Positions 1 to 64,000 of a DNA stretch of 64,000 nucleotides are shown here, one piece after another. Location of the stretch: contig JAHEYB010000001.1 in the NCBI GenBank assembly GCA_023251805.1, positions 40,384 to 104,383 of the forward strand, given 5' to 3'. The stretch's first letter is position 1. The number at the start of each line of letters is the position of its first letter. The position numbers and the translations under genes were made by a program. The notes under the pieces are model-generated. The model had not been told where the DNA came from. It did not search any database and saw only the letters and a list, made by a program, of their open reading frames with translations. Origin of the DNA: Bacteroidota bacterium (GTDB lineage: Bacteria > Bacteroidota > Bacteroidia > 2-12-FULL-35-15).

Positions 1-30
1 TTCAAATATGTTTTTAAAAGTGTGCATCGA

Positions 31-160
31 TTTTTTTTCCGCAGATTCCGCATATTTGCGCAGACCTGTGTGTTTTATTATTTATTTTTTCTTTCAGAGT
101 TTAGTAGCCAAGTAATTTTATTTATTTTTCTGCGTGCATCCTCGAAATCTGCGAGACATT
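31..160. repeat. Two copies of the phased CGCAG/CTGYG triplet element (ccgcagattccgcatatttgcgcag; ctgcgtgcatcctcgaaatctgcgag)
   Basis: Read directly. Three CGCAG-type words spaced about 10-11 nt and flanked by T/A runs. Same family as the elements at 26886-27027, 28475-28508 and 63511-63549. Confidence 0.45.
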
Positions 161-161
161 T

Positions 162-932
162 TTATTCATTTAAAAAAGAAGTCAATGGACTTGATGCCAT
201 TGCATGATTTAATTGTTTTGCTAAGCTCGATTCGTAAGCGATTCTTCCAGCTTCTACTGCCATTTTAAATGCAGCAGCCATTGCCGATGGATTTCCTGCA
301 ATTGCAATAGCCGTGTTTACTAAAACTGCATCTGCTCCTAATTCCATTGCTTTTGCTGCATCGGACGGACTTCCAATTCCTGCATCAACAATTACTGGAA
401 CATTACTTTGTTCAATAATTATTTCTAAAAAGTCGATTGTTTTTAATCCTTTGTTTGTTCCAATTGGTGAACCCAATGGCATTACTGCTGCTGTTCCTGC
501 ATCTTCTAATCTTTTGCATAAAACTGGATCGGCATGAATATATGGCAATACAATAAATCCCATTTTTGCCAACTCTTCTGTTGCTTTTAATGTTTCAATT
601 GGGTCGGGCATTAAATATTTTGGGTCAGGATGAATTTCTAATTTCAACCAATTTGTTTCCAATGCTTCACGCGCTAATTGTGCTACAAAAATTGCTTCCT
701 TCGCATTTCTTGCTCCCGATGTGTTTGGCAGCAAATTAATATGTGGATGTTGCAAGTGCGACAATAAGTGATCTGTGTCCGTTTCTAAGTCTACTCGTTT
801 TAATGCCACTGTAACCAATTCCGAAGCAGATGCCAAGACAGCAGCTTCCATTTGCTTTGCGGAACCGAATTTCCCTGTTCCTAAAAACAAACGAGAAATA
901 AATTCTTTGTCTCCGATTTTAAGTGTTTGCAT
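162..932 (-). CDS. thiG: Thiazole synthase ThiG
   Basis: 256 aa. N-terminus [20 protein letters not shown] and the ..[12 protein letters not shown].. and [12 protein letters not shown] motifs are typical ThiG. Last gene of the thi operon in this window. Confidence 0.9.
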
Positions 933-1548
933 GTAATTGATGATTTAATTGTCCAATTAATAATTTTTTATCCGAATGATTTGTAATAATTCCTGAAACT
1001 GCTATTCCGTAAATGCCTGTATTCATCAGTTCTGGAAGGTCTTCCAAAACAATTCCTCCAATTGCATAAATAGGAATAAATATGTTTTTGTTTTTTGATT
1101 CACTAATAATTTTAGAATAACCTTCTGTTCCTAAAATCGGGCTCAATTTTTCTTTGGTAGAAGTGAAGCGAAATGGCCCTAATCCCAGATAATCACATTT
1201 TTCTTCGATGCGTTTTAAAACATCTTGAAATGTATTCGCAGTTCCACCAATAATTTTGTTTCCCAATATATTTCTTGCTACAATAGGCGATTCATCACTT
1301 AATCCAAGATGAACCCCATCTGCATCAATTTGTTTCGCTAATTGAACATTGTCGTTAATGATAAAAGTAGCACCTTGTTTTTTGCAAAGTAGTTTTACTT
1401 TTTCTGCAGCGTCAAGCAATTCATTTTCTTTCGCATGCTTGAATCGTAATTGAATCCAATCACACCCCGCATCCAATGCTTGTTGAATGTTGTTGAGCTG
1501 TTCAGTAGCTGATTCTCCTTGTGATATGTATTGTAGTTTGCTATACAT
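919..1548 (-). CDS. thiE: Thiamine-phosphate synthase ThiE
   Basis: 209 aa TMP-TENI fold (..DWIQLR.K.., [19 protein letters not shown]). Overlaps thiG by 14 nt and thiD by 8 nt, consistent with translational coupling. Confidence 0.8.
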
Positions 1549-2293
1549 TGTGAAATCCCAATAATGATTTGTTACTATTTAAAAAGTGTTCAACATATTT
1601 TTTTGCCTCAACACAGGAAGTTTTTAAGTCCTGGCCCAATGCAATATTTGCTGTAATCGCAGCAGACAAGACACATCCGGAGCCGTGTTTTGCAGATAGA
1701 TTGTTTAATGTTGGCTTCAATTCAATACGCTCATCTTTCATATATAAATAATCGATACCAGTTTCTTTTTCATTGTGCCCGCCTTTCAACAATACATTGC
1801 AATGCTCTGAAAGTTGCTTTGCGGCTTCTTTTGAATCGACTGTATTGGTTAATAGTATTGCTTCCTGCATATTTGGCGTGATTAAATAAATATTCTTTAA
1901 AACGAAAATCAATTCTTTTTTATCAATCGTTTTCTGAAAATCAAATCCTGTACTCGATTTAATAATTGGATCAACAACAATTTTTATTTGAGAATTTTTG
2001 TTTTTAATATAGTGCACTAATTGCGACAAATATTCAAACGAAGGCACAATCCCGATTTTTATTACTTCAATAGAATACGAATTCAACATCACTTTTAGTG
2101 CATTTAAAACAGATTCTATTTTCTCCCATTGAATTGAATGAAATTTGTTTTCAGTCTGCAAGGTGTTGGCAGTGTTTATACTCAATCCATAAACCTTGTG
2201 TTGCTCAAATGTTTTTATGTCAGCGAGCAACCCGGCTCCGGCCGATGGATCAAATCCCGCAACGCTCAGTACACAAGTTGGTTCTTCAGCCAT
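1541..2293 (-). CDS. thiD: Hydroxymethylpyrimidine/phosphomethylpyrimidine kinase ThiD
   Basis: 250 aa. VLSVAGFDPSAGAGLLADIKTF N-terminus and the GSGCVLSAAI anion-hole motif of the ThiD/PdxK ribokinase family. Confidence 0.85.
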   Translation of the reverse strand: MAEEPTCVLSVAGFDPSAGAGLLADIKTFEQHKVYGLSINTANTLQTENKFHSIQWEKIESVLNALKVMLNSYSIEVIKIGIVPSFEYLSQLVHYIKNKNSQIKIVVDPIIKSSTGFDFQKTIDKKELIFVLKNIYLITPNMQEAILLTNTVDSKEAAKQLSEHCNVLLKGGHNEKETGIDYLYMKDERIELKPTLNNLSAKHGSGCVLSAAITANIALGQDLKTSCVEAKKYVEHFLNSNKSLLGFHNV

Positions 2294-2877
2294 GTTTCTT
2301 TTATTTGATTAAATTCTTCAACCGGGTTCTCGCTCTGCCAGATGGAACCTAACAAGGCAATTCCATTGAATCCCATTTTTTTTACAGTGGGGATAGAATG
2401 ATTATTGATTCCTCCCAACGCTATTATTTTTGTTTGTGTTTTTTCTCCCAGGATAAAATCATCTTTTACAATCGATTTACTTTCTTTTTTTGAAATACTG
2501 TTAAAAACCGGACCAAAAAAGCAGTAATCAAAATAGGAGGGTAGCTTTTTATATTCATCCATACTATGAATGGAAGTTGATAATATTTTTCCATTTGAAC
2601 GATGCTGTTCCAATTCAGGTACTCCGATTTTTTTTCTGCTTTCTTCCGTGAAATGAAATCGCGTAATCTCAAATTGTTCCGAAAGTTTATGGTGTTGATG
2701 CAAAGCAATCCTGTGATGAAATTTCGCATCTATTCTTAGTATGAGTTCTGCAACTTCATCAACCGATCCATTTGGTTTACGTAAGTGCAATACTTCCAAG
2801 CCATTTATAAAAAGACCATTTATGATCAAACTTTCGTTTACCACAAGACTTGGATTGGAAATAATACATAAACTCAT
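2266..2877 (-). CDS. Second ThiE/TenI-family protein (thiamine-phosphate synthase paralog)
   Basis: 203 aa with the same TMP-TENI architecture (LHLRKP.., GPVFNSISK, ALGGI). Divergent from the copy at 919-1548. I cannot tell ThiE from TenI-like tautomerase by eye. Confidence 0.6.
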   Translation of the reverse strand: MSLCIISNPSLVVNESLIINGLFINGLEVLHLRKPNGSVDEVAELILRIDAKFHHRIALHQHHKLSEQFEITRFHFTEESRKKIGVPELEQHRSNGKILSTSIHSMDEYKKLPSYFDYCFFGPVFNSISKKESKSIVKDDFILGEKTQTKIIALGGINNHSIPTVKKMGFNGIALLGSIWQSENPVEEFNQIKETWLKNQLVY

Positions 2878-3337
2878 TTCTTAAACGTATTGCTATTTTT
2901 AATTGATAACAACCATCCTTCAGCATCTGTTTGATTATTGAAAAATTTTGTTGGTATCTCAGGCTTATTGATTTTCAAATAAAAATTTGCTACTATTTGT
3001 TGCGCCATTGATTGTAAGACAAATGCAATTGCAACCCTTTGTTTTAAACCCTCTTCACTTGAAAGAAATTTTCTCGTCTCGTCATCTGCATTGGTATGCT
3101 TTCCGGGAACGTGCATAATATAAATTGGTTTCCCTTCATTAAATTCAGTGACCATAGTGTGGATTGGCTTTGATTCCGAAAGAGTAATCAGCCTGTCTTC
3201 TTCGGTATTTATCTGACATATCCCATCGCTTCGCAGACAAATCGAAGCAAATTCAAAATGGTGTTCCTTTAGAATGTGAACCCCTTCAGGAAATTTGAAC
3301 GGTATGATTTTTTTCTTTACCAAAATTGAAAATTTCA

Positions 3338-3338
<1 letters not shown>
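2874..3338 (-). CDS. Hypothetical protein embedded in the thi operon (possibly STAS/SpoIIAA-like fold)
   Basis: 154-aa ORF sharing stop/start boundaries with thiC (3338) and the ThiE paralog (2874-2877). No thiamine-pathway motif recognised. The C-terminal ..FFNNQTDAEGWL.. resembles STAS/DUF-type small proteins. Confidence 0.5.
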
Positions 3339-5420
<2,082 letters not shown>

Positions 5421-5464
5421 TCCGTAAAATTTTACTTTAGGAATGGTCGAGGATAGAAAACCAT

Positions 5465-5552
5465 TTACTTTTTCCTTCGTCAGTACTAACTGCATCAGGT
5501 TCAAAGGGTATTTCTCAGTTCTCCGATAAGCAGGAGGACACCCCTAAAGTGA
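5465..5552 (-). promoter_or_regulatory. TPP (THI-box) riboswitch controlling thiS-thiC-...-thiG
   Basis: The reverse complement reads GGGGTGTCC..CTTATCGGAGAACTGAGAAATACCCTTTGAACCTGATGCAGTTAGTACTGACGAAGGAAA. It contains the conserved CUGAGA and ACCCUUUGAACCUGAU..GUUA.UAC..CG.AGGGA cores of RF00059, directly upstream of thiS. Confidence 0.85.
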
Positions 5553-5645
5553 TATAAAGGTATAAAACTTTGGGTTGGAAATGAAATTTATAAAAGGAAT
5601 AGTTTTCAACAGAAAACCAGTTTGAATTTGGTCTTAATTCATGAT

Positions 5646-6137
5646 TCAGTTGCAAACATTGATGGTTTCTCCTGATGGAAGTGCGGAATCAAAGTTAGTT
5701 CCATTGAACTGGGAGCCAAAGTGGCAATTGCTGAGCTCTCCTCTCGAGCAATTATCGCGAATGATACAAATGCTGCCGGACAGTGAAAGATGTTGCCCAT
5801 TAATTGTTGTTGCTTCTACTGTGTAGGAATACTCTTTCTCTTTGGAATCTTTTCCATTAAAAGTGCCACTCCAGCCGACACTTAAGTTGCTTGTTTCAAA
5901 TAGAACTTTTCGATTGCGCTTAACGGTAAATGTTAAGGATGAGATGTTTTTAGTTAGAACATTTAAGACATCATTCACCCCGTCTCCATTTGGAGTAAAA
6001 ATATCTGGCACCGCAATCACGCAACTATCCACTGACGCAGTTTGTTCTGAACCAGAACAGCAATTTTTCGTATTTGTTTTATTACAACTGCTAAAAACAA
6101 TACAACTTAGCACGAATAGTGAGATGATATTTTTCAT
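5646..6137 (-). CDS. Small Cys-rich lipoprotein made almost entirely of a T9SS type-B (gliding-motility-associated, CHU_C-like) sorting domain
   Basis: 163 aa. Lipoprotein-like signal (..VFSSC) followed by the hallmark PDIFTPNGDGVNDVL motif of TIGR04131-type C-terminal domains. Confidence 0.55.
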   Translation of the reverse strand: MKNIISLFVLSCIVFSSCNKTNTKNCCSGSEQTASVDSCVIAVPDIFTPNGDGVNDVLNVLTKNISSLTFTVKRNRKVLFETSNLSVGWSGTFNGKDSKEKEYSYTVEATTINGQHLSLSGSICIIRDNCSRGELSNCHFGSQFNGTNFDSALPSGETINVCN

Positions 6138-6223
6138 GAGTTTATGATATTAAAAAGAGAGTAAGTGCTTTGTACGGCTTTAGTAAATATACAAAAATTT
6201 CAGAAAACAATTTTCTTTGCCTA

Positions 6224-6898
6224 CTACTGTTTCGACATTCGTTCATATCGAACACTATCTAAACGTTTTGTTTGAATTTTTCCATCAGGAAGAATGGTGT
6301 GCTCAAAATAGACTGAATCAAAAATAGAGGGCTTTTCAACAGAATCGGTACTCATTGTTTCAGTTAAAGAATAGTTGTAAAATGATTCGCCCTTAAAAAA
6401 ACTATGTGTTACTGGAGTGAGAGTAATAGAAGTTTCCGTTTCTGCAATAGGGCCACCATTTTCACCACCGTAGGCAATAATATGTGAAACAGGTTTTAGT
6501 GATTTGTCAAGTATAATATACAACAAAGCAGAATAATCATCACCATAGAGATAAATAGTAACAGGTGTAAACTCTCCAATCATTTTTTGTTTAGAAACAA
6601 AAAGAGCTTCCATATATTGAACAACATAATTCGAATCAATACCTATAATAGGCGCAATCAATCGCATTTTTTGTACACTATCCAATTTCATAAATTCTTT
6701 TTTTGCTGTGGAGTCAGTATAAACTTTTGTAAAATCTTTTGTGTCCCAAAATATGTTATCCAGGAACAGTGTGTTTTCAATATTTTGAAAAGCAAACAAA
6801 CTATCGGGTAATTGAAAACCATCTGTTGTTTGTTCTTCTTGATTGTTAGAACAAGAAAAAAGTGAAATGCTAATTAAAAAGTAGAAGATTTTTTTCAT
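6224..6898 (-). CDS. Hypothetical lipoprotein
   Basis: 224 aa with signal peptide and lipobox (ISLFSC). No recognisable catalytic motif. Confidence 0.5.
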   Translation of the reverse strand: MKKIFYFLISISLFSCSNNQEEQTTDGFQLPDSLFAFQNIENTLFLDNIFWDTKDFTKVYTDSTAKKEFMKLDSVQKMRLIAPIIGIDSNYVVQYMEALFVSKQKMIGEFTPVTIYLYGDDYSALLYIILDKSLKPVSHIIAYGGENGGPIAETETSITLTPVTHSFFKGESFYNYSLTETMSTDSVEKPSIFDSVYFEHTILPDGKIQTKRLDSVRYERMSKQ

Positions 6899-6921
6899 AG
6901 AAATTGTGTTTAGTAAAAATA

Positions 6922-6954
6922 GAAATAAAAAAGTCCCGAATTGCTTTCAGGACT
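6922..6954 (-). terminator. Probable intrinsic terminator after glmS
   Basis: The minus strand reads agtcctgaaagcaattcgggac followed by ttttttatttc. The stem is short (5+3 bp). Confidence 0.4.
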
Positions 6955-7003
6955 CTTATCGTATGAGATTGTTTCTCTTCGTTCGCAATGGCGCTCCGAA
7001 ATA

Positions 7004-8845
7004 TTATTCCACCGTAACTGATTTCGCCAAGTTTCTTGGTTGATCCACGTTACAGCCTCTCATCACAGCAATATGATAAGAAAGCAGTTGCAATGGAACA
7101 ACAGAAACTAATGGGACTAAAATTTCATCTGTCTCCGGAATTTCAATAGTGTAATCCGCCATCTCTTTCACTTGTGTGTCACCTTCGGTTACGATGGCAA
7201 TAATTTTTCCTTTACGGGCTTTTACTTCTTGAATATTGCTTACCACTTTTTCATACGAAGTTCCTTTTGTTGCAATAACAAAAACGGGCATCTCTTCATC
7301 AATTAAAGCAATTGGACCGTGTTTCATTTCTGCTGCAGGATATCCTTCGGCATGGATGTACGAAATTTCTTTTAATTTTAATGCGCCTTCTAAAGCAACA
7401 GGAAAAGTATATCCACGACCAAGATACAAGGCGTTGCTAACATTTTTATAAATATCTGCAATGTATTTTATTTGATCATTTGTTTTTAAAACGCGTTCTA
7501 CTTTTTCCGGAATAGCCTCCAACTCACTCAACAATTGATGAAAGCGGGAAGACGAAATCGTTCCTTTACGGTAAGCAATTCGCAAAGCCATCAAAGTTAA
7601 TACAGTTACTTGTGCAGTAAATGCTTTTGTAGAAGCTACACCAATTTCGGGTCCTGCGTGTGTATACGAACCTGCATGTGTTGCACGTGCAATGGACGAA
7701 CCTACCACATTACAAATTCCGATAATAGTTGCACCTTTTGATTTTGCTAATTCAATCGCTGCTAATGTATCTGCTGTTTCTCCTGATTGTGAAATAGCAA
7801 TCACTACATCGTCTTCATAAACAATAGGATTACGATAACGAAATTCAGAAGCATATTCCACCTCAACCGGAATGCGCGCCAAATCTTCAAATAAATATTC
7901 AGCCACCAATCCTGCATGCCAAGATGTTCCGCAAGCAATAAAGATGATTCGTTTTGCATTTAAAAATTTTTGTTCGTATTCGGTAATGCCTCCAAGATTC
8001 ACAACTCCTTCTGCTGAACTCAATCGACCACGCATACTGTCCTTGATAGAACGCGGTTGCTCGTAAATCTCCTTCAACATAAAATGGTCGTATCCGCCTT
8101 TTTCTAAGGCTTCTAATTTCATTTCCAATTCCTGAACATAAGGAGTTTTTACTTTATTCTTAATTGTTTTTAGCTTTAGTTCTTTTCCTCTTTCGATAAA
8201 CGCAATTTCTTCGTCTTCTAAGTACACTACATTTTTTGTGTATTCTACAATCGGTGTTGCATCGGATGCAATGTAAAATTCATCTTCACCAATTCCAATT
8301 ACCATCGGACTGCCTTTTTTTGCAGCGAACAATTCATCGGGATTATTTTTAGAAAGAATAACAATCGCATACGCACCCACTACCTGGTTTAATGCTATGC
8401 GTACAGCTTCGCCTAAGCGCACATTTTCTTTTTCTTGTATGTCTTCAATTAAGTGAATCAACACTTCTGTGTCGGTATCACTTAAAAAAACATGTCCTCG
8501 TTTAATTAATTCAGCTTTAAGTGGGGCATAGTTTTCAATGATTCCATTGTGAATCATCACCATATTTTTAGAAGCAGAATAATGTGGATGTGCATTTACA
8601 TCATTTGGAACACCGTGCGTTGCCCAACGAGTATGACCTATTCCAATGTTCCCGTTTTTATTTTTTTCGCCAATAAAATTGTGTAAGTCAACAACTTTCC
8701 CTTTGCATTTGTATACATTGAGTTCATTATTATCCACCATTGCTACTCCGGCACTGTCATAGCCTCTGTATTCAAGTCGTTGTAATCCTTTAATTAAAAA
8801 AGGATAAGCTTGTTTATTTCCGATATATGCAACTATTCCACACAT
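7004..8845 (-). CDS. glmS: Glutamine--fructose-6-phosphate aminotransferase GlmS
   Basis: 613 aa. MCGIVAYIG N-terminal nucleophile Cys2, two SIS domains, C-terminal ..NLAKSVTVE. Confidence 0.95.
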   Translation of the reverse strand: MCGIVAYIGNKQAYPFLIKGLQRLEYRGYDSAGVAMVDNNELNVYKCKGKVVDLHNFIGEKNKNGNIGIGHTRWATHGVPNDVNAHPHYSASKNMVMIHNGIIENYAPLKAELIKRGHVFLSDTDTEVLIHLIEDIQEKENVRLGEAVRIALNQVVGAYAIVILSKNNPDELFAAKKGSPMVIGIGEDEFYIASDATPIVEYTKNVVYLEDEEIAFIERGKELKLKTIKNKVKTPYVQELEMKLEALEKGGYDHFMLKEIYEQPRSIKDSMRGRLSSAEGVVNLGGITEYEQKFLNAKRIIFIACGTSWHAGLVAEYLFEDLARIPVEVEYASEFRYRNPIVYEDDVVIAISQSGETADTLAAIELAKSKGATIIGICNVVGSSIARATHAGSYTHAGPEIGVASTKAFTAQVTVLTLMALRIAYRKGTISSSRFHQLLSELEAIPEKVERVLKTNDQIKYIADIYKNVSNALYLGRGYTFPVALEGALKLKEISYIHAEGYPAAEMKHGPIALIDEEMPVFVIATKGTSYEKVVSNIQEVKARKGKIIAIVTEGDTQVKEMADYTIEIPETDEILVPLVSVVPLQLLSYHIAVMRGCNVDQPRNLAKSVTVE

Positions 8846-8848
8846 CTG

Positions 8849-10237
8849 TTAATGTAATTTTGTATAGGTTATGTTTAATTTCATTGGTCGTGTAGCACTA
8901 GTTGCTCCGCCAATTACAGCTCTGTTTGCATTTATTGCTCCGTTGGAAGCTAAAATATATAATCCATTATTATTTCTGTCGCCATCCATTACTTGTTGAA
9001 TGTAGCGTGCAATATTAAAATGATACTGAACGGTTCCTGAATTAAATGTTCCGCCAAAATAGTTGGAGCCTTCAAAAGCATCTGGAATAGCATACGTTGT
9101 TCCATCATCATTTATTCCGAATAAAATAAAAGCAGTAGGTGCAGCAAAAGTATCTAGATTGTATGTCGCAACACTCGTATCAACATTAATTATTAATTCT
9201 GCTTTGTTTATTCCAATCAATCCATTGCTCACCCAATTCATTAAATGCGGAAAAGTAATTTTTGTTCTTGGCCCGGCCATTCCTTCAATAAAAACAGTTG
9301 CGTTTTGTACAGGCGGACTTGCTCCCAATTGTGTAATAAGATTCGCATCTGCTCCTGTAAAATCGTGCGTGAAATGATTGAAGCGTGCAACACTTCCCAA
9401 ACTAAAATCATAGTTCAAAGAGTCTGCAGTAGTATTTCTATAGTATAATGTAATTTTAGATTCGCCCATTTTGAAATGAAGAATATTTCCTTCTTCTGCA
9501 GCTAATCCGGTTGTGTTTTCAGTTGTGATATAAATACCATTTAACAAGGTTTGAAAAGCTGTGTTACTCGAAAGGTTTCCGGCACTCCCATTATTTAATA
9601 ATAACTGGCCGAATGTCGGGTCTAGTTGTGCACGCAATTGTGCTTTTAAATTATCGCCTAAAACATTCACACTATCCAAGCTTCCAGGACGAGGTTTAAA
9701 AACATATCCACCTCCGGTAGTTAACTCCGTTCCATAAGTTAATGTAGAATTTGAATAATAAGTACTGGATGTACTCATTGTTTGCGTCACTTGATACACA
9801 TTTAATTTTTGATTTTTTCTATCTTTTTTACCATAAGCTGCCCCATCGTAAATCAACGAAAGCACAATTGAATCGCAAATCGGTCCTGTTCCAAAAGTAG
9901 TTGAAAGAATATTGCTTGGCAAACGCACTTGTGTATACATGGATGCAGTAGCAGTTCCAAAAACAGGGTCAATATATTTTCCAATCAAACCTACACCAGT
10001 TGAAATAAGTGTTTCATCGGTAATGAGTGAATCGCCTTTCACGGTTTGAGTTAAAATAGTGGTGGTATCTTGGTAGCCAACATTCAATAAATCGTTTTCG
10101 GGTTGTACATCTAATCCAACTACGCTCGACTCGTCACACGATGTCAAACAAATACTCACACAAAAAGGGAGTATAAAAAAAAATTTTGTCCCGATTGCTC
10201 GAGACAAAATTTGAGGTATGCTGTTCTGTATTTTCAT
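8849..10237 (-). CDS. DUF4270-family lipoprotein
   Basis: 462 aa, signal + Cys (LTSCDES). Size and position between glmS and the short glycogen-synthase-like gene match the conserved Bacteroidota arrangement for DUF4270. Confidence 0.6.
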   Translation of the reverse strand: MKIQNSIPQILSRAIGTKFFFILPFCVSICLTSCDESSVVGLDVQPENDLLNVGYQDTTTILTQTVKGDSLITDETLISTGVGLIGKYIDPVFGTATASMYTQVRLPSNILSTTFGTGPICDSIVLSLIYDGAAYGKKDRKNQKLNVYQVTQTMSTSSTYYSNSTLTYGTELTTGGGYVFKPRPGSLDSVNVLGDNLKAQLRAQLDPTFGQLLLNNGSAGNLSSNTAFQTLLNGIYITTENTTGLAAEEGNILHFKMGESKITLYYRNTTADSLNYDFSLGSVARFNHFTHDFTGADANLITQLGASPPVQNATVFIEGMAGPRTKITFPHLMNWVSNGLIGINKAELIINVDTSVATYNLDTFAAPTAFILFGINDDGTTYAIPDAFEGSNYFGGTFNSGTVQYHFNIARYIQQVMDGDRNNNGLYILASNGAINANRAVIGGATSATRPMKLNITYTKLH

Positions 10238-10246
10238 AAAAAAATT

Positions 10247-11083
10247 TTAGTCAACCATTTCTGCCACTTCTTCTAACACGGAATCATAAAATTCAGAATA
10301 AGCATCAATGTATTCGTTGTTATCACCGGAAACAAAATCCAAATATGGTTTGCCCGATTTTTTGATGTATTTTTCTACATCCGAATTAATTTTTGCACTT
10401 CCTTTAATGATACCATCTGCTAAATCTACAGCGGCCTTACTTATGTTTACAAAGGTAGGGTTTTTATAATGCTCTACATCGCCTTTTTCAATTCCTTCGT
10501 GAAGAACTTTTTTAGCGAAATCTTTGTGAAGAGGAGTAGTAAACTCATCATCATAAACCGAGTAAACAATTTTTGTTTCTGCAAACAAAGGGTTGTCTTT
10601 AAACGATTTTTTCAAATAAAGAGCAGTTAAACTTGTCATCCAACCATGAAGGTGAACAACATCAGGTGACCAGCCTAGTTTTTTAACTGTTTCGATAACA
10701 CCTCTGCAAAAGAAAATGGCACGTTCATCATTGTCGGCAAAAGAGTCTCCTTTTTTGTCGGTTAAAATGTGTTTACGCTCAAAATACTCTTGATTATCAA
10801 TAAAATAAACTTGCATACGTGCCGCCTGAATGGAAGCAACTTTAATAATTAATGGGTGATCGTTGTTATCAATAATTAAGTTCATTCCGGATAAACGAAT
10901 TACTTCGTGTAGCTGATTTCTTCTTTCATTAATGATTCCGAATTTTGGCATGAATAATCTAATTTCTTTGCCTCGTTCTTGTATTCCTTGTGGTAATTTT
11001 CGTCCGATAACACTCATAGGTGTTTCATCTAAATACGGGGTAACTTCTTGCGATACAAAAAGAACTCTAGCTTTCTTCTTCAT
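10247..11083 (-). CDS. Short glycogen/starch-synthase-like protein (N-terminal Glyco_transf_5 domain only)
   Basis: 278 aa. VLFVSQEVTPY.., HLHGWMT motifs of the GlgA N-terminal half. No C-terminal GT-B half is present. Confidence 0.65.
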   Translation of the reverse strand: MKKKARVLFVSQEVTPYLDETPMSVIGRKLPQGIQERGKEIRLFMPKFGIINERRNQLHEVIRLSGMNLIIDNNDHPLIIKVASIQAARMQVYFIDNQEYFERKHILTDKKGDSFADNDERAIFFCRGVIETVKKLGWSPDVVHLHGWMTSLTALYLKKSFKDNPLFAETKIVYSVYDDEFTTPLHKDFAKKVLHEGIEKGDVEHYKNPTFVNISKAAVDLADGIIKGSAKINSDVEKYIKKSGKPYLDFVSGDNNEYIDAYSEFYDSVLEEVAEMVD

Positions 11084-11237
11084 AAGATCGAATTAAGGTT
11101 AGGTTTTTAAAAAAGTATACAAAAGTAAGCAAAAATTTCCGTAATTTCAAAGTATTAATATTAGATTTGGCCTGTTTTGTCGGAAAAACAAGCCCATTAA
11201 TACTGATTTTGCTGCTTATTAACACTTTTTGGCTCCC

Positions 11238-12125
11238 ATGATTATTTTTAATTCAATAGAACAACTTCAAAATCACTTAAATAGTATACGAAACCAGAAA
11301 AAAAGTGTTGGCTTTGTTCCAACTATGGGAGCGCTTCATCAAGGGCATATCTCATTGATTAACAGAGCAAAAGCTGATTCTGACGTGGTTGTATGTAGCA
11401 TTTTTGTCAATCCAACTCAATTTAATGATCTTTCTGACCTAGACAAGTATCCTAGAACTTTAGCGGCTGATTGCCAGCTACTTGAAAAGGCAAATTGCGA
11501 TATTGTATTCGCTCCGGAAGTAACAGAAATGTACACCGAAGCTGAATTAGACCTCAAAAAACAAAAAATAGAGGATAAAAGCTGGACTTTAGGCAAACAA
11601 GTGGATTTTGGAATGCTTGAAACTGTAATGGAAGGTGCCCAGCGTCCAGGTCACTTTAATGGTGTAGCTCAGGTAGTTAGCAAACTTTTTAGAATCGTAA
11701 GTCCTGATAAAGCGTATTTCGGACAAAAAGACTTTCAGCAATTAGCTATTATAAGGAGTATGACCAAACAATTGGAAATGCCCATCCAAATTATTGCTTG
11801 TGACATTATTCGCGAACCCAACGGCTTGGCAATGAGTTCTAGAAACGAGCGATTGACAAAAGAAGAAAGAAGTTTAGCTGCTATTATTTCTCAAACATTA
11901 TATACTATAAAGCAAGAGTACCTTTCAAAATCGGTTGGAGTTTTAAAGCAAGAAGCATTGCAGAACATTCAAACTGTTCCAGCCATCACCATGGAATACA
12001 TCGAAATTTCAGATTCCGATTCATTGCAAGCCATCAGTGATTTTAAACAAAGCAAAAGTGCTGTTGTTTGTATTGCCGTTAAATTGGGGGCCGTGCGGTT
12101 GATTGATAATGTGGTTTTGTACTAA
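11238..12125 (+). CDS. panC: Pantoate--beta-alanine ligase PanC
   Basis: VGFVPTMGALHQGHISL (HIGH-type) motif and MSSRN motif. ATG at 11238 is preferred over the TTG at 11229. Confidence 0.9.
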   Translation: MIIFNSIEQLQNHLNSIRNQKKSVGFVPTMGALHQGHISLINRAKADSDVVVCSIFVNPTQFNDLSDLDKYPRTLAADCQLLEKANCDIVFAPEVTEMYTEAELDLKKQKIEDKSWTLGKQVDFGMLETVMEGAQRPGHFNGVAQVVSKLFRIVSPDKAYFGQKDFQQLAIIRSMTKQLEMPIQIIACDIIREPNGLAMSSRNERLTKEERSLAAIISQTLYTIKQEYLSKSVGVLKQEALQNIQTVPAITMEYIEISDSDSLQAISDFKQSKSAVVCIAVKLGAVRLIDNVVLY

Positions 12126-12184
12126 TTAGGCAGTTTCTGAATAATAGTAACTCTGTGTGATTCATATAGTCTGATGTTTATTAG

Positions 12185-12345
12185 AAGAGTGCGGCTGACG
12201 TCCACGAAAAGAGCGAACCACAAGTTTCGTGGCTATATGGCGTAAGGCATTTGCGGGAAAGACGAAAGCTTGGGGTTGGTTTTCGTGGTCGCTTTTTCTT
12301 TGTTTCTTTCTTTTTGAGAATCAAAAGAAAGAAAAGGGAAAGAAA
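12185..12345. repeat. Cluster of short palindromes (CCACGAAA / TTTCGTGG words and an ttctttctttt..aaaagaaagaa hairpin)
   Basis: Read directly in the 344-bp panC-panD spacer. tccacgaaaa, gtttcgtggc and ttttcgtggtcgc recur, and there is an 11-bp-arm hairpin at about 12303-12335. Confidence 0.4.
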
Positions 12346-12469
12346 GAACTCAAATCATACTAATATTGTGGAATGCCTTTTAGGAGAGCACAATTTGTAT
12401 ATATAAATCCTTACTCCGTCTAAAATCCTACCTTAGAATTGAATTTATTTATTTAGTTTTGTTCCCGTT

Positions 12470-12820
12470 ATGCAAATAGAAGTTTTAAAATCAAAAATCC
12501 ATCGGGTAAGCGTTACAGAAGCTGATTTAAATTATATCGGTTCGGTAACGATTGACGAAAATTTAATGGATGCTGCCAATTTTATTGAAAATGAAAAAGT
12601 AGACATTTTCAATTACAACAACGGAGAACGTTTTTCCACCTATGTCATAAAAGGAGAACGTGGTTCAGGCGTTATTTGTTTAAATGGCCCTGCTTCTTTA
12701 AAAGTAAAAGTTGGCCATGAAGTCATTATTGTTTCTTACGCTATTATGGATTTTGAACTTGCTAAGAAACACCAGCCAACCGTTGTTTTTCCTGACCCGA
12801 AAACAAATTCTTTAAGATAG
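12470..12820 (+). CDS. panD: Aspartate 1-decarboxylase PanD
   Basis: 116 aa. [12 protein letters not shown].. with the Gly24-Ser25 self-processing site (YIGSVTID). Confidence 0.95.
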
Positions 12821-12824
12821 TATT

Positions 12825-13841
12825 TTGAAAAAACAAATGCTCAACATATTAAAAATCCTTTTCTTTTTAGGATTAGGAATTGCTTTGATATGGCTGGCAT
12901 TACGAAAAACAACGGACCAAGAGTTCGCAAATATTAAAACATCTTTTTTAACTGCGAACTATTTTTGGGTTTCACTATCCATCTTAATCACCGGACTAAG
13001 TCATTTTTTTAGAGCAGTTCGCTGGAAAATTCTTTTAAAACCCTTAGGCCATACTCCAAAAACTTCCAATACTTTTTTTGCAGTAATGGTAGGCTATCTC
13101 GCCAATTTTGCAATTCACCGCATGGGAGAAGTAACTCGTTGTGGATTGCTTACAACATATGAAAAAGTGCCATTTACTGCAGGTTTCGGAACCGTTATTT
13201 CGGAGCGGGCATTTGATGTCGTTTGTTTGCTTATCATCTTTTTTGCTGCCTTGGGAATGGAGTTCGATCGTATTTATGGCATCGCAAACAATTTAATTTT
13301 TCATACTATTTCTCAAAAATTTCATTCCTTGATGGAGAAACAAACGTTTGTTATCGGAGCGGGGATTACACTTTTCATAATTGCAATTGCAATGTTTTAT
13401 TTTCGTAAAAAAATCCAATCCTTGTTTTCAACAAAAGTAAAAGGCTTTTTAAACGGACTGTGGAGTGGATTGATAAGTATAAAAAATGTTGACAAGCCCG
13501 TTTGGTTTATTGTTCATACCATTCTTATATGGACAATGTACGTTCTGCAAGTGTATGTATGCTTTTATGCGTTTCCGGAAACATCACACTTGTCGATAAT
13601 GGTAGCGGTTGTTATTGTTGTGTTTGGAAGTTTGGGCGTGATTGCTACTCCGGGTGGAACAGGTGCTTATCAGTTAATTGTTATCCAAATCCTGATGTCG
13701 ATATACTTGATTTCATACACCTCTGCTTTTGCTTTTGCTTGGGCCGTTTGGACATCCCAGTTTATTTTTATTCTATTCACAGGATTCCTTTCCCTGCTTC
13801 TTTTAACATTGCTAAATAAAGTGGCAAAGCCTGAGGAATAA
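12825..13841 (+). CDS. Lysylphosphatidylglycerol-synthase-TM-domain (UPF0104) family membrane protein
   Basis: 338 aa polytopic membrane protein with the ..RAVRWKILL.. motif. It commonly follows panD in Bacteroidota. The start could be the ATG at 12837. Confidence 0.6.
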   Translation: MKKQMLNILKILFFLGLGIALIWLALRKTTDQEFANIKTSFLTANYFWVSLSILITGLSHFFRAVRWKILLKPLGHTPKTSNTFFAVMVGYLANFAIHRMGEVTRCGLLTTYEKVPFTAGFGTVISERAFDVVCLLIIFFAALGMEFDRIYGIANNLIFHTISQKFHSLMEKQTFVIGAGITLFIIAIAMFYFRKKIQSLFSTKVKGFLNGLWSGLISIKNVDKPVWFIVHTILIWTMYVLQVYVCFYAFPETSHLSIMVAVVIVVFGSLGVIATPGGTGAYQLIVIQILMSIYLISYTSAFAFAWAVWTSQFIFILFTGFLSLLLLTLLNKVAKPEE

Positions 13842-13900
13842 TATTCCTATTTTTACATCAAGCATTTATAATTCACGATTCATAATTTATAATTTTTTTC

Positions 13901-14446
13901 ATGGTTCCTTACAATCAAAAACGTCCTGCTTTAGAAATTATTCAGGAGAAAATATTTACACAAGAAACATTATTAAAACCATTAATCGTTTGGCGATTCA
14001 AAGGCGATAAAATTGTTTTTACAAACGGATGTTTTGATATTATTCATCGCGGACATGTTGACTATCTTGCGAAAGCAAGTGATTTAGGGAATCAATTAAT
14101 TGTTGGAATCAATAGCGATGCTTCTGTAAAACGTCAAGGTAAAAGCAGCTCTCGTCCTTTGCAAGATGAACAAACACGTGCTTTGATTTTGGCTTCTTTA
14201 CACTTTGTAAGTGGTGTAATTATTTTTGATGAAGACACTCCATTGGAATTAATCAAATTTGTTAATCCGGAAGTATTGGTGAAAGGTGCAGATTATGATG
14301 CGAATGAAACAAACATTACCAGCAAAAAATACATTGTAGGCTCTGATGTTGTGAAAGCAAATAAAGGGGATGTGAAAACGATTGAATTTTTGGAAGGGTT
14401 CTCTACGAGCGGAATCGAACAAAAGATAGTAGATAGTAAACAGTAG
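13901..14446 (+). CDS. RfaE domain-II-like D-glycero-beta-D-manno-heptose-1-phosphate adenylyltransferase (cytidylyltransferase family)
   Basis: 181 aa. FTNGCFDIIHRGHVDYL nucleotidyltransferase signature. The last codons and stop lie inside the left inverted repeat of the neighbouring cassette. Confidence 0.75.
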   Translation: MVPYNQKRPALEIIQEKIFTQETLLKPLIVWRFKGDKIVFTNGCFDIIHRGHVDYLAKASDLGNQLIVGINSDASVKRQGKSSSRPLQDEQTRALILASLHFVSGVIIFDEDTPLELIKFVNPEVLVKGADYDANETNITSKKYIVGSDVVKANKGDVKTIEFLEGFSTSGIEQKIVDSKQ

Positions 14447-14474
14447 ACAATTAAAAAAAGTAAACAATAAACAA
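14441..14474. repeat. Left arm of a 34-nt inverted repeat flanking the four-helix-bundle gene
   Basis: cagtagacaattaaaaaaagtaaacaataaacaa matches the reverse complement of 14895-14928 at 33/34 positions (compared by hand). Confidence 0.85.
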
Positions 14475-14497
14475 ATTAAAATAAAAGGGAAGAGAAT

Positions 14498-14887
14498 ATG
14501 GGAGAGCAAAATAATTCTTCATTTAAGTTTAAAGATTTAACAGTATATAAAAAAGCATTTGAGCTTTCAATGGATATTTTTCAAATAACAAAAAAGTTTC
14601 CAACGGATGAAAAGTATGGCTTGACAAGTCAAATCAGAAGATCTTCTCGATCGGTTTGCTCTTCAATTGGAGAAGGTTATAGAAAACGAAAATACGAAGC
14701 TCATTTTATTAGCAAAACTAGTGATGCAGATATGGAAAACAGTGAAACAAGCGTTTGGGTCGATTTTGCTTTTGAGTGCGGATATATAGATAAGTTAGAT
14801 CAAACAAATTTTAATAATAAAGCAGCAGAGATAGGGCGATTATTAAATCATATGATGGAAAACCCTCAAAAATATAATCGAAGCTAG
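14498..14887 (+). CDS. Four-helix-bundle protein (23S rRNA intervening-sequence protein / Avd-like family)
   Basis: 129 aa. F.DL.VYKKAFELSMDIF.ITKKFP..EKYGLTSQIRRSS.SV.S.I.EGY is the typical TIGR02436/PF05635 signature. Confidence 0.75.
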   Translation: MGEQNNSSFKFKDLTVYKKAFELSMDIFQITKKFPTDEKYGLTSQIRRSSRSVCSSIGEGYRKRKYEAHFISKTSDADMENSETSVWVDFAFECGYIDKLDQTNFNNKAAEIGRLLNHMMENPQKYNRS

Positions 14888-14894
14888 TAATGAA

Positions 14895-14928
14895 TTGTCT
14901 ATTGTTTACTTTTTTTAATTGTCTACTG
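14895..14928. repeat. Right arm of the 34-nt inverted repeat
   Basis: ttgtctattgtttactttttttaattgtctactg. It ends 6 nt before the radA ATG. Confidence 0.85.
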
Positions 14929-14933
14929 AATTA

Positions 14934-16307
14934 ATGGCTAAAACAAAAACATCTTTCTTCTGTCAAAACTGTGGAACGCAATCGGCAAAATGGATTGGAA
15001 AATGTCCTTCTTGTAATGAGTGGAATACTTATGTAGAAGAAGTTGTTTCAAAAGGAGAAGATGCAAAAACACCTGGTATTGCTAGTACAAGCACACAGCG
15101 TGCTTCCAAACCACAATTGGTTACGGAGATAAATTTAGAAGCGCATCCTCGCATCGAATTATACGATAAAGAACTTTCAAGAGTATTGGGTGGTGGATTG
15201 GTTCCAGGCTCATTAACTTTATTTGGTGGTGAACCAGGAATTGGAAAATCTACTTTGATGTTGCAAGTTGCTGTGAACATGAAGAACTTAAAAGTACTTT
15301 ATGTTTCAGGTGAAGAAAGTGAACAACAAATTCGTATGCGTGCCGAACGTATCGGAATGAACAATCCGAATTGCTACATCTTAACAGAAACATCCACGCA
15401 AAATATTTTTAAGCAAATTGAACAACTGGAACCGAATTTTGTCATCATCGATTCTATTCAAACATTACATTCTGCGCATATTGAATCATCACCAGGAAGT
15501 GTTTCGCAAATTCGTGAATGTACTGCAGAGTTGCTGCGTTATGCAAAAGAAAGCGGAACTCCTGTTTTTTTAATCGGACATATTACCAAAGACGGAAGTT
15601 TAGCGGGACCGAAAGTACTGGAACACATGGTAGACACTGTTCTACAATTTGAAGGAGATAGAAATCACGTGTATCGTTTGTTACGCACAGCAAAAAATCG
15701 TTTTGGTTCTACCAACGAATTAGGAATTTATGAAATGCAAGGAAGTGGTTTGCGCGAGGTAAGCAACCCATCCGAAATATTAATTACAGCTCGTGAAGAA
15801 TTAGTAAGTGGAGTTGCTATCGCAGCTACGATGGAAGGAATGCGTCCAATGTTGATTGAAACACAAGCGCTTGTAAGTACTGCTGCTTACGGAACACCAC
15901 AACGTTCATCAACAGGTTTTGATTTAAGAAGATTGTCGATGTTGTTAGCTGTTTTAGAAAAACGTTGCGGATTTAGATTAGGGATAAAAGATGTGTTCTT
16001 AAACATTGCCGGTGGAATAAAAGTGGAAGATCCAGGAATTGATTTAGCATTGGTGTGTGCAGTTCTTTCAAGTAATGAAGATATGCCCATCTCTCCGAAA
16101 GTTTGTTTTGCAGGCGAAGTTGGCTTGAGCGGTGAAATTCGCCCGGTGAATCGTATCGATCAACGTATTTCCGAAGCCGAAAAATTGGGCTTCGAACATA
16201 TCTTTATTTCCAAATACAATAAAAAAGGATTGGATTTAAAAAGCTACCACATCAAAATTACCATGGTTGGTAAGATAGAAGAGGTGTTCAGCTTGTTGTT
16301 TGGATAG
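14934..16307 (+). CDS. radA: DNA repair protein RadA
   Basis: N-terminal C4 zinc finger (CQNCG..CPSCNEW), Walker A GEPGIGKST, KNRFG motif, Lon-like C-terminal domain. ATG at 14934 is preferred over the TTG at 14919. Confidence 0.95.
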   Translation: MAKTKTSFFCQNCGTQSAKWIGKCPSCNEWNTYVEEVVSKGEDAKTPGIASTSTQRASKPQLVTEINLEAHPRIELYDKELSRVLGGGLVPGSLTLFGGEPGIGKSTLMLQVAVNMKNLKVLYVSGEESEQQIRMRAERIGMNNPNCYILTETSTQNIFKQIEQLEPNFVIIDSIQTLHSAHIESSPGSVSQIRECTAELLRYAKESGTPVFLIGHITKDGSLAGPKVLEHMVDTVLQFEGDRNHVYRLLRTAKNRFGSTNELGIYEMQGSGLREVSNPSEILITAREELVSGVAIAATMEGMRPMLIETQALVSTAAYGTPQRSSTGFDLRRLSMLLAVLEKRCGFRLGIKDVFLNIAGGIKVEDPGIDLALVCAVLSSNEDMPISPKVCFAGEVGLSGEIRPVNRIDQRISEAEKLGFEHIFISKYNKKGLDLKSYHIKITMVGKIEEVFSLLFG

Positions 16308-16308
16308 T

Positions 16309-16530
16309 ATTAGCCAGGACCCTCAGATCGTGGTAAGGAAATCCCAAAATATAAATTGTGCTTTAGTTTCAATAGCAATGCTAGTGATTAGCCACGACCT
16401 TCAGGTCGTGGTAAAAGTTCCCCCACCAAAATAGGGCTTTAGCCCAAACTAAACTATTCTCAGTTGTGGCTAAAGTCCACGAGTCTCATCACCATCTATT
16501 CCCCCCGAGCTAAAGCACAGAGCACCTTAC
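16309..16530. repeat. Array of short palindromic units (ttagccacgaccttcaggtcgtggtaa + gggctttagccc type)
   Basis: Two roughly 78-nt direct repeats start at about 16309 and 16387. Each has a CCACGACC..GGTCGTGG hairpin and a GCTTTAG word. Further gtggctaaagtccac and gagctaaagcac units follow. Confidence 0.55.
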
Positions 16531-16557
16531 CACTATTAATTCCCTACATTTGTATGT

Positions 16558-17463
16558 ATGCCAACACTCAACATTATATCGTGGTTTGATAAAAGCACCG
16601 TAAAACACTTACGCTTGCCTTTTTCCTATCATTTAATGCCAGTGTTTTTATTTGCATTGAGTCAGGCTGAAACAATCAACTGGCAAAACACAATTATTGC
16701 ATTTCTAATTTTACACCTGCTCATTTATCCTTCCAGTAATGGATATAATAGTTATCAAGATAAGGATGAAACAAGTATCGGAGGCTTAAAGCATCCGCCA
16801 AAAGTTTCAGAAAATCTATTTTATGCAACACTTCTTTTAGATGTTGTTGGCGTTTTACTCGCTTCTATTGTTTCTATTCATTTCTCCATTTTTGTATTGA
16901 TCTATGTCTTGATTTCTCGTGCATACAGCTATCGTAATTTGCGGTTGAAAAAACATGCTGTTATCGGTTTTTTGACGGTGTTTGTGTTTCAAGGAGCTTT
17001 TACTTACGTGATGGTGGCATCAGCACTTGCTGATTTTTCTGTAGAAAACTTTTTTACCCTCAATAACGTAATTTGTGTGAGTGTTGCTAGTTTGTTCATT
17101 GGAAGCGTTTATCCACTTACGCAGATTTATCAGCACCAAGCAGATAAAAAAGATGGAGTAACAACCATCAGTTACAAATTAGGATACACCGGAACATTTG
17201 TGTTTTCGTCTCTTATGTTCGGTGTAGCAAGTGGATTGTTGTACTACTATTTTGATAAAAAAAATGAGCTTATTAATTTAATCTTGTTTTTTATCTTGAT
17301 GTTACCAGTTGTAATCCGTTTATTTGTTTGGTTTATGAAAGTGAGGAAAGACAACTCCCATGCAAATTTTGAAAACACTATGAGTATGAATTTGATGGCT
17401 TCTTCGTGCATGAATATTTATTTTTTAACTTTAATACTGAATCATCACTTTTCTTGGTTCTAA
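16558..17463 (+). CDS. UbiA-family aromatic prenyltransferase (membrane)
   Basis: 301 aa, about 8 predicted TM helices. Asp-rich motifs NGYNSYQDKDE and QHQADKKDG sit in the expected cytoplasmic loops. Confidence 0.7.
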   Translation: MPTLNIISWFDKSTVKHLRLPFSYHLMPVFLFALSQAETINWQNTIIAFLILHLLIYPSSNGYNSYQDKDETSIGGLKHPPKVSENLFYATLLLDVVGVLLASIVSIHFSIFVLIYVLISRAYSYRNLRLKKHAVIGFLTVFVFQGAFTYVMVASALADFSVENFFTLNNVICVSVASLFIGSVYPLTQIYQHQADKKDGVTTISYKLGYTGTFVFSSLMFGVASGLLYYYFDKKNELINLILFFILMLPVVIRLFVWFMKVRKDNSHANFENTMSMNLMASSCMNIYFLTLILNHHFSWF

Positions 17464-17509
17464 GTCTTCAACTCAGCTCAGCCTGACGAATGGATATAAT
17501 AATATTAAT

Positions 17510-18592
17510 ATGAGTAAAATAATTTCCATAGGAACTGCCGTACCCGAGCATCGCACCAAACAACCTGCGATACTCGAATTTATGCAAGCAGCATATGGAA
17601 ACGATGTGGCTTCTCGTAAACTAAATGTACTGTTCAACAATAGTGGGATTAGTTCACGCTATTCGGTCATTCCGGATTTTGATAAGAGTAAAAATCAGCA
17701 CATTTTCTTTAATGGAACACCTAGCACAGCAACAATTGAAAACCGATTGGATGTATTCAAAGAAAAAGCAATTCCATTAGCGCTCGATGCAATTGAAAAT
17801 GCGTTTAAAAAAATCGATACAAATTTTGAAACGTTTGGTGTCACACATTTAATCACCGTTTCTTGTACAGGCTTGTATGCTCCTGGTTTGGATGCTGTTT
17901 TAATTGAAAAATTAAATCTTCCAAAAGATATTTTTCACACCTCAGTGAACTTTTTAGGATGTAATGCTGCTTTTCATGCCTTGAAAATCGGAGATATGAT
18001 TACAAAATCGGAGCCTGATGCAAAAGTGTTGATTGTTTGCGTGGAGCTGTGTACCTTGCATTTTCAGCCGAAAAACAATCACGACAATTTATTATCAAAT
18101 ACCATTTTTGGTGACGGAGCGGCAGCGGTTATCATGACATCTGCAGACAACAATCAAAAAGGAATTAGCATCAAAGGATTTTATTCGTTGTTGTTGGATG
18201 AAGGGAAAGAGTTGATGGGTTGGAACATTACGCCAGTAAATTTCGAAATGATTTTGGATGCGAAAATTCCAGAAATGATCGGAGATAAAGTCAACGAAAT
18301 TGTCGTAAGTGCATCAAAAAAGTTAAACATACAACCCGAATCAATATCGCAGTGGGCCATTCACCCGGGAGGAAAGAAAATTGTAGATGTGATAAAAAAC
18401 AAATTGCAACTCAGCGATGAAAAAGCAAAAGCATCTTACAAAGTATTAGATGAATTTGGAAACATGTCTTCCCCAACTATTTTATTTGTATTAAATGAGT
18501 TGATGAAAGAATCCAAAGCGGGAGATATAATTTTCTCAATCGGATTTGGCCCTGGTTTAAGTATAGAAACGGCTTTGTTTATTAATGAGTAA
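17510..18592 (+). CDS. Type III polyketide synthase (chalcone/stilbene synthase family)
   Basis: 360 aa. Catalytic triad context is present: Cys151 (NFLGCNAA), His285 (AIHPGGKKI), Asn318 (FGNMSSPT). C-terminal GFGPG loop. Confidence 0.9.
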   Translation: MSKIISIGTAVPEHRTKQPAILEFMQAAYGNDVASRKLNVLFNNSGISSRYSVIPDFDKSKNQHIFFNGTPSTATIENRLDVFKEKAIPLALDAIENAFKKIDTNFETFGVTHLITVSCTGLYAPGLDAVLIEKLNLPKDIFHTSVNFLGCNAAFHALKIGDMITKSEPDAKVLIVCVELCTLHFQPKNNHDNLLSNTIFGDGAAAVIMTSADNNQKGISIKGFYSLLLDEGKELMGWNITPVNFEMILDAKIPEMIGDKVNEIVVSASKKLNIQPESISQWAIHPGGKKIVDVIKNKLQLSDEKAKASYKVLDEFGNMSSPTILFVLNELMKESKAGDIIFSIGFGPGLSIETALFINE

Positions 18593-19325
18593 ATTCACTA
18601 ATCGCTCCTACGAACTCGAATTACTGGATGCAACCAACATCCCTAAAGAATTACTTTTTCAAAACCTTCGTGAATTAGATGTGGTAAATCGTTTGTTGGG
18701 AGGACACGCAATCACACTCTCTGGAATCAAAAAATTAGTCAAGAATAAAAATAAAACGTATCACATCATTGATATTGGTTGTGGAGGCGGAGACGCCATG
18801 ATTCAAATTGCGAAATGGGCAAAAATAAATTCCTATAAAGTAAAATTAACGGGAGTTGATATGAATGCGGATTGTATTGATTACATGAAAAATGCTTGCA
18901 AAGAGTTTTCTGAAATCGATGGAGTAGTGATGGATTATCGCGATTATTTAAAAACAAATGCGAATGTAGACATTGTGCATTGCTCCTTGTTTTGCCATCA
19001 TTTAAAAGAGGATGAGTTGATAGAGTTGTTTCAATACATGAATAAACATGCACATGTTGGATTTGTAATAAACGATTTACAGCGACAATGGTTTGCGTAT
19101 TATAGCATTTGGTTTTTAACACGTTTATTAAATGGTTCTTCTTTGGTAAAAAATGATGCGCCATTATCGGTGTTACGCGGATTTAGAAAAAACGAGTTGG
19201 AAAAATTATTGAATGAATCAGAAGTGAAAAATTATTTTTTGAGTTGGAAATGGGCATTTAGATATTTAGTGACAAAAAATTACAACACAGAGAACGCAGA
19301 GCTAAAAAGAGGTCCACAGAGTTAA
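18585..19325 (+). CDS. Class I SAM-dependent methyltransferase
   Basis: 246 aa. SAM motif I IIDIGCGGGD. Overlaps the PKS stop by 8 nt. The last ~25 codons lie in a tandemly duplicated repeat. Confidence 0.8.
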   Translation: MSKFTNRSYELELLDATNIPKELLFQNLRELDVVNRLLGGHAITLSGIKKLVKNKNKTYHIIDIGCGGGDAMIQIAKWAKINSYKVKLTGVDMNADCIDYMKNACKEFSEIDGVVMDYRDYLKTNANVDIVHCSLFCHHLKEDELIELFQYMNKHAHVGFVINDLQRQWFAYYSIWFLTRLLNGSSLVKNDAPLSVLRGFRKNELEKLLNESEVKNYFLSWKWAFRYLVTKNYNTENAELKRGPQS

Positions 19326-19514
19326 TAGAGGAAACAAATCAACTCTGTGAAACTTTGAAAACTCAGTGAACTTTGTCTTGAAAATGGGCTTTCAAATACT
19401 TGGTGACAAAAAATTACAACACAGAGAACGCAGAGCTAAAAAGAGGTCCACAGAGTTAATAGAGGAAACAAATCAACTCTGTGAACCTCTGCAAACTCGG
19501 TGTCCTCTGTTTTG
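19247..19514 (+). repeat. Two-copy tandem duplication, period 134 bp, with an 83-nt perfectly identical core
   Basis: Core gtgacaaaaaattacaacacagagaacgcagagctaaaaagaggtccacagagttaatagaggaaacaaatcaactctgtgaa lies at 19269-19351 and again at 19403-19485 (hand alignment). Copy 1 supplies the methyltransferase C-terminus and stop. Confidence 0.9.
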
Positions 19515-19530
19515 AAAATTCGGAAGTTTA

Positions 19531-20700
19531 ATGAACAACTCTAACACTTACAAAGTAAGTATTATCGGTGGCGGATTAGCCGGTTTAGCATTAGCCATAC
19601 AACTAGCTGATGCCGGACACTCTTGCGTGTTGTTCGAAAAAAATAAATATCCCTTTCACAAAGTGTGTGGAGAATATATTTCCATGGAGTCTTGGAATTT
19701 TTTAGAGCGATTGGGATTAAATTTATCGGAATTAAACCTTCCTAAAATAAATCGTTTACAAGTTTCATCCCCCTCCGGAAAATTATTAAAACACCAATTG
19801 GATCTTGGTGGCTTCGGAATCAGCAGATATTTGTTAGATTCCAAGCTTTCGGAAATTGCTAAGAATAAAGGAGTTCGCGTATTAGATGATTGCAAAGTAA
19901 ACGATGTGAAGTTTAATGAAAATCAATTTACTGTCGATTCCGCTCAAGGAATTTTTACTTCTGAACTTTGTATCGGAGCCTGGGGCAAAAAAAGTAACCT
20001 TGATACAAAATTACGGAGATTGTCCCCCGGAGTTTATCCTGAGCGGAGTCGAAGGAGAGGGGGCAGGGGGAGGGCCGGACAGAACTACGTTGGAATTAAA
20101 TACCATATCAATATTGATTTTCCAGCTGATTTAATTGAGCTTCATAACTTTAAAAACGGTTATTGCGGAATTTCTAAAATAGAAGAAGATAGATATTGTC
20201 TGTGTTATTTAACAGATTCAGAAAACCTAAAAAAGTATAATGGCGATATCAACAAAATGGAAAAAGAAGTATTGTTTCAAAATCCATTTTTGAAAGAGTA
20301 TTTTTCCAAAGCAAAATTTTTATTTGAAGAACCATTAGCCATTTCGCAAATTAAAATTGGTTATAAAAGTGCTGTAGAAAATAATATTCTAATGCTAGGC
20401 GACACTGCAGGAAATATTGCACCATTGAGTGGAAACGGAATGAGCATGGCGATGAGAAGCTCTTTTGAGCTCAATAAGTTGTTAAATAGTTACTTTGAGA
20501 ATAAAATCACGAGAGAAAAATTAGAAAATCAGTATTTGAAATTCTGGACTTCTCAATTCAAAAAAAGAGTAGAACTTTCGAAAACATTACAAAAACTTTT
20601 AAAAAATTCAGGGATGACTAATTTGGCAATTGCTTTTTTAAGAGTCGTTCCCTTTTTGAGGAATGCAGTAGTGAAATCAACACACGGAAAGCCGTTTTGA
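19531..20700 (+). CDS. FAD-dependent oxidoreductase (geranylgeranyl-reductase / aromatic hydroxylase-like flavoprotein)
   Basis: 389 aa. N-terminal dinucleotide fold VSIIGGGLAGLALAIQLADAGHSCVLFEK and a C-terminal GDTAGNIAPLSGNGMSMA motif. Contains an odd Arg/Gly-rich insert (next feature). Confidence 0.8.
   Translation: MNNSNTYKVSIIGGGLAGLALAIQLADAGHSCVLFEKNKYPFHKVCGEYISMESWNFLERLGLNLSELNLPKINRLQVSSPSGKLLKHQLDLGGFGISRYLLDSKLSEIAKNKGVRVLDDCKVNDVKFNENQFTVDSAQGIFTSELCIGAWGKKSNLDTKLRRLSPGVYPERSRRRGGRGRAGQNYVGIKYHINIDFPADLIELHNFKNGYCGISKIEEDRYCLCYLTDSENLKKYNGDINKMEKEVLFQNPFLKEYFSKAKFLFEEPLAISQIKIGYKSAVENNILMLGDTAGNIAPLSGNGMSMAMRSSFELNKLLNSYFENKITREKLENQYLKFWTSQFKKRVELSKTLQKLLKNSGMTNLAIAFLRVVPFLRNAVVKSTHGKPF
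20022..20082 (+). repeat. GC-rich repeat-family sequence inserted in frame in the flavoprotein gene
   Basis: gtcccccggagtttatcctgagcggagtcgaaggagagggggcagggggagggccggac carries the CCTGAGCGGAGTCGAAGG word otherwise seen only between genes (26329, 28896, 30839, 34761, 47467, 50237). It translates to SPGVYPERSRRRGGRGRAGQ. Confidence 0.6.
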
Positions 20701-20722
20701 TTTATTTTGTTAAATTTACCCT

Positions 20723-21511
20723 ATGAACTTAGACTTATCAGGAAAAACAGCAATGGTGTGTGGAAGTACACAAGGAATTGGAAAGGCAGCAGCAATTGAA
20801 TTAGCATTGCTTGGTGCAAATGTTGTTTTGGTTGCCCGTAACGAGGAATCATTAAAAACTTCTTTAAAAGATTTAGATGCTTCAAAAGGACAGAAGCACA
20901 ATTTCCTTGTTGCGGATTTCCAACAATCCAATCAATTAAAAGAAAAAGTAGAAAATTATATTGCAACGCAAGGAGCAATTCACATTTTGGTAAATAATAC
21001 GGGTGGACCACCAAGCGGACGAATCCAAAATGCAAAAGTGGATGAATTTTTACTAGCCTTCAACAACCATTTGGTGTGTAACCACATTTTAGTTCAAGCC
21101 ACCATCGAAGGAATGAAAGAAGCAAAATACGGTCGTGTGATAAACATTATCAGCACCTCTGTAAAAATTCCTTTGAAAAATTTAGGTGTGTCAAATACCA
21201 TTCGTGCTGCTGTTGCTAATTGGAGTAAAACATTGGCGAATGAAGTAGCATCCTATGGAATTACTGTCAACAATGTGCTTCCCGGAGCAACCTTAACTGG
21301 AAGACTAGAAAGCATCATTGAAAATAAATCAAAAAACACAGGTGAATCTTTAAACGAAATTAAAAACGAAATGGAAAGTGAAATTCCATTGGGTCGTTTT
21401 GCTGAACCAGCAGAAGTGGCGAATGCGATTGCGTTTTTAGCTTCCCCAGCAGCTTCTTACATCACTGGAATTAATGTTCCTGTGGATGGTGGAAGAACGG
21501 GGAATTTGTAG
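20723..21511 (+). CDS. Short-chain dehydrogenase/reductase (FabG-like)
   Basis: 262 aa. GSTQGIGKA cofactor motif, NNTG, and an SDR-typical C-terminus (NVLPG..). Only 22 nt after the flavoprotein gene. Confidence 0.85.
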   Translation: MNLDLSGKTAMVCGSTQGIGKAAAIELALLGANVVLVARNEESLKTSLKDLDASKGQKHNFLVADFQQSNQLKEKVENYIATQGAIHILVNNTGGPPSGRIQNAKVDEFLLAFNNHLVCNHILVQATIEGMKEAKYGRVINIISTSVKIPLKNLGVSNTIRAAVANWSKTLANEVASYGITVNNVLPGATLTGRLESIIENKSKNTGESLNEIKNEMESEIPLGRFAEPAEVANAIAFLASPAASYITGINVPVDGGRTGNL

Positions 21512-21964
21512 TTAAATAGAATCTTCGTAACCCCTGTCGTGTTTCAGGCCAGCACCCATTGCAGCTTCCACAGCTAATTCATCACAACGATTATTTTCAG
21601 CATTAGATGCATGTCCTTTTACCCAAACAAATTTTATTTTGTGTTTGCGGTAAATTTTTAAAAAGCGCATCCACAAATCCGGATTTTTTTTGTCTTTGAA
21701 ATTTTTCTTCTCCCAACCAAATACCCATTTCTGTTCTACAGAATCCACCACATATTTTGAATCGGAATAAATAGTTGCTTCAGTTCCTTCTTTTTTTAAG
21801 GACTCCAATGCAACAATTACACTCAACAATTCCATGCGATTGTTGGTAGTTAATTTAAATCCTTCCGAAATTTCTTTGCGATGAGTGCCTGCAATCATTA
21901 CCACACCAAATCCACCCGGACCAGGATTCCCACGAGAAGCACCATCTGTGTAAATTTTAATCAT
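21512..21964 (-). CDS. rnhA: Ribonuclease HI
   Basis: 150 aa from MIKIYTDGASRGNPGPGGFG, with ..NNRMEL.. and ..NNRCDELA.. motifs. The longer ORF-track start reads through the adjacent repeat. Confidence 0.9.
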   Translation of the reverse strand: MIKIYTDGASRGNPGPGGFGVVMIAGTHRKEISEGFKLTTNNRMELLSVIVALESLKKEGTEATIYSDSKYVVDSVEQKWVFGWEKKNFKDKKNPDLWMRFLKIYRKHKIKFVWVKGHASNAENNRCDELAVEAAMGAGLKHDRGYEDSI

Positions 21965-21974
21965 AGTTTTAAAA

Positions 21975-22064
21975 AGTAAACAATAGACAATAAAAAAAGT
22001 AAACAAAAAGTAGATGTGAATATTTTTATTTGTCTACTGTCTATTCCCTTTTTCTTGTCTACTC
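21975..22064. repeat. Cargo-less imperfect palindrome built from the same GTAAACAA/GTAGACAA words as the 14441/14895 inverted repeat
   Basis: agtaaacaatagacaataaaaaaagtaaacaaaaagtagat .. ttgtctactgtctattccctttttcttgtctac. The arms are about 14 nt apart, between rnhA and the MarC gene. Confidence 0.5.
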
Positions 22065-22067
22065 ATT

Positions 22068-22634
22068 TCAAATTCCCGCATGTGTTCTAAACAACTTCAC
22101 AGCAATTGCCAATAGGATTATACCAAATACTTTTCTCAAAATATTAATTCCACCTACACCGAGTATTTTTTCCAAATGGTGCGTATTTTTAAGGACGATA
22201 TAAACAAAAATTAAATTCACAACAATGGCAACCAAAATATTTTCGATGTAGTATTCTGCCCGTAAAGAAAGTAAGGTAGTGAGTGTTCCTGTTCCTGCAA
22301 TCAATGGAAATGCAATGGGAACAACTGAGGCAGTTGCTGCTGTTTCTTCTTTATAAAATTTCACACCCAAAATCATTTCCAATGCTAAAAAGAAAATGAT
22401 GAAAGAACCTGCAATTGCAAACGAGCTTACATCAATTCCAATAAGTTTTAGAATTTGTTCTCCAACAAACATAAACACAATCATAATCACTCCCGAAACG
22501 ATCGTGGCTTTCTCAGATTGTATTTTTCCTACTTTGCCTTGTAAGTCAAGTAAAACAGGCAAAGAACCAATGACATCAATCACAGCAAATAAAATCATGC
22601 TGAGTGTCGCTATTTGTTTAAAATCGAAATGCAT
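22068..22634 (-). CDS. MarC-family (UPF0056) integral membrane protein
   Basis: 188 aa, 6 TM segments, typical MarC family layout. Confidence 0.75.
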   Translation of the reverse strand: MHFDFKQIATLSMILFAVIDVIGSLPVLLDLQGKVGKIQSEKATIVSGVIMIVFMFVGEQILKLIGIDVSSFAIAGSFIIFFLALEMILGVKFYKEETAATASVVPIAFPLIAGTGTLTTLLSLRAEYYIENILVAIVVNLIFVYIVLKNTHHLEKILGVGGINILRKVFGIILLAIAVKLFRTHAGI

Positions 22635-22702
22635 AGTGTATGTGTTTATTTATTTCTCTGTGTAACTCTTTTTTTTCTCTGCGTGCTCTGTGTTGAAAAA
22701 TA

Positions 22703-23269
22703 TCATGATAGTAGCCCCTCAATAACCTTAGGAAAAAATTCGTGCTCCAACAAATGAATTTTTTTTGCTACATCTTCGGCACTGTCATTTTCTGATACAA
22801 TACATTTGTGTTGTGAAATAATTTTTCCTTTATCGTATTCTTCGTTCACAAAATGAATACTAATGCCGCTTTCTTTTTCTTTTGCTTCAATCACCGCGTT
22901 GTGAACATTCATTCCAAACATTCCTTTTCCCCCAAATTTTGGTAAAAGTGCGGGGTGAATATTTACAATTTTATTTGGGAACGCCTTTATTAAATTTTTC
23001 GGAACCAGCCATAAAAATCCGGCAAGTACAATTAAATCAATTTTCGCATTATTAAGTTGTTCAATTACTTCATTGCTTTCAAAAAAAGAATGTCGCTCTA
23101 AAATCAATGTTGGGATGTTGCTATTTTTTGCACGATTTAAAACATTGGCGGTTGATTTATTAGAAACAACTAAAGCAATTTGAATATTTTTAGAAGCTTT
23201 AAAATAATCGATAATGTTTTGTGCATTGCTTCCTTCTCCAGAAGCAAAAATGGCAACATTTTTAATCAT
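22703..23269 (-). CDS. purN: Phosphoribosylglycinamide formyltransferase PurN
   Basis: 188 aa. IAIFASGEGSN.., ..NIHPALLPKFGGKGM.. formyl-transferase motifs. Confidence 0.9.
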   Translation of the reverse strand: MIKNVAIFASGEGSNAQNIIDYFKASKNIQIALVVSNKSTANVLNRAKNSNIPTLILERHSFFESNEVIEQLNNAKIDLIVLAGFLWLVPKNLIKAFPNKIVNIHPALLPKFGGKGMFGMNVHNAVIEAKEKESGISIHFVNEEYDKGKIISQHKCIVSENDSAEDVAKKIHLLEHEFFPKVIEGLLS

Positions 23270-23308
23270 GCTACAAAAGTAGTATTTTTACAAAAAGCAG
23301 AATTTAAA

Positions 23309-23977
23309 ATGGGAAAAACATATCCATATATCGAATATACGCGAGAATCCTTTTCGGAGGAAGAAATGTTGGCGCGTAGCAAAGAATTTTACGAGTGGCT
23401 GGATAAACGAAGAACAGTACGAAATTTTTCTGATAAACCCATTCCTAAAGAAGTGATTGAAAACATTCTTTTGGCAGCTTCAACAGCACCCTCCGGAGCG
23501 CATAAGCAACCTTGGACATTTTGTGTGGTGACCAACCCCGATACAAAAAAACAAATTCGTGCGGCTGCAGAAAAAGAAGAATATGATAGCTACAATGGTA
23601 GAATGACCGATGAATGGTTGGAAGATTTGGCTCCCTTAGGAACAAACTGGGAAAAACCATTTTTAGAGGAGGCTCCAGCACTAATCATTGTCTTCAAAAG
23701 AGCTTACGAATTTGTAGATAAGAAGAAGAAAAACAACTATTATGTAACCGAGTCGGTTGGTCTGGCAACTGGCTTTTTGTTGGCGGCAATCCACCACGCA
23801 GGGCTCGTAGCGCTTACGCACACGCCCAGTCCAATGAATTTTCTGACAAAAGTGCTTAACAGACCTGAAAATGAGCGTCCCTTTTTGCTTATACCCGTTG
23901 GATACCTTGCAAAAGAGACGCAAGTGCCTGATTTAAAGAGAAAAACCTTGAAACAAATTGATGTTTTTTATGAATAA
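23309..23977 (+). CDS. Nitroreductase-family protein (iodotyrosine-deiodinase-like subgroup)
   Basis: 222 aa from MGKTYPYIEY... RRTVRNFSDKPIP and SGAHKQPW motifs. The ORF-track start at 23180 would overlap purN by 90 nt, so it is not used. Confidence 0.8.
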   Translation: MGKTYPYIEYTRESFSEEEMLARSKEFYEWLDKRRTVRNFSDKPIPKEVIENILLAASTAPSGAHKQPWTFCVVTNPDTKKQIRAAAEKEEYDSYNGRMTDEWLEDLAPLGTNWEKPFLEEAPALIIVFKRAYEFVDKKKKNNYYVTESVGLATGFLLAAIHHAGLVALTHTPSPMNFLTKVLNRPENERPFLLIPVGYLAKETQVPDLKRKTLKQIDVFYE

Positions 23978-23989
23978 TTAGCTTATTTT

Positions 23990-24019
23990 TTTGTAATTAT
24001 GCATATAACTATATCTTTG
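23990..24019 (+). promoter_or_regulatory. Candidate Bacteroidota-type promoter for acpP-fabF-rnc
   Basis: TTG (23990-23992), 19-nt spacer, TATCTTTG (24012-24019). This matches the TTG / TAnnTTTG consensus, about 30 nt upstream of acpP. Confidence 0.4.
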
Positions 24020-24051
24020 CACCCTAAATTAACCAAAAAACATTTAAAAAA

Positions 24052-24288
24052 ATGTCAGACATTGCAACAAAAGTAAAAGCTATCATCGTTGATAAATTAG
24101 GTGTTGACGAAAAAGAAGTAACACCAACAGCAAGCTTTACAAATGATCTAGGAGCAGATTCTTTAGACACTGTAGAATTGATCATGGAATTTGAAAAAGA
24201 ATTCAACATCGCTATCCCTGATGACCAAGCTGAAAAGATTGGTACTGTAGGTGATGCAATTGCTTATATCGAAGCAAACGCAAAATAA
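24052..24288 (+). CDS. acpP: Acyl carrier protein
   Basis: 78 aa. [12 protein letters not shown] phosphopantetheine attachment site. Confidence 0.95.
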
Positions 24289-24309
24289 TTCTCCCAAAAG
24301 ATTTATTTA

Positions 24310-25566
24310 ATGAAGATTAGACGAGTAGTAGTAACAGGACTTGGCGCAATCACACCTTTGGGTAATAATGTTTCCGATTTTTGGAACAACCTTCTCAAAG
24401 GCGTTAGCGGGGCTGCTCCTATTACTCGTTTTGATGCTTCTAAGTTCAAAACCCAATTTGCTTGCGAAGTAAAAGGATTTAATCCCGAAGAATACCTCGA
24501 CCGTAAAGAAGCCCGCAAAATTGACCCCTTTTCTCAGTATGGTTTATGTTCCGCTATTCAGGCTGTTAAAGATGCCGGACTAGATGGAGAAAATGCATTT
24601 GATAAAGACAGAGCAGGCGTTATTTGGGGTTCAGGAATCGGAGGATTGCAAACTTTTCAAGACGAATGTTTTGGTTATGCTAAAGGCGATGGAACTCCGC
24701 GTTTCAACCCTTTCTTCATTCCTAAAATGATTGCAGATATTTGTTCCGGACACATCTCCATCCGTTTCGGAATGCGTGGCCCAAACTTTACTACTGTTTC
24801 TGCTTGTGCTTCTTCTACCAATGCGTTAATTGATGCGGCTACTTATATTAAATTAGGGAAAGCCGATATCATTGTAACGGGTGGTTCCGAAGCTGCCGTT
24901 TGCGAAGCAGGAATTGGTGGATTCAATGCTATGCATGCCCTTTCTACACGTAACGATTCTCCTCAAACCGCATCCCGTCCATTTGATGTGGATCGTGATG
25001 GTTTTGTTTTAGGTGAAGGTGCCGGCTGCTTAATTCTTGAAGAGCTAGAACATGCTTTAAAACGTGGTGCAAAAATTTATGCCGAAGTTGTTGGTGGCGG
25101 TATGACTGCTGATGCAAATCACATTACAGCTCCACACCCCGAAGGATTAGGTGCTTTAAATGTAATGCGCAATGCTTTACAAGATGCTGAAATGAAACCG
25201 GAAGACATTGATTATGTGAACGTACACGGTACTTCTACTCCTTTAGGTGATGTTGCTGAAACAAAAGCTATTCTTGGTGTTTTTGGCGAACATGCGTATA
25301 AGTTAAATATCAGCTCTACCAAATCAATGACCGGACATTTACTTGGCGCTGCCGGTGCAATTGAAGCAATTGCTTGTGTATTGGCTTGCCAAAATGATAT
25401 TATTCCTCCTACCATCAATCACTTCAATGACGATCCGGCTTTGGATAATAAATTGAACTTGACTTTTAATACAGCTCAAAAACGTGTTGTACGTGCTGCT
25501 TTAAGCAATACATTTGGTTTTGGCGGACACAATGCTTCGGTAATTGTAAAAAAATATACAGCCTAA
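24310..25566 (+). CDS. fabF: Beta-ketoacyl-ACP synthase II
   Basis: 418 aa. Active-site context SACASS, HGTSTP, GHLLGAAG. Follows acpP. Confidence 0.95.
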   Translation: MKIRRVVVTGLGAITPLGNNVSDFWNNLLKGVSGAAPITRFDASKFKTQFACEVKGFNPEEYLDRKEARKIDPFSQYGLCSAIQAVKDAGLDGENAFDKDRAGVIWGSGIGGLQTFQDECFGYAKGDGTPRFNPFFIPKMIADICSGHISIRFGMRGPNFTTVSACASSTNALIDAATYIKLGKADIIVTGGSEAAVCEAGIGGFNAMHALSTRNDSPQTASRPFDVDRDGFVLGEGAGCLILEELEHALKRGAKIYAEVVGGGMTADANHITAPHPEGLGALNVMRNALQDAEMKPEDIDYVNVHGTSTPLGDVAETKAILGVFGEHAYKLNISSTKSMTGHLLGAAGAIEAIACVLACQNDIIPPTINHFNDDPALDNKLNLTFNTAQKRVVRAALSNTFGFGGHNASVIVKKYTA

Positions 25567-25573
25567 TTTTCTC

Positions 25574-26302
25574 TTGGCAAAATTTACCAAATCTCTGAGG
25601 GTTTATTTTTCACCCGACAAAAAATTACATGAATCGCTTTTTAATGTTCTTGGTTTTTATCCAACCAATATTTCATTATATAAATTAGCTTTTCGTCACA
25701 GCTCTGCCGCACAACTTATTAAAAAAGGAGTGAAAGACAGCAATGAACGATTAGAATTTTTAGGAGATTCTGTCATTGGTACAGTAGTGGCAGATTATTT
25801 ATTTAAAAAATTTCCATTTAAAGATGAAGGCTTTTTAACAAAAATGCGTTCGAAAATGGTAAGCCGCCAACAGCATAATCAGCTGGCGATAAAATTGGGG
25901 TTGAATAATTTTATAGAAGTAAATAACGATCGACACGGAAATAATAAATCCAGCTCTATCAATGGAGATGCATACGAAGCGCTGATTGGTGCAATATATT
26001 TAGACAAAGGATACAAATTTGCTCAACAATTTATTCTTACGCGAATTGTGAATGTTCACATCGATATGGATGAAGTGGAAACGAAAGAAGTAGATTTTAA
26101 AAGTAAGTTTATTGAATGGGCTCAAAAAGAAAAAAAAGAATTCCGTTTCGAAACACTCACTGATGGAGCTACAGCGGATGATAAATTTTATTGCATTCAA
26201 TTAATAGTAGACAATGAACCTTTAGGGAAAGCACAACATTTTTCTAAAAAACGAGCCGAACAATTGGTTTCTGAGCATGTTTGCGCAGTGTTAGGGATAT
26301 GA
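25574..26302 (+). CDS. rnc: Ribonuclease III
   Basis: 242 aa. NERLEFLGDSV signature and C-terminal dsRBD. The predicted start is a TTG, so the exact start is uncertain. Confidence 0.85.
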   Translation: MAKFTKSLRVYFSPDKKLHESLFNVLGFYPTNISLYKLAFRHSSAAQLIKKGVKDSNERLEFLGDSVIGTVVADYLFKKFPFKDEGFLTKMRSKMVSRQQHNQLAIKLGLNNFIEVNNDRHGNNKSSSINGDAYEALIGAIYLDKGYKFAQQFILTRIVNVHIDMDEVETKEVDFKSKFIEWAQKEKKEFRFETLTDGATADDKFYCIQLIVDNEPLGKAQHFSKKRAEQLVSEHVCAVLGI

Positions 26303-26456
26303 TTCAATTTAGAACAATGTCCTTAATTGTCACTTCGAGCGGAGTCGAGAAGCTTGTGAACTAAAGGTTAGGAATTTAACAACATAAAAATAATCCTATT
26401 TTACAAGCATTCTTCACTATAGATTTATAAATTTACCATAGTTTTAAAACCATCCT

Positions 26457-26876
26457 GTGGGAAAATACACACTTGAAATAGAATATGATTATGATTTTGT
26501 GTTGATAGGCATTTCATCGCACGAAAAAGATTATCGTATTTGTTGGGCACTCAACAATCAACTTGGTTTAAACTTAACGAAAACCGAAGCACTTGAAATC
26601 AAAGATAAAAAACAAGATGAACCTTCACATTTCTCCTTGTTTTCCCTTGAGCAACCGGATGAGTTTATGGAATATTTTATTATTGCAAATAGAAGTGAAA
26701 AAGGAATGTTGATTCCTGAACAAAAACAAGTGGATTACTTTTTTATTATTCGTGGAGAAGTAGAAGATGATAAAATAATGGAGATGATAAAATTGATAAA
26801 AGAAAGCAATTTGGTGCAAACAGCTTTTAGAGTGGATGTAAATGCACTTAAATCAAAACAGAATTTAATACTTTAG
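26457..26876 (+). CDS. IPExxxVDY-family protein
   Basis: 139 aa containing the eponymous IPEQKQVDY motif, in the usual position between rnc and pyk. Confidence 0.7.
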   Translation: MGKYTLEIEYDYDFVLIGISSHEKDYRICWALNNQLGLNLTKTEALEIKDKKQDEPSHFSLFSLEQPDEFMEYFIIANRSEKGMLIPEQKQVDYFFIIRGEVEDDKIMEMIKLIKESNLVQTAFRVDVNALKSKQNLIL

Positions 26877-26885
26877 AAATAACAC

Positions 26886-27027
26886 ACCACAGATTACACA
26901 GATAAACACAGAAAATTTGTTTTGCTTGGTGATAAAAAAGAATAAATGAAAATTAACCAATAAAATACAGAGAAAAGAGAATTAACAGAAAAAATCTGTG
27001 AAAATCTGTGTAATCTGTTGTAAAAAA
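26886..27027. repeat. Inverted pair of phased triplet elements (3 x CACAGA ... 3 x TCTGTG)
   Basis: ccacagattacacagataaacacagaaaa (26886-26914) faces aaaatctgtgaaaatctgtgtaatctgttg (about 26990-27020). Words are spaced 10-11 nt. The element ends 3 nt before the pyk ATG. Confidence 0.6.
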
Positions 27028-27029
27028 TT

Positions 27030-28463
27030 ATGAAAAGAACAAAAATAGTTGCAACACTTGGGCCAGCATCTTCATCGGCAGAAGTGATTGAAGAAATGGT
27101 GAAAGCTGGAGCGGATGTGTGTCGAATTAATTTTTCACATGGCTCGTATGATGTGGTGTTGGACCAAATAAAAAGCATTCGTGCCATTAATAAAAAATTA
27201 GGAACGCACACGGCTATTCTTGCCGATTTGCAAGGACCAAAATTAAGAATAGGTGTAGTTGAAAACAACGGGGTAGATTTGGTTGCAGGCAAAGAAGTTA
27301 TTATTACCACAACCGAATGTATTGGAACTGCCGAGCGTTTGTATATCACCTATCCACAATTTCCAAAAGATGTTAAAGCAGGGGAAAATATTTTGATTGA
27401 CGATGGAAAGCTTTTACTTAATGTAGTTTCTACAAATGGAAAAGATGAAGTAAAAGCAGTTGTGAGTCACGGTGGAATTTTGTCCTCTAAAAAAGGAGTG
27501 AACTTACCTAACACGAAAATTTCTTTGCCTTGTTTAACAGAAAAAGATTTAAAAGATCTAGATTTTGCATTGACTCAGCGTGTGGATTGGGTTGGACTTT
27601 CATTTGTTCGCTCTGCAGCAGACATCATTGAGTTAAAACACTTAATTCAAAATTTTGACAATAACGTAAGAACAAAAGTAGTTGCCAAAATTGAAAAACC
27701 GGAAGCCGTTGCCGATATTGATAACATTATTAAAGAAACCGATGCAATTATGGTTGCTCGTGGTGATCTAGGTGTTGAGGTGCCCATGCAAGAAGTTCCT
27801 GTGATTCAAAAAATGTTGGTACAAAAATGTTTGGAAGCATCCAAACCTGTTATCATCGCAACACAGATGATGGAAAGTATGATTACCAACATTAGCCCTT
27901 CTCGCGCAGAAGTGAACGATGTGGCCAATAGTGTTATGGATGGTGCGGATGCTGTAATGTTGAGCGGTGAAACTTCTGTTGGAAACCATCCTGCAAAAGT
28001 AGTGGAAGCAATGACAAAAATTATCAACTTTGTGGAGGCAAATAGCGATATTTATAATAGAGATAATGAAGCACCAGTAGTAGATTTGCGTAACGAACGT
28101 TTTGTTTCTGATTCTATTTGTTATACAGCTGCGAAAATGGCAGAACGAACAGGAGCTGCAGCAATTGTAACTATGACACATTCGGGCTACACCGCGTTTA
28201 AATTAGCTAGCCATCGCCCGAAAGCAAATATTTTTGTTTTTACCGATAACTATGATATTCTTACAACCCTAAATTTAGTTTGGGGAGTACGAGGATTTTA
28301 TTACGATAAAAATATCAGTACCGATCATACCATTGCTGATATTAAATTTATTTTAAAGAAAAGTGGTAAAGTGAAAACAAATGATTTGGTAATTAATATC
28401 GCAAGTATCCCATTAAGTGAAATGGGAAAGGCAAATATGATTAAACTTTCTGCTGTAGAATAG
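27030..28463 (+). CDS. pyk: Pyruvate kinase
   Basis: 477 aa. MKRTKIVATLGPAS.., ..MVARGDLGVE.. signature. Confidence 0.95.
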   Translation: MKRTKIVATLGPASSSAEVIEEMVKAGADVCRINFSHGSYDVVLDQIKSIRAINKKLGTHTAILADLQGPKLRIGVVENNGVDLVAGKEVIITTTECIGTAERLYITYPQFPKDVKAGENILIDDGKLLLNVVSTNGKDEVKAVVSHGGILSSKKGVNLPNTKISLPCLTEKDLKDLDFALTQRVDWVGLSFVRSAADIIELKHLIQNFDNNVRTKVVAKIEKPEAVADIDNIIKETDAIMVARGDLGVEVPMQEVPVIQKMLVQKCLEASKPVIIATQMMESMITNISPSRAEVNDVANSVMDGADAVMLSGETSVGNHPAKVVEAMTKIINFVEANSDIYNRDNEAPVVDLRNERFVSDSICYTAAKMAERTGAAAIVTMTHSGYTAFKLASHRPKANIFVFTDNYDILTTLNLVWGVRGFYYDKNISTDHTIADIKFILKKSGKVKTNDLVINIASIPLSEMGKANMIKLSAVE

Positions 28464-28508
28464 TTACAAATACTAATCTGCGAAAATCCGCGAAATGTGC
28501 GAGAAAAA

Positions 28509-28859
28509 ATGAAAAAAATATACTACTTAAGTTCATGCTCCACTTGCGCACGAATCATCACCGAGCTAGGCCTGAAAACAAAGAAATTCGAATTTCAAGA
28601 TATTAAAACTGAAAAAATTACTGCTCCGCAATTAGCTGAGATGAAAAAGATGGTTGGCAGTTATGAAGCTTTATTCAGCCGCGTTGCGCTCAAGTATCGT
28701 GCTTTAGGTTTAGATAAAAAGAAATTGACTGAAGACGATTACAAAAACCACATTTTAGAAGAATACACATTTTTAAAGCGACCCGTAATTATTATTGGAA
28801 GCAAAATATTTGTAGGAAATTCTAAAAACAACATCGCTGCAGCAAAAGCAGAATTATAA
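28509..28859 (+). CDS. ArsC/Spx/MgsR-family protein
   Basis: 116 aa from MKKIYYLSSCSTCARI (redox Cys near the N-terminus), ..KRPVII.. motif. Confidence 0.7.
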   Translation: MKKIYYLSSCSTCARIITELGLKTKKFEFQDIKTEKITAPQLAEMKKMVGSYEALFSRVALKYRALGLDKKKLTEDDYKNHILEEYTFLKRPVIIIGSKIFVGNSKNNIAAAKAEL

Positions 28860-28964
28860 TGAGCATTCTTTCAAAAATAACTGTAACCACATTCTCCGTC
28901 ATCCTGAGTACTTCGACTTCGCTCAGTATAAACTTAGTCGAAGGAAAGGAGTATCTAAATTATT

Positions 28965-29867
28965 TTGAATAAGATTTTACAAGCCCATCTTTCTTTAATC
29001 ATCGTCAACATTATTTATGCGGCAAATTTTTCCATTGCCAAAGTCGTAATGCCTTCACATGTACAGCCTTTTGCTTTTGTGTTGATGCGTGTTGCCGGAG
29101 CGCTCATTTTATTTTGGTTGGTAAGTGCTTTTTTTATAAAAGAGAAAGTAGATAAAAAAGATTTGCCATATATGGCAATGTTAGCATTGTTTGGCGTGGC
29201 AATCAACCAACTATTATTTTTAAAAGGCTTGAGCTTGACCAATCCAATTAATGGTGCAATCATCATGACTTCCAATCCAATCATTGTCATCATTATTGCT
29301 GCTTTGTTTTTGAAAGAAAAAATTTCTGCTCAAAAAATGATTGGGATTTTTATCGGAGCTGCCGGAGCATTGATTATGCTTTTGTATGGAAAAAATTTTT
29401 CTTTCGGCTCCGAAACAATCTATGGTGATATCCTTATTCTTATCAATTCTTTTTCTTGGGCATTGTTTGTTGTGCTTGTAAAACCTTTGATGAAAAAATA
29501 CAATACATTCACAGTTGTTAAATGGATTTTCCTATTCGGATTTTTATATGTCTTGCCTTTTGGATTTTCAGAATTTAAACAAATTGATTTCGCCTCCTTT
29601 TCTTCAACCATTTGGCGAGATGTTTTGTTTGTGATTGTTGCCGTCACTTTTTTTGCCTACGTTTTAAATACCTATGCTTTAAGAGCATTGAGCCCCTCGG
29701 TGGTAAGTATTTATATTTATTTACAACCTTTTTTGGCAAGCTTGATCGCCATCTACATATATAAAAGCGATGAGCTGGATTTGCGCAAATTAACAGCCGC
29801 AACACTCATTATTTTTGGTGTTTATTTGGTGAGTTTCCCACTTAAAAAGCTAAAAAATAAGGATTGA
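28965..29867 (+). CDS. DMT-superfamily (EamA) transporter
   Basis: 300 aa, 10 TM segments, duplicated EamA-domain organisation. TTG start predicted. Confidence 0.8.
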   Translation: MNKILQAHLSLIIVNIIYAANFSIAKVVMPSHVQPFAFVLMRVAGALILFWLVSAFFIKEKVDKKDLPYMAMLALFGVAINQLLFLKGLSLTNPINGAIIMTSNPIIVIIIAALFLKEKISAQKMIGIFIGAAGALIMLLYGKNFSFGSETIYGDILILINSFSWALFVVLVKPLMKKYNTFTVVKWIFLFGFLYVLPFGFSEFKQIDFASFSSTIWRDVLFVIVAVTFFAYVLNTYALRALSPSVVSIYIYLQPFLASLIAIYIYKSDELDLRKLTAATLIIFGVYLVSFPLKKLKNKD

Positions 29868-29940
29868 TTCTTCTTTCCCTGTTTCCTTTTTAAATAAAGG
29901 AAAAACATTACATTTGCTATACATAAATAAAGCGTAAAAA

Positions 29941-30819
29941 ATGCAAATGAAATCGATGACTGGATTTGGCAAAGCAACTGCCGAAATCCCAGGTAAAAAA
30001 GTAACCGTAGAAATTCGTTCACTTAACAGCAAACAGCTGGATTTGAATTTGCGTTTGCCCTATCTTTATAAAGAAAAGGAATTGGAATTGCGTGCTGAAA
30101 TTTCTAAGCAAATTGAACGCGGAAAAGTAGATGTAACTGTTTTCACCGAAGCGACACAAGATTCATTACCTGTTGCCATCAACAAAACACTTGCAAAAAC
30201 ATATTACAAGGAGTTAAAAACATTGTGTGCAGAATTAGGTGAAAGCGATCAAAATTTATTAGCAATGGTCTTGAAAATGCCGGATGTGATGAAAGCAGAA
30301 CGCGAAGTGGTGGAGTTGGATGAGGAAGAGTGGAAACAAATAAAAGCAACAGTTGATAAAGCCATTGATGCATTTCAAAAGTTCAGAAGCGATGAAGGAA
30401 AAACATTGTCAAATGAATTTACTACCCGAATTGGATTAATTGATAATCTATTGGTAGAAGTGGTGAAGATGGATGCAGCGCGTGTTGAGAACATTCGCAC
30501 AAGAATAAAAAATAGCCTTTCGGAAGTTATTGAAAAAGAAAAAATTGACCAAAATCGCTTTGAGCAAGAGTTAGTGTATTATATCGAAAAATTAGATATT
30601 ACAGAAGAAAAGTTGAGATTGAAAACCCACATCGATTATTTTTTAAATACCATGAAAGAGCCTGTAAGTGGAAGAAAGCTTGGATTTATTTCTCAGGAAA
30701 TAGGGAGAGAAATAAATACCATTGGCTCCAAAGCAAATGACGCAAGTGTTCAAAAGCAGGTGGTGCAAATGAAAGATGAATTGGAAAAAATAAAAGAACA
30801 ACTTCTAAACGTCTTATAG
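29941..30819 (+). CDS. YicC-family protein
   Basis: 292 aa. MKSMTGFGKA N-terminus and C-terminal ..GREINTIGSKAND.. motif of YicC (TIGR00255). Precedes gmk, as in many bacteria. Confidence 0.8.
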   Translation: MQMKSMTGFGKATAEIPGKKVTVEIRSLNSKQLDLNLRLPYLYKEKELELRAEISKQIERGKVDVTVFTEATQDSLPVAINKTLAKTYYKELKTLCAELGESDQNLLAMVLKMPDVMKAEREVVELDEEEWKQIKATVDKAIDAFQKFRSDEGKTLSNEFTTRIGLIDNLLVEVVKMDAARVENIRTRIKNSLSEVIEKEKIDQNRFEQELVYYIEKLDITEEKLRLKTHIDYFLNTMKEPVSGRKLGFISQEIGREINTIGSKANDASVQKQVVQMKDELEKIKEQLLNVL

Positions 30820-30838
30820 TACGGATAACGAATAAATG

Positions 30839-30892
30839 CCCTTCGACTACGCTCAGGGTGACGTCCTAACCGTCAGTCTGAGCGTAGTCGAA
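30839..30892. repeat. Perfect-looking palindromic copy of the GTCACCCTGAGCGTAGTCGAAGG repeat family
   Basis: cccttcgactacgctcagggtgacg tcctaac cgtcagtctgagcgtagtcgaag. Two arms of about 22 nt in inverted orientation between yicC and gmk. Confidence 0.75.
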
Positions 30893-30922
30893 GACTAGGT
30901 AAACTAAAAGCATAAATAGAAC

Positions 30923-31486
30923 TTGAACGGTAAACTTATCATATTTTCAGCGCCATCAGGAGCGGGTAAAACAACCATTGTGCATCATCTGCTCAAGCAG
31001 ATTCCACAGTTGGAATTTTCTGTTTCTGCTACCAGCCGCCCAATGCGAAAAGATGAAACGTACGGAGTAGATTACTATTTTATTTCTGTGGACGAATTCA
31101 AAAAGAAAATTGAGAACGAAGAATTTGTTGAATGGGAAGAAGTGTACAAGGATAATTTCTACGGAACTTTAACAGCAGAAATTGAACGCATCTGGAAAAA
31201 AGGACATCACATTATTTTTGATATGGATGTAGTTGGTGGACTGAATTTGAAAAAACAATTTGGTGATCAAGCCTTGGCTATTTTTGTAATGCCTCCAAGC
31301 ATCGGACATTTAGAAGCACGTTTAAAAATGCGTGAAACAGAAACTCCGGAAAGCATTGCACGAAGACTAGGAAAAGCAGAAGTGGAATTAAAAACAGCCA
31401 ATCAATTTGATAAAATCATTTTAAACGATAAATTAGAAAATGCTTTTGCCGAAGCAGAGAAAGTAGTAGCCGAATTTTTAAAATAA
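30923..31486 (+). CDS. gmk: Guanylate kinase
   Basis: 187 aa. P-loop SAPSGAGKTT, SATSRPMR, YYF motifs. TTG start predicted. Confidence 0.9.
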   Translation: MNGKLIIFSAPSGAGKTTIVHHLLKQIPQLEFSVSATSRPMRKDETYGVDYYFISVDEFKKKIENEEFVEWEEVYKDNFYGTLTAEIERIWKKGHHIIFDMDVVGGLNLKKQFGDQALAIFVMPPSIGHLEARLKMRETETPESIARRLGKAEVELKTANQFDKIILNDKLENAFAEAEKVVAEFLK

Positions 31487-31578
31487 ATTCAGAAAGATTT
31501 TGTTAATGGATGAGCGGAGTCAACTCTGTGAAACTCATAAAACTCTGTCTCTCTGTGTTGAAAAACCTTAGAACGATT

Positions 31579-32619
31579 ATGCCCAAGATACTCACCATCG
31601 ATATACACACTCACATCCTTCCGGAGCACATTCCAAACTGGAAAGAAAAATTTGGTTACGGAGGATTTGTACAACTACAACACCACCAGCCTAACGGACT
31701 GGCAGGCAAACCGTGTTGTGCAAATATGATTTTGGATGACGGAAAATTTTTCAGAGAAGTAGAAGACAATTGTTGGAGTGCAGACAAACGCATGAATGAA
31801 TGCGATCATCATCATGTAGACGTACAAGTACTTTCTACTGTTCCTGTGATGTTCAGTTATTGGGCAAAACCACAAGATTGTCTGGAGCTTTCCGTTTTTT
31901 TAAATGACCACATTGCGGATATCGTAAAACGTTTTCCAAAACGATTTGTCGGACTGGGAACCATTCCATTACAATCTCCCGAACTGGCAATTCAAGAATT
32001 GAAACGATGTAAAGAAATTGGCTTAGCAGGAGTTCAAATTGGTTCTCACGTGAACGATTGGAATTTGAACGATGCAAATTTATTTCCTGTTTTTGAAGCC
32101 TGTGAAAAATTAGACATGGCAGTATTTGTTCATCCTTGGGATATGATGGGACAAGATAAAATGCAAAAGTATTGGTTGCCATGGTTGGTAGGAATGCCGG
32201 CCGAAACATCCTTAGCAATCTGTTCTATGATTTTTGGAGGGATATTTGAAAAATTACCAAACTTACGTGTAGCATTTGCGCACGGTGGTGGTTCTTTCCC
32301 TTCAACAGTTGGTCGCATCGAACACGGATTTAATTGTCGCCCCGATTTAGTTGCCGTTGACAATAACGTAAATCCCCGCGAATATTTAGGAAAATTTTGG
32401 ATTGATAGTTTGGTACACGATGATCAAATGTTGGATTATGTAGTTGGAATGTTTGGTGCCGACAAAGTAGCATTGGGAACAGATTATCCTTTTCCACTCG
32501 GAGAATTGGAGCCCGGAAAACTCATCAAAGAAATGCCCTACGAAAGAGAAGTAAAAGAATTGCTTTTAAACGGAGCAGCTTTGCAATGGCTGAATTTGAA
32601 AAAGGAGAAGTTTTTGTAG
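31579..32619 (+). CDS. Amidohydrolase-2 family protein (ACMSD-like decarboxylase)
   Basis: 346 aa from MPKILTIDIHTHILPE (metal-binding HxH), ..AFAHGGGSFP.., ..GTDYPFPLGE.. motifs typical of 2-amino-3-carboxymuconate-6-semialdehyde decarboxylase relatives. Confidence 0.75.
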   Translation: MPKILTIDIHTHILPEHIPNWKEKFGYGGFVQLQHHQPNGLAGKPCCANMILDDGKFFREVEDNCWSADKRMNECDHHHVDVQVLSTVPVMFSYWAKPQDCLELSVFLNDHIADIVKRFPKRFVGLGTIPLQSPELAIQELKRCKEIGLAGVQIGSHVNDWNLNDANLFPVFEACEKLDMAVFVHPWDMMGQDKMQKYWLPWLVGMPAETSLAICSMIFGGIFEKLPNLRVAFAHGGGSFPSTVGRIEHGFNCRPDLVAVDNNVNPREYLGKFWIDSLVHDDQMLDYVVGMFGADKVALGTDYPFPLGELEPGKLIKEMPYEREVKELLLNGAALQWLNLKKEKFL

Positions 32620-32666
32620 ACTTTTTTGATCATCACACCTGCACATCAACCAATCTGCACATCGGG

Positions 32667-34226
32667 TTAATGCATATGCGCACTACTAGCTTCATTCGCC
32701 ATGAGCTGATTGAATTTCTTCTGTTTAATTTCCATAAAGCTTTTCTTTTCAATTTTACTTTCCAGCCAAGAAATCAAATCAAATAAATTCAAAGCATTTT
32801 TTTCTATTTTGTTGGTGGTCAGCCCCTCAATGCTATTTTTCATTTGAATAAAATCCTTCGTGAGTTCTGCGGGTGTACGAGTTTTATTTTGTAAATCTTT
32901 GAAGAAAGCAATAATCTGTTTTTCGTAATTATAAAGTTTATTACGTTTCATTAATAAACGGTATGTTGAACGAATGCGCTTTTCCATCATCTCTTCATCA
33001 TGCATTTCAAAATAAATAATCAAACTTAAAATATGAGCGAAACAAAACAAATCACTTCTAAAATCTAAATCGGTATTGTGCAAAAGCAAATTGATGTTTT
33101 GGTTGGCAAGTTTGTATTCCCCTAAACCAATATAGATATAGGCCAATGCATAGTGATGTAATTGTTTTTCTTTTTGCAGCGTTTTTGTTTGTGGAAGTTG
33201 CGCGTATATTTTTTCTACTTTGTTTGCGATTTCCAAGGCTTTTTCAAACTGACCTGTTGGAATGTAAACAAACAACTTCAGGTTTTCGGTGAGCAGTTCG
33301 AAATTCCTGTTTAATTGTCCGTATTGCTCAACAAAACGATCCATACGCTCCAATGTGTCAAACAAATCGGCATACAACATTAGAGAAAGTTCATTTACTG
33401 CTTTGTTGCGCAATAATCCAATATAAGTAAACGGTTTTAATTCCAACATGTGTTTGTTGTCGTCCAATAACCGTACATTCTTTTTTAAAATTTCATTTGC
33501 TTGCCCTTGTTCGTTTATAGTGAACAAAAAATTTGCTTGCATTAAATTGCGATAGTACTGGGCATTAAATGTGTTCAACAGATTTTTATCATTGCTTTTG
33601 TCTTCGTTTGCAATTTTTTGAAATTCGATAACGTCTTCGTCATTTCGGGCTAGGCCAGTATATAATGCTTTTGCACGTAATTTTTGATAAAGATGTTTAT
33701 AGCCAATAATAATTTTTTTCTTTTCGATGGAATCATACAGCTCATCAAAATATTTGTTTACCAGTTTCAAATAATTTTCCGGAGTAGCTTCTTCTACCAG
33801 CAAAATAATTTCCCAATCAATAAGCTCTTCCATAAATTCATACAACTCATGTTCAAGAGCAGCAGCTTTTGATTTTAAAATCATTTTTTTAGCAAGAGTA
33901 GGAAGATTTTTATTGTATAGAATTTCAATTTGATTTAAAGCGCTTCGTAATTCACTTTTTACATTGTTGTTGTATGCCTCTAAGGATTTTAAAATAAACT
34001 TGAAAAGGTAGTTTTTGGCAACAGCAAAATTATTAAGAGTAGGTTCGCCTTTAAATTTCCTGATAATTTCCTTTTCATCATAAACTTTTTGTTTATCAAT
34101 GGCATCAAAAATCTTAATGTATTTGTTTTGTTCACCAATTACATGCAGCATAGCATGCTTCTTTATATAGCCTTTTTCGGGGGCCGATAAAGATTTGATA
34201 AGCTGATGCAAATGGTTTGCAGACAT
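32667..34226 (-). CDS. Conserved hypothetical protein, all-helical / TPR-like
   Basis: About 519 aa from MSANHLHQLIKSLSAPEKGYIKKHA... Long uninterrupted ORF with helical-repeat character. No catalytic motif recognised. Confidence 0.5.
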   Translation of the reverse strand: MSANHLHQLIKSLSAPEKGYIKKHAMLHVIGEQNKYIKIFDAIDKQKVYDEKEIIRKFKGEPTLNNFAVAKNYLFKFILKSLEAYNNNVKSELRSALNQIEILYNKNLPTLAKKMILKSKAAALEHELYEFMEELIDWEIILLVEEATPENYLKLVNKYFDELYDSIEKKKIIIGYKHLYQKLRAKALYTGLARNDEDVIEFQKIANEDKSNDKNLLNTFNAQYYRNLMQANFLFTINEQGQANEILKKNVRLLDDNKHMLELKPFTYIGLLRNKAVNELSLMLYADLFDTLERMDRFVEQYGQLNRNFELLTENLKLFVYIPTGQFEKALEIANKVEKIYAQLPQTKTLQKEKQLHHYALAYIYIGLGEYKLANQNINLLLHNTDLDFRSDLFCFAHILSLIIYFEMHDEEMMEKRIRSTYRLLMKRNKLYNYEKQIIAFFKDLQNKTRTPAELTKDFIQMKNSIEGLTTNKIEKNALNLFDLISWLESKIEKKSFMEIKQKKFNQLMANEASSAHMH

Positions 34227-34536
34227 AATAATATGATTCAGTTTAGAGACTGGGTTATACAAATATATCATTTGAAAGCAGAAAATCTAAATTTTTTTGC
34301 TTTAGCCCCGTTTTTGAGTGCTTTTTGCTTTTAGCCCAATATTTACTCAAAAATAGGCTTCGAAAACTTAATGATATGTTTGCATAAGAATAAGCTTCAA
34401 AAAATCTAAAAAGCCTGTTAATATTGAGTTGTGTTGGTTGTTACAGGTTAAAAATAGTTTCTTGCAGAGGACAAAAACCCCTTTCGAAGGCTTATTTTAT
34501 TCCAATTTTGGATTTGGATTTAAGGAATTATGATAC

Positions 34537-34686
34537 TATATTTGTTATGTAATAATAATTGATAGTCTCCCGACTACAATTCTATTACAAAAAGCTTGTT
34601 GTTGTGAAGGAGTAGCACAACAGTGTTTCATGTTTAGTTTTATCCAAATCCCGAAGTTCTGACAAGCTCTTCGGGATTTATTTTTG
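34537..34686 (+). ncRNA. Candidate small RNA (promoter box to intrinsic terminator, roughly 135 nt)
   Basis: TTG (34514-16), 20-nt spacer, TATATTTG (34537-44). Two internal hairpins follow (34549-34588; guugug/cacaac at about 34603-34626). Then an 11-bp terminator stem aaatcccgaag/cttcgggattt (34647-34678) plus a T-run. No ORF longer than 10 codons. Confidence 0.3.
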
Positions 34687-34986
34687 ACCCACTCCTAACC
34701 CCTCCCACAATGAGGGGAATTGATTCTCTGCAAAAAAATTTCGTATAATTCAGATTTAGACCTTCGTCACCCTGAGCGTAGTCGAAGGGTAGATCAATAG
34801 AACTTCAATAGATTTTTCGTTTAACTCGAAGCTTTTCACTCAGCGAATCTGCGGCTAGCCATTTTTGATAAGCCCCAATTTTCATTTGTCCACCAAAAAG
34901 CCCTTTCCGTCTAAAGCAGGATATAACATTTCAAACCAATGAAATAAAATCGTAAATTTGTGTATCATTAAAACCCAAACCATTTC

Positions 34987-36888
34987 ATGAGTGATGCAAT
35001 AAAACATGAGTGCGGAATAGCAATGATTCGATTGCTGAAACCGCTTGATTATTACATCAAAAAATACGGCAGTCCTCTTTATGGAGTAAATAAGTTGTAT
35101 TTGCTCATGGAAAAACAACACAATCGAGGGCAAGATGGAGCAGGAGTGGCGAATATTAAATTTGATGTTGTTCCCGGAACAAAATACATCAGCAGAACTA
35201 GAGCAGTTGGCAGTGGCGCAATCAAAGAAATCTTCGGAAAAATAAATTCCAGATTCGAAGACATCAACAAAAAAAACCCTGAAAAATTACAAGATGCAAA
35301 ATGGTTGAAGAAAAATCTTCCTTATACAGGAGAATTATTTTTAGGTCATTTACGTTATGGAACATTTGGTGGGAACAGTATTGAAAATTGTCATCCATTT
35401 TTGCGTCAGAACAATTGGATGACACGTAATTTAGTTGTTGCGGGAAATTTTAACCTTACAAATACCGATGAACTATTCGATCAGCTGGTTGAATTGGGAC
35501 AACATCCAAAAGAAAAAGCAGACACGGTTACTGTGATGGAAAAAATTGGACATTTTTTGGATGAAGAAAACGAACGTCTATTTAAAAAATATAAAAAGGA
35601 AGGGCATTCAAATGCAGAAATTTCTGTTTTGATTGCAGAAAATTTAGATGTTCAAACTATCTTAAAAGATGCGAGTAAAAAGTGGGATGGTGGTTATGCT
35701 ATGGCGGGGTTGTTCGGACACGGAGATGCATTTGTGTTGCGTGATCCAAGTGGAATTCGTCCGGTATTTTATTATTCGGATGATGAAATAGTTGTGGTGA
35801 CATCTGAGCGACCAGTAATTCAAACAGCATTTAATATTCCAATCGGAGAAGTAAAAGAGCTATCACCTGGCAGCGCACTCATCATAAAAAAAGATGGAAC
35901 ATTTGGTGAAAAAGAAATTATAGAGCCATTAGATAAAACATCTTGCTCTTTTGAACGAATTTATTTTTCTCGCGGAAGTGATGCTGATATTTATAAAGAA
36001 CGACAAAAATTAGGAAGCCAACTTTGCCCTTCTGTTTTAAAGTCCGTTGATTACGATTTAAAAAATACCGTTTTCTCCTATATTCCGAATACAGCAGAAG
36101 TGGCATTTGGCGGTTTAATTGAAGGATTACATCATTATGCAAACACTATCAAACGACATAAAATTTTACAAATGGGAAGTGCGGTTCGCGATCCTGAGTT
36201 GAGTGAAATACTTTCTATTCGTCCTCGTGTTCACAAAATTGCAATTAAAGATGCGAAACTAAGAACGTTTATTACGAATGATTCGCAACGCGATGATATG
36301 GTAGCTCACGTTTACGATACCACGTATGGTGTCATAAAAGAAGGAGTTGATAATTTGGTAATAGTGGATGATTCTATTGTTCGTGGTACAACATTAAAAC
36401 AAAGTATTTTAAAAATATTAGATCGTCTTGGACCTAAAAAAATTGTAGTCGTTTCTTCAGCTCCGCAAATTCGTTATCCCGATTGTTATGGAATTGACAT
36501 GGCTAAATTAGGCGATTTTATTGCTTTTCAAGCTGCAGTTCAATTGTTGAAAGATAATTTCAAAGAAAATTTGCTGGACGAATTGTATGAAAAAGCAAAA
36601 GCTCAGGAAGATCTTCCTAAAGAACAAATTGTAAATGTGGTAAAAGAAATATATGAACCATTTACAGCCGAACAAATTTCTCATAAAATTTCAGAACTGC
36701 TTCGCCCCGATACCATCAATGCGGAAGTGGAAATTATTTATCAATCCATTGAAGGTTTGCACAATGCCATTCCTAATCACAAAGGCGATTGGTACTTTAC
36801 TGGAAACTATCCAACAGCCGGTGGAAATAAAGTGGTAAACAAATCGTTCATCAACTTTATGGAAGGCAAAAACGTTAGAGCTTATTAA
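34987..36888 (+). CDS. purF: Amidophosphoribosyltransferase (long, Bacteroidota-type PurF)
   Basis: 633 aa. Propeptide then the Ntn Cys (..KHECGIAMI), and the PRTase motif VIVDDSIVRGTT. Confidence 0.9.
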   Translation: MSDAIKHECGIAMIRLLKPLDYYIKKYGSPLYGVNKLYLLMEKQHNRGQDGAGVANIKFDVVPGTKYISRTRAVGSGAIKEIFGKINSRFEDINKKNPEKLQDAKWLKKNLPYTGELFLGHLRYGTFGGNSIENCHPFLRQNNWMTRNLVVAGNFNLTNTDELFDQLVELGQHPKEKADTVTVMEKIGHFLDEENERLFKKYKKEGHSNAEISVLIAENLDVQTILKDASKKWDGGYAMAGLFGHGDAFVLRDPSGIRPVFYYSDDEIVVVTSERPVIQTAFNIPIGEVKELSPGSALIIKKDGTFGEKEIIEPLDKTSCSFERIYFSRGSDADIYKERQKLGSQLCPSVLKSVDYDLKNTVFSYIPNTAEVAFGGLIEGLHHYANTIKRHKILQMGSAVRDPELSEILSIRPRVHKIAIKDAKLRTFITNDSQRDDMVAHVYDTTYGVIKEGVDNLVIVDDSIVRGTTLKQSILKILDRLGPKKIVVVSSAPQIRYPDCYGIDMAKLGDFIAFQAAVQLLKDNFKENLLDELYEKAKAQEDLPKEQIVNVVKEIYEPFTAEQISHKISELLRPDTINAEVEIIYQSIEGLHNAIPNHKGDWYFTGNYPTAGGNKVVNKSFINFMEGKNVRAY

Positions 36889-36898
36889 TTAATATTCT

Positions 36899-37783
36899 CT
36901 AGTTTTTAATTTTGTCGTACACCCATACGCCAAAAAACGCTGTTCCCGATGCAAATAAAAGTATAAGCGTAAACAAACAATAATAATTGATTGTCCACTC
37001 CAAAGCTACTTTTGCACGATGCATAAAACTAATCGGAATAAATTTTCCTTCAACTATTGTCATGTGAACAGTGCAAAATTCATTCTCTGTATCAAAATCG
37101 CCTAAGGAAACCCCTAGCTCTTGCAATTGTTGTTCTATTTCTAAAATACGATTGCTCAAGGACATATATTCATCAATTTTCCCATCTTTATTTTGAAGCT
37201 CAATTAACACATTGCGTGTTTTTTCGAGAGAAGCTTTTTGTGCATTTAGATTGCGGTACTCATTTGTTTTATCAGTTTTGGTAACCTGAATAGATTTTAT
37301 ACTGCCGGTTTTTTTTAATTCAGCAAGCATCACATCAAAATTTTCAGGAGGAACTCCAATCGATAAATGTAGTTGTCGGCTACCCGGATTTCCTTCATTA
37401 TGTTCATATTGAATAAGGGAATTAAATTTTTTTACATATGCCCGTATATTTTTTTCGTCTTTTTCAAATTCAGCTGTTTTTGATTTCAACGAGGCAATCT
37501 TTTCAAATTTTTGTTCCGACCCTTGTGGAAGCGGAGCCGATGAAACTGCGTCACTAATTTCTTTTCCTTTCGATTCAGATTTAGAATAGCGCGTACTTGC
37601 ATAATTGCGCTTTAACATATCTCCCGATTCCATATTGTCAAAGAAATCGCTGATGTATTCATATTCTTCATTTCCTTTGGAGCTGCTATCAGAATATCCG
37701 TATATCAATCGGAAGGAATACAATACTACAAATCCAAGTAAAAATAATTTTACTATTCGAAAAATACGTTTTCTTTTGTCCAT
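36899..37783 (-). CDS. DUF4349-like membrane-anchored coiled-coil protein
   Basis: 294 aa. N-terminal TM, central coiled-coil (..NRILEIEQQLQELG..), C-terminal TM pair. Family assignment is from architecture only. Confidence 0.45.
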   Translation of the reverse strand: MDKRKRIFRIVKLFLLGFVVLYSFRLIYGYSDSSSKGNEEYEYISDFFDNMESGDMLKRNYASTRYSKSESKGKEISDAVSSAPLPQGSEQKFEKIASLKSKTAEFEKDEKNIRAYVKKFNSLIQYEHNEGNPGSRQLHLSIGVPPENFDVMLAELKKTGSIKSIQVTKTDKTNEYRNLNAQKASLEKTRNVLIELQNKDGKIDEYMSLSNRILEIEQQLQELGVSLGDFDTENEFCTVHMTIVEGKFIPISFMHRAKVALEWTINYYCLFTLILLFASGTAFFGVWVYDKIKN

Positions 37784-38156
37784 GTTTTGTGTTATTTATT
37801 TGTAAATGTATTGAACATCGTTATGCTTTTAAATTTAAGCGTGTTAATTTCTGTTAAACTCAAATCTTGCTTTGCTTTTCAATTGATTATGCTTAAATTT
37901 TTATGTCCAAACCCAAAATGCATATAAGTTCGAGGAGCTTACAAACGAATAAAACTCAGCTATTTATACAAAAAAACGCTAAAAATCGAGATTTATTTGC
38001 TTAAAAGAGGTTAATGGTCGTAGCATTAGCTTTCTTCATCGAATTGTTAATTAATAAGGGCTTTTTGTAGCAGATTTTTCAAGGAAATAGTACTAATTTC
38101 GCAGTCTGAATTTTTGAAAAATTAAGAATAAATATAAATTAAACCCCAACAAAAAA

Positions 38157-41100
38157 ATGAAAAACAATTACAAATTAATGACACGATTCAGTGTTGCATT
38201 GATGTGCAGTATGATGGTGTTCGCAAATTGCATAAACGCGCAAGTTAGCACGTATACGTTTGCTCAAATGGCAGGTGTTTCTTCACCAATCTCCGGTGGA
38301 ACGGCTGTAGCAACAGCAACAGGATTCACAGGTGTTGCCGGGTTGGATGACAATGCTTACACAGGACAAGCAATTCCATTTACTTTTACTTTTAATGGAG
38401 TTCCTTATACTTCATTCTCGGTTACTACAAATGGTTTTATAACATTTGGAGCAACTGCACCAGCAGGAACTAATTATACTCCTATTTCAAATGTTGCAAC
38501 TTATACGGGTGCTGTTGCCGCTATTGGTCGCGATATTCGTGGAGTTTATGCCACAGGAGCAACCCGCACTTTAGGGTCTAATATTTTAACAGCAGTAGTA
38601 GATGTTGGTCAAGTTTTTCCCGGTGATTTAGTTAGTATGGTAGGTGTTCCAGTTGGAACAATAGTTACTGCTGTAGGCGCAGGAACAATTACAATGTCAG
38701 CTGCCGCAACCACTACTGGTACGTCAACAGTTACATTTGCTACCGGTCAAATCAGAACAGAAACCATAGGAGTTACTCCAAATCAAATCCATGTGATTCA
38801 ATTTACACGTTTCCAAGCATACAATACATTAAATACTTCTTACAATTTTCAAATACGTTTATATGAAACGTCAAATGTTGTTGAAGTAGTTTATGGTCCA
38901 TTTATTAGTGGAGCAGCAGGTGGAACGCCTCAGGTTGGATTGCGTGGCGCAACAAACGCTGACTTTAATAATAGGACTACAACAACAGATTGGTCGGCAA
39001 CAACAGCCGGAGCAATAAATACCGCAACAGAAACATTATCTGCAACAGTATTTCCAGCTTCAGGCCAAACCTATGTTTGGACACCTCCACCATTGGTTTA
39101 TGATATGGGGGTTTCTGCATTAGCCACTCCTGCAGCTATTGGTTGTTTTGGAGCAACAGAATCTGTTAGCGTAACATTAAGAAATTATGGAACAGGTTCA
39201 ATCGATATGTCTGTGAATCCCGTTTCCGTTTCTGGGGCTGTTACAGGTCCAAATCCTGCGGCATTTGGACCAATTGTAATTAACTCGGGAATCATAGCAG
39301 CAGGTGGAACACAAACAGTTGTCCTTTCTGCTTCTTATAATATGTCAGCTGCAGGTACATATGTTTTCAACTCTACGATGACGGTTGCAGGTGATGCTAC
39401 TTCAGGAAATGATGCGATGGCTGCTGTTAGCTTGGTTAAAACAAGTCCTTCAGTATTAGCTTCATCAGATGTTGCTTTTTGCGCTGGTGGATCAACAACA
39501 ATTACTGCAGTACCAAGTCCGAATACACCTCCAGTTACTGGAACCAATGCTACAACTTTTGCTATTCCAGATAATAATCCCGTTGGTGTAAATTCTGTGA
39601 TTAATTTGAACGGAGTTCTTGGAGCAAGTAGTGTAACGTCTGTTTCATTATCTATTACACACACATTTGATGCAGATTTGGACATTACTCTAATTGCACC
39701 AAACGGATCACAAATTGATTTATCTTCTGACAATGGCGCTGGTGGTGATAATTACACAAATACTGTTTTTGTGCCAACTGGATTTCCTTCTATTACAACA
39801 GGTGTTGCCCCAATGACTGGTTCATTCACTCCTGAACAAGCATTCTCAACTTTAACCGGTTCAGGAAATGGAAACTGGACATTAAAAGTTGTAGATGATT
39901 TGGGTGCTGACGTTGGAAGCATTATATCATGGTCAATTACAATTCCTTCAGTTTCAGGAAATGCAACATATGCTTGGAGCCCTGCATTGGGATTAAGTTC
40001 TACAACAATTGCAAATCCTGTAGCGACTCCTGCTGCAACAACGACATATACAGTTTTAGTTACAGATAATAGCGGATGTACTGCGACAGATAACGTTATG
40101 GTAACTGTAAATGCTTTACCAACTGCAAGCGCATCTTCTACTCCAGTCTTATGTAATGGCGGAACATCTTCTGTAACAATTGTTGCATCAGGCGGAACTC
40201 CTGCTTATACAGGCGAAGGAACATTTACTCAATCAGCCGGAACAACAGTTTATACTGTTACGGATGCAAACTCGTGCGCAGGTACAACATCAGTTGTTGT
40301 AACAGAACCAACTGCGGTTGCTGTAACTCCAACTTCAAGTGCAATTTTGTGTAACGGTGGAACATCAACAGTAACAATTTCTGCAACAGGCGGAACTCCG
40401 GGATATACAGGAACAGGCTCATTTACACAATCTGCAGGGACAACAATTTATACTGTTACTGATGCAAACTCTTGTACGGGAACAGCTTCAGTAGTGGTAA
40501 CTCAACCAACTGCAGTTGTTGTAACTCCAACTTCAAGTGCTATTTTATGTAATGGCGGAACCTCTTCTGTAACAATTGTTGCATCAGGCGGAACACCCAC
40601 TTACACTGGTGAAGGAACATTTACACAATCAGCTGGAACAACCGTTTATACTGTTACCGATGCAAATTCTTGTACCGGCACAGCTTCTGTTGTTGTAACA
40701 GAACCAACTTTATTAGTTGCTTCTAATTCTTCTACTGCTATTCTTTGTAATGGCGGCACAGCTACAGTTACTGTTTCCGCTACAGGTGGAACAACAGCGT
40801 ACACCGGAACAGGAACATTTACACAATCAGCCGGAATGACAACCTATACCGTAACGGATGCAAACGGATGTTCAACAACAACAAATGCAACTCTTACTGA
40901 ACCCACTGCAATTGTTTTGAGTTCTTCAGAAACAGGTGTATTGTGTAATGGTGGAACATCTTCTGTTACTATTGGTGCAACAGGTGGAACTCCTGCTTAT
41001 TCAGGAGTAGGTACTTTCCCTCAGTCAGCAGGAACAATTATGTATACTGTTACTGATGGAAATGCTTGTACAGCTACAATAAATGTAACTGTTGTTGAGC

Positions 41101-42134
41101 CAACCGCATTGGTTGCTACTTCTTCCTCTACTGCTATTCTTTGTAATGGTGGAACATCAACCGTAACAGTTTCTTCAACAGGTGGAACAATTCCTTACTC
41201 AGGTGATGGAACATTTACACAATCAGCAGGAACAACAGTTTATACTGTTACTGATGCAAATGGTTGTATTGCCACAGCAAGTGAAACCATCACTGAGCCA
41301 ACAGCTGTAATGGTAATGTCTTCTTTTACTCCAATTTTATGTAATGGTGGAACATCAACTGTGACAATTAGTGCAATGGATGGAACCCCGGCATATGCAG
41401 GTGAAGGGACATTTACACAATCAGCAGGAACAACAGTTTATACTGTTACTGATGCAAATTCATGTATAGGAACAGCTTCTGTAGTTATTACTGAACCTAC
41501 AGCAATTGCTACATCGCAAACGATAAACTTATGTGCTAGTCAATCTGTAACAGTTGGAACAAGTACTTACACAACTGCCGGAACGTATACTGATATTATT
41601 GCAGCATTTAATACCTGTGATAGCACTGTTACAACAACTGTAACAACAACTGTTATTGATGTTACAACTAGCACAGCAGGAGCAGACATTACTTCAAATT
41701 CTTCAACAGGAACATATCAGTGGTTGGATTGTAACACTGCATTTGCGCCTATCACTGGCGAAACAAATCAAACCTATTCTTCCATTGCAAATGGTGATTA
41801 CGCGGTTGAAATAACAGATAATGGATGTGTTGATACTTCTGCTTGTGTGAATATTAGCACCACAGGAATTGCAAACAATTCAGAAAATGATTTGTCTGTT
41901 TATCCTAATCCAACAAACGGAACATTCAATGTTGTTATCAGCAATGCTAACATATCTGAATTAGGAATTAACATCGTTGATATTCAAGGAAAAGAAATTT
42001 TCTCTTCAATTGATAAAAATGTAAATGGTGTTTTCAACAAACAAATTAATTTAGAAGAATTATCTAAAGGAGTGTACTACATAAAAGTAACTACAGGAGC
42101 AGAGGTGAAAATTCAAAAATTAATTGTTCAATAA
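38157..42134 (+). CDS. Large T9SS-secreted surface protein: CARDB-like domain + proprotein-convertase P-domain + 7 SprB-type repeats + type-A Por C-terminal sorting domain
   Basis: 1325 aa with signal peptide. P-domain hallmarks (PDNNPVG.., DLDITLIAPNGSQIDL, GNWTLKVVDDLGADVGSIISWSITI). Repeats contain LCNGGTS..TGGTPAY.G.GTFTQSAGTT.YTVTDANSC. C-terminal LSVYPNPTNGTFNV...KLIVQ. Confidence 0.8.
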   Translation: MKNNYKLMTRFSVALMCSMMVFANCINAQVSTYTFAQMAGVSSPISGGTAVATATGFTGVAGLDDNAYTGQAIPFTFTFNGVPYTSFSVTTNGFITFGATAPAGTNYTPISNVATYTGAVAAIGRDIRGVYATGATRTLGSNILTAVVDVGQVFPGDLVSMVGVPVGTIVTAVGAGTITMSAAATTTGTSTVTFATGQIRTETIGVTPNQIHVIQFTRFQAYNTLNTSYNFQIRLYETSNVVEVVYGPFISGAAGGTPQVGLRGATNADFNNRTTTTDWSATTAGAINTATETLSATVFPASGQTYVWTPPPLVYDMGVSALATPAAIGCFGATESVSVTLRNYGTGSIDMSVNPVSVSGAVTGPNPAAFGPIVINSGIIAAGGTQTVVLSASYNMSAAGTYVFNSTMTVAGDATSGNDAMAAVSLVKTSPSVLASSDVAFCAGGSTTITAVPSPNTPPVTGTNATTFAIPDNNPVGVNSVINLNGVLGASSVTSVSLSITHTFDADLDITLIAPNGSQIDLSSDNGAGGDNYTNTVFVPTGFPSITTGVAPMTGSFTPEQAFSTLTGSGNGNWTLKVVDDLGADVGSIISWSITIPSVSGNATYAWSPALGLSSTTIANPVATPAATTTYTVLVTDNSGCTATDNVMVTVNALPTASASSTPVLCNGGTSSVTIVASGGTPAYTGEGTFTQSAGTTVYTVTDANSCAGTTSVVVTEPTAVAVTPTSSAILCNGGTSTVTISATGGTPGYTGTGSFTQSAGTTIYTVTDANSCTGTASVVVTQPTAVVVTPTSSAILCNGGTSSVTIVASGGTPTYTGEGTFTQSAGTTVYTVTDANSCTGTASVVVTEPTLLVASNSSTAILCNGGTATVTVSATGGTTAYTGTGTFTQSAGMTTYTVTDANGCSTTTNATLTEPTAIVLSSSETGVLCNGGTSSVTIGATGGTPAYSGVGTFPQSAGTIMYTVTDGNACTATINVTVVEPTALVATSSSTAILCNGGTSTVTVSSTGGTIPYSGDGTFTQSAGTTVYTVTDANGCIATASETITEPTAVMVMSSFTPILCNGGTSTVTISAMDGTPAYAGEGTFTQSAGTTVYTVTDANSCIGTASVVITEPTAIATSQTINLCASQSVTVGTSTYTTAGTYTDIIAAFNTCDSTVTTTVTTTVIDVTTSTAGADITSNSSTGTYQWLDCNTAFAPITGETNQTYSSIANGDYAVEITDNGCVDTSACVNISTTGIANNSENDLSVYPNPTNGTFNVVISNANISELGINIVDIQGKEIFSSIDKNVNGVFNKQINLEELSKGVYYIKVTTGAEVKIQKLIVQ
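40128..41513 (+). repeat. Seven in-frame tandem repeats of 198 bp (66 aa) inside the adhesin gene
   Basis: The TTA TGT AAT GGC GGA (LCNGG) anchor recurs with exact 198-bp periodicity (e.g. 40149 and 40545). Repeats 1 and 3 are nearly identical at DNA level. Confidence 0.9.
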
Positions 42135-42152
42135 ATTCTTGATTAATTGAAA

Positions 42153-42189
42153 TAAAAAAAACCAGAGATTTATCCTCTGGTTTTTTTTA
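42153..42189. terminator. Bidirectional intrinsic terminator between the adhesin gene and the isoaspartyl peptidase gene
   Basis: aaaaaaaa ccagag atttatc ctctgg tttttttt. A GC-containing stem flanked by an A-run and a T-run, between convergent genes. Confidence 0.7.
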
Positions 42190-42206
42190 TTTATATAATT
42201 TTTATT

Positions 42207-43049
42207 TTATTGAAAAACGTCTATGGTCTTCCCGTCAAAACTTCCATACACCATACTTGGATGAGAATCCAAATGATAAACAGTTCCTTTACTATCAATG
42301 GCAATCGCTCCGCAAAAGCCATCAATCTCCTTTAATTCAGTAAATGTTTTTTCAAATGCCTTATCAATTGTAAATTCATCACTCACACGTGTCACAATTT
42401 TTGTTGCCACCGATGCACTTACAATGTCTTCTCCAATTCCTGTGCAACTTACACCGCAAAATGCATTTGCATAATTGCCTGCTGTTGTTGCGGAGTCGGA
42501 AATTCTTCCCGGTACTTCAAACCCTTTTCCTCCGGTTGAGGTGGCTGCTGCAATGTTCCCATTTGCATCCAGGGCAACACAACCAACTGTCCCCAAGGAT
42601 TTGCTTTCTAATTTTGCTTCGTATTCTTTTCTGCGTTGTGGAATTTCGGGATTAAAAAAATCAAATTTATTTAAACGAGCATAAACAGTTGCCCCTTCAC
42701 CACCCAAAACTCTATCTTGTGTATTAAATAATTTTTCGGCAATACGAATGGGATTTTTTACATTTTCAATATTTATAACACCACTAAATTTGTTGCTCTT
42801 CCCATCCATTAATGAAGCACTCATTCTAATTTTGCCATCACTCTGAATTTGTGAACCAATTCCGGCATTAAATAATTCATCGTCCTCCAATTGCTCCACT
42901 GCATGCACCACTGTTTCCAATGCGGTATGCGTTTTGAGATACTCATAGGAATTAGTTAATACACGTTTCAAGGCATTCTGTTTCGCAACTTTTGTTTCCA
43001 AACTTTGTGATGATTCACTAAAAAATCCTCCGTGTATGATTAATTTCAT
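42207..43049 (-). CDS. iaaA: Isoaspartyl peptidase / L-asparaginase (Ntn hydrolase)
   Basis: 280 aa. Autoprocessing site GTVGCVALD (Thr nucleophile) and the ..GAGIGEDI.. type motif. Adjacent to cyanophycinase. Confidence 0.8.
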   Translation of the reverse strand: MKLIIHGGFFSESSQSLETKVAKQNALKRVLTNSYEYLKTHTALETVVHAVEQLEDDELFNAGIGSQIQSDGKIRMSASLMDGKSNKFSGVINIENVKNPIRIAEKLFNTQDRVLGGEGATVYARLNKFDFFNPEIPQRRKEYEAKLESKSLGTVGCVALDANGNIAAATSTGGKGFEVPGRISDSATTAGNYANAFCGVSCTGIGEDIVSASVATKIVTRVSDEFTIDKAFEKTFTELKEIDGFCGAIAIDSKGTVYHLDSHPSMVYGSFDGKTIDVFQ

Positions 43050-43079
43050 TTCCTTTTTTTATTGCCGATTGCCAACTGA

Positions 43080-43952
43080 TTAAGCGTGATGTCCAGCGAA
43101 AATAGTCATTTCGTGTTTTTCTAAATCGTATACATCGTACTGACTCAATACATGCACCACTAAATTTTTAATAGAGATAGGAGTTCCCATTTCTACTTGT
43201 GTGATATTTGTATCTTTAATTTGACGACCATCCACAAGTATCACAAGTCCTGAACCAATTGCTTCCATTAAATTTCCGTTGGTAATCAAAAGTCCGGTAT
43301 CTTCTCCCAACCCTATTCCCAAAGTGCGCGGATTACCAACTACTGCTTGAAACAATCTTCCAATTCTTCCTCTATGTACAAAATGTGTATCGATAATTAC
43401 GTGATCAATTAAGCCCAATCCGCTCGTGATTTTTACTTCTCCTTTTAACAATGCTTCACTGCTGGAACCTTGATAAATCATACTGTTGGATGCAGCTGCA
43501 GCTCCGGCAGATGTTCCTGCATAGATAAAATCTTCTTCGGTGTATTTTTTTAAAATTAAATCATGTATAGCTGTTCCTCCTAAAATAGAAGTCAAGCGCA
43601 ATTGATCTCCGCCAGTAAAAAGTACCACATCCGCTTTGGAAACTCTTGCTGCATTTGCTTCCAAAAGTGCTTCTTCACGTGTTTCAATATGAAGTACATT
43701 CACCTTTTTTGCACCTAAATATTCCAATGCTTTTGCATATTCAGGTCCAACTTCTTTTGGAATTTTTGATGCAGTAGTAATGATTTCAATTTGAGAATCC
43801 TCTTTTAATTTAGATTCGGTAATCAAACGTTTTAAAATCCCGGTCTCGAAAAAATTTAGATTTTTTTCTACTTGTTTATCGAAATTCTTTTCTGTAAAAC
43901 TCCCTTTGTCTACAGCCCCCCCAATTACGATTAGTTTTCCTTTAGGATTCAT
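43080..43952 (-). CDS. cphB: Cyanophycinase
   Basis: 290 aa peptidase S51. ..FTGGDQLRL.., catalytic Ser context GTSAGAA, ..IDTHF..RGR..RL... Confidence 0.85.
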   Translation of the reverse strand: MNPKGKLIVIGGAVDKGSFTEKNFDKQVEKNLNFFETGILKRLITESKLKEDSQIEIITTASKIPKEVGPEYAKALEYLGAKKVNVLHIETREEALLEANAARVSKADVVLFTGGDQLRLTSILGGTAIHDLILKKYTEEDFIYAGTSAGAAAASNSMIYQGSSSEALLKGEVKITSGLGLIDHVIIDTHFVHRGRIGRLFQAVVGNPRTLGIGLGEDTGLLITNGNLMEAIGSGLVILVDGRQIKDTNITQVEMGTPISIKNLVVHVLSQYDVYDLEKHEMTIFAGHHA

Positions 43953-44299
43953 CGATCAGTTTTTTAAAAGTAGTGAAATAGCGTTTAATTTTATATCATA
44001 AAAATAACTTTTAAACCAATATATTATTCGTAATAATCCTTTATTTATTAAGAGCATGTTGTGGATTATTCAATTGGCCCCACCTTGAACAAGGAGAAGG
44101 TTTGGCTGAGGTTTTAAAACGAATTTTCTTTGATTTCATAAAATTTCCTTTTATCTTACATCGATTTGTGCCCAAATGAAGCACAAAAGCTACTCAAAAG
44201 ACAATGATAGATTTATGAAATAGCCCTGCGCATTATATGAAATATAGGTAACAGGTAGGGCGTATACCATATGACAACTAAAAAAACAGATAATTACAT

Positions 44300-46921
44300 A
44301 TGAAAATACTTAGTGTACAAGCCTTACGCGGACCGAATATTTGGAGTGTCAGAAGAAAGAAATTAATCCAGATGCGTTTGGATTTAGAAGAGCTGGAAGC
44401 CTTGCCAACAAACAAAATAGAAGGATTTCGTGAACGATTGGAAGCCATGTTTCCAACCATGATTGAACACCGCTGCTCCGAAGAAGTAAGAGGCGGTTTT
44501 TTTCAACGCATCGAACGTGGTACTTGGATGGGACATGTAATTGAACACATTGCCCTTGAAACACAGTCCCTAGCCGGCATGGAAACCGGATTCGGACGAA
44601 CCCGTGAGACAAAAACTCCGGGAATTTATAATGTTGTTTTTAGTTACGTAGAAGAAAAAGTGGGTCTTTTTGCTGCCGAATCAGCTGTGCAAATCGCTCA
44701 ATCATTGGTAGATAATAAACCTTATGATTTGCAAGCCGACTTGAAAAAAATGCGTGAAATTCGTGAGGATGTCCGCCTTGGGCCAAGCACCGGAAGTATT
44801 GTTGACGAAGCTGTTGCTCGTGATATTCCTTGGATTCGCCTAGGCACTAATTCTCTTGTACAACTTGGATATGGCGTAAACCAAATGCGCTTTCAGGCAA
44901 CCATTACTTGCAAAACCAGCAGCATTGCCGTTGATATTGCTTGCAATAAAGAACAAACGAAACAAATGTTGGATGCCGCTTCTATTCCCGTTGCTAAAGG
45001 CGATATTTGTGTAGATGAAGAAGATTTAGAAGTGACCATTAAACGAATTGGGTATCCAATTGTATTAAAACCATTAGATGGAAATCATGGTAAAGGGGTT
45101 TCAATCAATGTAAATAAATGGGAAGAGGCTGTGGAAGGATTAGTTTTTGCTCAAAAATATTCGCGTAAAGTAATTGTAGAACGTTTCATAACAGGTTTCG
45201 ATTTCCGTATGCTAGTCATCGATAATAAATTGGTAGCTGCTGCACAACGTGTTCCTGCAAACGTAGTTGGAGATGGGAAACAAACCATTCAGCAGCTTAT
45301 AGATGAAACAAATAAAGATCCGCGCAGAGGTTACGGACATGAAAATGTATTAACCGAAATTACTGTCGACAGAGACACAATGGATTTGCTGGAAAAGAAA
45401 AGCTATACGCTCGAATCAATTCCTCCTGCAAAAGAAATTGTGTATTTAAAATCTACTGCAAATTTAAGTACAGGCGGAACGTCCATTGATGTCACAGATA
45501 TGGTGCATCCCGAAAATATATTTTTAGCTGAACGCATTTCACGCGTTATTGGATTGGATGTTTGTGGAATTGACATCATGGCAAAAAATTTAACACAGTC
45601 ATTAAAAGAAAATGGCGGTGTTATTTTAGAAGTAAATGCTGCACCCGGATTTAGAATGCATTTAGCTCCGTCAGAAGGCCTGCCTCGTAACGTTGCAGCT
45701 CCTGTAATCGATATGCTTTATCCTTTAGGAAAACCTTCACGCATTCCTATTATTGCAGTGACTGGTACAAATGGTAAAACAACGACCACTCGTTTGATTG
45801 CACACATCGTAAAAAACAATGGATATAAAGTTGGATTCACAACTTCAGATGGAATTTATGTGCAAAATCACATGCTTGAAAAAGGTGATACCACCGGACC
45901 ATTAAGTACCGAATTTATTTTGAAAGACCCTACTGTTGAATTTGCTGTTTTAGAAACCGCTCGCGGTGGAATTCTCCGTGCAGGTTTAGGCTTTAGTAGA
46001 TGCGATATTGGAATCATTACTAACATACAGGAAGACCATTTAGGCTTAAGCGACATTCACGACTTAAAAGATTTGGCAAGAGTAAAAGCGGTTGTAGTAA
46101 ACAGCGTAAAGAAAGATGGTTGGGCGGTATTAAATGCGGAAGATGAAAATTGTGTAGAGATTGCAAAAAATTTAGATTGTAAAGTAGCGTACTTTAGTAT
46201 GAATGAACATTGTGATGTCATTGTAAATCATTGTAGGGCAGGAGGAATTGCAGCCATTTACGAAAACGGCTACATCACCATCAAAAAAGGAGATTGGAAA
46301 ATGCGTGTTGAAAAAGCAACACATGTACCTCTTACCTTGAATGGAAAAGCAAAATTCATGATTGCAAATGTTTTAGCAGCAACCTTAGCAAGTTACTTAT
46401 GGGGATTTAAAACGGAAGACATTAAATTATCTTTAGCTACATTTATCCCGAGTGCAGCTCAAACTCCTGGAAGAATGAACATTTTCGATTTCAAGAAATT
46501 TAAAGTGATGATTGATTTTGCACACAACCCTTCCGGCTATTTGGGCATTGAAGATTTTCTGCAAAGTATTAAATCACCACACAAGGTTGGAATTATAGCC
46601 GGGGTGGGAGATAGAAGGGATGCTGACATTAAAGATTGTGCAGTAATCGCTGCACGAATGTTTGATCATATTATCATCCGTCAGGAAAAACATTTGCGCG
46701 GACGAACAGAAGAAGAAATCATCAATTTAATTATTGAAGGAATCAAATCTGTTGATAAGGAAGTGACCTACGAAATCATCCCGAAAGAAACAGATGCGAT
46801 TAAACACGCTATCAATATTGCAAAAGAAGGAACATTCATTACTGCTTTAAGCGATGTAATTACAAACGCAATTGAAGTGGTGCAACAACATTTGGATAAA
46901 GAAGTAGAGGAGGAGGCGTAA
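44300..46921 (+). CDS. cphA: Cyanophycin synthetase
   Basis: 873 aa. MKILSVQALRGPNIWS N-domain, central ATP-grasp, C-terminal Mur-ligase-like domain with P-loop GTNGKTTT. Confidence 0.9.
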   Translation: MKILSVQALRGPNIWSVRRKKLIQMRLDLEELEALPTNKIEGFRERLEAMFPTMIEHRCSEEVRGGFFQRIERGTWMGHVIEHIALETQSLAGMETGFGRTRETKTPGIYNVVFSYVEEKVGLFAAESAVQIAQSLVDNKPYDLQADLKKMREIREDVRLGPSTGSIVDEAVARDIPWIRLGTNSLVQLGYGVNQMRFQATITCKTSSIAVDIACNKEQTKQMLDAASIPVAKGDICVDEEDLEVTIKRIGYPIVLKPLDGNHGKGVSINVNKWEEAVEGLVFAQKYSRKVIVERFITGFDFRMLVIDNKLVAAAQRVPANVVGDGKQTIQQLIDETNKDPRRGYGHENVLTEITVDRDTMDLLEKKSYTLESIPPAKEIVYLKSTANLSTGGTSIDVTDMVHPENIFLAERISRVIGLDVCGIDIMAKNLTQSLKENGGVILEVNAAPGFRMHLAPSEGLPRNVAAPVIDMLYPLGKPSRIPIIAVTGTNGKTTTTRLIAHIVKNNGYKVGFTTSDGIYVQNHMLEKGDTTGPLSTEFILKDPTVEFAVLETARGGILRAGLGFSRCDIGIITNIQEDHLGLSDIHDLKDLARVKAVVVNSVKKDGWAVLNAEDENCVEIAKNLDCKVAYFSMNEHCDVIVNHCRAGGIAAIYENGYITIKKGDWKMRVEKATHVPLTLNGKAKFMIANVLAATLASYLWGFKTEDIKLSLATFIPSAAQTPGRMNIFDFKKFKVMIDFAHNPSGYLGIEDFLQSIKSPHKVGIIAGVGDRRDADIKDCAVIAARMFDHIIIRQEKHLRGRTEEEIINLIIEGIKSVDKEVTYEIIPKETDAIKHAINIAKEGTFITALSDVITNAIEVVQQHLDKEVEEEA

Positions 46922-46924
46922 ATT

Positions 46925-47452
46925 TTATTTCACTTTTTTGTAAAGCGGAACAGTAGAACAAGGCTCACCATACATAATGCTTTTTGCTACTGGACGCAAC
47001 AAGCTTGTAATTTGCACATAGGCTGCATTTGGAACAGGTAAATCACCACATCCTTTTATTACGATGCGCGCATCTTTGTATTCATCAATACGTAATTGAT
47101 TTAATATTTCGGAATACAAAACGGTTTCCAAGGTTTCTAAATTTCCGAAAACTACTTTTTTAGCAATGGGTTCTAATTGTGTTGCCAACAACATGTACGC
47201 CCATGTTGGAACAATGGCATCTGCAGTGCAAATTAATGCTACATATTTATCTTTGTATTTGTTCCAGTCTTCATTTTTGATGAATTCTCTAAAGTCTTTT
47301 TCACGCAAAATTAATCCTTGAAAAAGTAAGTCTTTGATATCAAACAATACGCGTTCTCCTTGAGGATAGAAACTCTCCAAGTCGATTGTTACAATACCGC
47401 TTTGTGCTACTTTATTTACAATTTCGTCTTTCATTTTTATTGTTCTTTCCAA
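46925..47452 (-). CDS. DUF2480-family protein
   Basis: 175 aa. Family recognised from overall sequence (..GIVTIDLE.., ..ALICTADAIVP.WAYMLL..). Frequently near suf genes in Bacteroidota. Confidence 0.6.
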   Translation of the reverse strand: MERTIKMKDEIVNKVAQSGIVTIDLESFYPQGERVLFDIKDLLFQGLILREKDFREFIKNEDWNKYKDKYVALICTADAIVPTWAYMLLATQLEPIAKKVVFGNLETLETVLYSEILNQLRIDEYKDARIVIKGCGDLPVPNAAYVQITSLLRPVAKSIMYGEPCSTVPLYKKVK

Positions 47453-47536
47453 AATTTAGTTCCTTTCCCTTCGATGTTTCTGCTTCAACGCAGAATGCTC
47501 AGGGTGACGGTTTAAAATTATATTCAATTAATAAAC

Positions 47537-49063
47537 CTAAGGAATAATTACTTTTTTACAGGAAGTATAATTTGCAGTTATTAATTTACACCAATACGTT
47601 CCAGGATTTAATCTGGCTGTGTTAAACAATGTGCCATGCTTTCCTTTTTCAGTTCCCTTGTTTTCTGTTATAGTGATAAGCTTGTTTTTGTCATCATATA
47701 ATTTAAGTGTTACATCCGTATTTTCTGCCAGATTATAAAAAATATTGATACACTTTTTTTCTGCATTGTAAATGGCATCAAATGAATTTAAGCTGCCACC
47801 AATTTCAATGTTTTCATCTCCTTGCTTATAATCTACGTAAGCAAAATAAAATAAAAACATTTCATCTTTTGCACTTTCTCCCCATGCAACATTTTTAAGC
47901 GGACGATTAGGGTTGCGATAATTTTTTTCGGTATTGTCATACATTACATTGCAATAAATAATGCTTCCTTTTTCCAGCTTGATGAATTTTTGAAAACTGA
48001 AAAAATTTTGCCAATTAAAATCCCAATCATTAATACGAATCAAGTGTGTTGTGTCACCATTGGGGTGAACGGCAAACACTTCCCATTTTTTTCCTAACCA
48101 ATGAGCATGCGGTGTAACGCTTATTAAGCTGCAATCACCAACAACTTTATATTGCGCATGAAATGTTTGTTTGGTATTTGCTTTGATGAAAAACGGGCCA
48201 TCTTTTATGTCGTTTGGACTAATCACCCAACCTTTTAAAAAGCGTTCAACAGGAGTTTTGCTGTAAAAAATATTTACTGTTGTAGAATCCCAAGCGTCTA
48301 TAGGAGATGGACCATAATGCATTTGTAAAAGCACTTTTGAATTTGGTAAAATGTAATTACTTATTCCATCTGGAAAAAAACGTGTTTTATTTCCCGGAAC
48401 CCAACCGCTCCAATTATCATACGTTGGATAAAAACCAAATCCTGAATACTGTGAATATCCATACCCTTCGTCTTTTGCATCCAATTTTTCTGCGAACTGT
48501 GTAGTATCAACTCCCAATATAATGTGGTGTGCAATTTTAGGATTGCCGGGAACAATTTCAATAGCGGAAACAGTATGTCCTTCCTTTAAATTAGTCGGTA
48601 AAATAAATACCCTGTACTCATCATCATTATTTCCAATATGTAAAAACGATTCTTTCATGGAAAGCACTAAATCAGGTTTCCCTAATTGTGAACCCTTTGG
48701 GAAAGAAGGTAATTCCGGCTCTGCAGCTTTATTTCCTTCTACCATTCCTTCAGAAATCCAATTTTTGATGGATTCCATTTCTTTATCCGTTAAAACACGC
48801 TCATCAATAAAGTGACTGTATTGGGTATCCGGCATCCAAGGAGGCATAAATTTCGCTTTAGGGTCAAGTGCTGCCATCGAAATCATTCCGGCATGTTTTT
48901 TTACTTCTGTATAATTTATAAATGCTAATGGTGCAATTCCACCTGTATGGTGACAAGAACTGCATTTATTGTAAATGATTGGAGCAACATTTTCAGTAAA
49001 AGTAGTTTGAGCTTTTACAAAAACGCCAATAACTAAAAACAGAGTAGAAAAGTAATTTTTCAT
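47537..49063 (-). CDS. Secreted CxxCH-motif protein with a copper type II ascorbate-dependent-monooxygenase-like domain and a T9SS C-terminal domain
   Basis: 508 aa with signal peptide. C34-S-S-C37-H38 haem-c motif. H179-H180, H249, H319-x-H321 and DEM402 are spaced like the CuH/CuM ligands of PHM/DBH. C-terminal beta-sandwich tail (..GTYWCKLI...KKVIIP). Confidence 0.55.
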   Translation of the reverse strand: MKNYFSTLFLVIGVFVKAQTTFTENVAPIIYNKCSSCHHTGGIAPLAFINYTEVKKHAGMISMAALDPKAKFMPPWMPDTQYSHFIDERVLTDKEMESIKNWISEGMVEGNKAAEPELPSFPKGSQLGKPDLVLSMKESFLHIGNNDDEYRVFILPTNLKEGHTVSAIEIVPGNPKIAHHIILGVDTTQFAEKLDAKDEGYGYSQYSGFGFYPTYDNWSGWVPGNKTRFFPDGISNYILPNSKVLLQMHYGPSPIDAWDSTTVNIFYSKTPVERFLKGWVISPNDIKDGPFFIKANTKQTFHAQYKVVGDCSLISVTPHAHWLGKKWEVFAVHPNGDTTHLIRINDWDFNWQNFFSFQKFIKLEKGSIIYCNVMYDNTEKNYRNPNRPLKNVAWGESAKDEMFLFYFAYVDYKQGDENIEIGGSLNSFDAIYNAEKKCINIFYNLAENTDVTLKLYDDKNKLITITENKGTEKGKHGTLFNTARLNPGTYWCKLITANYTSCKKVIIP

Positions 49064-49064
49064 T

Positions 49065-49649
49065 TTATTTCGTAGAACATTTCAATACTTGTAAGTATAA
49101 AATTTCAAATTGCTCTTTTGTAATATATTTATAACGCTCTTTGTAACGAACAGTTAATTTTCCATCCGCGCCATAAAAAGCCTTGTTCACAACCAAACCA
49201 ACCATTGAAACATAGTTGTAAGCATCAATTTTACCAACAGGATTTTTTGTATTGATGACATAGCTCCAACTGCTCCACTTCCAAGCCGCTCCGTGTAATT
49301 TTCCCGTTCCTGTGTAGGAACTATCATCGGCCATTATGGTAAATGTTGGGTCAGTGATATTCATCGTGTAATTGTATTCAGTTGTTTCACCCTTTTGGTC
49401 AATGCTTATCGATTTGAGCGTTATCTTATTCTCTTTGCGATTAATAATTTCCTTGCTCAATGCAACATAGGTTCCATAAGGAATGCTGTCGGCCGACATT
49501 GCTTTTATTTCACCCATCGAATATAATTCGGAAGGGTCTTCAATTTCCTTTTTTTTCTTTTTATCATCTCCCGGTTTTATAAACGAAGAGGTAAGAATAA
49601 AATTTAAAGAAAATAATACAACACAACTAAGCACTTTCAGTGATTTCAT
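49065..49649 (-). CDS. Hypothetical secreted/lipoprotein
   Basis: 194 aa with signal peptide and a Lys-rich linker. Its stop lies 1 nt before the start of the downstream monooxygenase-like gene. Confidence 0.45.
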   Translation of the reverse strand: MKSLKVLSCVVLFSLNFILTSSFIKPGDDKKKKKEIEDPSELYSMGEIKAMSADSIPYGTYVALSKEIINRKENKITLKSISIDQKGETTEYNYTMNITDPTFTIMADDSSYTGTGKLHGAAWKWSSWSYVINTKNPVGKIDAYNYVSMVGLVVNKAFYGADGKLTVRYKERYKYITKEQFEILYLQVLKCSTK

Positions 49650-49683
49650 TTTTTTAATTTTAATATGTATTAAAAATAAGCAT

Positions 49684-50211
49684 TTATTTTGATGTTGTAA
49701 TAATACAGCCCACAGCTTGTGTTTTAGTCGACTTTATTTTTTGATTATTCACAATGGAATTCAATGCATCATCTAAATCGTTTGATGTAATTACTTTTCT
49801 GCGTTTTCCTAAAGAATAAAATGAATCATCAATTCGTCCGGAATATAAAACTTGATGCTCAGCATTTTCTACAAATACTTCAGGGGTAATGGTTGCAGAA
49901 AAATGTTTTGTTAAGGCCGATTTTCCATCTACAACAAGCCCAAATGGAATACTATATTCAGCTTTGAATTTTTTTATTTCGTCTGAATCAGCATAATAAT
50001 TGGGAAACACTCCAATGAATGTGACTTCTTTGTCCTTGTACTTTTTGTATAAGTCTTTTAATGTTAAGGTATAACTCTGGCAAATAGGACAGGTTTCCGA
50101 AAGGAAAATATAAACGGTAATTGGTTTTTGGGGAGTTGCTTTTTGTGTAAATGCAAAAGAGCAAAGAATGAAAGAAGCTACGAGTAAGATTTTAATTTTA
50201 AAGTCTTTCAT
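49684..50211 (-). CDS. Thioredoxin-fold redoxin (AhpC/TSA-like) with CPIC motif
   Basis: 175 aa from MKDFKIKILL (signal). ..FLSETCPICQSY.. CxxC active site. Confidence 0.65.
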   Translation of the reverse strand: MKDFKIKILLVASFILCSFAFTQKATPQKPITVYIFLSETCPICQSYTLTLKDLYKKYKDKEVTFIGVFPNYYADSDEIKKFKAEYSIPFGLVVDGKSALTKHFSATITPEVFVENAEHQVLYSGRIDDSFYSLGKRRKVITSNDLDDALNSIVNNQKIKSTKTQAVGCIITTSK

Positions 50212-50260
50212 CCTGATGCTTTTATTATAATAAATTGTCACCCTGAGCGAAGTCGAAGGG

Positions 50261-50590
50261 TTACATAAAGCCCAACTCCAATTGTGCTACTTCACTCATC
50301 ATTTCTTTTTCCCAAGATGGTTCAAATGTCAATTCAATTTTTGCAGAGCGAATTCCTTCTACATCTCTCAATTTGTCTTCTACTTCAGGAGGTAAGGTTT
50401 CTGCAACCGGACAACTAGGAGAAGTTAATGTCATTTTTACTAAAAGATTATTTTCTTGGTCGATGTTGATTTCATAAATCAAGCCAAGTTCCCAAATGTC
50501 AACCGGAATCTCAGGGTCGTAACACGTTTTTATCGTGTCAATCACTCGTTGAGTTAATTCAGTATTGTATGTATTGATAATTGCAGGCAT
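50261..50590 (-). CDS. sufT: SUF-system Fe-S assembly protein SufT (DUF59/MIP18 family)
   Basis: 109 aa from MPAIINTYN... ..DPEIPVDIWELGLIY.. and ..TLTSPSCP.. motifs. The upstream MNFELKNFELKN extension is a translated repeat. Confidence 0.8.
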   Translation of the reverse strand: MPAIINTYNTELTQRVIDTIKTCYDPEIPVDIWELGLIYEINIDQENNLLVKMTLTSPSCPVAETLPPEVEDKLRDVEGIRSAKIELTFEPSWEKEMMSEVAQLELGFM

Positions 50591-50644
50591 ATTCTTAAGT
50601 TCAAAGTTTTTTAGTTCAAAGTTCAAAGTTTAAAAAAGGGTTAA

Positions 50645-51067
50645 TTAACTTTTAAACTCTTTGTAAGTTATTGCATCAAGCTTCATTTGTTTAATCATAC
50701 TAACTAATCCATTGCTTCTTGTAGGAGAAAGGTGTTTTGTTAATCCTATTTTTTCTACAAAATCTAATTTTGAATTGATAATCTCATCTGGTGTATGATT
50801 GCTCAGCACGCGAACCATCAAGGCAACCATTCCTTTTGTAATAATTGCATCGCTATCAGCTGTATAAATCACTTTCCCGTCTTGCAATTCAGAGTTCATC
50901 CAAACCTGACTCTGGCAACCTTTGATGAGTTTATCTTCTGTTTTGTATTTCTCTTCAATTAAAGGAAGCGATTTCCCAAGGTCAATAAGGTATTCGTATT
51001 TACCCATCCAATCTTCAAACACTTCAAACTCCTCAATAATTTCGTTTTCTATCTCTTCTATATTCAT
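50645..51067 (-). CDS. sufE: Cysteine desulfuration protein SufE
   Basis: 140 aa from MNIEEIE... ..LIKGCQSQVW.. (conserved Cys), ..SNGL..M... Confidence 0.85.
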   Translation of the reverse strand: MNIEEIENEIIEEFEVFEDWMGKYEYLIDLGKSLPLIEEKYKTEDKLIKGCQSQVWMNSELQDGKVIYTADSDAIITKGMVALMVRVLSNHTPDEIINSKLDFVEKIGLTKHLSPTRSNGLVSMIKQMKLDAITYKEFKS

Positions 51068-51114
51068 TTTACGCACTTAAAAAACTTTGAACTAACTAAC
51101 TTTAAACTTTGAAC

Positions 51115-52362
51115 TTAACGCAACATTGTAATAGCACGTTGCAACCCTTCAATAAAAACATCAATCTCTTCTTTTGTATTGTAAAATGCAAACGATGCAC
51201 GAATAGTTCCTGGTATAGAATAAAAATTCATAAGTGGCTGTGTGCAATGATGACCGGTACGAACAGCAATTCCTAATTGATCCAAAATAGTTCCTAAATC
51301 AAAAGGATGCAATCCATCAACAACAAATGAAATAACACTTGCTTTTTCTTTTGCCTTTCCAATGATTTTTACTCCCGCTATTTTTTCTAATGCTTGTGTT
51401 GCATGCACTAATAATTCGTGTTCGTATGCAGCAATGTTTTTTAATCCAATTTCATTTATATAATCAATTGCAGCCGCCAGTCCAATTCCGCCTTCAATAT
51501 GTGGTGTTCCCGCCTCAAACTTCAATGGTAAATCGGCATACTCTGTTTTTTCAAACGTTACTGTTTTAATTGTTCCACCGCCTACTTGGTAAGGAGGTAA
51601 TTCATTTAACCATTTTTCTTTTCCGTAAAGAATTCCAACTCCGGTCGGACCAAAAACTTTGTGTCCACTGAAAACATAAAAATCAGCACTCAATAATTGA
51701 ACGTTTACAGGTGTATGTGGAATAGCTTGTGCGCCATCCACCAACACAGGAATGTTCTTTACATGTGCTAAAGCAATTAGCTCTTCAATGTTATTAATGG
51801 TTCCAAGCGTGTTTGAAATATGCGCTATTGCAACAATTTTTGTTTTATTCGTCAATAATCGCTTGTATTCTGAAACAATCAATTCTCCATTTTCATTGAT
51901 TGGAATCACTTTTAAGATAGCCCCCTTTTCTTCACATACTTGTTGCCATGGTAAAATGTTTGAATGGTGTTCCATGGCAGAAACAAGAACTTCATCTCCT
52001 TCCGAAATAAATTTCTTCCCAAATGAACTTGCAACTAAATTTATTGAATCGGTTGTACCTTTTGTGAAAACAATTTCATGAGCATGTAATGCATTAATAT
52101 GTTTTTGAATTGTTGCACGAGCATTTTCATATGCGACAGTAATTTCTTGACTTAAGGTATGGACACCACGGTGGACATTTGCATTTTGATTTTTGTAATA
52201 ATAATCAATGGCATCAATCACCAATTTTGGTTTTTGTGCTGTTGCTCCATTATCAAAATAAATCAATGGTTTACCATTTATTTTTTTGGAAAGAATGGGG
52301 AAATCAGCACGAATTTTTATTATGTCGATTCCGGATTTTGTTATGGTTTTTGACTGGGTCAT
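51115..52362 (-). CDS. sufS: Cysteine desulfurase SufS (group II)
   Basis: 415 aa. ..IYFDNGATAQKP.., PLP-Lys context FSGHKVFGPTGVG, active-site RTGHHCTQP. Confidence 0.9.
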   Translation of the reverse strand: MTQSKTITKSGIDIIKIRADFPILSKKINGKPLIYFDNGATAQKPKLVIDAIDYYYKNQNANVHRGVHTLSQEITVAYENARATIQKHINALHAHEIVFTKGTTDSINLVASSFGKKFISEGDEVLVSAMEHHSNILPWQQVCEEKGAILKVIPINENGELIVSEYKRLLTNKTKIVAIAHISNTLGTINNIEELIALAHVKNIPVLVDGAQAIPHTPVNVQLLSADFYVFSGHKVFGPTGVGILYGKEKWLNELPPYQVGGGTIKTVTFEKTEYADLPLKFEAGTPHIEGGIGLAAAIDYINEIGLKNIAAYEHELLVHATQALEKIAGVKIIGKAKEKASVISFVVDGLHPFDLGTILDQLGIAVRTGHHCTQPLMNFYSIPGTIRASFAFYNTKEEIDVFIEGLQRAITMLR

Positions 52363-52478
52363 AATGCTACTACAAAGTTAAGAATAATTCTAAATAGCGT
52401 GTCTTTTGCCCGAAAATAATGTATTTTAAAGGCAAGGCTTAATATCAAAATTTGATTCTATTTTAGTACTTTTACCGT

Positions 52479-53615
52479 GTGAAAACGCCCATTTATTTAG
52501 ATTATAATGCCACATCACCTGTCGATAAACGAGTGCTGGAAGCAATGTTGCCCTATTTCACCGAAAAATTTGGTAATGCATCTAGTCGCACACATTCTTT
52601 TGGCTGGCTTGCAGATGATGCTGTACAAACAGCCCGCCAACAAGTGGCCGATTTAATTAATTGTTCGGAACAGGAAGTGATTTTTACATCCGGTTCAACC
52701 GAAGGAATTAATCTTGCCATAAAAGGTGTTTGGGAAAATTATCAATCCAAAGGCAATCACATCATTACTATTAAAACAGAACACAAAGCCGTATTGGATA
52801 CTTGCAGAGCACTAGAGAAAAAGGGAGCGGAAATTACCTATTTAAATGTTGATAGAGAAGGACTAATTGATTTGCAGGAATTGAAAAGCGCAATGAGACC
52901 AAGCACCATTCTTGTTGCTGTGATGTATGCCAATAACGAAACAGGAGTGATGCAACCGCTTAAAGAAATTGCTGATATTGTGCATGAAGGGGGATGTATT
53001 TTCTTTTCCGATGCAACACAGGCGGTTGGAAAACTAAACATTGATGTTCAGGAAGAACACATTGACATCTTGTGTTTGAGTGCACATAAGTTTTACGGGC
53101 CGAAAGGAATTGGCGCTTTATACATTCGTAGAAGAGATCCGCGTGTTACGCTGTTTTCACAGATAGATGGAGGCGGACATGAGCGAGGTTTGCGCTCCGG
53201 AACATTAAATGTAACCGGAATTGTAGGTTTAGGAAAAGCATGTGACATTGCTAAATCAGAAATGTGGGACGATGCTGTGCGCATTTCAAAATTAAGAACA
53301 CGCTTAGAACAATTACTTATAGAACTTCCAAATACCTTTATTAACGGAAGCACTAAAAACCGACTTTTTAATACAACCAATATTTGTTTTCAAGAAATCC
53401 GCTCCGAAAACATCATTAAAAAAATTCCAAACGTTGCCGTTGCAATGGGCTCGGCTTGTACTTCTGCAATTGCTGAACCTTCTCATGTTTTAAAAGCGAT
53501 GGGATTGATAGATGAAGATTCGTATTCTTCCATTCGCTTTAGTTTAGGGAAGTACACAACAGAAGAGGAAATTAAGGAAGTGGTAGAATTAGTAAAAAAG
53601 ATTATTAATCAATAG
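52479..53615 (+). CDS. IscS/NifS-like cysteine desulfurase (group I)
   Basis: 378 aa. IYLDYNATSP.., SAHKFYGPKGIGALY (PLP Lys), GSACTS active-site loop. GTG start. Confidence 0.85.
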   Translation: MKTPIYLDYNATSPVDKRVLEAMLPYFTEKFGNASSRTHSFGWLADDAVQTARQQVADLINCSEQEVIFTSGSTEGINLAIKGVWENYQSKGNHIITIKTEHKAVLDTCRALEKKGAEITYLNVDREGLIDLQELKSAMRPSTILVAVMYANNETGVMQPLKEIADIVHEGGCIFFSDATQAVGKLNIDVQEEHIDILCLSAHKFYGPKGIGALYIRRRDPRVTLFSQIDGGGHERGLRSGTLNVTGIVGLGKACDIAKSEMWDDAVRISKLRTRLEQLLIELPNTFINGSTKNRLFNTTNICFQEIRSENIIKKIPNVAVAMGSACTSAIAEPSHVLKAMGLIDEDSYSSIRFSLGKYTTEEEIKEVVELVKKIINQ

Positions 53616-53707
53616 CTTGATAGTCAAATAGTTATGGCAATACAATCATTGAATTTTGTCGAATTAAACTTTAACATTTTCACCACGTCTAAGCACAAAT
53701 ACAGGAG

Positions 53708-54253
53708 ATGCAGCAGTATACAGATCAGGAAATAATAGAAATGTTTCAAAACGAGCAATCGCGAAATATGTCCATCCATTTTATGATCAAACAATATCAG
53801 GAAAGGTTGTACTGGCACATCAGAAAAATTGTAATTGATCATGATGATGCGGATGATGTTTTACAAAACACATTCATAAAAGCTTGGAAAGGAATGGGAA
53901 ATTTTAAAGGAGATTCTAAAATTTATACTTGGTTGTTTCGCATCGGAACCAACGAATCGATTTCTTTTTTAAGACAAAAACGTACTAATGTTACTTCTCT
54001 GCATCCAATCGAATATCAGTTGAGTAATTCGCTTTCTTCTGACGCATATTTTGAAGGAGATGAAATTCAATTGAAATTACAAAAAGCAATTTTAACATTA
54101 CCCGAAAAACAACGCATCGTTTTTAACATGCGTTATTACGATGAAACCCCTTACGAGGAAATGTCTGAAATTCTTGAAACATCTGTGGGAGCGTTAAAAT
54201 CATCGTATCATATTGCGGCAAAAAAAATAGAAGAAGAATTATTAAATAAGTAG
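53708..54253 (+). CDS. ECF-type RNA polymerase sigma-70 factor
   Basis: 181 aa. Region 2 (..DADDVLQNTFIKAW..F.G.S...TWLFRI..N) and region 4 (..LPEKQRIVF.MRYYDE..YEEMSEIL..S.GALKS). Confidence 0.85.
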   Translation: MQQYTDQEIIEMFQNEQSRNMSIHFMIKQYQERLYWHIRKIVIDHDDADDVLQNTFIKAWKGMGNFKGDSKIYTWLFRIGTNESISFLRQKRTNVTSLHPIEYQLSNSLSSDAYFEGDEIQLKLQKAILTLPEKQRIVFNMRYYDETPYEEMSEILETSVGALKSSYHIAAKKIEEELLNK

Positions 54254-54264
54254 AAGATTATAAG

Positions 54265-55038
54265 ATGGACAACAATTACGATAACTTTCAAGAAGAAAAT
54301 TTCCTACCTAACATAGGTAAGAAAAACTCTTTTGGCCTACCGAAAGCTTATTTCGATTCTGTTTCCGAGCGCGTATTTAATAAAATGGAACACGAAAAAG
54401 AATTAGCGGAATACAAAACACTATCTAAAAGCCGTCAATCAAAATTTACTGTCCCTCAAAATTATTTTACTTCTTTAGCTAATACGCTAGAATATAAATA
54501 TGAACTATCTGTTTTTCCAGAACTGGCAAACGCTAAAAAGCCTGTCCTGAAAGCACTTCCAAAAGACTATTTTGAAAATTTAGAGAATAAGGTAACTGAC
54601 AAATTAGAATTGGAATCTGAGTTAAAAGAGTTTTCTGTTTTGTCTTCTATTCCAAAGAAAAATGCGTTTAAAGTTGCTCCTGCCTATTTTGAAAATAAAG
54701 CAGAAGATGTAAAAGAAAAGGTCCACAGTTCTAAACAAGAATTAGGAGTTGTTAGACAATTAATTTCTACATTGTTTAAACCACAAATGGCAATAGCAGC
54801 GAGCTTAATATTGATTGTTGGAATTTCTGCTCTGTGGTATTTTAATAAAAAAGAAGAAATAAAATTAAATGGAGATTGTTTGACCCTGGCTTGTTTAGAA
54901 AAAAATGAAATTTTGAACGAAAAAAATATTCAAGATTTTGATGATGAAAGTTTATATGAAATGGTAGACGAAACAGCATTAGACCAACAATTATCGGATG
55001 AAAAAACTTCCGACTCTCTTAACACGAATAAAAAATAA
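54265..55038 (+). CDS. Hypothetical single-pass membrane protein, putative anti-sigma factor
   Basis: 257 aa with one TM (..MAIAASLILIVGISALWYF..). Position immediately after the ECF sigma gene. Function is inferred from context only. Confidence 0.4.
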   Translation: MDNNYDNFQEENFLPNIGKKNSFGLPKAYFDSVSERVFNKMEHEKELAEYKTLSKSRQSKFTVPQNYFTSLANTLEYKYELSVFPELANAKKPVLKALPKDYFENLENKVTDKLELESELKEFSVLSSIPKKNAFKVAPAYFENKAEDVKEKVHSSKQELGVVRQLISTLFKPQMAIAASLILIVGISALWYFNKKEEIKLNGDCLTLACLEKNEILNEKNIQDFDDESLYEMVDETALDQQLSDEKTSDSLNTNKK

Positions 55039-55475
55039 TGAAATTGAATTTTAAATATCTTTTTTCTATCCTTGCATTGATGCTCATCATCAATAGCTCA
55101 TTTGCTCAAGCAGATGGAAAAAAGGATAAAATTGATGCATTGAGAGCAGCGTTCATTTCTAAAAAGGTTAATTTTACTCCGGCTGAATCTCAGGCATTTT
55201 GGCCTTTGTACAACGAAATGAGCGATAAGCTGGATGCTGCTCGAAAAACATTTAAATTGCAATACAACCTAAAAACAAATTTTGATTTCGCAACCGATAA
55301 AGAAGCAGAAGCATACCTGGCGGCTGAATTAAATTTAAAGCAAAAAGAATTTGAACTTTATAAAGAGTATTACGAAAAATTTAAAAAAATTCTGCCTGTC
55401 AAAAAGGTTTCAGCAGTTCGTAGAGCCGAAGAAGATTTCAAAAAGGAATTAATTAAAATAGTGAAAGAAAATTGA
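55038..55475 (+). CDS. Small periplasmic helical protein (sensor-of-ECF-sigma / Spy-like type)
   Basis: 145 aa with signal peptide. ..FTPAESQAFWPLYNEM.. motif. Its start overlaps the upstream stop (TAATG). Confidence 0.45.
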   Translation: MKLNFKYLFSILALMLIINSSFAQADGKKDKIDALRAAFISKKVNFTPAESQAFWPLYNEMSDKLDAARKTFKLQYNLKTNFDFATDKEAEAYLAAELNLKQKEFELYKEYYEKFKKILPVKKVSAVRRAEEDFKKELIKIVKEN

Positions 55476-55479
55476 CAAG

Positions 55480-56658
55480 GTGAAACGATTTTATAGACAT
55501 ATCTTTTTTCTGATAAGCTTTGTATTTTTAATTACAAAGCTTTCGGCATTTAATGAAAGCGACTCTACAAAGAAGGTAAAACCACCTAAGCACTACTTTA
55601 ATAAAACTATTTATTTCGATTATTACTCAACAGGTAAAAGGGATTTAGATACAATTAATCAGGTTTCCAAACTTTTGGGTTCATATCAATTGAGTCAGCT
55701 GTCTTTCGGCTATAATTTTCCGATGGTAACTCAAGATATTTACAATAAAGACAGCACAAAAATTTCTACCTTGAATTTGCTATTTACCGGTGGATTTACA
55801 AGTTTGAAATTAAATTTTGAAGGAATTGATAAGCATACATTAACCAAAACTTCCTTGGGCTGTAGAGGATTTTATAGCAATGGAAAGAAAAGTATTTTCT
55901 TTGTAGAGCTGTCTCCATTTGTTACTCAGGACAGAGGATTTGCTTATACAAAAACATATCGCTTAGCAACAACTGTAATCTACAATTTCACAGCTAGCGA
56001 ATATTTTAGTTTCCGAGTTGGGTATACTCGCTCATTTATGTGGGGCAATCGCTACCATTTACCTTATGTTGGAATAAGAGTAGGAAAACTGGATAAAACG
56101 AATTTTAGTGTCCAATTTCCTAGAGGAATAGCATTAAATATTCCAGTAGGAAAATTTGTTAGAGCTAGCCTTTATACCAAACCTCAGGGCGGATTATACA
56201 CGTTTGCAAATACCGATTCGCTTAAAATTGGAAACATAAATGAAAATGAGAAACTGTATTTCGGTAGATATGAATTTTTATCGGGCATACGTTTGGATGT
56301 TCAGCCCTCTCATTTATTTAATTTTTATGTGAGCAGCGGTTTCACAACTAAAAATAAAATTGCTTTTTATTCAACGACTCTTATTAGAGACAACAATTCT
56401 ACCTACAAGAATTATTACTCAGAAGATATCAAAGGAAGCATTTTTGTAAATTTTGGCTTGGTGTTTCGTTTTGGCAGAACAAAATCAAGCTATAACAATA
56501 GTTTGATGTATGATATGAAAGACCTTAATAATACTACAGATACGGGCGACAGTGGAGTTAATAAAGGCAATGGGGACATTCCGGTTCCCGCTAATAAAAT
56601 TAAAAAAATAAATCCAGATGAGATTTTGGATTTAATTGAGACTCAGGATTTATATTAG
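55480..56658 (+). CDS. Hypothetical exported protein, possibly outer-membrane beta-barrel
   Basis: 392 aa with signal peptide and alternating aromatic/hydrophobic beta-strand-like pattern. Last gene of the ECF module. The 3' end overlaps the selD 3' end by 9 nt. Confidence 0.4.
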   Translation: MKRFYRHIFFLISFVFLITKLSAFNESDSTKKVKPPKHYFNKTIYFDYYSTGKRDLDTINQVSKLLGSYQLSQLSFGYNFPMVTQDIYNKDSTKISTLNLLFTGGFTSLKLNFEGIDKHTLTKTSLGCRGFYSNGKKSIFFVELSPFVTQDRGFAYTKTYRLATTVIYNFTASEYFSFRVGYTRSFMWGNRYHLPYVGIRVGKLDKTNFSVQFPRGIALNIPVGKFVRASLYTKPQGGLYTFANTDSLKIGNINENEKLYFGRYEFLSGIRLDVQPSHLFNFYVSSGFTTKNKIAFYSTTLIRDNNSTYKNYYSEDIKGSIFVNFGLVFRFGRTKSSYNNSLMYDMKDLNNTTDTGDSGVNKGNGDIPVPANKIKKINPDEILDLIETQDLY

Positions 56659-57681
56659 AACAACTATTTTCTCTTCTCTCTTTTTCATCTCTCCAATCGG
56701 ATGAGCAAACTCAGAAAGTCCTTTTTCGACAAGCAGTTTTTCAAATGCATTTTTTTGACTTGAATCTATTGTGACTAAAAGTCCACCATTTGTTTGTGGG
56801 TCGCAAAGTGTTAAAAGTGAGTCTCCAGTTATTCCCGAAACTTTAGGATCATAACTACTCCAATTTCTAAAGCTATTATCCGGCACACACATCTGTGATG
56901 TATAAAAATTTAAATTATCAATCAACGGAACTTTGGAGTAATTAATTTTTGCAGTCAAATTTGCTCCGTCAGCCATTTCAATTAAATGACCTAACAAGCC
57001 AAACCCTGTCACATCTGTCATTGCATGCACATAACTCAACTGCCCAAATGTTTCTCCCAATGTATTTAATTGCATCATTTGTGTTGCTGCAACTCCTTTG
57101 TGTTCCAATTTTAATAATCCTTTTTTTTCTGCTGTTGTTAAAATTCCAACTCCAATTTTCTTTGTCAGGTAAATCAAATCCCCGTCTTTTGCCGTATTGT
57201 TCTGTTTTAAATTTTTCAAATCAATTATCCCGGATACAGCTAATCCAAAAATAGGTTCCGGACTGTCAATACTGTGCCCGCCTGCCAAAGGGATTCCTGC
57301 TTCGGCACAAATCGTTCTCGCTCCGTCAATAACTTTTTGTGCCAGTTCAGGAGAAAGTTTGTTAATGGGCCAACCCAAAATAGCGATTGCCAACAATGGT
57401 TTTCCACCCATGGCATATACATCGCTAATGGCATTGGCTGAAGCAATTTTTCCAAAATCAAAAGCATCATCTACAATCGGCATAAAAAAATCAGTAGTGC
57501 TAATAACTGCCTGACCATTTCCGATATCATAAACGGCTGCATCATCTTTTGAACTGTTTCCAACAATTAGCTTACTATCGGAAGGAGCAACAAAATTTGT
57601 TTTTAAAATTTCTTCTAAAACATGTGGTGCAATTTTGCAACCACATCCCGCTCCGTGACTATATTGTGTTAATTTAACCAT
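56650..57681 (-). CDS. selD: Selenide, water dikinase SelD (Cys-type)
   Basis: 343 aa. MVKLTQYSHGAGCGCKI N-terminal glycine-rich loop with Cys rather than Sec. Confidence 0.9.
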   Translation of the reverse strand: MVKLTQYSHGAGCGCKIAPHVLEEILKTNFVAPSDSKLIVGNSSKDDAAVYDIGNGQAVISTTDFFMPIVDDAFDFGKIASANAISDVYAMGGKPLLAIAILGWPINKLSPELAQKVIDGARTICAEAGIPLAGGHSIDSPEPIFGLAVSGIIDLKNLKQNNTAKDGDLIYLTKKIGVGILTTAEKKGLLKLEHKGVAATQMMQLNTLGETFGQLSYVHAMTDVTGFGLLGHLIEMADGANLTAKINYSKVPLIDNLNFYTSQMCVPDNSFRNWSSYDPKVSGITGDSLLTLCDPQTNGGLLVTIDSSQKNAFEKLLVEKGLSEFAHPIGEMKKREEKIVVLI

Positions 57682-57715
57682 TTCTAACGTTTTAACTTTA
57701 CAACCTTACAACTTT

Positions 57716-58735
57716 CTAACTTTGAATTTTTTTAATCGCTTTAGCAATGTTCACTATATCCATTTTCTCAAAATCACAATGTATGATTTTTTCTTCTTCT
57801 CTTTTTTCTTCTCCATAGTTATATGTCTTATCATAATATACTAAACAAATTTCAAAAGCTTTTTTGTAATCGCCAACTCCAATCGCATCAATTGCTCGTT
57901 TTACATGTTGTCCACCTAATTTTTTGCCGATACGTTCTGTAGCCTCTGCTAGTTCGTCCTTGCTGAATTTGCCATATTGTTCTACTAAGTAGCTTACACG
58001 TTCTTCTATGGGCAAACCTATTGAAATAACAATTGCTTTTTTCATTTGCCCCCACAACCCTTCCGGAATAATATTTTTTCCAATCAGTCTACTCTCATTT
58101 TCAATCCAACACTTTTTTTGTGAATCAACTTTTGAAAGTTGAAATGATAATTCATTTTCAAATTGTTCTTGAGAAGACTGTGGGGCCTCTCCCAACGAAC
58201 CAAAAGAAGAGCCTTTATGATGTGCAAGTTTTTCTAAGTCTATAATTTGTTCGTTCTGTTTTTCAAGTTCATGAAGTATAACTGTTTTTCCTGTTCCTGT
58301 TTTCCCTCCTAGAACTAAAATGTTTTTTTCCTCTTTAAAGCTATCTAATACATATTTTCTATAATTTTTGTAGCCACTTTTTAGAGTAAAGCATTTAAAG
58401 CCATACGTTTCTAAAAACCAAGCCATACTTGAGCTTCTCATTCCACCACGCCAGCAGTGAACTAAAAATGTTCCTGTTTTATTTAATTTGATAGCTTCAT
58501 TCACATACTCACGAAGCTTTGGTCCAACTACTTCTAAGCCTTTTAAAACAGCAGGCTGCTTTCCTTCTTTTTTATAAAGTGTTCCAATGATGATGCGTTC
58601 TTCATTTGTAAAGAGAGGAAGGTTGATGGCGCCAACAATATGTCCTTGCTCAAATTCGGCAGGTGTACGCACATCTAATATCGGATGTATTTCCGATAAT
58701 TTTAAAAATTGATCTATGTCGATTGAGGTTGGCAA
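57716..58735 (-). CDS. selU: tRNA 2-selenouridine synthase
   Basis: 339 aa. N-terminal rhodanese domain with HCWRGGMRS, and P-loop GGKTGTGKT. Adjacent to selD. Confidence 0.85.
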   Translation of the reverse strand: MPTSIDIDQFLKLSEIHPILDVRTPAEFEQGHIVGAINLPLFTNEERIIIGTLYKKEGKQPAVLKGLEVVGPKLREYVNEAIKLNKTGTFLVHCWRGGMRSSSMAWFLETYGFKCFTLKSGYKNYRKYVLDSFKEEKNILVLGGKTGTGKTVILHELEKQNEQIIDLEKLAHHKGSSFGSLGEAPQSSQEQFENELSFQLSKVDSQKKCWIENESRLIGKNIIPEGLWGQMKKAIVISIGLPIEERVSYLVEQYGKFSKDELAEATERIGKKLGGQHVKRAIDAIGVGDYKKAFEICLVYYDKTYNYGEEKREEEKIIHCDFEKMDIVNIAKAIKKIQS

Positions 58736-58737
58736 AA

Positions 58738-60237
58738 TTATTTTACCTCTTGCATCAATTTACGAACGAGTGGTGAAATAGCAATTAAAATAACTCCTGC
58801 TATCAAAGCATATATAGCTAGTTGCTGATAGCCGTCTGTATATAATTCTAATTTTGTTGTTAAGCTTGCATGTTCATCAGGGCTCGACATTCCAGCGCCT
58901 AATAACCCTGCAGCATATTGTCCGTAAGCACTCGCTAAAAACCAAAATCCCATCATCATTCCTGATAATCTTTTCGGAGAAAGTTTTGTCATGATAGATA
59001 AACCAATTGGAGATAAGGCAAGTTCGCCAAATGTGATAACTAAGTAAGCAATTGTAAATGCATTTAAAGAGGTTAATCCGTTTGCATCCGCTAAAAAACG
59101 AGTGTAATAAAAAAGATAAAATGCTCCAGCTAAGAATAAAAATCCAATTCCGAATTTAATAACGGTATTGGGCTCGATTTTTTTCTTCGCCATTGCCAAC
59201 CATATTAATCCAAGTATCGGACTAAACACAATTACGAAAAATGAATTAGATGTGTTGTTAATTATATTGGGATTCGTATCAACACCTAATAAGCTGTGGT
59301 GTAAATTGTCTTGTGCAAACAAAGCTAAGGAGCCACCGCTTTGCTCGAAGAATGCCCAAAAAATAATAGAAAATAAAATAAAAATAAAAGCAGCAATTAG
59401 TTTTTTTTGTGCTTTGCTATCACCTTCTTTTATTGTTTCATAAATAAAATACAAACAAGCCAATGGTCCGATTGAGTACATAAAGTAATCAGTATAATCG
59501 GTGTTTTTAATCATGATAAAAATCAATGGAATGCTAAGCAAGGCGCCAACATAAACAATAATTTCCTTTGTCATTCTTTTCTTGGGTTCTTCATTTACAA
59601 GAGGAGAATTTCCAATCGGACCCAATGATTTTTTTGTAAGTAAAAAGGTAATCAAGCCAATTGCCATAACGATAGCTGCTGAAAGAAATGCATAGCTCCA
59701 ACCATAATCTTTACTTGTCCCCAAATAAACACAAACGGCTCCACCCAATAACGCACCAATGTTAATTCCGGAATAAAATAATCCAAATCCGGCATCTCTT
59801 CTTGGATCTCCTTCTTTGTAAAGGTCTCCAACCATAGAAGAAATATTCGGTTTAAAAAATCCTGTTCCAATAATCGAGAGTGTAATTCCAAGGTAGAAAA
59901 ATTCTTGTGGCGAAACCGCAATGATAATGTTTCCTGCAATCATCACCAATCCACCAAACAAAAGCGACTTCTTAAACCCTAAAAATTTATCTGCAAAAAT
60001 TCCACCTATGAAAGTAAATGCATACACAAAGGCTTGTATCGCTCCGTATTTTAGATTCGCATCTTTATCAGGAAGGGACAAACCAAGAACTTGATCGGCC
60101 ATAAAGATGGTCAACACACCGCGCATTCCATAAAAACAAAAACGTTCCCACATTTCTACCAAAAACAAATACCATAATTGTTTTGGATATTTTCCTTTAA
60201 AATCCTGAATTTGTTCTAATGTTAGTTCTTGTGCCAT
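58738..60237 (-). CDS. POT/PTR2-family di-/tripeptide:proton symporter (MFS)
   Basis: 499 aa. ..ERFCFYGMRG.L..F.. and ..FGGIFADKFLG.. PTR2 signatures, 14 TM. Confidence 0.85.
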   Translation of the reverse strand: MAQELTLEQIQDFKGKYPKQLWYLFLVEMWERFCFYGMRGVLTIFMADQVLGLSLPDKDANLKYGAIQAFVYAFTFIGGIFADKFLGFKKSLLFGGLVMIAGNIIIAVSPQEFFYLGITLSIIGTGFFKPNISSMVGDLYKEGDPRRDAGFGLFYSGINIGALLGGAVCVYLGTSKDYGWSYAFLSAAIVMAIGLITFLLTKKSLGPIGNSPLVNEEPKKRMTKEIIVYVGALLSIPLIFIMIKNTDYTDYFMYSIGPLACLYFIYETIKEGDSKAQKKLIAAFIFILFSIIFWAFFEQSGGSLALFAQDNLHHSLLGVDTNPNIINNTSNSFFVIVFSPILGLIWLAMAKKKIEPNTVIKFGIGFLFLAGAFYLFYYTRFLADANGLTSLNAFTIAYLVITFGELALSPIGLSIMTKLSPKRLSGMMMGFWFLASAYGQYAAGLLGAGMSSPDEHASLTTKLELYTDGYQQLAIYALIAGVILIAISPLVRKLMQEVK

Positions 60238-60417
60238 GTTATTTTATTTTTATGAAAGGTAGTAATTATTGTTTAATATATTTTGTTCTCAAATGGAACA
60301 TTTAAAAAACACACCCCTAACCCCTCTCTAGAGGGGAATGCTCTCGACTCTATACTCTACTAATAGTTGCAAAATAAATCTCCGCGGTTCTCTGCGTCTT
60401 CTTCGCGTCCTCTGCGG

Positions 60418-61626
60418 TTAAATACTCTCCACTCTAACTTCCTTCGCAATCTCAATCGCTCTTTCTTTTACTTTATCCACATCACTTCCCACCTTATCAT
60501 ATGCTAACACTACTCCCATTCTTCGGTATGGACGAGTGATTGGTTTGCCAAAAATACGAACATCACTTTGTGTGTGATTCATTGCTTTTTCTAATCCAAT
60601 ATAACTTGGATTTTTCCCCTCCTTGTCCGCTAAAATTACAGCACTTGCACCCACACGTTCCAATGTTATTTCTGCAATGGGTAATCCTAAAACAGCTCTT
60701 GCATGTAATTCAAACTCAGAAAAATTTTGTGTACCCGCGAGTGTTACCATTCCTGTGTCGTGCGGACGAGGAGATAACTCAGAAAAATAAACGCCATCAT
60801 CAGCTAAAAAAAACTCTACTCCCCAAATTCCGAAACCGGTCAATGCTTTGGTCACTTTTGTAGCCATTTCTTGTGCTTCTTTTAAATGCTCCGGTTTTAT
60901 TTCTGCAGGTTGCCAACTTTCTTGATAGTCGCCACGCTCTTGACGATGCCCGATTGGCGGACAAAACAAAGTGGTTCCTCCTCCCAGTGAGGTAGGCAGG
61001 CTTTTTTGTGTAACTGTTAGTAAAGTAATTTCAGAATTGAATTTTACAAATGCTTCAGCAATCACCTCGGTATAATCTCCACGCTTACCCGATTGTGCGT
61101 ATTGCCAAGCTTTTTGAATGCTGGTAAGTGAAACGGAACCATCTTTTTCCGGCTTAATCACCGATTGACCTTTCCCGGATGAACTCATCAATGGTTTTAC
61201 CACGCATGGTGTCCCAACAATTTTTACTGCCGCAATTAACTCTTCCAAAGTATTTGCGTACTCATATTTTGCAGTTTTTAATCCCAATTCTTTTGCTGCT
61301 AAATCACGAATCGCTTTTCTGTTCATCGTAAAATTTGCAGCCTTTGCACTGGGCACAACTGTTATTCCTTGTTTTTCATAATCGTAAAAACGTTCAGTAC
61401 GAATCGCTTCAATCTCCGGAACAATAATATCAGGCTTATGTTTGGCAACGATTCTGTCCAATTCAGTCCCATCCAACATGCTAATCACTTCCCGCTCATC
61501 CGCCACTTGTTGTGCAGGAGCATCGTTATAAGAATCAACAGCAATCACATATTGTCCTAATCTTTTCAAAGCAATTACAAATTCCTTTCCTAGCTCACCG
61601 GAGCCTAATAACATTATTTTTTTCAT
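60418..61626 (-). CDS. purT: Formate-dependent phosphoribosylglycinamide formyltransferase PurT
   Basis: 402 aa from [18 protein letters not shown]-grasp, ..SSGKGQS.., ..SPRPHDTGM.. motifs. Confidence 0.9.
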
Positions 61627-61757
61627 AAACACAATTTTTAATTTAAAGCCTGCCTGCCGGTTGGCAGGTTCAAAGTTAATCGAAAAAACGTATGAATTTA
61701 TCTTGAATTTGTTACTTTTGTTTAAGTCCAGTAACTAATAACCAACAACCAGAAACT

Positions 61758-62273
61758 ATGATAGCAGTATACATTATCGGAGGATTCGTTTTGCTAATTG
61801 CTTTATTATCTTTTGTAATGCCAATAGCCTTTGAACATAAATCTGAAATTGTCATCAATAAATCTAAATCTGAAGTTTTTGACTATTTGAAATCCATAAA
61901 AAATCAAAACAATTGGAGTGTTTGGGCTCAAATGGACCCGGACATGAAGCAAGAATTTACAGGAACAGATTGTGCTCCTGGTTTTATTTCTTCATGGGAA
62001 GGGAAAAAAGCTGGTAAGGGGGCTCAGGAAATTAAAAAAATTACGGAAGGCGAACGTATTGATATCGAATTGCGTTTTGAGAAACCATTCAAAGTTACCA
62101 ATGCCGTATATTTCACTACTACAACAGTTGAAGGAAGTAAAACAAAAGTGGTATGGGCAATGTATGGAAACTCTCCGCGCCCTTTCAACCTCATTTTCCC
62201 ATTAATGAAAGGTGCAGTATTAAAAGATTTTAAAAAAGGACTCGATAACCTCAAAACACTTTTAGAAAAATAA
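61758..62273 (+). CDS. SRPBCC-superfamily (polyketide cyclase/START-like) protein with N-terminal TM
   Basis: 171 aa. Architecture and ..W..W.... pattern. Weak family-level call. Confidence 0.5.
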   Translation: MIAVYIIGGFVLLIALLSFVMPIAFEHKSEIVINKSKSEVFDYLKSIKNQNNWSVWAQMDPDMKQEFTGTDCAPGFISSWEGKKAGKGAQEIKKITEGERIDIELRFEKPFKVTNAVYFTTTTVEGSKTKVVWAMYGNSPRPFNLIFPLMKGAVLKDFKKGLDNLKTLLEK

Positions 62274-62322
62274 GTAGCCGATAGTCTAAAATCTAATATC
62301 TCACATCTCATATCTATAACCT

Positions 62323-63510
62323 ATGGACGCAAATTTTCAAAAACATCTTCAAACAGAATTAAAAAACATTGAAGACTCAGGTTTGTTCAAGCGTGAACGT
62401 GTGATTACATCTGAACAAGGTGCAGTTGTGAAAGTAAATGGAAAAGATGTAATTGTCTTCTGTGCAAATAATTATTTGGGATTGTCATCTCATACAAAAG
62501 TGATTGAAGCAGCTCACAAAACATTGGATCGTCATGGATATGGAATGAGTAGTGTTCGTTTTATTTGCGGAACACAGGACATTCACAAAGAGCTGGAGCA
62601 AAAGCTTTCTAAGTTTGTAGGACAAGAAGACACTATTTTATATGCTGCTTGTTTTGATGCAAATGGTGGTGTGTTTGAACCTTTGATGGGTGAAGAAGAT
62701 GCAATTATTTCCGATGAATTAAATCATGCTTCCATTATCGATGGTGTGCGTTTGTGTAAAGCAGAACGATACCGTTATAAAAATTGCGACATGGCTGATT
62801 TGGAAGAACAATTAAAAGTTGCTCAAAAAAATCGTTTCCGATTAATTGTTACCGATGGTGTTTTTTCTATGGATGGCTTTGTTGCGCCCTTGGATAAAAT
62901 TTGCGACTTAGCAGATAAATACAATGCAATGGTGATGGTGGACGAAAGTCATGCTTCCGGATTTATTGGAAAAACAGGACGAGGAACCATTGAATTAAAA
63001 AATGTAATGAACCGTGTGGATATTGTAACCGGAACATTGGGAAAAGCATTGGGTGGAGCAATGGGTGGATTTACTTCAGGTAAAAAAGAAGTGATTGAAA
63101 TGTTGCGTCAACGCTCTCGTCCATATTTATTCAGTAATTCATTAGCGCCTTCAATAGTAGGTGCATCTATTGCAGTGTTGGATTTAATAAGTGAATCAAC
63201 TGCTTTGCGCGATAAATTAGAATGGAATGTAAACTATTTCAAACAAGGAATTAAAAAAGTGGGATTAGAAATTAAAGATGGCGACTCAGCCATTGTTCCC
63301 GTAATGTTATACGATGCAAAATTAGCACAGCAATTTGCAGCAAAATTATTGGATGAAGGAATTTATGTAATCGGATTCTTTTATCCTGTTGTTCCAAAAG
63401 ACAAAGCACGTATCCGTGTTCAACTTTCAGCTGCTCACGAAAAAGAACATTTGGATAAAGCACTCGCTGCTTTTGAAAAAGTTGGAAAAGAGTTGGGAGT
63501 GATAAAGTAG
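62323..63510 (+). CDS. kbl: Glycine C-acetyltransferase (2-amino-3-ketobutyrate CoA ligase)
   Basis: 395 aa. ..FCANNYLGL.., ..DESHA.GF.G..GRG.., [10 protein letters not shown] (PLP Lys). Confidence 0.9.
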
Positions 63511-63577
63511 TTTTTCTCGCAGATTTCGCAGATTTCCGCAGATTTTTTTGAAGGCTTAATCTATTTGTTAGTAGGAT

Positions 63578-63630
63578 GCATTCCCCTCTTGAGAGGGGTT
63601 AGGCCTGCCTGCCGGTAGGCAGGGGCGTGT
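63578..63630. repeat. Composite of two palindromic repeat families (gcattcccctcttgagaggggttagg + cctgcctgccggtaggcagg)
   Basis: The first part is the reverse complement of 60311-60341 (cccctaacccctctctagaggggaatgc) and is related to 34690-34722. The second part matches 61648-61668. Confidence 0.6.
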
Positions 63631-63696
63631 TTGCCAGACATGAAAAGAAACTCTATTAATAAAGGACTCCTTTATTAATAGACTTCCGACTTTTTT

Positions 63697-64000
63697 CTAT
63701 TTCGCTTCATCAAACTTCAAGTCTTCCGCATTTTTTTTCATTACTTTTCCAAATCGGTAACTAAAACCTAAATAGACAATTTGTGATTTACGTTTGCTAG
63801 ATGTTTTTTGATATAACACAGGAGTGTCGATTTCACTTTGCCATCTCATAGAGTTAAATACATCTGAAACCGTTAAAAGTAAAGAAACTCTGTCTTTAAA
63901 TAAATTTTGACGAAGACCTAAATTTAAAGAGTATCCCGAAAGATTTTTTCCTTGGGGAGTTAATTCAGAAGAACGATAATTGGCGTTTAGTTGTAAGGCG
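63697..64000 (-). CDS. 3' end of an outer-membrane beta-barrel / TonB-dependent-receptor-like gene (partial, continues beyond the window)
   Basis: Hand translation of the minus strand gives ..LSGYSLNLGLRQNLFKDRVSLLLTVSDVFNSMRWQSEIDT..QIVYLGFSYRFGKVMKKNAEDLKFDEAK*. It is open to the window edge and has a typical terminal beta-strand (YLGFSYRFG). Not in the ORF track because there is no start in the window. Confidence 0.5.
   Translation of the reverse strand, partial: ALQLNANYRSSELTPQGKNLSGYSLNLGLRQNLFKDRVSLLLTVSDVFNSMRWQSEIDTPVLYQKTSSKRKSQIVYLGFSYRFGKVMKKNAEDLKFDEAK

Follow-up and report, generated by a model that had tools for sequence, protein, structure and literature searches.

A four-helix-bundle gene between inverted heptamer arrays at an rfaE-radA junction in Bacteroidota: a candidate insertable cassette

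The 64,000-nucleotide stretch of Bacteroidota DNA analyzed here (the window) carries a 488-bp unit in which a gene for a small four-helix-bundle protein lies between inverted arrays of a short word, at the junction of an rfaE-like gene and radA. The best explanation, to which a probability of roughly 0.55 is given as a whole, is that the unit is an insertable cassette of the type known from 23S rRNA intervening sequences (IVSs), with arms that would be both cognate recognition words and an RNA stem. The descriptive part of this explanation, taken alone, is very probable; the unit would be one copy of a class of promoter-less cassettes, each with a single gene for a PF05635 four-helix-bundle protein or for a PF13366 GxxExxY nuclease. 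Such cassettes appear to settle, within inverted short-word arrays, where the stop of one host gene meets the start of the next, the two being co-directional and often overlapping.

The cassette between the rfaE-like gene and radA

The locus consists of the following features, in window coordinates.

13901..14446, + strand: rfaE-like gene (rfaE domain II-like nucleotidyltransferase; PF01467, E 3.6e-17; TIGR02199, 168 bits), upstream host gene
14435..14481, + strand: left arm, array of RTARACA heptamers in sense orientation (inverted-repeat core 14441-14474)
14482..14497, + strand: purine-rich leader AAAAGGGAAGAGAAT, immediately 5' of the cargo ATG
14498..14887, + strand: cargo gene, 129-aa four-helix-bundle protein (PF05635/TIGR02436)
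14893..14928, - strand: right arm, left-arm words in reverse complement (inverted-repeat core 14895-14928)
14934..16307, + strand: radA, downstream host gene (Pfam AAA_25, Zn ribbon, ChlI, and Lon_C)

The inverted repeat reported in the first-pass annotation is real: its two 34-nt arms are 97% complementary (33/34) with 420 nt between them, and a search allowing three mismatches found just two copies in the 64-kb window, with 0 expected (100 shuffles). The spacers of 23 nt and 7 nt given there between the arms and the gene are also correct. As described earlier, the left arm contributes the end of the rfaE-like ORF, namely, its last five codons and TAG stop, and the 488-bp unit occupies the gap up to radA. 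The right arm ends 5 nt before the radA ATG rather than the 6 nt first given; this ATG is fixed at 14934 by the start MAKTKT, which is common to relatives. The AAGGGAA/AAGGAGA motif of the leader is retained in orthologous cassettes, and the end motif of the right arm, TTGTCTACTGA, is also found in the cassettes of three related genomes (G005, G083, and G027).

A promoter and terminator scan from rfaE to radA, which covered sigma-70-type sites only, gave no signal beyond chance, and no Bacteroidota TAnnTTTG promoter motif was seen by eye at the locus. The cassette may owe its transcription to read-through from the rfaE-radA operon. Rfam gave no match in 14300-15050, and PADLOC gave no defense-system match. 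RNA folding of 14425-14945 predicts pairing between the arms in the minimum-free-energy as well as the centroid structure (-109.7 kcal/mol; z = -4.3; 0/100 shuffles as low). In the transcript, the arms would form a long stem with the gene looped out, comparable to the homologous ORF-bearing 23S rRNA IVS stem with tandem heptamers that RNase III cuts in Coxiella (PMC4990558). The RNA-stem step is rated slightly short of even odds. Among arm mismatches, 19 G-U against 15 A-C were counted, which is no G-U excess, and nothing in these counts specifically indicates selection on an RNA helix.

The 129-aa gene proposed at 14498-14887 was confirmed by its match to PF05635 (E 8e-32; 110.1 bits versus a cutoff of 33.8; positions 1 to 105 of 106) and to TIGR02436 (97.7 bits versus a cutoff of 24), and PF05635 and bAvd were the only Pfam matches of the protein. 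Its closest solved structures, 2gsc and 2rld, were each deposited with five chains, which fits a bAvd-like pentamer. The dN/dS ratio is 0.03 to 0.07 in the two ortholog pairs with estimable dS, and dS is about 1 or saturated. A split by insertion site was looked for in a tree of the closest four-helix-bundle clade, which was unresolved. The protein was rejected as the accessory protein Avd of diversity-generating retroelements (DGRs), scoring 29.4 bits with NF033474 (cutoff, 80) and 30.8 with PF22296 (cutoff, 40). A DGR was likewise rejected, there being no RVT_1 match in the assembly (80% complete) and no template or variable repeats beside the neighboring rfaE-like gene and radA. A Pfam profile search also showed that the cargo gene does not encode a Y1 HUH (IS200/IS605-like) transposase.

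Junctions, words, and solo arrays in this genome and its relatives

The rfaE-radA junction is filled by an orthologous cassette in four species of the genus (this genome, G005, G083, and G027), the gene in G027 being frameshifted and thus a pseudogene. The same junction is empty in three genomes (G011, G008, and G016) and two metagenome contigs, where the two genes have an 8-nt stop/start overlap and the upstream gene ends in ...KIKNG*; other relatives have arm remnants or different inserts at this position. The empty-site comparison suggested in the first-pass annotation therefore reveals a clear presence/absence polymorphism, and its concern that relatives might have the gene at this site without the repeats is answered by G005, G083, and G027, all of which have arms of the same words. 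Filled and empty junctions show no clear target-site duplication, and the low-complexity ends could hide one of 2 to 3 nt. No insertion enzyme or transposase and no recent movement were seen; among the metagenome contigs screened for strain-level filled and empty alleles of this species, the best had only 90% identity in rfaE. Recombination of the arms with preexisting arrays of the same word would be one simple route of insertion.

A second junction in the window, between a marC-like gene and rnhA, carries a cargo-less counterpart.

21512-21964, - strand: rnhA, beside the palindrome
21975..22064, no strand assigned: cargo-less palindrome of the same word family as the cassette arms
22068-22634, - strand: marC-like gene, beside the palindrome

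The palindrome had been described as being built from the same words, with no gene between arms about 14 nt apart. Its existence, its words, and the absence of a gene were borne out, and the spacing is looser, with arms of 21 to 22 nt that are 76 to 81% complementary and lie 18 to 25 nt apart. The marC-rnhA junction is filled with a gene in G013, G015, G065, and G014, has arms only in this genome, G005, and G083, and is an ATGA overlap in G030, G086, G081, and G021. The right half of the palindrome aligns at 39/44 positions with the right arm of the G065 cassette at the same junction, and the palindrome is evidently the arm pair of the cassette type with which this junction is filled in the four other species.

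The architecture is not a one-off, as the proposed genome-wide tally revealed inverted arrays around 7/9 assessable PF05635 genes in this genome; the same holds for 4/4 genes of the PF13366 (GxxExxY) nuclease family. The flanking words are locus specific and 7 to 10 nt long, and each of ten paralogs in this genome has its own word. The words of the PF13366 cargo (CGCAGAT, CGCAGAG, CGCAAAG, and CACAGAT) track the clade in 30/30 loci. Two array families, AGTTCAA and CGCAGAG, have no cassette in this assembly, which is 80% complete, and the ordinary genes sufE, rplC, and infA are likewise bracketed by inverted arrays.

Words of the form AGTNNNC, in sense orientation upstream and antisense orientation downstream, flank the gene in 65/79 relatives (58 to 84% identity; at least six phyla), versus 4/79 for the control geometry; the phyla with these words include Ignavibacteriota, Planctomycetota, Cloacimonadota, Calditrichota, Chlorobiota, and Thermodesulfobacteriota. 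These words are nearly absent around the eight remaining PF05635 paralogs in this genome, and the repeats are thus not a ubiquitous intergenic family unlinked to four-helix-bundle genes, a case that had been raised against the cassette. In the genus, three sister clades have the words GTAGACA, GTAGGCA, and GTTGGCA. Mapped on the protein tree, word classes require 34 changes versus a shuffled mean of 52.3, a value reached in 0/200 shuffles, and TAGACA cores persist in orthologous cassettes despite saturated synonymous sites. These sequence comparisons show that the word family tracks the clade of the protein rather than the genome of the host and that the gene and its arms behave as a single heritable, horizontally transferable unit. 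A strict protein-to-base code was rejected, since near-identical proteins have different middle letters (L184/L208, L202/L205, and L219/L228).

The words also occur as solo arrays, which are far more numerous than cassettes. In the genus, four genomes with the gene have 97, 81, 44, and 21 TAGACA arrays, and nonholders have at most 13 (two genomes), mostly 0 to 1, in a comparison among genomes of one genus that are not independent samples. Three gene holders also have low counts, with 6 outside coding sequence in this genome, 3 in G015, and 1 in G013. Abundant solo arrays are found only in genomes with the cognate gene. The genus-wide TTGGCA count is noisy, the pattern being too common. Three cargo-less copies of the cassette repeat are present in this genome. 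Sense arrays lie at a median of 6 nt after a stop codon (19/24 nearer the stop), and antisense arrays lie at a median of 13 nt before a start codon (20/30 nearer the start). In G005, at least 15/20 arrays abut a stop codon and most solo arrays are one-armed. Arrays of several word families can stand side by side in one spacer.

Explanations for the arms and words

In the preferred reading, an IVS-type cassette, the words may also be recognition sites, in DNA or RNA, of the encoded protein. This step is tentative; it would account for words that are specific to clades, for the change of all copies in concert, and for the blooms of arrays across a genome. The first-pass annotation suggested either a mobile cassette or a gene carried in the loop of a palindrome, and this is supported by the polymorphism at the junction, the arms around each orthologous gene, and the association of the words with this protein family, the three points on which it could have failed. 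A broader proposal, drawn by analogy with known repeat systems, is that PF05635 proteins (probably as pentamers) and GxxExxY proteins are readers of their own tandem words, forming a self-propagating, REP/RAYT-like system that seeds arrays at stop/start junctions and moves between phyla. This proposal is speculative and somewhat unlikely; if it is true, ORF-bearing 23S rRNA IVSs and heptamer arrays (STRR, TAACTGA, and GGGAATC) would be two faces of one element class. Alternatively, the word arrays may be the primary repeat family, REP or heptamer-repeat-like, which a host process spreads or maintains at stop/start junctions, with the genes as passengers in palindrome loops and a protein unrelated to the words. 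The excess of solo arrays over cassettes, their own position rule (6 nt after stop, 13 nt before start), the families that have no cassette, the flanking of sufE, rplC, and infA, and the adjoining arrays of several word families in one spacer are all consistent with this. However, a passenger should have the words of its host, and relatives in other phyla (58 to 73% identity) keep the AGTNNNC frame. The ten paralogs of one genome, each with its own word, the clade-to-word tracking in two unrelated folds, and the confinement of word blooms to genomes with the cognate gene also argue against primary arrays, an explanation that we consider quite unlikely.

It is improbable that the arms serve solely as an RNA stem, such as an RNase III site or an mRNA-stabilizing or insulating hairpin, with words that are a by-product of replication slippage and a protein that acts elsewhere. 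Such a role would agree with the universal inverted orientation of the arms, with their pairing in the predicted fold, and with the RNase III cleavage of the homologous 23S rRNA IVS in its stem (PMC4990558), but the word cores are conserved, rather than swapped for compensatory pairs, at saturated dS, and a bias of G-U over A-C is absent. In addition, word numbers and spacers are often unequal between the arms, the one-armed state of most G005 solo arrays makes a stem impossible there, and word identity tracks the protein clade across phyla. The AT-rich genome (35% G+C) and the weak similarity of the protein to Avd models could also point to chance or to an ordinary repeat, such as an AT-rich coincidence or bidirectional terminators, at an ordinary solo gene, or to the Avd of a DGR. 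Against this are the 33/34 match with 0 expected by chance, the absence of a terminator-like site, the recurrence of the layout at 11 loci here and in 65/79 relatives, and Avd scores under the cutoffs, with no reverse transcriptase found in the 80%-complete assembly; these recurrence figures, together with the lack of a reverse transcriptase there, refute it for practical purposes.

Relation to known systems

Two separate puzzles are decades old, namely, the ORF-bearing IVSs in some 23S rRNA genes and the nature of abundant intergenic heptamer arrays. The present locus and its relatives link both, with a small gene and inverted arrays of its cognate word as one unit. Judging from the junctions compared, this unit sits at operon junctions, evidently decays to arms-only palindromes or one-armed arrays, and crosses phyla with its words intact. 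An orphan, very widely distributed protein family thereby gains a testable candidate function, the binding or cutting of its own word array. Cassettes also matter for annotation, as they separate genes that overlap and are translationally coupled and give the upstream one a different C terminus and stop codon. A literature search returned no published description of a gene-plus-array cassette class, and the class is not described by Warrier et al. (2016), Rehm et al. (2015), or MacGregor (2015).

The closest likeness is to the ORF-bearing 23S rRNA IVSs of Coxiella burnetii (the S23p IVS) and Leptospira (Warrier et al. 2016, PMC4990558), elements proposed earlier as selfish or mobile (PMC4990558). 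Both have a PF05635 protein, a unit of about 430 to 490 nt, long terminal inverted repeats (28 bp in Coxiella and 34 here) with the ORF in their loop, and tandem heptamers in the arms (GACAGAT in Coxiella and RTARACA here). Both are without a promoter of their own, and the cassette, like those IVSs, would be carried on a host transcript. Unlike those IVSs, the cassette is flanked by protein-coding genes instead of being embedded in a 23S rRNA helix, its words also occur as solo arrays and arms-only palindromes, and its stem is predicted. The arrays themselves resemble the intergenic TAACTGA arrays of Beggiatoaceae, cyanobacteria, and Bacteroidetes (MacGregor 2015, PMC4679880) and the GGGAATC/GGGGAYT arrays of Xanthomonas and Nostoc (Rehm et al. 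2015, PMC4692102) in being tandem 7-nt words in sets of two to six between co-directional ORFs, with orientation and position set by stop and start codons, some words that are stops in all three frames, and a suspected horizontal spread. Here, in contrast, a cognate PF05635 or PF13366 gene is flanked by the inverted words; those papers name no cassette, and 23S, S23, and four-helix proteins are not mentioned by MacGregor (2015, PMC4679880).

With Avd, the cargo protein shares the four-helix-bundle superfamily, but its gene has housekeeping neighbors and is without a reverse transcriptase or a template/variable repeat. In REP/REPIN elements and their RAYT genes, as here, a single gene lies between inverted short repeats that are also dispersed intergenically, and the abundance of the repeat is linked to the presence of the gene. 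The present cassettes differ from these in that the cargo gene encodes no Y1 HUH transposase, tandem word arrays take the place of single palindromic units, and many different gene/word pairs coexist in one genome.

The cassette and two polymorphic junctions

The four-helix-bundle gene and its arms are inherited and horizontally transferred as a single unit. This unit sits at stop/start junctions between genes that run in the same direction and often overlap, and its decay leaves arms only or one-armed arrays of short words. The features at the rfaE-radA and marC-rnhA junctions of the window are as follows.

13901-14446: rfaE-like ORF, its terminating TAG inside the left arm
14441-14474 and 14895-14928: inverted repeat arms, 34 nt, complementary at 33 of 34 positions, 420 nt between them
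14498-14887: four-helix-bundle ORF, 129 aa, full-length PF05635 and TIGR02436
14934: radA ATG, the start common to relatives
21975-22064: gene-less palindrome between the marC-like gene and rnhA

In a profile search, the 129-aa ORF matched PF05635 with 110 bits (cut-off, 33.8). The first-pass annotation had described this gene as bracketed by a 34-nt inverted repeat, with spacers of 23 and 7 nt and a left arm that supplies the rfaE-like stop, all of which was confirmed; between the right arm and the radA ATG there are 5 nt, not the 6 nt that it had counted. When three mismatches were allowed, the arm was found in two places only in the window, with none expected from shuffles. The arm words are RTARACA heptamers (GTAAACA, GTAGACA, and ATAAACA) with A runs between them. 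The palindrome exists and has the same words, but it is looser than described, being 76 to 81% complementary with arms 18 to 25 nt apart. The interpretation of the unit as a small mobile cassette or a gene carried within a palindromic element is supported.

Among 68 species genomes of the genus, all from uncultured Bacteroidota, the rfaE-radA junction is filled in G005 and G083, with an ortholog of 84% identity between arms built from the same words, and in G027, where the gene is frameshifted. Relatives with empty sites do exist (G011, G008, G016, and two metagenome contigs; sequence AAAATAAAAAATGGCTAA), and there the rfaE TAA overlaps radA by 8 nt. Further species have 33- to 62-nt spacers, some with right-arm remnants of sister words (ATTGCCTACTGATTT-ATG in G014), and still others carry unrelated inserts, such as an outer-membrane-like gene on the opposite strand. 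In all filled copies, the rfaE stop codon comes from the first word, and the right end, a few nucleotides upstream of the radA ATG, is TTGTCTACTGA. The cassette is absent from the nearest species by rfaE identity (85 to 91%), a patchy distribution that calls for several gains or losses. As a site of insertions, the junction is a general hot spot. Unrelated inserts occupy L012, L014, and L122 (the junctions of G020, G028, and G065) as well as L020 and L033; among the inserts are a beta-barrel-like gene of about 230 aa and a small lipoprotein-like gene, both on the opposite strand.

The marC-rnhA junction, about 7 kb away, is filled by the same four-helix-bundle clade with TAGACA arms in G013, G015, G065, and G014, and it holds arms only (the palindrome) in the window's own genome, G005, and G083. 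G076 has a one-armed array, G062 and G003 have degenerate words, and G030, G086, G081, and G021 have an empty site with an ATGA stop/start overlap. The right half of the window palindrome aligns to the G065 cassette's right arm at 39 of 44 positions (score, 58; highest shuffle score, 37). Among the genomes examined, the gene is present at one of the two junctions and never at both, and where it fills rfaE-radA, marC-rnhA holds arms only. This pattern reflects either loss of the gene from one arm pair or its copying from one arm pair to another with the same words. The G013 and G015 genes (L045 and L046) have no ATG at the usual position and probably start at a GTG within a degenerate left-arm word (CAGTGGACAAG).

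The dN/dS ratio is 0.03 to 0.07 in the two ortholog pairs with estimable dS, which is saturated between the window's genome and most others, and such low values indicate that the gene is maintained. Conservation of the non-coding arm word cores far exceeds that of synonymous sites; spacers and word numbers vary.

Cassettes and gene-less arrays across genomes

The window's own assembly (2.98 Mb, 35% G+C, 80% complete), in which the window spans C4:40384-104383, contains ten PF05635 matches, one of them truncated at the end of a contig. Of the nine assessable genes, seven lie between inverted arms of 17 to 34 nt, one has only a 12- to 13-nt repeat, and one has none. The word differs from locus to locus (for example, AAGTCAA, TGTTGAW, ATTTCAR, and GTTGTTAG). 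An unbiased inverted-repeat census of this genome (loops of 250 to 800 nt) identified a second cargo, PF13366 (PDDEXK_3, "GxxExxY") genes, of which all four lie between 22- to 39-nt arms built from CGCAGAT, TCATGAT, or TACGAAT words. Two cassette pairs share words within the genome, namely, the nuo-operon pair on C27 and a TACGAAT pair on C8 and C74. The related C27 cassettes (63232-63674 and 66927-67393), about 78% identical by eye and both with AAGTCAAAA words, occupy two separate nuo operon junctions 3.7 kb apart, and one has an in-frame TAA.

Cassette word families are also present as gene-less arrays elsewhere in the genome. The word of the rfaE-radA cassette has three such copies (window 21977-22095, C4:150735-150804, and C45:65716-65773).

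Gene-less clusters of other word families in the window's own genome
TACGAAT: 24
ATTTCAR: 27
AGTCAAA: 10
CGCAGAT: 7

A solo CGCAGAT array of three words lies at window 63518-63543 (C4:103901-103926), and a GxxExxY nuclease cassette with the same word and a perfect 25-nt inverted repeat (C4:38013-38511) precedes the window by about 2 kb. Other genes are also enclosed by such arrays. A normal sufE (window 50597-51109, C4:90980-91492; PF02657, E 4.5e-47) lies inside an inverted repeat of 27 nt (24/27) built from AGTTCAA words, a family with seven arrays whose cognate cassette was not found in the 80%-complete assembly. rplC and infA (C62:31192-31886 and C62:19112-19733) are each between inverted AATTCTA-type arrays, and a 256-aa gene (C5:6715-7536) is between a 33-nt inverted repeat (32/33) whose words, ATCATGA/ATCTGCG, are those of the C2 nuclease cassette.

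Across the genus, whose related genomes are not independent samples, TAGACA arrays number 97 in G083, 81 in G005, 44 in G065, and 21 in G014, all of which hold the cognate gene, against at most 13 in the 60 non-holder genomes (mostly 0 or 1; two at 13); three holders (the window's own genome, G015, and G013) have few. A similar count for TTGGCA was noisy, and for CGCAGAT the three highest-count genomes are holders, with an imperfect array-gene link.

Of 20 sampled G005 arrays, at least 15 have a single arm, in sense orientation, that begins at or within a few bases of the upstream ORF stop and often provides its TAG, and arrays of different families lie side by side in this genome. One long G005 spacer (L106, C10:45521-46140) contains at least five word families (TAGACA, TAGGCA, TTGGCA, ATCATGA/ATCTGCG, and AATCTAAAA). 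For all families in the window's own genome, sense arrays lie a median of 6 nt after a stop (19 of 24 nearer the stop), and antisense arrays lie a median of 13 nt before a start (20 of 30 nearer the start). This position rule is the geometry published for Xanthomonas GGGAATC arrays (PMC4692102), and it is similar to that of oriented Beggiatoaceae TAACTGA arrays (PMC4679880).

Word families and protein clades

Three sister protein clades in the genus (64 to 70% mutual identity) carry GTAGACA, GTAGGCA, and GTTGGCA, respectively, in every copy and both arms. Relatives of 58 to 73% identity outside the genus occur in Ignavibacteriota, Candidatus Scalindua and Brocadia, Cloacimonadota, Calditrichota, Chlorobiota, Thermodesulfobacteriota, and several Bacteroidota families. 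At least two sense AGTNNNC words upstream and at least two antisense ones downstream flank 65 of 79 relatives, compared with 4 of 79 for the reversed control geometry, and the other eight PF05635 paralogs of the window's genome have essentially none. The word family dissociates host from protein in both directions.

Phyla are intermixed in the protein tree, a sign that the cassette has been transferred horizontally as a whole. Word classes are clustered on this tree, with 34 changes versus a mean of 52.3 after shuffling, and none of 200 shuffles reached so low a count. Anammox Planctomycetota (L184 and L208 of Candidatus Brocadia; L167 to L170 of Candidatus Scalindua) and Cloacimonadota (L164 and L168) encode proteins 65 to 70% identical to the window protein and have arms with the same word frame. 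Near-identical proteins differ in the middle word letters (L184/L208, L202/L205, and L219/L228), and a strict base-by-base protein-to-word code is thus unsupported; the word frame goes with the protein subfamily. For the nuclease cargo, all 30 relatives of the C4:38049 gene have arms, with CGCAGAT at identities of at least 69% and, as identity falls, mixed words and then CGCAGAG, CGCAAAG, and CACAGAT.

Proposed working and comparison with known systems

A scan of the locus for sigma-70-type promoters and for terminators found none belonging to the cassette, which may well be transcribed by read-through from rfaE. According to the predicted fold, the arms would plausibly pair in the transcript, forming a stem comparable to the one that RNase III cuts in the intervening sequences of Coxiella and Leptospira (PMC4990558). 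Two observations count against an RNA-only role of the arms: arm mismatches show no G-U excess (19 versus 15), and the words show conservation instead of compensatory change. The words are, more tentatively, putative recognition sites of the encoded protein, because their cores are conserved, they are clade-specific in two unrelated folds, they accompany the gene when it enters foreign genomes, their array blooms are tied to gene presence, and a stem cannot account for one-armed arrays. The nearest solved structures, 2gsc and 2rld, have five chains each as deposited, which, speculatively, would be compatible with a ring that binds several words in tandem.

No description of a gene-plus-array cassette as a class was found in the literature searched. 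The diversity-generating retroelement protein Avd was rejected as an identity, since its models scored below cut-offs and the 80%-complete assembly has no reverse transcriptase. REP/RAYT systems follow a similar logic, but their transposase fold is absent from the cassette. The 23S rRNA intervening sequences share the protein family, size, stem, and heptamers, whereas the 23S rRNA location that defines them is not that of the window cassette. With two polymorphic junctions in the genus and an arms-only copy linked to an orthologous filled site, the window unit is an intervening-sequence-type cassette outside rRNA, with cognate dispersed arrays and a mechanism that we infer.

Follow-up and report, generated by a model that had tools for sequence, protein, structure and literature searches.

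In Actinoplanes missouriensis, the agqABCD cluster is described as producing alkyl-O-dihydrogeranyl-methoxyhydroquinones in papers that cite the original work (Awakawa et al. 2011, cited in PMC7692728, PMC10896814). A related cluster in Micromonospora carries, between its methyltransferase (MT) and polyketide synthase (PKS) genes, a gene with the annotation acyl-CoA dehydrogenase (PMC7587189), so that the agq-type oxygenase may belong to another family. Two further systems lead to alkylresorcinols: hidABC from Cyanobium, which yields hierridin B, a ring-hydroxylated, O-methylated alkylresorcinol derivative (PMC10896814; PMC8086630), and a planctomycete operon of the MT-oxidoreductase-type III PKS kind, the PKSs of which make C15 and C17 alkylresorcinols (PMC10896814). 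For Bacteroidota, the original prediction knew of no characterized product of such a cluster, and we likewise found no report of one in the literature that we searched.

The locus described here comprises five co-directional open reading frames on the + strand of the window (the whole 64,000-nucleotide stretch of Bacteroidota DNA that was analyzed). They encode a putative UbiA-superfamily membrane prenyltransferase of a narrow subfamily (16558-17463, 301 aa, PF01040), a type III PKS (17510-18592, 360 aa, N- and C-terminal Chal_sti_synt domains), a class I SAM-dependent, HidA-like MT (18585-19325, 246 aa, Methyltransf_25/31), an FAD-dependent oxidoreductase that is geranylgeranyl-reductase (GGR)-like and HidB-like (19531-20700, 389 aa, FAD/Rossmann N-terminus), and an SDR-family oxidoreductase (20723-21511, 262 aa, adh_short_C2). 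The sequence bears out the predicted 8-nt overlap of the PKS and MT frames (18585-18592) and the 22-nt spacing between the flavoprotein and SDR genes (20701-20722). Tight packing also describes the UbiA-PKS junction (46 nt) but not the MT-flavoprotein junction, which is looser at 205 nt because most of it is a 134-bp tandem duplication (19238-19371 and 19372-19505, + strand; copies 90% identical) of the MT 3′ end and its downstream spacer. The MT frame remains intact despite this duplication. Ahead of the UbiA gene, a 250-nt intergenic region separates it from radA (16308-16557) and varies in length between relatives. A hairpin-forming repeat occurs in it twice (16310-16333 and 16388-16411; none expected), and a Bacteroidota -7-like box, TACATTTG, lies at 16546-16553. 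The cassette is probably transcribed from a promoter in this region. Within the window as a whole, there is no enrichment of the two-box Bacteroidota promoter pattern.

The PKS has relatives in at least 590 GTDB species. We surveyed the best 80 loci from different species, which span 42-85% PKS identity. The order UbiA-PKS-MT recurs beyond chance, in about 74 of the 80, and a flavoprotein comes next in 69; among the 76 loci that have upstream room, about 74 have UbiA directly before the PKS. The fourth position is occupied by a GGR-like flavoprotein in 49 loci and by a class A aromatic hydroxylase in 20, and three more loci end after the MT. Gene order is kept across classes of Bacteroidota, and neighboring genes are sometimes fused. 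UbiA and PKS form a single 652-aa protein in Dyadobacter sp. 32 (WP_149244224.1; six member sequences), and MT-flavoprotein fusions of 649-660 aa follow directly behind the UbiA and PKS genes (P0205 and P0219). Between radA and the SDR gene, relatives have either the entire cassette or none of it. Cultured carriers include Segetibacter koreensis DSM 18137, Cnuella takakiae, Pinibacter soli and Dyadobacter sp. 32. These comparisons show that the functional unit consists of four genes, UbiA-PKS-MT-flavoprotein (16558-20700), that are conserved in hundreds of Bacteroidota species, co-inherited, and sometimes fused.

With slightly better than even confidence, we propose that this cassette directs the synthesis of a membrane phenolic lipid, namely an alkyl-(hydro)quinone or alkylresorcinol that is both prenylated and methylated. 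The PKS would elongate a long-chain fatty acyl starter by malonyl units, and aldol condensation would close the ring to give a 5-alkylresorcinol (or alkylresorcylic acid). The flavoprotein would then add a ring hydroxyl, giving an alkyl-benzenetriol or hydroquinone, the MT would methylate the ring at oxygen or carbon, and the membrane-bound UbiA protein would place a prenyl group on the ring or on a phenolic oxygen. Scaffold, step order, chain lengths and flavoprotein chemistry are points that we can only infer. None of the four proteins has a characterized close homologue, and the PKS is at most 40% identical to any solved or trio-linked enzyme. Because the enzyme classes match those of agqABCD, a prenylated, methylated alkylresorcinol or alkylhydroquinone lipid appears to be the most reasonable product, and to this extent the original prediction of four functionally linked enzymes stands.

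The UbiA protein matches PF01040 in Pfam at 53.3 bits (cutoff 34.2, E 3.2e-14), and its AF2 model (pLDDT 82) retrieves DGGGPS, AfUbiA, UBIAD1 and ApUbiA as top Foldseek matches (TM 0.6-0.69). Together, the domain match and the predicted fold show that it belongs to the UbiA superfamily. Its subfamily is narrow, with only 792 cluster representatives among 1.84 billion at E <= 1e-3. Residues N61, N64, S65, D68, D70, R129, K131 and D196 are invariant. The UbiA-type Asp-rich loops claimed earlier are present as conserved acidic motifs, N64-S-x-x-D68-x-D70-E and Y191-Q-x-x-x-D196-x-x-D199-G, but not in the canonical form, NDxxDxxxD. The non-canonical first motif speaks against the proposed pathway, as does the existence of UbiA-fold enzymes that act as cyclases and not as aromatic prenyltransferases.

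The MT, a match to Methyltransf_25/31 and PRK06202-like at 145 bits, carries the expected GCGGG SAM motif (as IIDIGCGGGD). Its plasmid homologues adjoin type III PKS genes in Deinococcus, sphingomonads, Roseomonas, Paludisphaera, Psychrobacter and Paenibacillus, and it is homologous to the MTs of PKS-MT-FAD trios in Roseomonas, Paludisphaera and Psychrobacter. By sequence, it is of a HidA-like type that is linked with type III PKSs in many phyla. Although 84 Streptomyces plasmids have type III PKS matches, no Streptomyces plasmid matched the MT or flavoprotein of the window by tblastn, and no UbiA homologue was found on any plasmid.

The flavoprotein has the anticipated GGGLAG dinucleotide motif. 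It is GGR-like and not a typical class A hydroxylase. Its AF2 model (pLDDT 81) displays a generic PHBH/halogenase/GGR fold. In the protein, a GC-rich in-frame insertion seen in the orthologue alignment (20010-20085, + strand) lies in a variable, low-confidence loop (residues about 165-184; pLDDT <50 at residues 169-181). The insertion holds the core of a dispersed repeat, GAGCGNAGTCGAAGG, and the window has six copies of this core against none expected. An identical flavoprotein, insertion included, is on record in independent datasets.

The GGR-like character suggests another role for this enzyme on the same scaffold. Its best NCBIfam match is the geranylgeranyl reductase family TIGR02032 (94 bits), with further matches to DGGGPL reductase, BchP/ChlP and MenJ, and its homologues are labeled menaquinone-9 beta-reductase by JGI. 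Of its conserved motifs, H-K/R-V-C-G-E-Y is invariant and GDxAGxIAPLxGNGMS fits the GGR-type GDxAGxxxPxxGxGM, not the class A GDAAH type. Considering the family, the GGR-type Cys motif and the JGI names, the enzyme could reduce a prenyl or alkyl chain. With a prenyltransferase encoded in the same cassette, it might saturate the UbiA-attached prenyl group, as in the dihydrogeranyl of the Agq products, and leave the ring without further hydroxylation; the pathway would in that case end in a methylated alkylresorcinol that lacks the additional hydroxyl and bears a (partly) saturated prenyl chain. We regard this as unlikely. The TIGR02032 score falls under the family cutoff of 158.8, and GGR-like sequences include the aromatic hydroxylases QhpG (68 bits here), LodB and GoxB, all matched by this protein. 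Homologous flavoproteins with the same Cys motif also occur in PKS-MT-FAD trios that are free of a prenyltransferase, those of Roseomonas and Paludisphaera (24-26% identical, E about 1e-17) and of Psychrobacter, and ring hydroxylation in the hierridin pathway has no candidate other than the oxidoreductase. Furthermore, a canonical aromatic-ring hydroxylase (FAD_binding_3 at E 2.7e-69 plus Rng_hyd_C) occupies the flavoprotein position in the 20 loci mentioned above and in Deinococcus, and this replacement favors a hydroxylase role. The flavoprotein is thus probably a ring hydroxylase, with a reductase as the alternative. For the homologue in G. maris, experiment left the role unsettled, and the partner MT seemed to C-methylate (PMC10896814).

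The predicted catalytic triad of the PKS, Cys151/His285/Asn318, is invariant in 20 relatives and aligns with the PKS18 catalytic motifs FMGC, IHPGG and FGNM. Its closest solved relatives are Ectocarpus PKS1 (4b0n), PKS18 and Steely1, which use long-chain acyl starters. They leave room for an enzyme that yields alkylpyrones or another non-resorcinol polyketide, in the manner of PKS18 or BpsA, for later methylation, in which case the phenolic-lipid analogy would be wrong. PKS18 forms pyrones and Ectocarpus PKS1 phloroglucinol and pyrones, PKS-MT pairs such as BpsA/BpsB can make methylated pyrones, and we know of no sequence rule that reliably predicts type III PKS cyclization. Nevertheless, we judge this outcome quite improbable. 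Trp238, 47 residues before the catalytic His, is invariant and occupies the position of CHS Gly256, as placed by spacing and by an alignment that does not contain ArsB. In ArsB, a Trp at this site is reported to be indispensable for making resorcinols, and to be conserved in bacterial alkylresorcinol synthases (PMC5916927), whereas the residue is Val in PKS18 and Leu in Ectocarpus PKS1. The constant partners of the PKS, a ring-modifying flavoprotein or aromatic-ring hydroxylase and a protein of aromatic-type prenyltransferase fold, also argue for an aromatic product, and homologous trios make alkylresorcinols. The PKS is therefore best described as probably a long-chain alkylresorcinol synthase.

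The original prediction counted the SDR as a fifth gene of the cluster, where it might, for example, reduce a quinone or keto group. It is co-directional and close behind the flavoprotein gene, and it also adjoins the cassette on several metagenome contigs and in the nearest relatives (L001, L002, L003 and L005); in this genome, the two may be co-transcribed. A role in the pathway is nonetheless very doubtful. At locus L090, radA (94% identical) is followed directly by the SDR (90%), RNaseH, MarC and PurN, with the cassette missing, and five further loci with long flanks (L094, L095, L098, L100 and L101) have the SDR but no cassette. Conversely, L127 has the cassette in the same neighborhood but lacks the SDR, and in about 70 more distant cassettes no SDR adjoins. 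In relatives, the SDR is 90-93% identical and the cassette genes 75-83%, as expected for a housekeeping neighbor. The SDR is a conserved neighbor, not a component of the cassette. That the four remaining genes are unrelated and adjacent by chance has virtually no probability left: fusions of two kinds, gain or loss as a block, and a gene order that persists across classes of Bacteroidota with PKS identities of 42-85% effectively refute it.

Compared with known systems, the locus is srs-like in enzyme classes only. It shares with srsABC of Streptomyces griseus, which makes alkylresorcinols and alkylquinones, the order PKS-methyltransferase-flavoprotein and the presumed chemistry of an alkylresorcinol that is then methylated and hydroxylated. 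The srs operon has no prenyltransferase, however, and because SrsB is a membrane enzyme of the isoprenylcysteine carboxyl methyltransferase family (PMC6669644), the soluble class I Rossmann MT found here is not Srs-type. Mycobacterial polyketide quinones, as presented in work citing Anand et al. 2015 (cited in PMC10896814), are likewise membrane alkyl-benzoquinones derived from a type III PKS; by that account they are not prenylated, and they offer a precedent for such lipids acting in physiology (respiration). The agqABCD cluster also combines a type III PKS, an oxygenase or flavoprotein, a methyltransferase and a UbiA-like membrane prenyltransferase, with the same predicted logic of an alkylresorcinol that undergoes hydroxylation, methylation and prenylation. 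This likeness rests on enzyme classes, in another phylum and with another gene order (here UbiA is first). At the level of homology, the MT (E 2e-20) and the flavoprotein (E 4e-17) match a Paludisphaera operon in hid order, the flavoproteins share the motifs VCG(E/A) and GDxxxxxxPxxGEGM, and the PKSs of the hid-type trios have Trp at the Trp238 position; some cyanobacterial clusters are reported to have the PKS-MT-FAD order of this locus (hidC>hidA>hidB). Identities are low (22-33%), and the trios lack UbiA, save one cyanobacterial cluster with a prenyltransferase, whereas here UbiA is fixed and sometimes fused. Judged by these similarities, the MT and flavoprotein are hidABC-type and apparently not Srs-type, and the cassette is in its parts a hidABC-type trio joined to a dedicated UbiA.

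Five open reading frames, all on the plus strand, lie exactly where the original prediction had placed them, and Pfam together with NCBIfam assigned each to the enzyme class proposed for it: a UbiA prenyltransferase (16558-17463), a type III polyketide synthase (PKS; 17510-18592), a methyltransferase (MT; 18585-19325), a flavoprotein (19531-20700) and a short-chain oxidoreductase (SDR; 20723-21511). The 8-nt overlap of the PKS and MT genes and the 22-nt gap between flavoprotein and SDR are both present, as are the GCGGG motif of the MT and the GGGLAG motif of the flavoprotein. The UbiA and PKS genes are separated by 46 nt, and the MT and flavoprotein genes by 205 nt. Most of this latter gap results from a 134-bp tandem duplication (19238-19371 and 19372-19505; copies 90% identical), whose unit comprises the final ~29 codons of the MT gene and the spacer 3' of it. 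The second copy still reads WAFKYLVTKNYNTENAELKRGPQS followed by a stop, and the MT reading frame is intact despite the duplication. The spacer between radA (14919-16307) and the UbiA gene differs in length between relatives; here a hairpin-forming repeat, TTAGCCACGACCTTCAGGTCGTGG, occurs in it twice at a distance of 78 nt (16310-16333 and 16388-16411) and may be a REP-like element or serve as the terminator of radA. Promoter and terminator scans gave counts no higher than in shuffled sequence, a scan for the Bacteroidota -33/-7 promoter pattern found no enrichment, and an Rfam scan of the region returned zero matches.

The functional unit consists of four of these genes, not five. Using the PKS as query against one genome per GTDB species, we found relatives in at least 590 species and read the gene orders in the best 80 loci among them (PKS identity about 42-83%). 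The arrangement seen in the window, UbiA-PKS-MT-flavoprotein, recurs in 49 of the 80, and in another 20 UbiA-PKS-MT is followed by a flavoprotein of ~540 amino acids; a contig end cuts the locus after the MT gene in three, and eight have other or truncated arrangements. Within this set, the UbiA gene sits directly upstream of the PKS gene in about 74 of the 76 loci where this could be tested. Carriers range over Bacteroidales, Prolixibacteraceae, Chitinophagaceae, Sphingobacteriales, Lewinellaceae and Cytophagales and include the cultured Segetibacter koreensis (DSM 18137), Cnuella takakiae (RG1-1), Pinibacter soli (MAH-24), Pseudoflavitalea rhizosphaerae, Flavitalea and Lacihabitans (sp. CS3-21).

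Two kinds of fusion join the same parts covalently. A 652-aa protein of Dyadobacter sp. 32 (WP_149244224.1, P0365; six member sequences) combines a UbiA domain (residues 19-271) with a Chal_sti_synt domain (294-648), and in two relatives (loci L127 and L128) MT and flavoprotein are fused into proteins of 649-660 amino acids (P0205, P0219) that are encoded directly after the UbiA and PKS genes. Together with the gene order in the 80 best loci, these fusions exclude chance adjacency. The Dyadobacter fusion suggests that the PKS product is handed straight to the prenyltransferase; we know of no earlier description of a membrane-anchored type III PKS. Several UbiA homologues of ~500 amino acids (P0434, P0456, P0460, P0488) bear C-terminal extensions of ~210 amino acids without a Pfam match. 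In L128, the UbiA gene is immediately preceded by an IS110-family transposase gene (1497-2819), which fits a cassette that varies as a block and may be mobile.

The SDR, originally counted as a fifth member of the cluster, is a neighbour of the cassette. With the SDR as anchor, a scan of metagenomes returned a locus (L090) that lacks the cassette: ~43 nt separate radA (94% identical) from the SDR gene (90%), and RNase H, MarC and PurN come next; several further metagenome loci, with long flanks and SDR identities of 72-85%, likewise lack it. Conversely, L127 has UbiA, PKS and the fused MT-flavoprotein in the neighbourhood found here (RNase H, MarC, PurN, ACP, FabF and RNase III), and an aminotransferase and an AsnC regulator stand where the SDR would be. 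The unit that comes and goes between radA and the SDR is therefore the four-gene cassette. SDR and cassette adjoin each other solely in the closest relatives, whose flanking radA, RNase H, MarC and PurN genes are also shared; SDR identity in relatives is 90-93%, versus 75-83% for the cassette genes.

Both Chal_sti_synt domains (PF00195, E 2.6e-27; PF02797, E 1.3e-22) place the PKS, by its sequence, among the type III PKSs of the chalcone/stilbene synthase superfamily. Its predicted Cys151/His285/Asn318 triad holds up: the relatives keep all three residues without exception, and in an alignment with Mycobacterium tuberculosis PKS18 they fall on its catalytic motifs. The nearest solved structures, those of Ectocarpus PKS1, PKS18 and Steely1, all belong to enzymes that take long-chain acyl starters. 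One tryptophan, Trp238, is shared without exception by the window PKS, six Bacteroidota relatives and all four of the PKSs examined from hidABC-type trios (sets of MT, FAD oxidoreductase and type III PKS genes). It aligns to Gly256 of chalcone synthase and Gly250 of olivetol synthase, and the same position is occupied by Val in PKS18 and Leu in Ectocarpus PKS1. Trp238 precedes the catalytic His by 47 residues, a spacing equal to that of W230 in MMAR_2474 (PMC5916927). In ArsB, the tryptophan at position 281 is essential for resorcinol formation by aldol cyclisation, and it is conserved in characterised bacterial alkylresorcinol synthases (PMC5916927). Alignment with chalcone synthase, olivetol synthase, PKS18 and Ectocarpus PKS1 and the spacing to the His point to Trp238 as the likely equivalent of ArsB Trp-281, and a tryptophan at this reported resorcinol-determining position favours an alkylresorcinol as the predicted scaffold. 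To the Paludisphaera PKS, which serves here as a stand-in for characterised alkylresorcinol synthases, identity is 32.5%.

The UbiA protein is assigned to the UbiA superfamily by its Pfam score (PF01040, 53.3 bits against a cutoff of 34.2) and by its predicted membrane fold: the AlphaFold model has a pLDDT of 82, and the top 16 Foldseek matches all have the UbiA fold (TM 0.58-0.71). The Asp-rich loops ascribed to it do exist as conserved acidic motifs, but they lack the canonical NDxxDxxxD / DxxxD spacing. Rather, the invariant residues N64-S-x-x-D68-x-D70(-E71) and D196-x-x-D199, accompanied by a central Y123-S-x-x-x-x-R129-x-K131, appear to form a variant of it. A tblastn search of plasmids with the window UbiA gave zero matches. 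The thallusin ebo operon of Bacteroidota, which includes the UbiA-like EboC, was rejected as a relative because its gene set is unrelated.

By its sequence, the flavoprotein is no ordinary class A hydroxylase. The class A fingerprint is absent: FAD_binding_3 matches only residues 7-66, in disagreement with a class A hydroxylase of the PHBH type, and the GD motif reads GDTAGNIAPLSGNGMS in place of GDAAH...GQG, resembling geranylgeranyl reductases (GGRs) instead. Its best family is geranylgeranyl reductase TIGR02032 (94.3 bits), followed by the Trp-hydroxylating maturases QhpG, LodB and GoxB. An invariant H-K/R-V-C-G-E-Y motif and the GGR-type GD motif are common to it and the trio-linked flavoproteins. 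The AlphaFold model (pLDDT 81) does not discriminate between functions in Foldseek, with PltA, PqsL, GGR 3oz2 and 3-hydroxybenzoate 6-hydroxylase all at TM 0.6-0.75.

We nevertheless favour a ring hydroxylase as the putative function, for two reasons. First, homologues are also found in trios where there is no prenyl group for a reductase to act on. Second, an aromatic-ring hydroxylase stands at the same position elsewhere, namely in Deinococcus, where an MT homologue lies by a type III PKS but a class A monooxygenase takes the flavoprotein's place, and in the 20 loci with a ~540-aa fourth protein, which by its domains (FAD_binding_3, E 2.7e-69, and Rng_hyd_C) is assigned to the class A aromatic-ring hydroxylases. 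A serious rival is that the flavoprotein reduces the prenyl chain, echoing the dihydrogeranyl group of the alkyl-O-dihydrogeranyl-methoxyhydroquinones made by agqABCD of Actinoplanes missouriensis. The top family match and the conserved Cys motif argue for such a prenyl reductase; the score, however, falls below the TIGR02032 cutoff of 158.8, and the prenyl-free trios weigh against it as they weigh for ring hydroxylation. A halogenase of the PltA/Mpy16/CndH type was rejected, even though flavin-dependent halogenases came first in a PDB profile search (Mpy16, E 2e-18), because the halogenase WxWxIP stretch ('dtWvWqIP') aligns to an invariant 'GYCGIS'; the Lys/Arg preceding the Cys of the H-K/R-V-C-G-E-Y motif is, moreover, not strictly conserved.

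The class A version is found in Bacteroidales and Prolixibacteraceae (loci L006-L026, L032, L039 and L044), and the next gene usually encodes either another putative methyltransferase (~270 aa) or a ~150-aa membrane protein without a Pfam match. The idea that these loci dispensed with a flavoprotein since an O2-dependent step is useless in anaerobes was rejected, as the class A hydroxylase is in place. In the window flavoprotein, a GC-rich in-frame insertion (20010-20085) falls in a variable, low-confidence loop and encodes LSPGVYPERSRRRGGRGRAGQ. Within it lies GAGCGNAGTCGAAGG, the core of a short repeat that is dispersed over the window in six copies where none is expected; the other core copies lie at 28910, 30840, 30880, 34774 and 50245. 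The insertion is no assembly artefact, because the identical 389-aa protein is recorded in independent public datasets. Among plasmids, the flavoprotein has its closest homologue (44% identity) on Hymenobacter swuensis plasmid pHsw1 (L081, 5866-7050), where no PKS gene adjoins and the genes before it encode an isonitrile synthase-family protein and a TauD/TfdA dioxygenase; the flavoprotein family therefore serves another kind of natural-product locus too.

Taken as an alkylresorcinol pathway with ring hydroxylation, the cassette would proceed from a fatty acyl starter and malonyl-CoA, from which the PKS would make an alkylresorcinol; the flavoprotein would hydroxylate its ring, the MT would then methylate it, and UbiA would prenylate it at the membrane. 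It seems unlikely, but is worth stating, that the cassette is a ubiquinone-like lipid route that does without chorismate, in which a polyketide ring is hydroxylated, methylated and prenylated, the tailoring chemistries being those of ubiquinone biosynthesis. Such a lipid could provide a second, higher-potential membrane redox carrier or antioxidant in hundreds of species of the Bacteroidota, to our knowledge a menaquinone-only phylum, and in that case the UbiA-PKS fusion would work as a membrane-tethered assembly line that makes quinone head groups.

In other phyla, phenolic lipids made by type III PKSs have been linked with the cyst envelope, with tolerance of beta-lactams and with alternative respiration; we know of no function described for them in Bacteroidota. 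As the original prediction had supposed, our literature search found no characterised product of such a cluster in this phylum, and genome-mining papers class these loci as orphan 'T3PKS' clusters without a similar known cluster. The enzyme classes and the general logic were already known. New are the definition of the unit as four genes, its retention in at least 590 species with two interchangeable flavoprotein versions, the fusions, which link the membrane prenyltransferase to the PKS, and the naming of cultured carriers for a product search. Its wide conservation, its two flavoprotein versions and the fusions recommend the cassette as a target for experiments, and the lipid's identity would close a gap in the membrane biochemistry of Bacteroidota and give HidB-like flavoproteins a function.

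Searches of plasmids by tblastn showed that homologues of the MT and flavoprotein adjoin type III PKS genes in several phyla, in the order PKS-MT-FAD in Roseomonas, in the hidABC order MT-FAD-PKS in Paludisphaera, and also in Psychrobacter, sphingomonads and Paenibacillus. By blastp, the window MT matches those of Roseomonas, Psychrobacter and Paludisphaera at E 2e-28 to 2e-20 and the flavoprotein matches the FAD proteins of Roseomonas and Paludisphaera at E 7e-18 and 4e-17, with 22-30% identity to the trio proteins. The product of the hidABC operon is hierridin B, derived from an alkylresorcinol and bearing an additional ring hydroxyl and two O-methyls, and planctomycete PKSs of hid-type operons make C15/C17 alkylresorcinols (PMC10896814). 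The G. maris MT appeared to C-methylate, and the role of the flavoprotein was left unsettled (PMC10896814). Like the cassette, these trios place a homologous class I MT and FAD oxidoreductase by the PKS; unlike it, they are three genes without a prenyltransferase, whereas the cassette has UbiA in about 74 of 76 testable loci.

The likeness to srsABC of Streptomyces griseus does not extend to the MT. The window MT matches class I Rossmann families only (Methyltransf_25/31/12/11 and PRK06202 in Pfam/NCBIfam), whereas SrsB is an ICMT-family enzyme (PMC6669644). A tblastn search of Streptomyces plasmids left the window MT and flavoprotein unmatched, though 84 of these plasmids have type III PKS hits. 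The loseolamycin locus of Micromonospora endolithica (RadA, hypothetical, UbiA, MT, acyl-CoA dehydrogenase, type III PKS; PMC7587189) lies beside RadA, as the cassette does here; this is probably coincidence, because distant Bacteroidota carry the cassette without radA adjacency. In agqABCD, a type III PKS, an oxygenase, an MT and a UbiA-like prenyltransferase are clustered, and the cassette equals this set by enzyme class. Thus the agq-like four-enzyme set, without the SDR, is upheld by domains, clustering and fusions: judged by its predicted proteins, the cassette is a hid-type trio joined by a dedicated UbiA, with enzyme classes that parallel those of agqABCD.

Follow-up and report, generated by a model that had tools for sequence, protein, structure and literature searches.

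We find that a GC-rich segment within a flavoprotein gene, at positions 20014-20076 of the 64,000-nt stretch of Bacteroidota DNA analysed here (the window), probably represents the genome's own short palindromic repeats, copied into the part of the gene that codes for a loop. Repeat DNA was copied into this coding loop with one element nested in another, with net lengths that keep the reading frame and with replacement of host bases. The 63-nt segment (cggagattgtcccccggagtttatcctgagcggagtcgaaggagagggggcagggggagggcc), whose borders are set by orthologs, reads as a composite in which a unit of one dispersed repeat family is nested in the hairpin loop of a second.

A nested composite in a flavoprotein loop

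The host gene (19531..20700, + strand) was assigned from its ORF, Pfam, Foldseek and neighbour genes as encoding a 389-aa FAD-dependent oxidoreductase of the group A flavoprotein fold. Pfam matches are to FAD_binding_3, DAO and NAD_binding_8, a GGGLAG dinucleotide fold is found N-terminally, and Foldseek matches include the halogenases PltA and CndH, geranylgeranyl reductase 3oz2 and PqsL. The gene belongs to an intact five-gene cluster with UbiA, type III PKS, methyltransferase, flavoprotein and SDR content, in which the type III PKS (17510-18592) and methyltransferase (18585-19325) genes lie upstream of the flavoprotein and the SDR gene (20723-21511) downstream, in an assembly of 80 contigs (2.98 Mb, 35% GC, 80% complete). 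In agreement with the first-pass annotation, which had pointed out a GC-rich island in an AT-rich gene with its frame preserved, GC content reaches 66.7% in the segment against 33.2% in the remainder of the gene, and the ORF runs through it continuously without a stop. The segment supplies residues R162-A182 (21 codons; peptide RRLSPGVYPERSRRRGGRGRA-GQ), such that R162-Q184 of the window protein read RRLSPGVYPERSRRRGGRGRAGQ, and contributes eight Arg and five Gly to a loop beside the conserved GAWGKKSNLD motif, which we take to be the FAD-binding DG motif of the flavoprotein fold. As read directly from the sequence, it also brings rare Arg codons to a domain junction.

Along the + strand, the outer hairpin element opens with its left arm, CGGAGATTGTCCCCC (20014..20028, codons R162-P166), which matches the family consensus ttCGGAGCaTGTCCCCC and sits at the identical codon in the orthologous alleles L006, L056, L031 and L029. 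The inner nested unit that follows, GGAGTTTATCCTGAGCGGAGTCGAAGGAG (20029..20057), belongs to the GTTTAT subfamily of the CTGAGCGnAGTCGAAG family, with an exact core at 20039-20054, and takes up the hairpin apex, which is TCTGGA in intact copies. The right arm, AGGGGGCAGGGGGAGG (20058..20073), is a perfect match to its family consensus, and when the codons are aligned to those of L032, the sister allele, whose loop ends in ggg cag, an additional GCC codon (A182, 20074..20076) falls between the element and the kept ancestral GGA CAG (G183 Q184). Overall, the repeat parts of the insert differ very little from their family consensus. No direct repeat was found to flank the insert, and the RNA fold of 20005-20100 does not exceed shuffles in stability (z = +1.1). 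The segment lacks the marks of an intein, intron or bypass element, being in frame, stop-free, devoid of a splicing domain and only 63 nt long, and across the whole window Rfam at gathering thresholds returned only a TPP riboswitch, with nothing at any repeat copy.

In 71/118 close homologs, the loop takes a modal length of 12 residues between a conserved Leu and NYVGIKYH (e.g. NREFTKEEKSGK), and homologs with this loop are typically 378 aa long, against 389 aa and a 23-residue loop for the window protein; the alignment, which had been proposed as a check, revealed no homologous segment of equal length. The closest ortholog, P0002/L032, is ~90% identical and recovered as sister with support 100/98, and its loop, EFANETKTGQ, is the ancestral one. 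In the codon alignment with this gene, GGA CAG (GQ) is ancestral and ~30 nt (10 codons) have given way to 63 nt (21 codons), for a net gain of 11 aa. The first-pass annotation had described a single inserted repeat adding ~20 residues: its repeat origin stands, but the insert resolves into a nested composite of two families, and ten residues were replaced rather than left in place.

Other orthologs carry the outer element at the same loop. L006 and L056 possess a bare, uninterrupted hairpin (LRS(V/L)SPSGGGRGR) of exactly the ancestral length, L029 a hairpin followed by leftover ancestral codons, L031 and L057 a hairpin with a different nested insert, and L058 a remnant, while a further class of orthologs features a 20-residue loop of the VPATVKPAMSLSKAERGR type. 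The left junction, TTA/CGGAG, is common to all hairpin alleles, whereas the right junctions differ. In a loop-masked tree, the hairpin alleles lie scattered, and their monophyly is rejected by an AU test (delta lnL 211, p = 1.7e-5) for a group that was defined after the first tree. A single origin being thereby rejected, either the flavoprotein loop is targeted recurrently or its alleles recombine. Separately, the VPA-type loop RRVPATVKPAMSLSKAERGR of other orthologs was considered as a decayed version of the window insert and set aside, there being no significant similarity between the two (p about 0.2-0.6); it resembles a hand-built AAGCCTGCC-core variant (0/2000 shuffles), a likeness that is suggestive only, as the query was composed after seeing the data.

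The AlphaFold2 model of the 389-aa protein (mean pLDDT 83.8, pTM 0.86) places the insert in a loop, where residues 165-181 have pLDDT <50 and form an unstructured link from helix 156-162, which follows GAWGKKSNLD, to strand 185-194. With the loop excluded, dN/dS relative to the sister gene is 0.051 at dS 0.80, so that the rest of the protein is under strong purifying selection, and the family-invariant residues are all kept in the window flavoprotein. The gene looks functional by these comparisons, and we infer that the enzyme probably works with the extra loop. Together with the closest ortholog, in which the segment is missing, the low-confidence loop and the strong selection bear out the proposal of the first-pass annotation that a miniature intergenic repeat was tolerated as a surface loop.

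The two repeat families in the genome and in the window

Both repeat families are dispersed and mostly intergenic. The core of the inner unit, CTGAGCGnAGTCGAAG (= CTGAGCGGAGTCGAAG), is present in 199 copies at ≤2 mismatches in the 2.98-Mb assembly, ~90% of them outside long ORFs, with the family consensus aCGTCAnnCTGAGCGtAGTCGAAGn'n't; the 27-29-nt unit GAGTTTATCCTGAGCGGAGTCGAAGGA is a subfamily of an abundant REP-like unit, aCGTCAnnCTGAGCGnAGTCGAAGn'n'. The bases at two positions beside the core vary in concert, pairing Watson-Crick in 170/198 and 178/198 copies with four pair types each, so the core unit is a small hairpin. Its pairing, A-N-N-C-T / A-G-N'-N'-T, extends over 5 bp around a 12-nt loop (GAGCGTAGTCGA); an 8-bp stem would require tandem G-A mismatches, and a CCA tail is absent. 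Where the family consensus starts with aCGTCAnnCTGAGCG..., the in-gene copy has GTTTAT. Neighbouring core pairs within 150 nt are predominantly in inverted orientation (43/56). Among 201 sampled Bacteroidota genomes, 48, spread over 39/110 genera, contain the core 16-mer, with the highest exact count (130) in the source genome; G010, a relative with few copies, has 4 core copies and 0 hairpin copies. In the literature searched, no publication dealing with this Bacteroidota repeat family came to light.

The outer hairpin element, (AAATTA)CGGAGnnTGTCCCCC...AGGGGGCAGGGGGAGG, is ~36-45 nt long, with C5/G5 runs that form the hairpin. Its family, with the consensus ttCGGAGCaTGTCCCCCTyTGrAGGGGGCAGGGGGAkG, numbers 24-32 genome copies, in which the AT-rich left arm (aAAAta..atTt) is weakly conserved, and of the 201 sampled Bacteroidota genomes just one besides this contains its 25-mer, which also occurs in some congeners. 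An intergenic counterpart of the gene insert lies at C79:10438, where a GTTTAT-type unit is found inside a hairpin element with 83% identity to the insert over 52 nt. Furthermore, 12 copies feature a GTTTAT-type unit nested, in inverted orientation, in the loop of a canonical unit of its own family (cacttcgact and ctcagtgtgac on either side of TAGTTTATGCTGAGCGTAGTCGAAGTA). Only a minority of core units lie within a larger palindrome, and a general preference for larger palindromes, considered in addition, was not supported (12/198 copies, relative to a mean of 8 and at most 15 in controls).

Within the window, CCTGAGCGGAGTCGAAGG is exact at 20038-20055 and has six matches at ≤3 mismatches, relative to 0.02 expected from shuffles. 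The other matches lie at 28910(-), 30840(-), 30877(+), 34771(+) and 50242(+), and apart from the copy in the flavoprotein gene, no window copy falls within the body of a long ORF. The earlier description of the word's other sites as exclusively intergenic is upheld to that extent, but two of the sites it named, 26329 and 47467, are diverged by more than three mismatches, and a further, diverged unit lies in the leader region preceding the type III PKS gene (17466..17481, - strand).

In the intergenic composite at 28897..28945 (+ strand), the loop of a host unit, CGTCATCCTGAG...AGTCGAAGGA, accommodates a GTTTAT-type unit (28909-28935) in inverted orientation. At this site (28896), G000 has TACTTCGACTTCGCTCAGTATAAACTT enclosed between CGTCATCCTGAG and AGTCGAAGGA, G065 has the uninterrupted CGTCATCCTGAGCGGAGTCGAAGGA, and G062 and G003 are empty, a comparison across species that we read as direct evidence for nesting. 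The nested unit turned 3 nt into 27, a net gain of 24 nt that recurs in the flavoprotein gene between the window allele and a hairpin-only allele, and a gain of this size keeps the reading frame. At 30840..30894, the word matches delineate a REPIN-like, intergenic inverted doublet of two canonical units; the orthologous spacer of G062 and G003 measures just 2-6 nt. Single canonical intergenic units are located at 34771..34788 (GTCACCCTGAGCGTAGTCGAAGGGT, + strand) and 50242..50259 (+ strand). A variant unit read by eye at 47467..47510 (- strand) has a small extra hairpin (ttctgcgttgaagcagaa) nested in its loop, and this variant recurs in the genome-wide core list. Another intergenic variant, GTCACTTCGAGCGGAGTCGAGAAG, is found at 26333..26352 (+ strand), where the site at 26329 reads TCGAGCGGAGTCGAGA; in four relatives, the orthologous spacer carries 0, 1 or 2 copies of the family. 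From species to species, the spacers at 26329, 28896 and 30839 vary in occupancy, some species having no element there and others one, two or different ones; empty-site comparisons of the intergenic sites revealed no clear target duplication.

Origin of the insert

These data are compatible with a model where the elements are non-autonomous and would be copied by a trans-acting enzyme, or by templated repair or gene conversion, where new units would land preferentially in the loops of existing hairpin repeats (3 nt to 27, net +24), and where only in-frame, stop-free copies in surface loops or linkers would survive in genes. No transposase or nuclease linked to either family was found in the 80%-complete genome. 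A RAYT link was considered and rejected: the PF01797 match at C4:125692-126036 (1.7e-32) is flanked by GTCCCnnnGGGAC palindromes, and no core match lies within 1.5 kb of it. The insert itself shows no clear target-site duplication, and replacement of host sequence rather than clean insertion is a poor fit to simple transposition. Furthermore, the host sequence ACAAAATTAAATCG resembles the element's left arm AAAATAATTTCGG, and this likeness, combined with the fixed left junction, would suggest microhomology-guided templated copying.

An artefact of assembly or binning, in which the segment would stem from a chimeric join via a repeat, might be suspected of an 80-contig, 80%-complete assembly, repeats being classic misassembly sites, yet such an origin is scarcely credible: the exact 389-aa protein is encoded on 4 contigs, namely the source contig and contigs from ENA ERZ27296333, ENA ERZ27297344 and Logan SRR14366772, which represent no fewer than three independent samples or assemblers and argue that the insert is no assembly artefact, and L035 has identical gene DNA with differing flanks, while the frame is continuous with the same gene on both flanks. 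The first-pass annotation had offered silent inactivation of the enzyme as an alternative, in which case the ORF would still be open only because the event is recent. The near-identity of the insert parts to their family consensus does suggest a young event, and the Arg- and Gly-rich stretch adjoins the GAWGKKSNLD motif; we nevertheless regard inactivation as unlikely in view of the low dN/dS over a dS of 0.8, the retention of each family-invariant residue, the intact five-gene cluster, the identical protein in several samples, the disorder of the loop in the model, and the several other lineages that hold long inserts at this loop with equal conservation. Retention of the hairpin for function, whether as a translational pause at the domain boundary, an mRNA stability element or an Arg/Gly-rich protein loop, would ascribe its recurrence to selection; elements do recur at the flavoprotein loop in several species and behave alike at two LeuRS loops, and the rare Arg codons fall at a domain junction. 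It is an improbable explanation all the same, as most orthologs, the sister allele included, are without the element, insert content differs among lineages, decayed AT-rich versions occur in LeuRS, fold energy is not unusual, and intergenic sites are equally patchy in their occupancy, a pattern that favours a mutational hotspot over selection.

Alternatively, a hairpin-bearing loop allele could have been imported from a congener by short-patch homologous recombination between the conserved flanks, with recurrence reflecting allele exchange, a scenario that we hold to be possible though doubtful. It would account for the scatter of hairpin alleles on the tree and the rejection of their monophyly, for the left junction common to all of them, and for a linked Thr-to-Asn codon three codons upstream in 6/7 hairpin alleles. 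However, the window allele retains the ancestral ACA (Thr) codon and is unique in its inner unit and 3' junction, the Asn codon may belong to the element's own AT-rich left arm, and near versus far flank identities give no conversion-tract signal, in a comparison of low power that is confounded by indels in L031 and L032. Moreover, in a check of five genomes, carriers of the hairpin in the flavoprotein gene have 10-11 hairpin copies elsewhere and two genomes without it have none, a pattern that, for a small sample, fits a local origin of the in-gene hairpin. Copying of the genome's own repeats, the reading that we prefer, might also have taken a more specific and rather unlikely form, in which the flavoprotein loop and two LeuRS loops were overwritten repeatedly and independently by the ~45-nt element, acting as a homology-guided templated 'patch' whose left arm AAAATAATTTCGGAG would pair with host ACAAAATTAAATCG. 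The left junction would then be fixed each time, with host codons replaced and not added to. If this were true, dispersed repeats would serve as donors remodelling protein loops, into whose hairpin apex 27-nt units would later enter in net steps of 24 nt with the frame kept.

Known repeat systems and other host genes

Set against described systems, the insert is of a kind already known, an intragenic REP or RPE-like insertion that nests in the manner of small dispersed repeats (SDR) of cyanobacteria; what is unusual is the two-family nested composite at a codon-exact position and the recurrence of one element at one loop across species. Rickettsia palindromic elements (RPE), in the work of Ogata et al. 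of 2000 and 2002, are said to lie in frame in many unrelated protein genes and to be translated with the fold spared. In-frame, surface-loop placement is common to RPE and the present insert, but RPE come from a different phylum and are probably unrelated in sequence, RPE-1 spans 100-150 bp in contrast to the 63-nt nested composite here, and the present event, unlike RPE, replaces loop codons and recurs at one site across species. The SDR of Nostoc and its relatives, as Elhai et al. reportedly described them in 2008 (Genome Res 18:1484), are non-coding 21-27-nt units with compensatory stem changes, often nested in copies of their own or another small repeat and with no target duplication. The present family is alike in covariation, in nesting and in its nested, un-nested and empty states, a likeness of behaviour only, as SDR are cyanobacterial, have other sequences and are not known mainly as in-frame parts of proteins.

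CGTC-tagged REPs, which are represented in Bacteroidetes, lack a dedicated transposase, and some of them are nested in other palindromes (PMC3733652); according to Di Nocera, De Gregorio and Rocco (2013, PMC3733652), a minority lie in frame inside genes, among them genes for UvrD-type helicases and tRNA synthetases. RPE have been equated with the CGTC-1 and CGTC-4 REPs (PMC3733652). Like the present family, CGTC-tagged REPs, with lengths of 20-40 bp, are short, palindromic, of high copy number, mostly intergenic and often arranged as inverted dimers, and they share host types with it, tRNA synthetases and UvrD being hosts here as well. Their unpaired CGTC (or TGTC/CCTC) head compares with aCGTCA in the present family consensus, whereas the in-gene GTTTAT subfamily is without a CGTC head; they have stems of 8-9 bp that start with A-T pairs, loops of 4-5 nt and a CCA tail, in contrast to the 5 bp and 12-nt loop of the present unit, and nothing in PMC3733652 corresponds to the outer hairpin element. 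REPINs, which move by means of RAYT transposases (Bertels and Rainey 2011, PMC3116915), are inverted doublets of short palindromic units between genes, as seen here, but the present family does not flank the genome's only clear RAYT-like gene. The insert also differs from MITEs, defined by terminal inverted repeats together with a target-site duplication. Given the mismatch in stem, loop and tail to the CGTC families and the lack of RAYT association, we do not file the repeats in a named family.

Repeats inside proteins, best known from Rickettsia, are thus also found in free-living low-GC Bacteroidota, both in housekeeping genes and in a natural-product cluster. For annotation, this serves as a warning that Arg/Gly- or Ser/Thr-rich loops can be repeat DNA and that they inflate the apparent divergence of orthologs, while filled, half-filled and empty orthologous sites within one genus constitute a tractable data set on the copying of enzyme-less mini-repeats.

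The flavoprotein insert is no one-off, as the genome-wide count places ~20 of the 199 core copies (~10%) in frame in long ORFs of the source genome, and survival in genes is easy, the core being open in five of its six reading frames. Six hosts were confirmed by Pfam: beta-ketoacyl synthase, UvrD helicase, MetH, ArgRS, LeuRS and a family-2 glycosyltransferase. Two loops of LeuRS are occupied, one by the hairpin element and the second (site 2) by a unit-in-hairpin composite, and the corresponding loops of its relatives hold the hairpin alone, are short, or contain AT-rich decayed versions; the closest LeuRS relative (92% identical) is without the first element. Finally, additional core copies were noted by eye in linkers of IF-2, FtsK and E2 acyltransferase.

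In-frame segments in the sister flavoprotein allele and the LeuRS gene

The sister allele of the flavoprotein gene (P0002, locus L032) is without the loop insert present in the window's flavoprotein, and carries in a different loop an 8-residue insertion of its own (STENGRAK-type, at the codons for KLNSTENGRAKGKQFT), where the window's protein reads KFNENQFT. The LeuRS gene of the source genome (L036, G000:C76:29437-33708) contains, both in frame, the hairpin element EKFRRISPSPRGQGEAW and the unit-in-hairpin composite APSPVILSGVEGQGEKLPD, and KSPFSKGTPSEEGGKGDD may represent a third in-frame repeat-like segment in the same gene.

Other repeats and a RAYT-like locus in the source genome

At G000:C75:11600-11680, C3:13560-13640 and C3:17330-17420, core copies stand behind GTGCGAGAAGCCTGYC, and the DNA that follows them is GC-rich and looks structured; these sites could be group II intron 5' ends, or another RNA containing the core word. 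At G000:C66:22764-23040, four tandem repeats of 81 nt each hold a TCCCCCTTGGAGAAGGGGGCTAGGGGGATTG hairpin.

Outside the window, a RAYT-like locus (L033 1396-1857, minus strand, and 1860-2320, corresponding to G000:C4:125587-126511) encodes a RAYT-like Y1 transposase of 153 aa with a PF01797 match (1.7e-32). Around it lie eight or more copies of the palindrome GTCCC(nnn)GGGAC, which differs from the flavoprotein-gene repeat. This locus is a classic REP-plus-RAYT arrangement, with no relation to the repeat of the flavoprotein insert.

Intergenic spacers and a TPP riboswitch

In the relative G010 (contig C4, L078), the spacer orthologous to window 30839 harbors, between orthologs of the flanking genes, a 511-nt insertion in which the coding sequence of a small GIY-YIG-like protein (MTNANNTVLYTGVTNNLEKR...) is bracketed by inverted CATTGCGAGCGCAGCGAAGCAATC-type repeats. 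The canonical unit at 34771 has a further small GC-rich palindrome, ccactcctaacccctcccacaatgaggggaattg (window 34688-34722), 40 nt upstream of it; the spacer there is about 200 nt long in the window versus only about 16 nt in the relative G062. Finally, an Rfam scan of the window returned a single family at or above gathering score, the TPP riboswitch RF00059 (5455-5555, minus strand, 67.6 bits).
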